From Cyanobacteriota bacterium (GTDB lineage Bacteria > Cyanobacteriota > Cyanobacteriia > Thermostichales > Thermostichaceae): a DNA stretch of 16,984 nucleotides. How positions within the stretch are numbered: position 1 is the stretch's first letter; each line of letters starts with the position of its first letter. Below, piece after piece: positions 1 through 16,984 of this stretch. Position numbers and translations under genes: made by a program. The DNA lies in contig JANRIL010000036.1 in NCBI GenBank assembly GCA_033764955.1, forward strand, positions 1 through 16,984, in the 5' to 3' direction. The notes beneath the pieces are model-generated. The model had not been told where the DNA came from. It saw only the letters and a list, made by a program, of their open reading frames with translations, and did not search any database.

Positions 1-114
1 TCCGACTGTTTCCTTCTAGGGGGATGGAAAGCATAGAAAAGCTGATAGAGATCGCACTATATTTGGTAGAGAAGGCATCATTCAGAAACTGGTTTACCAA
101 GTGCTGTTACTGTA

Positions 115-594
115 CTAGCTAATCGTCGAATAGGCTGTATCGATAATTGAACTCTCAATCCCCTGGGGATGTTGCCAACTAGCTCCTGGAATCCAGTGCC
201 ACCAACTGAGGTAGGGAACTTGTGAACCCCCTTCTTCAGGGGCAATAAACACCAGAGAACCTGATGACCGTTCCCGATCGGGTAGGTCAGGAAATTGCTC
301 CACACTTAAAGGTCTTTCAGCTACAGTCTTATAGCCTGTTGCAGCAACGAACTCAGCAAATTGAGCATTGCTCACTTCGTAGGTATCGATACAAAAGTCT
401 TTGACCGAAACATCCTCAATCACCTTTTCTTCCACAAAGCCGCTGTGGTTATCGCCCATGCGGTATTTGCCTCCATTGATTAGGGTCATCCCATTTGGAC
501 AGGTGAGTACATCAGCCCATGCATCGATGTTGTATAAAACCAGATAAGACAGCAACGCAAGGTGCACAAAGATAATGATGAGTGTAGTTTTCAT
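115..594 (-). pseudogene. Formylglycine-generating enzyme (FGE/SUMF1) family, C-terminally truncated
   Basis: Signal-like N-terminus, then typical FGE N-domain motifs (CPNGMTLINGGKYRMG, FCIDTYEVSNAQFAEFVAATGYKTVAER, WWHWIPGASWQHPQG). The ORF stops at 159 aa, before the expected HPVVH/LPTEAQWEYAARG motifs. I saw no continuation in 1-115. It lies directly downstream of a sulfatase. Confidence 0.8.
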
Positions 595-601
595 TTTCCG
601 A

Positions 602-2539
602 CTAGCTCTTCCTCTTTAATGCGTTTACTTGGCGATGCCGATGCCATAGCACGCCTAGAAGCACTAGCAAGAACAACGGAATCAGCACAAAGGGTGCGTA
701 GTGTATGAGAATGTACATCACCGACTTGCGAGTCACTTCGCCCTCAGCCGAGTAGCCTTCCGGCATTTCAATCACGCCCACCTTTTGGGCATAAGCGTTG
801 TAGGCAGTCACCATGGACTGAAATCGTTTAGGCTCTTGTTCAGCCAGGTCTCTAGTCTCACCAGGGTCGGTTCTCAGATGGTAAAGGTGCCAGGTGCTGT
901 CTCCAAGGGGAATATTGTTCTTCACGATTTTGTAATCGCCGAGAAAATAAGCTCCAGAATTAGCGGCTTCCAAGCCCACCCCTTCGTCTTCGGCGTAGAC
1001 CGGAACCTTTGGGTTTTGGATATGCCCCAGCAGACTTTTGCCAGTAATGGGCACATCCTCATTTCGGCTTGGGGACGGCAGTCCTGCCAAGTCAAGCATG
1101 GTAGGCACCACATCCGTGACAAAGGAAAAGACATTGCTGGTGCGCCCCTGAGGAATGTTGCGCCCCGAAACGATCAAAGGTGTACGCACGCCCCCTTCAC
1201 CGGTGTAATACTTGAAAAATGAAAAAGGCGAAGACAGCGCTGCGGCGAATTCAGGTCCAATGTCCCCATAGTAACCAGCATCGCCGATGTGATCGGGGTC
1301 TTTGTGGTAGCCCATCGTCTTTTGCCAGACCTTGGCTATGTCATTTCTATAGTCAGCCCCGTCAGGACCATTGTCAGAAGTAATGAAAAAGATGGTGTTG
1401 TCAAAGCGATCGCTGTCTTTGAGGTACTGAATATACTTGCCAATGTAAAAATCCATAGCTTCCAGCATCCCCGCAGTCACTGCCATATCTGTGATGTATT
1501 CGGACTGAAGCTCAGGGCTGACCTCTTCCCACTTTCTAAACTGTGGAAAGATTTTGTTCATAGCCGCATCCGCCGGAATGATGCCGAGCGCTTTCGCTTT
1601 TTCATAGCGTTGCTGCCTCAGAGCGTCCCAGCCCCCTTTGTAAACTGCTCGGTAGGGTTCAACAAAGCGCTCGGGAGCCTGAATCGGCGCGTGAATGGCT
1701 TGAAATGCAATGTAGCTGAAAAACGGGGCGTTGGGATTGCTCTGGCTTTCATGAAAGGCGATCGCACTTTCAATGTAGTCCTTGGATGAGTAAAAATCCT
1801 GGGGTAAATCCGTTTCTTTGCCGTCGCGATACCAATGGGCTTCAGGCTTCATCGGCACATAGCCCCGCGTGTCGTAGTTATTAGCCCCCGAACCCCCAAG
1901 AATGAAAGAGCGATCAAAGCCCTTGGCGTTGGGCAAATTTGTCTCGCTGAGTCCAAGATGCCACTTGCCCGTGGCATAGGTCTCGTAGCCTGCGGCTTTG
2001 AGCCGAGTAGCCACAGTATTTGAGTTCCCATTTAACTCACCGGCATATCCTGGACGATCCGTATAGCCATCAGGCAGCATTTCCGGCAAATTTGCCACGC
2101 CGGTCAAATGACTGTCGCTGCCAGTGATCAGCATCGCCCGCGATGGCGCACAGACTGGAGATGTGTGAAAATTATTGAACCATATGCCATTTTCGACCAG
2201 TTGATCTAGGTTGGGCGTGCGGGCTTCGCCGCCAAACGCGCTAAAGTCCATCAACCCTGAATCATCGACGAGAATGAGTACAAAGTTGGGGAGCTTCTGT
2301 CCTTGAGTTTCTATCGCCACTGTCTCTGGGGTCTGTGTTGCCTCGGCGACTTGAAAAGCAGGTTGGTTTTGCTGGCTATCGCGCTTTGCTCCAGGGTTGT
2401 CAAAACCGAATGCTGACTGAGTGTTGCGCTGACTGGTGAGCAGTGCGCTGACTACCGTTGGCTGTGTCAATGCTGCACTCAGAATCAAGGCGACAAAAAA
2501 AGTCAGCGCCAAGCATAATCGTCTGATCTTTCGCCTCAT
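602..2539 (-). CDS. Arylsulfatase (AtsA-like), N-terminal signal/anchor and C-terminal transmembrane helix
   Basis: PNFVLILVDD metal-binding motif, CAPSRAMLITG (CxPxR sulfatase signature), GKWHLG, SDNG, HLYHLRTDPGE. Hydrophobic C-terminus followed by basic residues. Confidence 0.95.
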   Translation of the reverse strand: MRRKIRRLCLALTFFVALILSAALTQPTVVSALLTSQRNTQSAFGFDNPGAKRDSQQNQPAFQVAEATQTPETVAIETQGQKLPNFVLILVDDSGLMDFSAFGGEARTPNLDQLVENGIWFNNFHTSPVCAPSRAMLITGSDSHLTGVANLPEMLPDGYTDRPGYAGELNGNSNTVATRLKAAGYETYATGKWHLGLSETNLPNAKGFDRSFILGGSGANNYDTRGYVPMKPEAHWYRDGKETDLPQDFYSSKDYIESAIAFHESQSNPNAPFFSYIAFQAIHAPIQAPERFVEPYRAVYKGGWDALRQQRYEKAKALGIIPADAAMNKIFPQFRKWEEVSPELQSEYITDMAVTAGMLEAMDFYIGKYIQYLKDSDRFDNTIFFITSDNGPDGADYRNDIAKVWQKTMGYHKDPDHIGDAGYYGDIGPEFAAALSSPFSFFKYYTGEGGVRTPLIVSGRNIPQGRTSNVFSFVTDVVPTMLDLAGLPSPSRNEDVPITGKSLLGHIQNPKVPVYAEDEGVGLEAANSGAYFLGDYKIVKNNIPLGDSTWHLYHLRTDPGETRDLAEQEPKRFQSMVTAYNAYAQKVGVIEMPEGYSAEGEVTRKSVMYILIHYAPFVLIPLFLLVLLGVLWHRHRQVNALKRKS

Positions 2540-3411
2540 TTTGCGCTCCTTTGCGAGAGCAATTCCATCATCTTTTGTGCGGTTTCATGCCCAGAATTCT
2601 GGTTCTGACCGGTGACAAAGCGCTGTTCATGATCCACGACCGTCACGGTCGCAAAAATGTCGGCCACCGGATGGTGATTGGCGCGAAAATCTGCCCCGGC
2701 CTTTCTGAGTTCGGCTTCTGGGTGCTTTGGCGTGAATTTGATGCCAAAGAAATCGAGCTGTCCCTGCGTCACGCCTGTCATCTTGCGTCCTGCAACCAGT
2801 GCCTTGCCTGCAGCATCCTTCGCGCTGACAAAGGCCAGAGCGCCATGACAGACCGAGCCCATTATCGGAGTTTGAGCGTAGTAGGCCGCGCTCACCTGTT
2901 CCGCCAGCCGTTCCGACTGGGCGAAATCGTAGGATGGCCCCCATCCTCCCACGAAGAAAATTAGGTCATAGCCGGTGAAGTCAATGTCGTCGATGCTGGG
3001 CGAGTTTTTGATCTTGTCCTGAAAGGCCGGATCTTTTAAGAAGCGTTTGTCTTCGTCTGTAATCAGGAAGTAGTAAAACGACTGGGGATCGATGGGAACT
3101 TCACCGCCTTTGATGCTGACCACATCTACCTGCATACCTGCGTCGAGAAATTCATAATAGGGCACGGTCAGTTCGGAGCCGAAAGCCCCAGTGGGTTTAC
3201 CCGTTGTTTCACCGGGTTTACTAAGTACACCGTGGCTGGTCGTGACCAACAGAGCTTTTTTATCCTGCAAGTCGTATTTTTGCCCTGCGTCATAGTCGGG
3301 ATGTAAGCCCATGGCTTTCAGAATCTTTGGCAGGAAGATGGCAATGAGAACAGCAGTGATAATCAGTCCAGATGAAACGGTACCAACAATTGCGAGTAGT
3401 AATCTATGCAT
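2536..3411 (-). CDS. DJ-1/PfpI (type 1 glutamine amidotransferase-like, Hsp31-like) protein with N-terminal TM helix
   Basis: KALLVTTSH, SELTVPYYEF (catalytic Glu), FFVGGWG, SVCHG nucleophile elbow, FVTGQNQNS. ATGA overlap with the sulfatase start. Confidence 0.9.
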   Translation of the reverse strand: MHRLLLAIVGTVSSGLIITAVLIAIFLPKILKAMGLHPDYDAGQKYDLQDKKALLVTTSHGVLSKPGETTGKPTGAFGSELTVPYYEFLDAGMQVDVVSIKGGEVPIDPQSFYYFLITDEDKRFLKDPAFQDKIKNSPSIDDIDFTGYDLIFFVGGWGPSYDFAQSERLAEQVSAAYYAQTPIMGSVCHGALAFVSAKDAAGKALVAGRKMTGVTQGQLDFFGIKFTPKHPEAELRKAGADFRANHHPVADIFATVTVVDHEQRFVTGQNQNSGHETAQKMMELLSQRSAK

Positions 3412-3557
3412 AAACTTAACCTTTCTGGACTATTTTGGCTGAGCAATAGCTGGTTGAGCTGAGAAGGGAGTATGAGTGAAAGCTAAGGTAACCACTGCTA
3501 GGCTTAGTGCCCAGAGACTAGACTTGGTAAAAGAACTCAATCGCATTCTGATAGACG

Positions 3558-3929
3558 TCAACGAGTGTGCAAGGTAAAAAACATAGCCAGCTTCTTCGCC
3601 ACTGCATCCGTTTTCGCTGCCATGATGAAATCATTTTGATGCAGGCCGCCGACGTCGTGTGTCCACCATTCCACCGTGACGTTGCCCCATTCCGTGGTCA
3701 GGATAGGATGATGTCCGGCGACTTCTGCTTCATCCCCAACGGCTTGGCTAAAGGTCATGGCGGATTGAAAGTCTTTGAAGGCATAGCTGCGGCGCAGCCG
3801 TTTGCTCCCGTCTTCATCCACCAACAGCCAGTCGGGAATCTGGGGCAAGAGTTCAGCAATTTCTGCATCGGTGGCAGGCGACGTGTTGGAACTATAGGGG
3901 AGGCATTTTTGTTCGAGTAGGTCAGTCAT
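3558..3929 (-). CDS. phhB: Pterin-4-alpha-carbinolamine dehydratase
   Basis: FKDF..A..F, AEVAGHHP, VEWWTHDVGGLHQNDFIMAAKTD motifs; 123 aa. Confidence 0.93.
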   Translation of the reverse strand: MTDLLEQKCLPYSSNTSPATDAEIAELLPQIPDWLLVDEDGSKRLRRSYAFKDFQSAMTFSQAVGDEAEVAGHHPILTTEWGNVTVEWWTHDVGGLHQNDFIMAAKTDAVAKKLAMFFTLHTR

Positions 3930-3992
3930 AGTGAAAGAATGGAGCGAATCGTTTGCCTAAAGCCGATTCGTACAATAACTTAGCCACGTCTG

Positions 3993-4733
3993 TTAGGCAC
4001 TAATAACCTCTTGTAAAAGTGGGCGGGTGTACCAACTCCATAAGCCAGTCGTAACGGGCTGGATGTTAAGCTCACTGCGCAACTCCTCTAAAGAGCGATC
4101 GAGATTGTCTTCCCACTTAATGGGAAACAAAGGCTTGGCATGTCTAGCCATCTGAACACCAGCAGAAACCATGTCAAAATTATATTCGAGCGGATTATCA
4201 ATCCCTGGACGCTTAGCATCAGTGAGATAAGCCAGAAAAGATCCCAGTAGAGCAATGAGAATAAATGCTGGATAGCCAATTTGACCAGCAGTGACAGAAA
4301 TAACACCTAATTCGCCATAATCATCAAAGCTAAAACCAGTCAAAATATGGTGCAAATCGTGAGATTTGCGAACTCGATGAGTGATATAGTCAACATCTGA
4401 CTTGATTTCGCGTAGACGATAAAAATTGGGATCGTATCCTAATGCGGTCAGTATCTTAGCGTAAGTCCAACCTAATGAATGAGGAGGCATTTCAAGCATT
4501 TTCTCAAGATCATATTCTTCGCCCATGTAACGCTCTTCTAAGGCTTTAGCTGAAGCAGGATCCCGATGAATTTTTGTCAAGCATTTCTGCATGAGTGGGC
4601 TGTCACGCAAGGCATCTTCAATGTCAAAAACATTTGACGTTTCTAGTCTGACTCCAACAACCATATCTGTGAGTGTCACCAATTTCTCTAAATTCTCAGG
4701 TGTTGCTAGAGCATCAATGTACTTGAATCCCAT
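3993..4733 (-). CDS. Coq4 family protein
   Basis: MPPHSLGWTY, RKSHDLHHILTGF...GE (HDxxH-x11-E metal motif), KWEDNLDRSLEELRSELNI. Confidence 0.88.
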   Translation of the reverse strand: MGFKYIDALATPENLEKLVTLTDMVVGVRLETSNVFDIEDALRDSPLMQKCLTKIHRDPASAKALEERYMGEEYDLEKMLEMPPHSLGWTYAKILTALGYDPNFYRLREIKSDVDYITHRVRKSHDLHHILTGFSFDDYGELGVISVTAGQIGYPAFILIALLGSFLAYLTDAKRPGIDNPLEYNFDMVSAGVQMARHAKPLFPIKWEDNLDRSLEELRSELNIQPVTTGLWSWYTRPLLQEVISA

Positions 4734-4787
4734 GTCAATTTTCCTATCTCAAATGGGCTGCTTATAAACTAACCAATCCACAATCCC

Positions 4788-4886
4788 AGATAATATTATT
4801 CGCGTTGCCGACTTGCGCGCAAGCTTGCGTCCGGCCAAAAAGTATTCATTTCTGACCGAAATGTCTGCGCGCACGCTGTCCATCGC
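4788..4886 (-). promoter_or_regulatory. Duplicated AraC-type promoter/operator module, copy A (upstream of the Coq4 gene)
   Basis: 4807-4886 matches 7915-7994 at 70/80 nt by hand alignment, including the last codons of the AraC gene. Candidate -10 TAATAT on the minus strand at 4793-4798. Confidence 0.7.
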
Positions 4887-5193
4887 TCGTTCCAGATAAA
4901 AGTACTACTATTTCATCACCACACGGATGGACTTCTCAGTTTTTCCAATCACACGTAAATTCATGGCACGATATGAGTTTATAGTCTACAAATCTATTAT
5001 ATTTTGCATCAAGTAGCTCGTAGAGACCTGAATCGAAATGCTCAGTAGTCGCTTTCTTGTCTGGACTCAATACAATAAAATAATTATTAATTAATAGTGG
5101 TGATTTTATTTCAATACCCTAATGTTTAGTTTGCATAACACGCAGTATAACCGACGTGTTAAGTGCCCAGTTGCGGTCTTAATGGTCTCGATA

Positions 5194-5287
5194 TATAGCT
5201 ATTCCAATTTAGTTTGAGAAATCTAAAATCTCTCAAAGCTTCGATATCAAGACTTAGGTGGTCGCATTCTTATTTGGAATGACTATA
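5194..5287. mobile_element. Short MITE-like element with TATAG...CTATA termini
   Basis: Left end TATAGCTATTCCAATTTAGTTTGAGA vs reverse complement of right end TATAGTCATTCCAAATAAGAATGCGA, 19/26 matches. TA-flanked, intergenic, 94 bp. Resembles cyanobacterial TA-targeting MITEs. Confidence 0.55.
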
Positions 5288-5300
5288 TTTGTTGAATTGG

Positions 5301-6233
5301 TTATTTTCGAATAGTTATCGTTGTTTCTGAATTCAAATCTTTCCTGGGATCTTTCATATAGCCTGCTGGGAAATAGACGGATTGTGGTGTGCCAATCACA
5401 TCTAAGCAAAGTTCATGATTGTTATCTCCATCCCCCAAATCACCAAGCGCGAAAGGGGTTGCTTCGATTTTGCTGCCATCCTTTAGTAAAACAGTGACCT
5501 TGTATTGAACTCGTTCCACATCGTCAACTTCATCGCCACCCGGCTTGGTAACCCCTCCATTCCAGGTTACACGCACCACTTGCTTGGTGCCTTTAGCACA
5601 GCCGCTGCCACCGCCCCAAGGCAGAAGTGATGCTTCCTTGCCTATGTCCCACTCATCTTTGGGAACAATTTCCGCCCAAACCATAAGTGGGCCTTCTTCA
5701 AGGGGTGTGACATTCACACTCGCGCCCTTGAAGTTCAATGTTCCGTCTAGGGAAAGAAGGTTGCCAGCGATTTCCACTTTCACGGGCTGGTCATTAATAC
5801 TGCCATACCTCCCGGCCAACAAAACTGTCCTGAGTTCGCCGTTATCATCGGCCGGGGCTAGTGTCACGGCCAAAATTTTCCCAACTTTCCCAGAAGCCGT
5901 AGTCACTCTAAAATCTCCGACCTGCATTGTTTCATAATCGACCTCATGGGAAAAAATGACGGGCATGCCATCTGTACCTCCAGCCCCTGGCCAGATCCCC
6001 TGATCAGCCACTTTCGGTAAAGCATCGTCCAGACCGTAGAAGGCTGAAATCAAACCTGCCTGCCATCCATGGCTGTCACGATTTGCCGTAACATTTGTAA
6101 CCGTTGTGTCCACAGGTGATGTATTAGTCAGCACAGGTTCATATGAACGTATTAATCTGTACCGTTCTACTGTGCTGCAACCGACAATAACAATGAAGCA
6201 AAGAAGGAATACTGCAAGCACATATGGTTTCAT
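5301..6233 (-). CDS. Putative lipoprotein of unknown function
   Basis: 310-aa ORF; signal peptide ending in lipobox-like IVGC; acidic motifs DGMPVIFS and DLGDGDNNHELCLD. ATGA overlap with the upstream hydrolase. Confidence 0.8.
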   Translation of the reverse strand: MKPYVLAVFLLCFIVIVGCSTVERYRLIRSYEPVLTNTSPVDTTVTNVTANRDSHGWQAGLISAFYGLDDALPKVADQGIWPGAGGTDGMPVIFSHEVDYETMQVGDFRVTTASGKVGKILAVTLAPADDNGELRTVLLAGRYGSINDQPVKVEIAGNLLSLDGTLNFKGASVNVTPLEEGPLMVWAEIVPKDEWDIGKEASLLPWGGGSGCAKGTKQVVRVTWNGGVTKPGGDEVDDVERVQYKVTVLLKDGSKIEATPFALGDLGDGDNNHELCLDVIGTPQSVYFPAGYMKDPRKDLNSETTITIRK

Positions 6234-7867
6234 TGTTCTATTCTTAAATCATTAAACTGCTTTGGGGTCAACGATCGGATGACACTCACCTCATTAGGTG
6301 GCTGGCTAAAATTGACCGCAAAGGAAGACTGTAAAAAAGGACGATAATCTTTACGATTTGCTACATGGGTCTGTATCAAAGCCAAAATCAGGGTGTTGCC
6401 AAATTCTTTGAGGGGCTGGATACTTGTATCAGGAATAAAGTCGGCAACGGAAGGAACAAAGGTATTAATTAAATCCTGCACATCAGCGACATGCCTTACT
6501 CCCCTGGCAACAAATAAATAACGGTCGGGATTGTTCATCCAAGAAAACGGTTCTATTTGTTCGATTACGGCGGAAGCAAGTACATCTTCACTAGCAGCAG
6601 CGATCGCTATTGGAATCTTGATCTGTGCCATCCCCTTCGAACCAAAAATACTGCTGCCAACAGGATTGATCGCGGCGGCAAACTTAATCCTTTCATCTCG
6701 AAAAGCATAGAACTGGCGGGGTAAATTTAATGCTTCACATTGCAAAAGAAGCGAGATGTTTACTGAATTAACTTCTTGAGTACATTCTTTAGTTAAGCGA
6801 TCAAAGTCAATCTCTGCTCCCGCTAGTGCTAGGACTGTATAGCCACCAAAGGACTGTCCCACCACCCCGGTCTGATTTACATTGGCAGTGTTGGGGAATC
6901 TCTGTGCCAAATAATCTAAAACATAACTGACATCTTGGGGACGATCGATAAATTCATTTACTTCAAAGACTTGCTTGCTATAGCCTTTAAGTAGTCTTTG
7001 TAATTGCTCAGAATTACTTCCAGGGTGTTCTAAACTAACGACGATGAATCCGTGAGAAGCAAGGAAATTACCCAAGGAGGCAAAATGTTTGCGATTAGAA
7101 CCCAGTCCGTGGGATAGCACAACTACGGGAGAGGGCTGATTGAGTCCCTGGGGCAAATAAATATCGACATTAAAACTCCGATCACGTTTTGCATCTTTTA
7201 TGGTTTCAGTTTGCAGATTGACCGTATACTGACCGACCTGAGCTAAATAAGGCAGGCTTTCAGGAGTGACTTTAGATTCCGATTCCGCTTCGATCGTTGA
7301 CAGTCTTTCTACCCCTGCTATCACTCTTTCTGTGGCTTTACGCGAACTACCAAACTTATTCACCACTGCTAAGACTTCTTCGCGATTAAGTAGCACTTTG
7401 TCTGACGAAAATTTTTTCAGAAAATTGAGAACAGAAAGACCTTCAGAGTCAGCAGCAGCTAGAATTAGAGCGGCTCTTATGGCTCTTTCTCCGTTGAGTC
7501 CGTGGTGGGGCTGAACTAGTTTTCCCACATAACTAAGAATATTTTCTCCTAAATTAGAATAAAAAAATTGGGATACTTGAAGCGCTGTAAAGTCTGCCCG
7601 CTTAGCTAAAAACTCCCGTACATACTTCTGTTCGCGTTCCCCTAAGTGGCCAACAAAAAAATTTAATTCTTGACTGACCTTTCCTGTTCTAGCAAAATCC
7701 TCCAAATCTTGAACCGAAACTCCAAACTCTAAGACACTTAGGTTAAACTCAACCCTCTCTGCTGCTGTAGAAGGATTAGAGACTAAAGTCACTGCTCCCA
7801 CCACCAGAGATGAAACAAAAGTGAAGATTCTCTGAGGGCGGGATGGGAGTAATTGAGGAATTTTCAT
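6230..7867 (-). CDS. Alpha/beta hydrolase with N-terminal DUF1400 domain (cyanobacterial type)
   Basis: AAERV...SVQDLEDFARTG, AIRAALILAA..EGLSVLNFLKKF (DUF1400); VVVLSHGLGS, HPGSN, DRPQDVSYVLD, GQSFGG nucleophile elbow. Confidence 0.92.
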   Translation of the reverse strand: MKIPQLLPSRPQRIFTFVSSLVVGAVTLVSNPSTAAERVEFNLSVLEFGVSVQDLEDFARTGKVSQELNFFVGHLGEREQKYVREFLAKRADFTALQVSQFFYSNLGENILSYVGKLVQPHHGLNGERAIRAALILAAADSEGLSVLNFLKKFSSDKVLLNREEVLAVVNKFGSSRKATERVIAGVERLSTIEAESESKVTPESLPYLAQVGQYTVNLQTETIKDAKRDRSFNVDIYLPQGLNQPSPVVVLSHGLGSNRKHFASLGNFLASHGFIVVSLEHPGSNSEQLQRLLKGYSKQVFEVNEFIDRPQDVSYVLDYLAQRFPNTANVNQTGVVGQSFGGYTVLALAGAEIDFDRLTKECTQEVNSVNISLLLQCEALNLPRQFYAFRDERIKFAAAINPVGSSIFGSKGMAQIKIPIAIAAASEDVLASAVIEQIEPFSWMNNPDRYLFVARGVRHVADVQDLINTFVPSVADFIPDTSIQPLKEFGNTLILALIQTHVANRKDYRPFLQSSFAVNFSQPPNEVSVIRSLTPKQFNDLRIEQ

Positions 7868-7898
7868 AGAAGTGATTGATTTGCGTAAAGCAGCAAAT

Positions 7899-7994
7899 AG
7901 ATATTATATTCAAAGCCGACTTGTGCGAAAGCTTGCCAGTGGCCAAAAAGTATTCATTTCTGACCGATAGGTCTGCGCGCGCGCTGGCCATCGC
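7899..7994 (-). promoter_or_regulatory. AraC-type activator-dependent promoter overlapping the AraC stop codon, copy B
   Basis: Perfect TATAAT on the minus strand at 7903-7908 with a poor -35 (CTTTCG). GGTC and GGCC half-sites 21 nt apart (GGTCAGAAATGAATACTTTTTGGCC). Conserved in copy A. Confidence 0.6.
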
Positions 7995-9018
7995 GAAACT
8001 CCCCGGGTGTGACGCCGAGCCAGCGTTTGAAGCTGCGTGCGAAATTAGAGGATGTATTAAAACCGAGTTCGTAGGCAATGGCTTCTACCGTCTTGGAGGT
8101 ATTGGCGAGCATCCAGCGTGCACGGGTTTCGCGAACTTGATCCACCAATTTTCGAAAAGACACACCGCATCTCTCCAATTGACGGCGCAGCGAGCGTTCT
8201 GAGTATCCAAGGGCTGCGGCCACCTCCGACATAGAGACGCCGAGATTGTGCCGTGCCTTCAAAAAAGTGACGACCTGAATGTCTACCGTCGTTTCGAACG
8301 ATGCTTCAGCGGCAAATTGCTCGCAAAGTCCGACGAGCCGTTTGTGATTGATCGGATCCGCACCAGGCAGTGGCTGGTGCAAAAGATCGGCCGGAAAAAA
8401 CAGATGATGTTCAAGTGCATTAAAACGGACAGGGAAGTTGAGAAACGACGCGGCATCCACCCAGCCCTCGGGCTCACTAATCGTCAATTCGGCGTGGGAT
8501 ACTGCCTGCGGTGCGCGCAAAATTTGCCTTAAAATACCATCACAAATAACCAAGCTGGTGCATAAAACGAAATAAGCAATATCGCCGAATTCAAGCTTTA
8601 GGCGCAAGCGGATCGCCACTTCGCCGGTTTGTGATTTCACTTCTTCGTCGCGGAAAGTAAATTCGATGGCCGGGAAGGTTAGAAAGAGAAAACGATTCAA
8701 GACCTTTAGGGCGTCACCTAAACACACTGCGTTCATCGCTGCGTAGGCCGGCAATCCGATGTAATTTGTTTCAAACTGTTGCGCTAACTTTGCACCGAGA
8801 TGCGGGTCGTTCGTCAGTGCGATCGCGTTTTTGTAGAAACGGCGATGAGACCAGAAGTCACAACAAAAATTTGGATCTTCAAGTTGTTCCGCAGTCAGGC
8901 CGGTTCCTGCCAAAAGTGCCTCGACCTCGTATCCGTCCTTGCCGAGTGTACGGAAAACAAAACCGAGGTAGTTCATAGGTATTGCAGGATCGTCTGCAGC
9001 GAAGTGCTTCTGCATCAT
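7954..9018 (-). CDS. AraC family transcriptional regulator (OruR/VqsM-like, arabinose-binding-like N-domain)
   Basis: C-terminal double HTH: SMSEVAAALGYSERSLRRQL...IAYELGFNTSSNFARSFKRWLGVTPGEFR. N-domain LLAGTGL...DPHLG...GLPAYAAM. Confidence 0.95.
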   Translation of the reverse strand: MMQKHFAADDPAIPMNYLGFVFRTLGKDGYEVEALLAGTGLTAEQLEDPNFCCDFWSHRRFYKNAIALTNDPHLGAKLAQQFETNYIGLPAYAAMNAVCLGDALKVLNRFLFLTFPAIEFTFRDEEVKSQTGEVAIRLRLKLEFGDIAYFVLCTSLVICDGILRQILRAPQAVSHAELTISEPEGWVDAASFLNFPVRFNALEHHLFFPADLLHQPLPGADPINHKRLVGLCEQFAAEASFETTVDIQVVTFLKARHNLGVSMSEVAAALGYSERSLRRQLERCGVSFRKLVDQVRETRARWMLANTSKTVEAIAYELGFNTSSNFARSFKRWLGVTPGEFRDGQRARRPIGQK

Positions 9019-9339
9019 CTCGTGACACTCTTAAGGTGCTCTTGTGGTTTTGGTGGTTTCGTCGCTATCAATCGCGATCGCATAAACAATTTAGCAATTT
9101 TACTCTTGGCGGACTCGGCGATCTGCATCGATGACTTCAATATGTCTTTCAACAGCCCTCTGTTTCATTTGCCTAGCCATTGAAACCACAAGGCCTCTAC
9201 CTCCACTATCTTCGAGTGCGCCGCTCTGATCACCTCTCAGGACTCACAAACGCAGCCAATAATCCTCATTTACACAATCTGTGCCTAAGATCACCACAAA
9301 GTAGGCACTGGCGTTCTGCGGTCGGATAACGATAATGGC

Positions 9340-9757
9340 TTGAGTAAGGAATTAGAAAATATTCGAGATGAGCAGATCCGGAGATTGGTTTACACACTTT
9401 TGTCGTTCCTCAATCCACGACAAGACGCAATCGTTCTCTACCTTTATCGGGAAGCGACACGCGAGAAGATGGGTTCACGGATCCACTTCAATGTAAATGA
9501 TTTGCTAGAAACGTTAGGCTACTCTAGAGCAAGAAATGGTTTTTTTTCCGGCAAAATATCGTTCTCAGCTTCATCGTGATCTGGTTGCATTGCATCGCAC
9601 TGAGTTATTATTTGCTGGGTCATCGCAGGGTGCTAAAACAGAAGAAATTTTCTGTACAATCCATCCACATCAAACAAAACGATGTCGTGTGAGGAAAAAT
9701 GTCATCATAGCTATTCTTCGTTGTGGTGAAGTGAAATGGTTCCGTGTCTGCGGCTAG
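9340..9757 (+). pseudogene. Frameshifted fragment of a cyanobacterial plasmid-type (possibly replication-related) protein
   Basis: Two short ORFs join by removing one T from the T8 run at 9540-9547, giving ...NDLLETLGYSRARNGFFPAKYRSQLHRDLVALHRTELLFA. The resemblance to plasmid Rep-like proteins is from memory and unverified. Confidence 0.45.
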
Positions 9758-10054
9758 GGGTTAGACCTGCTCTGGAATAAAGCTAGAACGGGGGAAACTT
9801 GGGCTATTACAATGACGGCTTTTTCGATTACAAAAGGAACCCGCCTGCCAGGGACTCCACATTGGCGCATATAAAATTACCTGCTCAATATCAAAACATG
9901 CCATTATTGCTACATGCACACAGCAATTCCCATTTTGACTAGCAACTTGTTCAGGCTGCCAAATCTAGAACGACGGAATAGGTTTTTCAAAAAAGGCTAT
10001 TGAGACTATTCCCAATAAGCTCAAGTAAGATTTTCATAATGAGAATTGTTGACA

Positions 10055-10412
10055 AGCACAAGCTGTTTTAACCTCTTGACAAGCCTAATGCAGCACCACC
10101 GCCGCCTCTCCCAAACGTTCTGGACTACTAGCCTCAACCACCACCAACGACATCATCAACCTCACGCTATCAACGAGGATAAACTGCTTGAGCCCTTTGG
10201 TCTGTTTGCCAACATCAAAGCCGTAGACCTCCCCCTTTTTTTCCTCGTTTTCACCGACTGAGAATTGAGCAGGCCAGTGTTTGCCTGGGGTTTCTTGCCG
10301 ACGGCTTCTCGTAGTTGGACTCTCAGCTCATCAACCACCGCCTGCCAGATGCCCAGTTTCTGCCACAAGCGCAAATAGCCATAGACCGTCTGCCACTTCG
10401 GTAAGTCATTAG
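10055..10412 (-). mobile_element. IS5-family transposase remnant (internal fragment)
   Basis: DLPKWQTVYGY.R.WQK.GIW...NSQSVKT, then an A7G5 slippery run (10231-10242) leading in another frame to EVYGFDVGKQTKGLKQFILVDS...EASSPERLG. Catalytic DSQSVK is decayed to NSQSVK, with an in-frame stop at 10085-10087. N- and C-termini absent. Confidence 0.88.
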
Positions 10413-10498
10413 ATTGAGAAATACCCCGGATCCATAACCTCCAACCCCAAAGATCCCCCAGCAAACATCACCACCACAAACCCCACCACCCGATTCAT
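10409..10498 (-). CDS. 29-aa hydrophobic peptide or gene truncated at the IS5 junction
   Basis: MNRVVGFVVVMFAGGSLGLEVMDPGYFSI*. ATGA overlap with the upstream gene; ends where the IS5 similarity begins. Confidence 0.4.
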   Translation of the reverse strand: MNRVVGFVVVMFAGGSLGLEVMDPGYFSI

Positions 10499-10770
10499 CG
10501 TTTTTGCTCCAACTTATCCAGCCGAGACAGAAAATACTGCGTATGAACCTGATTCGCCGCCGAGATCCGATTGAGTTGATCCACATCCTTCTGCAACCCC
10601 GACAACTCCTGCGAGATCACCCCCAACCGCTCCTGGGTCTGCAACGCCTGTTCCTGCAAGCCAAACCCCAGCGAAACAAGCTTCAGCAACCCCGCCACCA
10701 TCAGCCCCTGAAACACCTTCCCATCCGTCAACCAGCCGATTACCGTTTGAAATTTGCTGTCCATACTCAC
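10495..10770 (-). CDS. Small membrane protein, one TM helix plus coiled coil (holin-like architecture)
   Basis: Hydrophobic VFQGLMVAGLLKLVSLGFGL followed by a heptad-like tail ending SRLDKLEQKR. GTGA overlap with the upstream gene. Confidence 0.65.
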   Translation of the reverse strand: MSMDSKFQTVIGWLTDGKVFQGLMVAGLLKLVSLGFGLQEQALQTQERLGVISQELSGLQKDVDQLNRISAANQVHTQYFLSRLDKLEQKR

Positions 10771-11471
10771 CGCACCACCACAATCTGAGCCACGTCATAG
10801 GATCCGTTCCGCAGCGAATACAACTCCCCATTCACCCGCTGATAGAACTTCACCCCCACCGCCCCCAAGGTCAGCAAAGCCGGATCCATAGGCAACGGCA
10901 CACTCCACTCCACCGGATCCCCTACCACCGCAAACGCCGTCATCCCAACTTGAACCACAGCCAAAAAGTCCGGATCCAAATTCACCTGAGCCACCAGCGC
11001 CACCACCGAGATATCAGTCGTCCCCGGCGGCGCATAAATATCTCTAGGAGCCAGCACCCCACCCCCCATTTTCGCCACAGTGAGCGCATCCCCCACCACG
11101 CCAACAGCCAACGGAGCCACCGAAGTCAAATTCGAGTTCCCATTCAACTCAAACTTAGGCAACACCTGACGCGCCTCGCTAATGGAGAGGATCCGTTTGC
11201 CCCGCTCATGATCCGGATCCAACGCCACCCCAGAGCGCACCACCTGCACCATCCGCCCCGCCAGATAGCGGTCACCCACATCCAGCCCCCGCAGCGCATC
11301 CCGAATCACCTTCGCCTGTTTAGCCGCAATCGCAAATTCCGAATTATTTTCCTTAGTTCGTTCCGCCGTCACCTCACGGGATCCAGCCGCCTTACTCACC
11401 GTCCCTTCCCGACTAAACGTCAGACCACCCACCGTCCCTTGCAGTTGAATAATCCCCGTATTCCGTGCCAT
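10767..11471 (-). CDS. Conserved hypothetical protein (MARNTGIIQLQGTVGGLTF... family)
   Basis: 234 aa from ATG 11471 (alternative TTG start at 11483), AGAGG upstream. Motifs RTKENNSEF..A...K..R.AL and GVKFYQRVNGELYSLRNGSY. Confidence 0.85.
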   Translation of the reverse strand: MARNTGIIQLQGTVGGLTFSREGTVSKAAGSREVTAERTKENNSEFAIAAKQAKVIRDALRGLDVGDRYLAGRMVQVVRSGVALDPDHERGKRILSISEARQVLPKFELNGNSNLTSVAPLAVGVVGDALTVAKMGGGVLAPRDIYAPPGTTDISVVALVAQVNLDPDFLAVVQVGMTAFAVVGDPVEWSVPLPMDPALLTLGAVGVKFYQRVNGELYSLRNGSYDVAQIVVVR

Positions 11472-11527
11472 TTTGGATCCCAATAAACCTCTATTGCCAC
11501 AGTAGTCAGGATCAATTCAGCACTCCA

Positions 11528-11546
11528 GAGCAACTGACTAGGCAAG
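11528..11546. repeat. 19-bp direct repeat, copy 1 (candidate operator)
   Basis: GAGCAACTGACTAGGCAAG, 17/19 identical to 11761-11779. Confidence 0.6.
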
Positions 11547-11717
11547 CACAGGAGCAAGTTTAGTCATGGATTGTTGTGCCAACGGAGAGGGAGAAGACTT
11601 CCCACTTTCCCACCGAACAACTGTGGATGTGGTGCAACCCAAAGCCGCTGCAAATTGTTCCTGAGTCATCCCCAGAGATAAGCGCAATTGTTTGATTTTG
11701 GCTTTTTCCATAGTCAT
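11538..11717 (-). CDS. XRE/Cro-family helix-turn-helix regulator, 59 aa (not in the ORF track)
   Basis: MTMEKAKIKQLRLSLGMTQEQFAAALGCTTSTVVRWESGKSSPSPLAQQSMTKLAPVLA*, a classic HTH_3 pattern. G-rich RBS upstream. Confidence 0.92.
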   Translation of the reverse strand: MTMEKAKIKQLRLSLGMTQEQFAAALGCTTSTVVRWESGKSSPSPLAQQSMTKLAPVLA

Positions 11718-11760
11718 ACCCCCCCTTTTTCGACCCTATCACAGGCATTCTTAAAGACCT

Positions 11761-11779
11761 GAGCAAACGACTAGGCAAG
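11761..11779. repeat. 19-bp direct repeat, copy 2 (candidate operator)
   Basis: GAGCAAACGACTAGGCAAG, 44 nt upstream of the HTH start codon. Confidence 0.6.
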
Positions 11780-11786
11780 TGAGCAC

Positions 11787-11832
11787 CGTTGCCGTATCAA
11801 ATCCATATCGTTGCCGTATCAAATCCATATCG
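11787..11832. repeat. Perfect 22-bp tandem repeat, two copies
   Basis: CGTTGCCGTATCAAATCCATAT x2 plus CG, in the divergent intergenic region between the HTH and Rpn genes. Confidence 0.9.
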
Positions 11833-11941
11833 GACCATCTCACCAGCTCGTAGCGGATCCGCCAGAGGATTTTGCTGCGGTGGGGAAGATTCCCTGTTCG
11901 TTAGTCGTGAAACCGTCGCCATCGGATCCTAAAATGAAACT

Positions 11942-12787
11942 ATGTATGATCCCATCTGTAAATTCCTAGTCGAACACTATTCTCAAGACTTTGCCACTTG
12001 GTTATTAGGGGCATCAGAACCCTTGACTGAAATCAAACCATCTGAGTTATCCTTAGAGCCAATTCGAGCCGATTCCATCATTCTTTTACAGTCGAAACAG
12101 TCCATTTTGCATTTGGAATTTCAAACCCAGCCAAAACGCAATATCCCCTTTCGAGTCCTCGATTATTGGGTACGGATCCATCGCATCTTCCCTGGTAAAG
12201 ATATCGTGCAAGTGGTGATCTATCTGGAACCCACCGGATCCGATAGGGTCTACGAATCTGCATTTGTACTGGGAACAACCCGGCATGAGTTTCAGGTCAT
12301 TCGCTTGTGGGAGCAGTCACCGGATTTGTTTTTACAAGCACCGGGATTATGGCCTTTTGTGATGTTGACCAAGGTATCGGATCCTGAAGCGATGTTACGA
12401 GATCTCAGCCAACGGATCGATCAATTATCGGATCCGCAGATGCAGAGCAATGTTTCAGCAGCAACGGCAGTGTTGGCTGGGCTAGTCTTAGATAATGAAA
12501 TAATCAATCGAATCTTAAGGAAAGACATCATGCGACAATCAGTGATTTACCAAGAGATCCAAGAAGAAGCGATTGCCGAACACAAACAAGAGTGGATCCA
12601 ACTGGGCAAACAAGAAGGGATCCAACTGGGTAAGGAGGAAGGCAAACAAGAAGGCAAACAAGAAGGCATCCAACAGGTCGCACTCAACCTGCTGAATACA
12701 GGGATGGATCCAGCTAAAGTCTCGGCAGTCACCGGATTGACCTTAGAACAAGTGCAACAATTAGCCCTAGACTCCCCATCTTCGTAG
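11942..12787 (+). CDS. Rpn family PD-(D/E)XK nuclease (recombination-promoting nuclease/putative transposase)
   Basis: MYDPICKFL, SELSLEPIRADS, ILHLEFQT, FRVLDY, VIRLWEQ, MRQSVIYQEI, GKQE repeats and a C-terminal helical tail VALNLL..G...AVTGLTLEQV. Confidence 0.93.
   Translation: MYDPICKFLVEHYSQDFATWLLGASEPLTEIKPSELSLEPIRADSIILLQSKQSILHLEFQTQPKRNIPFRVLDYWVRIHRIFPGKDIVQVVIYLEPTGSDRVYESAFVLGTTRHEFQVIRLWEQSPDLFLQAPGLWPFVMLTKVSDPEAMLRDLSQRIDQLSDPQMQSNVSAATAVLAGLVLDNEIINRILRKDIMRQSVIYQEIQEEAIAEHKQEWIQLGKQEGIQLGKEEGKQEGKQEGIQQVALNLLNTGMDPAKVSAVTGLTLEQVQQLALDSPSS
12530..12787 (+). CDS. Putative in-frame intragenic small protein (RpnS-type antitoxin), 85 aa
   Basis: TAAGGA at 12516-12521, 8 nt before an in-frame ATG (MRQSVIYQEI...). 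Covers the repeat and helical C-terminal domain. Confidence 0.55.
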   Translation: MRQSVIYQEIQEEAIAEHKQEWIQLGKQEGIQLGKEEGKQEGKQEGIQQVALNLLNTGMDPAKVSAVTGLTLEQVQQLALDSPSS

Positions 12788-12816
12788 GATCCGCCAAGAC
12801 CGAGAGGACTGAAAGG

Positions 12817-13176
12817 GTGCCCTTCCACCGCAAATCCAAACCCAGCATCATCAAAGACCAGGTGCGGCGACTCGCGCCCAAACTCAGCTACATCTCCGAA
12901 GCCGATGAGCCAGTGAAGTTAGCCCATTACCCCCTAGCGGTGAGCAAACTCTGTGATCGAGTAGCCCAAGGGGATCCGGTTACTCTCCAATCCGGTGAAC
13001 AATTCTTCGAACCGTTGTTGTTGGATCCCTATTGGTTCCGACTGTGGCGACTCCTACAACAAAGCCCCATTCCTACCCAAGTGCTGCGGCTAGGCCAGAC
13101 TCAGCAAGCCATCTTTATCCTCAACGGATCCGTGATTTTGGAAACCCAAGCTTGCATGGATCCAGAAGTGGCTTGA
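12817..13176 (+). CDS. Nuclease A inhibitor (NuiA)-like protein, divergent
   Basis: LSYISEADEP resembles NuiA LLFMSESEYP; central FF; QVLRLGQ resembles QVYRLGE; 119 aa. Confidence 0.7.
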   Translation: MPFHRKSKPSIIKDQVRRLAPKLSYISEADEPVKLAHYPLAVSKLCDRVAQGDPVTLQSGEQFFEPLLLDPYWFRLWRLLQQSPIPTQVLRLGQTQQAIFILNGSVILETQACMDPEVA

Positions 13177-13333
13177 ATCAAGCAAGCGCAACATTTCAGA
13201 TCTCTCAGATTAAAGACCTCACCACAACCAACGGATCCATCCTGGCAATTTTGTAGATCCAAGTTGCTGCACAATGCTTCAAGCAAACGGATCCGATTCG
13301 TTAGGTTAGCAGATGTGCTGTTAAGGGTTCGCA

Positions 13334-13867
13334 ATGACCGTTTTGAACAACAACCAGAATTTTGAAAAAGCTCTGGCCTTCACTCAAAAATGGGAAGGAG
13401 GCTTCGTAGACCATCCTGTGGATCCGGGCGGACGCACCAACTTCGGCATCACCCAATCCACCTACAATCACTGGCGCAACAGCAAAAATCTCAAGCCCCA
13501 AGATGTGAAACGGATCCAACCCTCAGAAGTTGAATCCATCTATCGAGATCTCTACTGGATCCCTGCTCATTGCGCTCAAATGGTCTTGCCCTTGGCGATT
13601 GCTCACTTCGATACCGCAGTCAATTTTGGCGTAACCGGATCCGTCAAGTTCCTCCAATCCGTACTCAAAGTAAAAGTCGATGGCCTCTGGGGATCCGTTA
13701 CCCAATCAGCCTTTGAACACTCAAACTGCAAACATACCGCTCAGCATTTAGTCGAAGCCCGGATCCGTTACCGCCATCAACGAATCCGAGAAAATCCCAG
13801 CCAACAACTCTTTCTGCAAGGATGGCTCAATCGTGACCAGGCTCTTCTTACTGTAGTCATGAGGTAA
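13334..13867 (+). CDS. Glycoside hydrolase family 108 lysozyme with C-terminal peptidoglycan-binding domain
   Basis: WEGGFVDHPVDPGGRTNFGIT (EGG catalytic motif), IY...YW, FDTAVNFG, VDGLWGSVT, FLQGWLNR. Confidence 0.95.
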   Translation: MTVLNNNQNFEKALAFTQKWEGGFVDHPVDPGGRTNFGITQSTYNHWRNSKNLKPQDVKRIQPSEVESIYRDLYWIPAHCAQMVLPLAIAHFDTAVNFGVTGSVKFLQSVLKVKVDGLWGSVTQSAFEHSNCKHTAQHLVEARIRYRHQRIRENPSQQLFLQGWLNRDQALLTVVMR

Positions 13868-13907
13868 ATGAGTCCTATGGAACGGGTGTAATTATGGAGA
13901 TTAATCC

Positions 13908-14195
13908 ATGACCACCCTACAGAAATTAAGTGATCAATTGTGTGAGTTAGAAGCCCGGATCCCTAAGTTAATGAAAGACGGAGATCCTAACCCAGAGCAA
14001 TTGGCAGAACTAGAATCTCAAGCCCATTGGCTGAAAAACAAACTCAAAGTCTATTACTCATTACGCGCTGCCTTTGATGCCCTACCTGAAAATGGTGCTG
14101 GTGAAGCATACGGCGACCTCCTCGACCAAATGGCAGACGTAAAAGCTGCAATCACCCAGAGAGTAATCCCCAGTCCTACGGAGCGGGTGAAGTGA
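13908..14195 (+). CDS. Hypothetical helical protein, 95 aa
   Basis: GGAG RBS upstream of ATG; amphipathic helical pattern; co-oriented with neighbours. Confidence 0.75.
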   Translation: MTTLQKLSDQLCELEARIPKLMKDGDPNPEQLAELESQAHWLKNKLKVYYSLRAAFDALPENGAGEAYGDLLDQMADVKAAITQRVIPSPTERVK

Positions 14196-14207
14196 CCGGA
14201 GTTAGGT

Positions 14208-14369
14208 ATGTCAAGAAGTGGCGATGCGATGATTGATTTCCTAGTGGCACAAGCCGAATGGGGAGCCGCAGATCTCAATGCAACCCAGCGAGACGAATTG
14301 CTAGAAGCCGAATGGGAACAGTGGGAGCAGATGAATGATGAATGCGGATCCCTGGATTACCCAGCCTGA
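14208..14369 (+). CDS. Small acidic protein, 53 aa (not in the ORF track)
   Basis: GGAG at 14198-14201, ATG at 14208, 12 nt after the previous stop. MSRSGDAMIDFLVAQAEWGAADLNATQRDELLEAEWEQWEQMNDECGSLDYPA*. Confidence 0.7.
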   Translation: MSRSGDAMIDFLVAQAEWGAADLNATQRDELLEAEWEQWEQMNDECGSLDYPA

Positions 14370-14486
14370 TGAATGAACTTGGGGTGAGTCTACTTGCCCC
14401 TTTCATGACGGATCCACAAAACACCTAGCCGCCCTTGTCTTGCTCAAGAAAGTGTAGCAAGCCCACCCCGGCACCCCACCCAGCGG

Positions 14487-14506
14487 CTTGACCCACCCAC
14501 CACCGC
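14487..14506. repeat. 20-bp dispersed direct repeat, copy 1
   Basis: CTTGACCCACCCACCACCGC, identical to 15671-15690. Flanked by GCGGC/GCCGC. Confidence 0.85.
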
Positions 14507-14916
14507 GCCGCAACCCCACTCCCAATCCAAAAAAGTGGGAGAACGGATCCGGAGCCTCTTGACCTGACAAAAACCCTACTGATTGGGAAGCACAGCAAAG
14601 ATCCAACCCCTTCCGACCCTTCTCTCTCCTGTGGACAAATCCCCAACTTCCGACTCCCCAGAAGCATCTATTCTCTCTCTTTCATCCCTAGCTATGGCAA
14701 AAGATGGTCAGCGGATCCAATGCTCTGGACTGGAATTCCTTCTGAGAACTGGTAAGCACCGGATCCATTCCATCAAACAGCTCATCAATTCAACCCAGGT
14801 TCTTAACCCGACCAAGGCAGCGTGGATCCTCCTTGCCAGCCGGAAGTTAGGCTTAAATCATCGCGGGCAGTCGGTCGGATCCGGGATCGCCGCAGACTTG
14901 ATGGAACCCAGAACAC

Positions 14917-15094
14917 CCTGAAATCGACCCCTGAGCATGGGAGCTGCCGCGTCTCACAGTCCAAGGGGTGAACTGTACTCTGGCAAAACTTTTTCCTACA
15001 GCGACAGGTCAGAAAAACTTCCAGCCCTACGGGTTGCCCTCGCCCCTTGACCTCCTCTGGCCTTGCTCCCTGGCACGGGGTTATCGATTTCAGG
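14917..15094 (+). promoter_or_regulatory. Long imperfect inverted repeat 1, candidate ssDNA (Frpo-like) promoter
   Basis: Nested pairings: 14917-14927/15084-15094 (11 bp perfect), CCCC/GGGG, 14939-14944/15065-15070, 14962-14971/15040-15049, 14990-14995/15012-15017. TTGACC at 15047-15052. Confidence 0.7.
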
Positions 15095-15104
15095 AGTTTG
15101 TCCT

Positions 15105-15527
15105 ATGTCCATTGAAAAGTCTGCCCTCTCCAGTAAGTTCCGCCCTCTCACCACCCGCGAACGGGATGAACAATCCACTTTCCGCAAACAGCAAGCCGTC
15201 TTTTACACACTTCGTTCCCTAGTCTGGGAAGAGTCTAAAGGTCGCATTTTCAAAGATGCAGTCGATGATGGCACGTTGGATCCGATTGCTCCCCCTATCC
15301 GGCAGAAAGACGGATCCTACAGCCGCCCAGAGTACGACCCGGCTGATATCAAACAGCTCTATGCCGAAGCCTGGGAACAGTTCAAAGATGAGTTCGACCG
15401 TGGCTTCATCAAAGCAAGTCTAGATGAGTTGGTGGAATTTGCCCGCAAGCACTACCAGCATGATCTCGAAAGTCTGTTGGCTCTGAATGCGGAGCGCAGT
15501 GCTGCACGGTACAGTCGAGCGATGTAG
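15105..15527 (+). CDS. Hypothetical protein, 140 aa
   Basis: AGGAG at 15092-15096 then ATG (MSIEKSALSS...); globular charged composition; followed by a terminator. Confidence 0.85.
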   Translation: MSIEKSALSSKFRPLTTRERDEQSTFRKQQAVFYTLRSLVWEESKGRIFKDAVDDGTLDPIAPPIRQKDGSYSRPEYDPADIKQLYAEAWEQFKDEFDRGFIKASLDELVEFARKHYQHDLESLLALNAERSAARYSRAM

Positions 15528-15535
15528 TTACAACA

Positions 15536-15568
15536 AGGCTGGGGGGATCCGTTCTCCTCAGCTTTTTT
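15536..15568 (+). terminator. Intrinsic terminator
   Basis: AGGCTGGGGGGA-TCCGT-TCTCCTCAGCTT stem with G-U pairs running into a T tract, 9 nt after the stop codon. Confidence 0.75.
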
Positions 15569-15670
15569 ATGGCCTCCCCCCGGATCCAAGGCACAGAGAA
15601 AAGGATCCGACCCGCTTCACACGTCGGTCAGTTGTTCAAGTGACGCGGATCCGCCTCACGACTGGGGGAA

Positions 15671-15690
15671 CTTGACCCACCCACCACCGC
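15671..15690. repeat. 20-bp dispersed direct repeat, copy 2
   Basis: CTTGACCCACCCACCACCGC, enclosed by the perfect 9-bp stem CTGGGGGAA (15662-15670)/TTCCCCCAG (15692-15700). Confidence 0.85.
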
Positions 15691-15984
15691 ATTCCCCCAG
15701 ACCCCCGGCTATCGCTCTCCCCTCAAAATGGATCCAGCAAACCCAGCCCAACTGCATGGAGATCTTGCCCAACCCAAACAATCAGGCAGAGTGAACTCAA
15801 CTTGGATCCCAACACCGAAAACAACCATCGTCTAAATGTCACCAGCGGATCTGTCCCCTCCAACAATGCTCATCCGCAGATAGTCCAGAGAGGATCCCTC
15901 ATCAACCACAACCCCTCGGATCCGTGATCACCACCAGCCCAGTCGAACTCATCCGACCACAAGAGAGGGTTAGCCTTGAAACCA

Positions 15985-16170
15985 GGGAAACCGGAATCAC
16001 AAACGCTGGCATCCTGCCTCTGCCAAAACACCCAGTAGGATCCTGGGAATGCAAGAGTCGTTCCCCCACTTTCGCGGCATAGTCTCGTGCCTGCGATATT
16101 CCACGTTGGATGAGCCTCGCTTGCATTAAGGGCAACGGCGAACGAGGAGCCATCGTGATTCCAGTTTCCC
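15985..16170 (+). promoter_or_regulatory. Long imperfect inverted repeat 2, candidate ssDNA promoter
   Basis: 15985-16000/16155-16170 (15/16), TGGCATCCT/AGGAGCCA, 16048-16055/16120-16127 (8 bp perfect), inner TCGCGGCA/TGCCTGCGA. TTGCAT at 16121-16126. Ends 2 nt before the ATG. Confidence 0.7.
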
Positions 16171-16172
16171 CC

Positions 16173-16445
16173 ATGAAATTCAAGTCCGTTCTCTTCTCTG
16201 CTTTACGTCTCGGTTCTCAATCCATGCTGGTACGGCGCTCGACAGATTCCTTCACAGGTTGGGTCGGAGTCTTCCGCTTCTCCACACTGGCAGCAGCAGC
16301 CAACTTCGCTCGTGCTTGGAGTGAGTACAGTCATGTCCAAGCTGGCTCACTATTCCAAGTGTCGGTTCCTGTAGCTGGATTCCCGCGTGAGTTCTGCACT
16401 CAGCCTTGGTTGAGTTTGGGCAAGGCAGCAGCCCTAACGCGCTAG
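16173..16445 (+). CDS. Hypothetical Ser/Ala/Phe/Arg-rich protein, 90 aa
   Basis: MKFKSVLFSALRLG...RRSTDSFTGWVGVFRFSTLAAAANFARAW...VSVPV. Bounded by hairpin 2 and a terminator. Confidence 0.7.
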   Translation: MKFKSVLFSALRLGSQSMLVRRSTDSFTGWVGVFRFSTLAAAANFARAWSEYSHVQAGSLFQVSVPVAGFPREFCTQPWLSLGKAAALTR

Positions 16446-16452
16446 TTGGGTG

Positions 16453-16474
16453 AGGGGCAATTGCCCCTTTTTTT
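16453..16474 (+). terminator. Intrinsic terminator
   Basis: AGGGGCAATTGCCCCT palindrome followed by a T run, 7 nt after the stop codon. Confidence 0.85.
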
Positions 16475-16569
16475 CTTTCCCACCCCATCCCCCTGCCCCC
16501 TTTCCGCAACCCAAAGGGGGGATCCAAACCATATCTTTATAGTGGGGCATGACGATTCTTGAGTCCCTC

Positions 16570-16696
16570 GGATCCCTCTGCACTTCCCCGCACTCTATCC
16601 TGCCAAACAGCCTTGCAATATCGTTCGTCCACAGGGCGCTCCATCCTTGCACTCAGGGCAGGATCTGAACAGTGGGCATCGTACAGAGGACAATCC
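16570..16696 (+). promoter_or_regulatory. Long imperfect inverted repeat 3, candidate ssDNA promoter
   Basis: 16575-16583/16681-16689 (8/9), CACT/AGTG, 16597-16604/16657-16664 (8 bp perfect), 16614-16618/16647-16651. TTGCAC at 16647-16652; the RBS lies inside the stem. Confidence 0.6.
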
Positions 16697-16697
16697 C

Positions 16698-16832
16698 ATG
16701 CACTTAAAGAAACACGAATCGCCCCGCAATCAAGGCCGCAATGATCATGGCAAAGGCGGATCCGCTCGCAAGCGTCAACTCGATAAGCGTCAACGTCAGT
16801 TGATGAATCGTTTGCGAGAGCAACGCGGCTAA
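16698..16832 (+). CDS. Small very basic protein, 44 aa
   Basis: GAGGA RBS 7 nt before ATG; MHLKKHESPRNQGRNDHGKGGSARKRQLDKRQRQLMNRLREQRG*. Confidence 0.65.
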   Translation: MHLKKHESPRNQGRNDHGKGGSARKRQLDKRQRQLMNRLREQRG

Positions 16833-16848
16833 ATTGAGTCACCAGAAT

Positions 16849-16984
16849 GTCGGGTAAGGAAGGAAACGTCACCGTTCCTTCCTCCCCTAAGAACCGGACT
16901 TGACAGTTTCCCATCATCCGGCTCAAGCCTTCCGGCAAGAATGGACATTGATGTGGCAGTGGCGGTGTAGCAGTTGTAAGTTAT
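16849..16984 (-). mobile_element. Group II intron, 3' end (domains V and VI), continuing beyond the window
   Basis: Domain V GAGCCGGATGATGGGAAACTGTCAAGTCCGGTTC (16924-16891; AGC triad, GAAA loop). Domain VI GGGGAGGAAGGAACG-GTGA-CGTTTCCTTCCTT-A-CCC with bulged A, ending ...ACCCGAC at 16849. Confidence 0.96.
16923..16982 (-). CDS. ltrA: C-terminus of group II intron reverse transcriptase/maturase, HNH endonuclease domain (partial)
   Basis: NLQLLHRHCHINVHSCRKA*, the typical end of the En domain. The stop codon overlaps the start of domain V. Confidence 0.88.
   Translation of the reverse strand, partial: NLQLLHRHCHINVHSCRKA

Follow-up and report, generated by a model that had tools for sequence, protein, structure and literature searches.

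Two conserved fold-back hairpins before small genes of a cyanobacterial integrative island as candidate promoters of single-stranded DNA

Can the long inverted repeats that stand directly before small genes in a 16,984-nt stretch of cyanobacterial DNA (the whole of which is termed here the window) serve as promoters that only a folded single strand would provide? On enterobacterial conjugative plasmids, promoters of this kind time the expression of the first anti-defence genes, and we know of no experimentally shown promoter restricted to single-stranded DNA outside such plasmids. A preliminary description of the locus extended the idea to three consecutive plus-strand genes, each said to follow its own hairpin in an Frpo-like leading region. 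The analysis presented here supports the view that two of these hairpins, those before genes 1 and 2, are conserved functional elements bound to the genes they precede, and they are real whether they act as DNA or as RNA.

Hairpin 1 (14917..15094) and hairpin 2 (15985..16170), neither assigned to a strand, are long imperfect fold-backs located immediately 5′ of gene 1 and gene 2, respectively. The base of hairpin 1 is formed by 11 perfectly paired nucleotides (14917-14927 with 15084-15094), and the element folds as RNA with an energy of −76 kcal/mol and a z-score of −4.06 (0 of 200 shuffles as good), and as minus-strand DNA with −36.8 kcal/mol and a z-score of −2.82. Hairpin 2, built of outer arms 15985-16007 with 16148-16170 and inner arms 16048-16068 with 16107-16127, reaches z-scores of −3.30 as RNA (1 of 200 shuffles as good) and −4.67 as minus-strand DNA. 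The background for these values, 60 random upstream regions of the same genome, has a mean z-score of −0.46 (sd 1.28) with 2% of regions below −3, compared to 13 of 28 distinct gene-1 leaders with z ≤ −3. Both stems end close to the start of their genes as originally proposed, 10 nt 5′ of the gene 1 ATG (15105) and 2 nt 5′ of the gene 2 ATG (16173), and the TTG box paired with CAA can indeed be read in both hairpins. A sliding z-score scan of 180-nt windows over 9401-16980 left the hairpins unresolved, since its windows did not frame them, and a search of the whole window against Rfam (cmscan, E ≤ 1) returned no match to the hairpins, its sole match being a group II intron domain at 16849-16926.

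The third member of the proposed array did not withstand the same scrutiny. The region 5′ of gene 3 (16530..16697, plus strand) contains no significant or conserved hairpin, as the putative hairpin 3 (16530-16705) has a z-score of −1.45, a value not above chance (16 of 200 shuffles as good), and its sequence is unconserved across 20 orthologous gene-3 loci. Gene 3 itself (16698..16832, plus strand) encodes a basic core cyanobacterial protein of 44 residues, for which 229 of 401 class genomes contain a match, usually in single copy, with a second copy here on contig C45. Because gene 3 is a core gene lacking a significant hairpin, an array of three is not supported, and both the gene and its upstream region lie outside the island array and the system considered here.

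Hairpin 1 is inherited together with its gene. Homology to two copies on another contig (C14) begins at 14892-14897, so that a conserved flank of 25 nt (14892..14916, plus strand), too short to accommodate a full upstream promoter, marks the start of the module common to the paralogs; identity within this flank is 0.68-0.76, and further upstream 0.43-0.53. The hairpin is 0.85-0.86 identical between paralogs, versus 0.67-0.74 at third codon positions of gene 1, where positions 1 and 2 reach 0.96-0.99. A covariance model built from four close copies detected leaders in three further lineages (E-values of 9e-12 to 2e-4), and found three copies in the present genome, each directly 5′ of a gene-1 paralog. 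In the resulting model-fitted alignment of six sequences, compensatory (two-sided) changes affect 25 of the 58 pairs of hairpin 1, and 91.6% of cells are paired, whereas shuffles average 74.0% (none of 500 as high) and slid partners reach 51% at most; to lineages B, C, E, F, G and I, outside this alignment, MFE, cofold and RNAalifold scripts alone were applied. In distant genomes, too, hairpin 1 accompanies its gene as one unit at a fixed distance from the ATG, with the ribosome-binding site (RBS) included. A similar picture emerges for hairpin 2, which is more strongly conserved than gene 2 in the C14 paralog; the ACGCTGGCA, CCATCGT and GCAAG/CTTGC boxes persist in a distant relative, whose basal stem is altered on both sides. 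The conserved module of gene 2 begins only ~17 nt 5′ of this hairpin. An integron attC identity for the hairpins was judged by eye and rejected, as the hairpin is inherited with the downstream gene and the shared module starts at the hairpin 5′ base, not at a 3′ core site.

The downstream genes are themselves small and offer few clues. Gene 1 (15105..15527, plus strand) encodes a conserved cyanobacterial helical protein of 140 residues and of unknown function, for which 16 homologs were found; of the 401 genomes of the class 9 contain it, and it occurs at 20 metagenome loci. Its AlphaFold model (pLDDT 87.9) contains four helices; no family was found in Pfam, PHROGs or NCBIfam, a query of the structure atlas yielded nothing usable, and Foldseek returned no PDB match at E ≤ 0.001. 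The best VIA-align hit, a flagellar doublet protein with a Z-score of 7.0, lies within the chance range for helical proteins and was dismissed, as was a phage origin, with no phage-genome match and relatives encoded in 0 of 52 candidate stretches of viral contigs. Gene 2 (16173..16445, plus strand) encodes a small, poorly conserved protein of 90 residues, with one paralog (74-78% identity) and partial relatives 3′ of gene-1 homologs in two other sources; its conserved start is 16173 and not the upstream ATG at 16110, which the paralog lacks. In agreement with the preliminary description, each gene is followed by its own terminator-like hairpin and T run on the plus strand, at 15541..15568 (stem 15541-15558) for gene 1 and at 16452..16480 (stem 16452-16469) for gene 2, the latter being the point at which homology with the C14 island copy stops. 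Hairpin, small gene and terminator form a self-contained cassette for gene 1 and gene 2 alike.

Both cassettes sit on a multicopy integrative island, whose genes all share one orientation and include tyrosine integrases, a Toprim/AAA_25 primase-helicase, UvrD-like helicases and a LexA-like repressor. A short motif, GTCCTACGG...GGGTG, precedes most other island genes, in place of which genes 1 and 2 carry their long hairpins. The claim that this is a leading region, as on a conjugative plasmid, found no backing: neither a relaxase (PF03432, PF08751) nor a VirB4 (PF03135) gene was found in the genome, which is 89% complete, PF02534 gave a borderline match only, on another contig, and no oriT or type IV secretion system was found for the island. 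The element is an integrative island and not a recognised conjugative one, though it may have a transfer system of an unrecognised type. Small genes of unknown function on such islands often adjoin CRISPR, restriction-modification and DISARM loci. The palindrome GGATCC is abundant in the genome.

Where, then, could transcription of these cassettes begin? The module shared by the gene 1 paralogs starts only ~25 nt before the hairpin, which places the promoter probably inside it, and the terminator behind gene 1 means that gene 2 must have its own promoter; no conserved sigma-70-like site was found upstream of the hairpins. Within hairpin 1, the proximal-arm box CCCCTTGACC (15043..15052, plus strand) contains TTGACC (15047-15052), a candidate −35 element 58 nt before the ATG, and pairs with the distal-arm box CCAAGGGGTG (14961..14970, plus strand), which recurs in most lineages. 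The stem that holds the TTG box (helix 7) is the sole long helix conserved in sequence instead of covarying, with four invariant pairs and 0 compensatory changes. Among 28 distinct leaders, 19 have a box of the form CCTT[GT][ACG]C between −55 and −65 relative to the ATG. Hairpin 2, whose family is unrelated to that of hairpin 1, exhibits an equivalent pair, TGCAAGAG (16050-16057) with CGCTTGCAT (16118-16126), the latter containing TTGCAT (16121-16126) 52 nt before the ATG, and across this family the TTG box is positioned at −52 or −48. In the two C14 paralogs of hairpin 1 the proximal arm reads TTTCCG, whereas the distal-arm complement has TTGAAG or TTGGAG.

Downstream of the TTG box the rod opens. 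Mean pairing probability along the proximal arm reaches its lowest internal values between +22 and +26 from TTG, with a minimum of 0.27 at +24, and is below 0.5 there in 8 of 9 lineages. Here the distal arm of hairpin 1 offers a candidate −10 hexamer on the minus strand (14934..14939, AGCATG on the plus strand and CATGCT on the minus strand), at register 22-23 from TTG, its A and its last T both falling on mismatches; equivalents in other copies and lineages are TACGCT, TATGCT, TAGGCT, TACGAT, TACTTT, CAGACT, TAGGGT and TAAAAT. The proximal-arm hexamer lying opposite, CTGGCA (15070..15075, plus strand), has no −10 character, and the double-stranded form therefore lacks a −10; nor did a promoter scan find a sigma-70-like site at 15070..15075. 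A sigma-54 reading of the proximal-arm TGGCAC was also considered and rejected, since the −12 element is missing; to our knowledge, cyanobacteria lack RpoN. All three analysable copies of hairpin 2 show the same arrangement, with distal-arm-complement hexamers at register 18-21 reading CAGGAT in the window (16011..16016, minus strand; ATCCTG on the plus strand), CATGGT in the C14 copy and CACCGT in the distant relative, and with no such hexamer at this register of the proximal arm in either the window copy or that of C14, and AACAGT in the relative.

When this asymmetry was counted over 14 sequences (six further anchored ones were dropped, as their arms did not align as a rod), 8.0 of 8 lineages had an NAnnnT hexamer starting at register 19-27 on the distal-arm complement, versus 1.0 of 8 for the proximal arm, and other register windows gave 1.75-4.5 and 2.0-4.5 of 8, respectively. 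An anchor-free repeat on 27 foldable leaders recovered a rod in 18, with the hexamer on the distal-arm complement in 16 of these and on the proximal arm in 6, and with 9 of 19 and 5 of 19, respectively, in a control zone. On the other side, these hexamer and bubble tests were devised after viewing the sequences, and the lineages are related; the hexamers often start with C and not T, and spacer lengths in strand coordinates range between 15 and 20 nt. No validation either way comes from a crude sigma-70 consensus scan, which scores the window hairpins at no more than 7/12 and the three known hairpins of plasmid F, all of which fold well, at 6-7/12, and it cannot calibrate the former score because the F hairpins gave no convincing −35 and −10 boxes.

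This geometry suggests, with somewhat less than even confidence, that hairpins 1 and 2 are Frpo-like fold-back promoters active only on single-stranded DNA. The uniform gene orientation and the gene content of the island, and the plasmid setting of a distant gene-1-like domain (see below), fit this reading as context. According to this model, a single-stranded minus strand, the template of both genes, would fold into a rod of ~180 nt, in which the invariant GC-rich stem would present the TTG box as a duplex −35 element and the conserved mismatch bubble would follow ~15-17 nt further along. At the bubble the complement of the distal arm would act as a stand-in for the non-template strand, supplying a TAnnnT or CAnnnT hexamer in which the important A and T tend to lack a pairing partner. 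The start site would then fall ~22-25 nt 5′ of the ATG, for gene 1 close to 15080-15085, and the mRNA, not including the distal arm, would leave the ribosome site free. In double-stranded DNA the non-template strand would be the proximal arm, which lacks the −10, and the promoter would be silent. Polymerase use, the single-stranded state of the minus strand, and a role of the proteins as establishment or anti-defence factors are what we infer from this arrangement. The original Frpo-like interpretation finds support in part, the TTG box, the bubble and the hexamer at −10 register being what a fold-back promoter on the minus strand would predict; a leading region and an array of three are not supported, and the relaxase and VirB4 genes looked for and not found weigh against the promoter reading. 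A broader proposal is more doubtful, that of a cyanobacterial family of single-strand-gated promoters on integrative islands devoid of recognisable conjugation machinery, firing only while the island DNA is single-stranded; natural transformation uptake, mobilisation, or rolling-circle-type replication of the excised island may be the phases in which this occurs.

Known counterparts are instructive in this respect. PMC11541004 and PMC12672017 describe Frpo1/Frpo2 of plasmid F and ssi1-3 of ColIb-P9/pESBL as class 1 single-stranded promoters, with pESBL also harboring classes 2 and 3, and the former source recognises Frpo/ssi elements by sequence similarity to known ones. As these sources portray them, such elements resemble the window hairpins in being long imperfect hairpins directly 5′ of small co-oriented genes of mobile elements and in lacking a good promoter in the double-stranded form. 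They carry −35- and −10-like elements in the stem with mismatches at −10, to which the candidate sites described here, with a consensus match of 7/12, may correspond. The template strand folds in both cases, with a z-score of −5.87 for the F hairpin 5′ of ssb versus −2.82 and −4.67 for the window hairpins, of which the plus strand folds equally well. The window hairpins, at ~180 nt, differ from the three F hairpins folded for comparison (317-417 nt), and the candidate promoters lie on an island with no relaxase, secretion system or oriT found, not in a leading region beside oriT, and in a cyanobacterial host. A blastn search of 14890-16180 against 72,556 PLSDB plasmid records, F (NC_002483.1) included, gave no match, and a literature search did not find 'ssDNA promoter' and 'cyanobacteria' together, the latter word being absent from PMC11541004. 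A different arrangement is found in the Bacillus plasmid p576 (Reg576), where, as described in PMC6294495, repressor-controlled establishment genes use ordinary double-stranded promoters with operator repeats. The short upstream motif that several small genes share there is comparable to the island's own, which genes 1 and 2 replace by their long hairpins.

The strongest competitor of a single-strand promoter is a hairpin functioning in the mRNA. Leader hairpins that are processed by RNase III or sequester the RBS are a known type, and the present elements share with them the rod shape, the base pairs with the RBS and a location between co-oriented genes of a mobile element. Transcription would then start upstream, by read-through out of preceding island genes or from an unrecognised promoter, and the base of the 5′ UTR rod would sequester the RBS until released by RNase III-type cleavage, a protein or temperature. 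This reading is plausible, if short of even probability. Pairing of the RBS with the distal arm covaries between lineages (e.g., CCTCC with GGAGG), as an RNA switch would directly predict, and helices 1 and 2, including the RBS-proximal stem, show two-sided changes in 11 of 15 pairs. Read-through into hairpin 1 would be possible given that no plus-strand terminator-like site occurs in 13800-15541, and a sigma-70-like site at 14833-14861 would place the whole hairpin in the transcript, but this site is at chance level (1 found, 1.7 expected) and outside the conserved module. Gene 2, for its part, follows a terminator, and its module starts too close to hairpin 2, as noted above, to sit easily with an upstream start. 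An RNA leader would be expected to tolerate G·U wobbles on the sense strand only. The model-fitted alignment does contain 26 G·T cells versus 7 A·C cells on the plus strand, where G·T corresponds to an A·C mismatch on the minus strand, but the plus-strand advantage is inconsistent across lineages: the plus strand is the better folded as RNA in 8 of 27 leaders and is favoured by RNAalifold in 3 of 7 groups, mean DNA z-scores of −2.48 (plus) and −2.82 (minus) show that both strands fold, and 1x1 mismatches comprise 6 G·T, 14 A·C and 42 others. The strand tests do not favour the minus strand either, the other strand measures being symmetric or mixed. Unlike what is expected of such leaders, there is no consistent G·U excess on the sense strand, and no Rfam family is matched. 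Nor does an RNA role predict a TTG box shared at the same ATG distance by two unrelated hairpins, or the confinement of NAnnnT to the distal-arm complement at −10 register.

Other explanations have to account for the bond between hairpin and gene. The folding of both strands as DNA, the primase-helicase and UvrD-like helicases encoded by the island, and the priming of DNA synthesis also reported for known Frpo elements (PMC12672017) would suit a single-strand initiation signal or other single-stranded site of the island, serving for instance complementary-strand synthesis after rolling-circle replication or DNA uptake, with gene position secondary. Such a signal would hardly be expected to travel with a gene at a fixed ATG distance and with the RBS included, to take two different forms before two different genes of one island, or to occur in three copies of hairpin 1 per genome that all precede gene 1, and we consider it improbable. 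Control by sense and antisense RNAs, in which transcripts of both leader strands would fold and pair with each other, as happens at type I toxin-antitoxin loci and in the control of plasmid copy number, draws on the nearly equal folding of the strands and on a minus-strand terminator-like hairpin with T run inside hairpin 2 (16047-16031). It is less probable still, as 13800-16984 contains no minus-strand promoter-like site and the gene 1 product, a 140-residue helical protein, is not a small hydrophobic toxin. Finally, in a genome rich in GGATCC and with a repeated island, chance inverted repeats or MITE-like repeats unrelated to the genes might be invoked. This is scarcely credible in view of z-scores far outside the background and a fold kept with compensatory changes in other genera, and the multicopy MITEs against which the preliminary description had cautioned are not what the hairpins are, as the hairpin 1 model finds three genome copies only, each before a gene-1 paralog.

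Should the single-strand promoter hold true, a structurally analogous yet unrelated hairpin family in cyanobacteria would imply that the trick has evolved repeatedly; the principle known from Frpo would then reach into another phylum and might also apply to a further way in which DNA enters cells. The products of genes 1 and 2, which represent two protein families of no known function, would become candidate early establishment or anti-defence factors, and the hairpin a signature by which to recognise such genes from sequence in a phylum whose mobile-element biology is poorly known. If instead the RNA reading is correct, the locus contributes two new cis-regulatory RNA structures, well supported and not represented in Rfam.

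Two further observations merit mention. The spacer between genes 1 and 2 measures 645 nt, a length kept at 610-645 nt in three genomes, and contains a conserved small hairpin on the plus strand (15661..15706; arms CTGGGGGAA and TTCCCCCAG, loop TTGACCCACCC), kept in both C14 paralogs and matching the equivalent spacer of a distant genome at 81% over 47 nt. A distant gene-1-like domain occurs in a Microcystis plasmid array together with an ArdC-like zincin, an orphan methylase, DUF4326 and DUF2493, and in this array CCCTTGAC boxes are found upstream of two genes.

The imperfect inverted repeats that the preliminary description had placed ahead of genes 1 (15105..15527, plus strand) and 2 (16173..16445, plus strand) were found at the positions claimed, hairpin 1 at 14917-15094 and hairpin 2 at 15985-16170, and both fold well beyond the genomic background. 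RNA folding z-scores are -4.06 and -3.30, and minus-strand DNA folding z-scores -2.82 and -4.67, respectively, against a mean of -0.46 (sd 1.28, 2% below -3) for 60 upstream regions drawn at random from this genome. Both also display the architecture ascribed to them, a TTG box in the proximal (gene-side) arm whose partner in the distal arm is CAA, and a stem that stops just short of the start codon, and each gene is then followed by a terminator-like hairpin and T run. The proposed array of three hairpin-gated genes is nonetheless reduced to these two members, since the third hairpin (16530-16705) does not rise above chance (z -1.45, 16 of 200 shuffles as good), gene 3 (16698..16832, plus strand) is present in 229 of 401 genomes of the class, nearly always as a single copy, its upstream region has no alignable conservation across 20 orthologous loci, and homology of the repeated island stops at 16480, before the gene. 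Gene 3 encodes a highly basic protein of 44 aa to which Pfam, PHROGs and NCBIfam give no family name, and a second copy lies on contig C45 of the same genome. The observation is thus confirmed in part, for two of three hairpins, and these are real, conserved elements new to the databases searched, with no matching family in Rfam and no plasmid record resembling the hairpin region.

Gene 1 (140 aa) represents a small family with members found in cyanobacteria alone: 16 database homologs, hits in 9 of 401 genomes, and 20 metagenome loci. Among the three paralogs of this genome identity is 0.96-0.99 at codon positions 1+2 and 0.67-0.74 at position 3, so that hairpin 1, at 0.85-0.86, is more constrained than silent sites. 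Thirteen of 28 distinct gene-1 leaders fold at z <= -3. A covariance model of hairpin 1 built from four close copies picked up the leaders of three further lineages (E 9e-12 to 2e-4). In the resulting six-sequence alignment, whose fitting to the model favours the structure, 91.6% of cells pair (shuffles, 74.0 ± 1.5%; slid partners, no more than 51%), and both-sided changes occur in 25 of 58 pairs (0 of 500 shuffles as high); because the effect size and slide control outweigh the fitting bias, the predicted fold is secure. Within the genome the model finds exactly three copies, each preceding a gene-1 paralog, and the idea that hairpin 1 is a MITE was therefore rejected. Hairpin 2 is conserved in the paralog on contig C14 more strongly than gene 2 itself, and in a distant relative three short boxes are retained and the basal stem is changed on both sides. 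Hairpins 1 and 2 are conserved functional elements. The spacer from gene 1 to gene 2 measures 610-645 nt in three separate sources; a small hairpin within it (15661-15706, CTGGGGGAA ... TTCCCCCAG, loop with TTGACCCACCC) is retained by both C14 paralogs and by one distant genome.

A promoter formed in single-stranded DNA is the best-supported mechanism for hairpins 1 and 2, at slightly less than even odds. Such a promoter is predicted to lie inside the hairpin, a prediction tested by the module start, the terminator and upstream sites. The module shared by paralogs starts only ~25 nt ahead of hairpin 1 and ~17 nt ahead of hairpin 2, gene 2 is preceded by a terminator, and no conserved sigma-70-like site was found upstream of the hairpins. 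No terminator lies between the upstream genes and hairpin 1, however, and the ribosome-binding site is paired with the stem base, a pairing that compensatory changes preserve (CCTCC with GGAGG in one lineage, a different sequence pair in the window). These two observations make a serious alternative of RNA leaders that gate translation, which ranks next after the single-strand promoter and is less likely than not. An RNA leader gives no explanation for a TTG box common to two unrelated hairpins, which 19 of 28 gene-1 leaders place at -55 to -65 relative to the ATG and the hairpin 2 family at -52 or -48. The stem containing this box (helix 7) is the only long helix with conserved sequence instead of covariation, as would be expected of a protein-read duplex.

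The geometry tests bearing on the single-strand promoter were designed after the sequences had been seen, and their lineages are related; in these, mean pairing probability along the proximal arm of nine lineages shows its strongest internal dip at +22 to +26 from TTG, with a minimum of 0.27 at +24 (eight of nine lineages below 0.5), a bubble placed where a -10 element would have its upstream end if the spacer is 17 nt. If the minus strand folds, the distal-arm complement would act as the non-template strand. In the 14 sequences used (six anchored ones whose arms could not be aligned as a rod were left out, and eight leaders have no recognisable box), NAnnnT with its start at register 19-27 is present in 8.0 of 8 lineages in this complement and in 1.0 of 8 in the proximal arm, the corresponding values in four other register windows being 1.75-4.5 and 2.0-4.5 of 8. 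An anchor-free repeat, in which 18 of 27 foldable leaders have a long-range rod, placed the hexamer in 16/18 distal-arm complements and 6/18 proximal arms (control zone, 9/19 and 5/19), or 14/16 and 6/16 upon omission of two sequences with a distal segment much longer than the proximal, an asymmetry that RNA leaders again leave unexplained. The hexamer of hairpin 1 in the window is CATGCT (complement of 14934-14939, its A and last T at mismatches), and the proximal arm opposite reads CTGGCA, so that the duplex form is without a -10. The distal-arm complement of hairpin 2 reads CAGGAT, CATGGT or CACCGT in all three analysable copies, with no such hexamer in the proximal arm of the two copies from this genome. 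Candidate -10 hexamers often begin with C, and the spacer is 15 to 20 nt depending on the strand counted. A crude consensus scan, with a best site of 7/12 in the window, argues neither for nor against a promoter, since three F-plasmid hairpins score only 6-7/12.

Several tests of the folding strand disagree and single out neither strand. In folding strength the two are much alike: as RNA, the plus strand comes out ahead in 8 of 27 leaders; mean DNA z-scores are -2.48 (plus) and -2.82 (minus), and RNAalifold favours the plus strand in three of seven groups. Isolated mismatches in Watson-Crick-only folds number 6 G.T, 14 A.C and 42 other, and the model-fitted alignment holds 26 G.T versus 7 A.C cells on the plus strand. 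Since hairpins 1 and 2 have neither sequence similarity to the Frpo family of single-strand promoters nor its leading-region location, they are described not as members but as elements that would work like Frpo. The preliminary description had proposed a candidate leading region; neither a relaxase gene (PF03432 or PF08751) nor VirB4 (PF03135) was found in this incomplete 3.8-Mb genome (51.5% GC, 89% complete), and transfer systems of cyanobacteria may escape recognition.

Gene 1 has no relatives in the phage genomes or viral contigs searched, and among plasmids the sole relative is a distantly related domain, part of a larger protein of Microcystis aeruginosa NIES-2481 plasmid p1. This domain stands in a row of genes of one orientation, together with DUF4326, DUF2493, a zincin-like protein (presumably ArdC-type, by its name) and an orphan methylase, company typical of establishment regions, and CCCTTGAC boxes lie ahead of two genes of the row. 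A TAGCTGAGAGA motif is shared ahead of two genes in the same array, and a strong long hairpin (10750-10850 of the p1 locus L101, z -4.57) is found immediately upstream of a CCCTTGACA box that precedes a DUF2493 gene. In two complete genomes (G270, locus L059, and G220, locus L060), gene-1 homologs are embedded in or adjoin type III CRISPR-Cas loci, with type III-B Cmr genes. A full-text search of a limited literature collection found neither 'ssDNA promoter' together with 'cyanobacteria' nor any mention of DUF3768, which is encoded in other copies of the island.

The window is an entire contig of 16,984 nt. Ordinary chromosomal genes (sulfatase, FGE-sulfatase-like protein, AraC regulator, alpha/beta hydrolase) occupy 1 to ~10,400, and are followed by the repeated island (10421-16480), with two more copies on C14 and fragments on C45 and C11. 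All island genes from 11942 on share one orientation and include an Rpn-family recombination-promoting nuclease or putative transposase (11942-12787; TIGR01784, 85.7 bits; paralogs on C36 and C5), a NuiA-like protein, a GH108 endolysin-type lysozyme and several small ORFs. Other copies encode tyrosine integrases, a Toprim/AAA_25 primase-helicase, UvrD-like helicases, a LexA-like S24 repressor, Gp157-like and DUF3768 proteins, an FRG protein and an M15 peptidase, and adjoin defence loci (DISARM DrmD, type I restriction enzymes, a type I-E CRISPR system). Island fragments or gene-1 modules on C11, C10, C14 and C24 lie in or near type I-E Cas3/Cse1, type I restriction subunits and SIR2, and the DrmD helicase near such modules or fragments scores 1165.8 bits. 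Most small island genes carry the motif (A)GTCCTACGG-N3-4-GGGTG 35-38 nt ahead of the ATG (window 13872-13880 and 14173-14181; 13 sites on C14, two each on C10 and C11); all 19 genomic copies fall within island copies, and further occurrences lie close to gene-1 homologs of other genera (L010, L015, L020, L022, L031, L037, L038, L060, L061, L063). This motif might serve as an operator, as part of a promoter or as a signal in the 5' leader. It is missing at that distance from genes 1 and 2, which have the hairpins instead, and a look-alike, AGCCCTACGGGTTG, lies in the apical part of hairpin 1 (15030-15043).

Two long ORFs overlap on opposite strands, at 10767-11483 (minus) and 10950-11486 (plus); the former, which matched no known family, is likely the real gene, since relatives keep its protein at 81-90% identity versus only 55-65% for the plus-strand frame. 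The palindrome GGATCC is ~12-fold over-represented genome-wide (11,709 sites versus ~983 expected), and 53 of the 56 sites in the window lie at or past 10428, with three in the first 10 kb, so that its density in the island far exceeds that in the neighbouring chromosomal genes, which are nearly devoid of it. The 3' end of a group II intron (domains 5-6; 16849-16926, minus strand; Rfam RF00029, 59.5 bits, E 1e-9) lies 17 nt past the gene 3 stop codon. The contig ends within this intron, and because 16844-16984 matches the end of C24 at 100% identity, the intron is, on this sequence evidence, the repeat at which the assembly broke.

Follow-up and report, generated by a model that had tools for sequence, protein, structure and literature searches.

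Hairpin 1, a long imperfect inverted repeat, the end of which is 10 nt upstream of the ATG of a 140-aa open reading frame, places a -10-like hexamer on its far arm when the template strand of that ORF is folded, and the two key bases of this hexamer are unpaired. The hexamer facing it on the plus strand is not a -10 sequence, and the same asymmetry between the arms recurs in relatives of the region. We propose that hairpin 1 belongs with the single-strand DNA promoters of the Frpo/ssi kind, a reading to which our analysis gives a probability of about 0.5. The region lies in a complete cyanobacterial contig of 16,984 bp (DUF1400 and other families are present), the whole of which was analysed and is referred to here as the window.

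The sequence-only reading of this DNA, from which we started, had the letters and coordinates of TTGACC and CTGGCA exactly right, including the 17-nt spacer between them (15053-15069), and likewise AGCATG on the distal arm, the reverse complement of which is CATGCT (Table 1). It had also held that CTGGCA is a non-promoter in duplex DNA, and a duplex promoter scan indeed makes no call at the promoter letters of hairpin 1. The bases A-11 and T-7 of the non-template strand are those captured by sigma, and both A(-11) and T(-7) of CATGCT have a probability of 1.00 of being unpaired in the minus-strand ensemble. The mismatch bubble that had been described around CATGCT is real at A(-11), position 3 and T(-7), which are mismatched; position 1 (C) is paired (14939-15070), as are positions 4-5 (G and C). 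Counting 7-8 nt past T(-7), transcription is predicted to start near 15082, a position that falls on the 3-nt template bulge, and the transcript would carry a 21-24 nt leader with GGAG.

Table 1. Positions of hairpin 1, its parts and the downstream ORF in the window
Feature	Position	Strand	Remark
Hairpin 1, imperfect inverted repeat	14916..15095	minus	minus strand is the template strand of the downstream ORF; about 180 bases
P1 base helix, distal arm	14917..14927	minus	pairs with 15084-15094; 11-bp perfect inverted repeat
P2, distal arm (CCCC..G)	14928..14933	minus	pairs with 15076-15080; 14932 bulged
Candidate -10 on the non-template arm, CATGCT	14934..14939	minus	A(-11) opposite 15071, T(-7) opposite 15075
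P3, distal arm, GGGAGC	14939..14944	minus	pairs with GCTCCC 15065-15070, immediately upstream of the -10
-35-like TTGGAC, non-template arm	14959..14964	minus	19 nt upstream of CATGCT; manual reading
P4, distal arm, CAAGGGG	14962..14968	minus	pairs with CCCCTTG 15043-15049; seen in the plus-strand centroid
Inner hairpin, T-run/A-run helix (AAAACTTTTTCC ... GAAAAACTTCCAGCC)	14985..15026	minus	common to L015, L017 and L020
-35-like TTGACC, proximal arm	15047..15052	plus	within the CCCTTGAC box
Facing hexamer CTGGCA, proximal arm	15070..15075	plus	not a -10 in double-stranded DNA
Template-strand bulge, 3 nt unpaired	15081..15084	minus	15081-15083 or 15082-15084 depending on the fold; between P1 and P2
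P1 base helix, proximal arm	15084..15094	minus	final 2 bases are the first 2 of GGAG
GGAG ribosome-binding site	15093..15096	plus	8 nt before the ATG
ORF, 140 aa	15105..15527	plus	small cyanobacteria-only family; predicted all-helical

As DNA, the minus strand of hairpin 1 folds with -39.2 kcal/mol (z -3.0), a value equalled by 1 of 200 shuffles, and it ranks 11th among 420 sliding 220-nt segments of the contig with a GC-corrected z of -2.0; the regions upstream of other genes in the islands fold more poorly. Taken alone, the hairpin of the window makes a weak case that does not go beyond chance, since CATGCT matches the TATAAT consensus at 3 of 6 positions, the fold z is modest, and TTGACC is not kept in the closest relatives. 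A search of Rfam returned a group II intron as the sole match at the gathering threshold, and nothing meaningful at E <= 1. Two further ideas about the region were abandoned. Composition skew, considered as a sign of single-strandedness, is strong only in two intergenic regions and at 9800-11483 and does not extend over the paralogous islands; it was dropped. A sigma-54 reading of TGGCAC (15071-15076) was rejected, since its -12 part does not fit and cyanobacteria are not known to have rpoN.

To the window we added its two paralogues (L011 and L012) and 12 relatives with 43-87% amino acid identity, namely L013 (87%), L014 (51%) and L015 (43%) from a genome collection and nine metagenome loci (46-54%). 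These 15 sequences amount to about eight lineages and hence are not 15 independent samples. The paralogues are two further copies of hairpin plus ORF on contig C14 of the same genome, with 83% and 76% identity to the window in hairpin DNA and 97% and 95% in protein, and hairpin 1 is also kept in L013. All 15 sequences have a long hairpin within 260 nt before the ATG, with its base near the ATG; fold z-scores over the final 220 nt lie between about -1 and -6.6, and reach -4 to -6.6 in L014, L015, L017, L018, L020 and L024. Within the close group (window, L011, L012 and L013) the minus-strand consensus fold has 57 pairs, at one of which CG is replaced by GC. In P1 of the paralogues, one pair is preserved by a change from T:A to A:T, and next to it the deletion of one base leaves a bulge. 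The helices flanking the -10 are constant in position and differ in sequence between lineages, with GCTCCC, AGGGT, GTCTGCT, CCCAATGCT or GCGTT upstream and CGGGG, AGGGC or GCGTTG downstream.

To compare the two arms, each proximal arm was aligned with the reverse complement of its own distal arm, and the hexamers were tabulated, partly by eye (Table 2). In the five type I lineages (9 sequences) the non-template hexamer is NAnnnT, with A2 and T6 invariant and positions 1 and 3-5 variable, and none of the facing plus-strand hexamers has both A2 and T6. The NAnnnT hexamer lies in an internal loop between two helices, within a repeated architecture of upstream helix, mismatched or bulged A(-11), paired middle, mismatched or bulged T(-7), and downstream helix; down to its details, this architecture around the -10 is common to the window group and the L017/L020 lineage. 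Probabilities of being unpaired for A2 and T6 are 0.99/0.99 in L011, 0.79/0.78 in L012, 0.89/0.97 in L013, 0.63/0.95 in L016 and 1.00/0.99 in L020; they are also high in L019, and lower in L015 (0.47/0.30) and for T6 of L017 (0.04).

Table 2. Hexamers on the non-template arm (-35-like box, spacer in nt, -10-like hexamer) and facing plus-strand hexamers
Sequence	Non-template arm	Facing hexamer	Remark
Window	TTGGAC-19-CATGCT	CTGGCA	
L011	TTGAAG-19-CATGCT	CTGGCA	
L012	TTGGAG-19-TACGCT	CTGGCA	
L013	TTGGAG-CATGCT	CTGGCA	
L016	TTGACA-19-TACTTT	TCATAA	
L017	TAGGCG-20-TATGCT		no A2+T6 hexamer on the facing strand
L020	TTGGCG-20-TAGGCT	TTGCAC	
L015	TTGGAA-18-TAGGGT	ATTCAC	
L014	TTGTGG-27-TAGAGT	CCTCCC	manual reading only
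Microcystis p1	TTGACA-15-TATAAT	TAGGAA	
Microcystis p1	TTGACC-7-TAAAAT		
Microcystis p1	TTGACG-15-TATAAT	TAACCC	
Calothrix NIES-4105 plasmid2	TTGACG-15-TACAAT		6-7 nt before the base helix
Calothrix NIES-4105 plasmid2	TTGACC-7-TATAAT		6-7 nt before the base helix

We then scanned the sequences for an NAnnnT hexamer that lies between helices, faces the stretch of the proximal arm 20-50 nt upstream of the ATG and has a probability of at least 0.6 of being unpaired at each of its two key bases. By this criterion, which like the manual hexamer table was drawn up after the pattern had been seen, matches occur on the non-template side of 7 of the 15 sequences, on the plus side of 2 of 15, and in 8 of 180 dinucleotide shuffles. 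In the window sequence 14934-14939 is the sole match, and its shuffles give none (0/12). The seven matching sequences represent four lineages (the window group, L016, L019 and L020); those missed are L014, L015, L017, for which the distal arm is incomplete in the scanned sequence, the AT-rich L018 and L021-L023, and L024. This comparison over lineages upholds the central part of the conformational promoter that had been suggested, in that the distal arm holds the key -10 bases, and these face the template arm only once the minus strand has folded; the part assigned to TTGACC as its -35 is doubtful. Judged from sequence comparison, the far-arm -10 with unpaired key bases is a conserved and directional feature for which a fold-dependent promoter on the template strand is the best, and a partly supported, explanation.

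The proposal that TTGACC is a -35 element is not supported by comparison with relatives. This hexamer reads TTTCCG in the three closest of them (L011, L012 and L013), and across the class the TTGAC box lies anywhere between 7 and 27 nt from the -10. The box itself is widespread, with CCCTTGAC at the same place in L014, L016, L018, L021, L022 and L023, CATTGACA in L019 and a TTTCC variant in L015, and since its complement is always found in the distal arm, the box sits in the stem. On the non-template arm the TTG of the -35-like box is retained in 8 of 9 type I sequences, at a distance from the hexamer of 18-20 nt here and of the same 7-27 nt across the class. A classical -35 is doubtful given so inconstant a distance, and the TTGAC box is not reliably one.

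The ORF behind the hairpin matches nothing in Pfam, PHROG or NCBIfam. Its structure model is confident and all-helical (pLDDT 89.8), and Foldseek searches of PDB and BFVD with this model gave no match at E <= 0.001. The family comprises 61 clusters in a set of 5.8 billion sequences, none of them named, and all clusters with a source name are cyanobacterial. No relative was found in a sample of 400 other cyanobacterial genomes, and none of 42 candidate stretches in viral contigs was confirmed. A tblastn search of plasmids returned one weak and distant match, on plasmid p1 of Microcystis aeruginosa NIES-2481.

This plasmid relative lies inside a long array of same-strand genes together with DUF4326, DUF2493, a zincin-like peptidase, a methyltransferase and DUF6876, and the array contains three very stable hairpins of -61, -99 and -65 kcal/mol (hexamers in Table 2), located around 110.8, 112.1 and 114.6 kb of the plasmid. 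Every hexamer is 6-7 nt before a base helix, GCTGAGAGA. A blastn search with one of the three led to Calothrix NIES-4105 plasmid2, on which two further hairpins are present at 344-345 kb. The plasmid hairpins stand upstream of other genes in same-strand arrays. A form with 7-8 nt between box and hexamer is also seen in L019 and the AT-rich relatives, with TACAAT, TATCAT or TAAAAT, each following AGn (manual reading). The constant elements of the class are the hairpin and, on the strand from which the downstream gene is transcribed, a good -10-like hexamer at a fixed distance to the base helix.

The mobile island in the window contains an XRE regulator, an Rpn-family nuclease, a NuiA-like ORF, a GH108 muramidase, small ORFs, the hairpin-ORF pair and a second hairpin-ORF pair. 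Also present in the paralogous islands are Sipho_Gp157, YAcAr/SLOG, DUF3768, an S24 repressor and Toprim, with YAcAr/SLOG and DUF3768 located downstream of the paralogues, and one of these islands adjoins a defence island with DISARM-like and MmeI-like genes. In L014, ArdcN, MPTase-PolyVal and YAcAr are directly upstream of the hairpin, and DUF4326, DUF6876 or ParE are close by in other relatives. Neighbours such as ArdC, YAcAr/DUF2493, DUF3768, DUF4326 and DUF6876 are typical of establishment and anti-defence arrays, and in gene content these loci resemble leading-region arrays. In the supplement of Samuel et al. 2024 the top 100 leading-region families include ArdC, which was the only one of our terms found in the text and readable supplements of that study, from which DUF3768, DUF4326, DUF6876, PF12599 and Cyanobacteria are absent. 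Features of this DNA that speak against a promoter are the phage-like genes of the islands (GH108, Sipho_Gp157, S24 repressor and Toprim), the distance of CATGCT from consensus, and hairpin 2 of the same window, which is a real hairpin without a non-template -10.

We looked for genes that could account for a single-stranded stage. No oriT, relaxase or T4SS was found near hairpin 1, and among the genes of the window there was no rolling-circle Rep. The genome to which the window belongs (89% complete) has no Relaxase, TrwC or clear coupling protein, with one borderline coupling-protein match on another contig, and Microcystis p1 and the L014 genome have no MobA_MobL and only a sub-threshold match to TraG-D_C; these negative results count against a single-strand promoter. 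Cyanobacterial hosts of such DNA are often naturally competent. With no conjugation genes nearby, hosts that are often competent and DprA-like SLOG genes in the arrays, entry by natural transformation or by another, unrecognised route is possible.

A plausible sequence of events is as follows. The minus strand, the template of the 140-aa ORF, would be made single-stranded, with conjugation, transformation and rolling-circle replication as candidate routes, and 14916-15095 would then fold back on itself. The distal arm would serve as the non-template strand, presenting, between P3 upstream and P2/P1 downstream, a CATGCT in which A(-11) and T(-7) are unpaired from the outset, with a TTG-containing -35-like helix about 17 bp of stem farther up, and the inner T-run/A-run helix may have an UP-like role. 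Host RNA polymerase would bind there, start at the template bulge, with the distal arm of P1 forming the downstream duplex just past the start site, and run out of the hairpin to give an mRNA with a short leader and a free GGAG. When the complementary strand is made, the plus strand would offer CTGGCA at the -10 position and the promoter would be lost, so that it would be switched on and off by the state of the DNA.

A broader proposal, which we consider rather unlikely, is that plasmids and islands of cyanobacteria have their own class of fold-dependent promoters firing from incoming single-stranded DNA. Members of this putative class would be built from a helix at the CCCTTGAC box, a -10 on the non-template arm alone and a base helix at the start. 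Two spacing types would then occur within it, one of 15-20 nt and one of 7-8 nt with a conserved G at -14.

The explanation that survives best after the single-strand promoter, and which is nonetheless unlikely, is that the hairpin acts in RNA. The ORF would be read from an upstream double-strand promoter or by read-through, and a 180-nt leader structure, the base helix of which covers half of GGAG, would act on translation, on stability or on processing, an RNase III site being one example. The location between same-strand genes agrees with this, and the plus-strand fold is favourable too (-33.6 kcal/mol, z -2.0). The strand tests are also compatible with plus-strand folding: single mismatches inside Watson-Crick helices gave 0 plus-type, 1 minus-type and 28 other cases, which has no power, and the energy difference relative to dinucleotide shuffles favours the minus strand in 11 of 15 sequences, none beyond z -2.2, which is a weak lean. 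A promoter-like TTGCCA-17-AATCAT is present upstream at 14833-14861; however, such a site is at chance level (1 found, 1.7 expected), and the segment is missing from both paralogues. Moreover, L018 and L023 have a terminator-like hairpin with a T-run before the structure, no Rfam family matches it, and a role in RNA leaves unexplained why the minus-strand hexamer always keeps A2 and T6, both unpaired, and varies at its other positions.

Another kind of DNA-level signal is improbable, whether for priming or complementary-strand initiation (ssi/sso), as an origin, or as a protein site at the CCCTTGAC inverted repeat. Frpo was first described as both promoter and primer signal, and this double description lends the idea some weight, as do the conserved inner A-run/T-run helix and the CCCTTGAC box with its complement, which holds the most conserved letters of the class, yet at a varying distance from the -10. 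Neither priming nor protein binding would need the hairpin base to abut the ribosome-binding site and ATG, as it always does, nor a -10-like hexamer at a fixed distance from the base helix, and priming by way of RNA polymerase would overlap with the single-strand promoter rather than exclude it.

Third in order, and quite improbable, is that the minus-strand hexamers form an ordinary leftward promoter in double-stranded DNA for an antisense or non-coding RNA, the symmetry of the hairpin having some other cause. The minus strand does read TTGGAC-19-CATGCT, and the near-consensus TTGACR-15-TATAAT or TACAAT of the plasmids could work in duplex. However, the spacers (19-20 nt here; 15, 7 and 27 elsewhere) are outside the usual 16-18, there is no ORF or conserved element to the left, and such a promoter would account neither for the conservation of the complementary arm nor for mismatches placed precisely at -11 and -7, nor for a helix beginning at the start site. 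Lastly, that the hairpin is real and the hexamers without function is very unlikely, for even though the single case is weak and the comparative criterion was post hoc, A2 and T6 do not vary in any type I lineage, the asymmetry is always in the same direction, real sequences exceed shuffles in the scan, and hairpins of this design with consensus hexamers are found again on two plasmids.

With a single-strand promoter, mobile DNA can express its anti-defence and establishment genes ahead of second-strand synthesis, and those experimentally known so far are confined to enterobacterial conjugative plasmids. If the single-strand promoter reading of hairpin 1 is true, a class unrelated in sequence from cyanobacteria would indicate that the principle is widespread, and it would supply a homology-free search rule, namely a far arm that leaves A(-11) and T(-7) unpaired and a helix from +1. 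Small ORFs behind such hairpins, the 140-aa family among them, would be candidates for early-acting establishment functions. It would also raise the question of how DNA enters these hosts single-stranded, and if the entry is by transformation or an unrecognised route, 'leading-region' logic would extend beyond conjugation.

In comparing hairpin 1 with known systems, we consider first two kinds of element that are recognised as folded single strands. Like integron attC sites, which have extrahelical bases, it is an imperfect hairpin between small same-strand ORFs; attC sites, however, travel with the upstream gene, and we rejected this reading because hairpin 1 and its relatives are linked to the downstream ORF in 15 of 15 loci while the upstream neighbours differ (Gp157-like, YAcAr, CHAT, or a terminator). 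The ends of hairpin 1 also do not fit the R'/R'' core of attC. In the ssoA-type origins of rolling-circle plasmids, host RNA polymerase recognises promoter-like boxes in the stem of folded single-stranded DNA. The product there is a lagging-strand primer, and unlike hairpin 1 these origins are not set against a ribosome-binding site and ATG.

A 'distant' blastn search with 13300-16984 against PLSDB (72,556 plasmids, including F-type and IncI) matched only the end of a group II intron; there was no match over 14900-15110, and hence none to known Frpo/ssi sequences by nucleotide similarity, which is the BLAST criterion of Samuel et al. 2024. A phage collection likewise gave no match to the hairpin 1 region, and searches of the literature on single-stranded DNA promoters showed no cyanobacterial case among the titles listed. 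As far as these searches reach, hairpin 1 is unrelated in sequence to known single-stranded DNA promoters and of a kind unreported in cyanobacteria.

The mechanism itself is not new, since fold-dependent promoters are an established principle of Frpo and ssi elements. The Frpo stem-loop is described as reconstituting -10 and -35 boxes, as needed for early expression in transconjugants and as inactivated by conversion from single- to double-stranded DNA (Couturier et al. 2023). Hairpin 1 resembles Frpo1 and Frpo2 of plasmid F and ssi1-3 of ColIb-P9/pESBL (class 1) in being a long imperfect hairpin of the template strand, the general mark of a single-stranded DNA promoter, and in standing directly upstream of small same-strand genes for establishment or anti-defence. 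In class 1 the -35 and -10 boxes exist only in the fold and are lost on duplex conversion, and the same design is proposed here. Unlike class 1, hairpin 1 is shorter and weaker, with a -10 far from consensus and an uncertain -35, and belongs to another host phylum.

For pESBL, six hairpin promoters have been described, with starts confirmed by 5' RACE; they form three classes, and two of these have no Frpo homology (NAR 2025, PMC12672017). The mining threshold given there is -75 kcal/mol per 300 nt, and at -39 kcal/mol hairpin 1 is well short of it, an observation that counts against a promoter. Compared by description only, pESBL class 2 (ardA/klcA) and class 3 (M.EcoGIX) pass that threshold and lie in a proven conjugative leading region; hairpin 1 does not reach the threshold, and no oriT was found near it. 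Like hairpin 1, however, the promoters of these two classes were found by structure and have no homology to Frpo, and they show that one principle can be realised in several unrelated sequence classes (PMC12672017).

The most stable 220-nt fold of the contig is hairpin 2 (z -3.8), which is kept in the paralogue on contig C14 of the same genome with one compensatory change. In hairpin 1, the distal arm is proposed to carry a -10 element once the minus strand folds; no -10-like hexamer was found in the corresponding non-template arm of hairpin 2, and CATCGT is present on the plus strand in its place. Positions 5521-5860, within an unannotated 310-aa ORF on the minus strand (5301-6233), also fold with unusual stability, at about -45 kcal/mol per 220 nt (z -3.6).

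Hairpin 1 is separated from an upstream block containing a 20-nt repeat by about 370 nt (14524-14896). This segment is missing in both C14 paralogues and is found in L013, the locus of a close relative, and it includes a 27-nt inverted repeat (arms 14642-14668 and 14825-14851) and a promoter-like TTGCCA-17-AATCAT (14833-14861). The exact 20-nt repeat has four genome copies, at window 14487-14506 and 15671-15690 and one in each C14 island, and in every case a small hairpin carries the copy in its loop. Around these copies the plus strand is rich in C-tracts, and the minus strand therefore contains many G-runs, a sequence pattern that makes it a possible quadruplex former. At the level of the whole genome (3.8 Mb), GGATCC is present in 11,709 copies, against a uniform expectation about 12.6 times lower, and frequently takes the extended form CGGATCC, whereas GCGATCGC is enriched only about 2-fold. 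GGATCC behaves like a species-specific palindromic repeat, and copies are numerous in window 9300-16984.

Coordinates of sequence features in the window and of the plasmid hairpins
Feature	Location	Strand	Remarks
Hairpin 2 (long)	window 15985-16170		ends 3 nt before ATG of 90-aa ORF 16174-16445
Group II intron domain V/VI	window 16849-16926	minus	Rfam RF00029, 59.5 bits
22-nt tandem direct repeat, perfect	window 11787-11830		between XRE-type gene (11538-11717, minus) and Rpn-family gene (11942-12787)
IS5-family transposase fragment	window 10162-10464	minus	NCBIfam, 31 bits (cut-off 110)
Hairpins, Microcystis aeruginosa NIES-2481 plasmid p1	110.7-114.7 kb		
Hairpins, Calothrix NIES-4105 plasmid2	5.9-7.1 kb		

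The IS5-family fragment lies at the island's left edge, and GC skew is very strong (-0.30 to -0.40) at 9800-11483, where ORFs on both strands gave no family match. The genes flanking the 22-nt tandem repeat are divergent, and the repeat looks like an operator. The final 141 nt of this contig recur unchanged within contig C24, and the assembly therefore breaks at a repeated group II intron. Downstream of the second C14 island is a defence cluster (52-76 kb) encoding SNF2, DEAD and UvrD helicases, a DISARM-like helicase with MZB and PLD, an MmeI-like methylase and TRD, and PIN toxins.

Two plasmids of other cyanobacteria also have very long hairpins, with fold energies of -50 to -99 kcal/mol, upstream of same-strand array genes: Microcystis p1, on which 110316-112167 (1.85 kb) is without annotation, and Calothrix plasmid2. 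The hairpins of the two plasmids have in common both the inner repeats AAGAATTTCTAAG...CTAAGAAATTCT and the base helix GCTGAGAGA.
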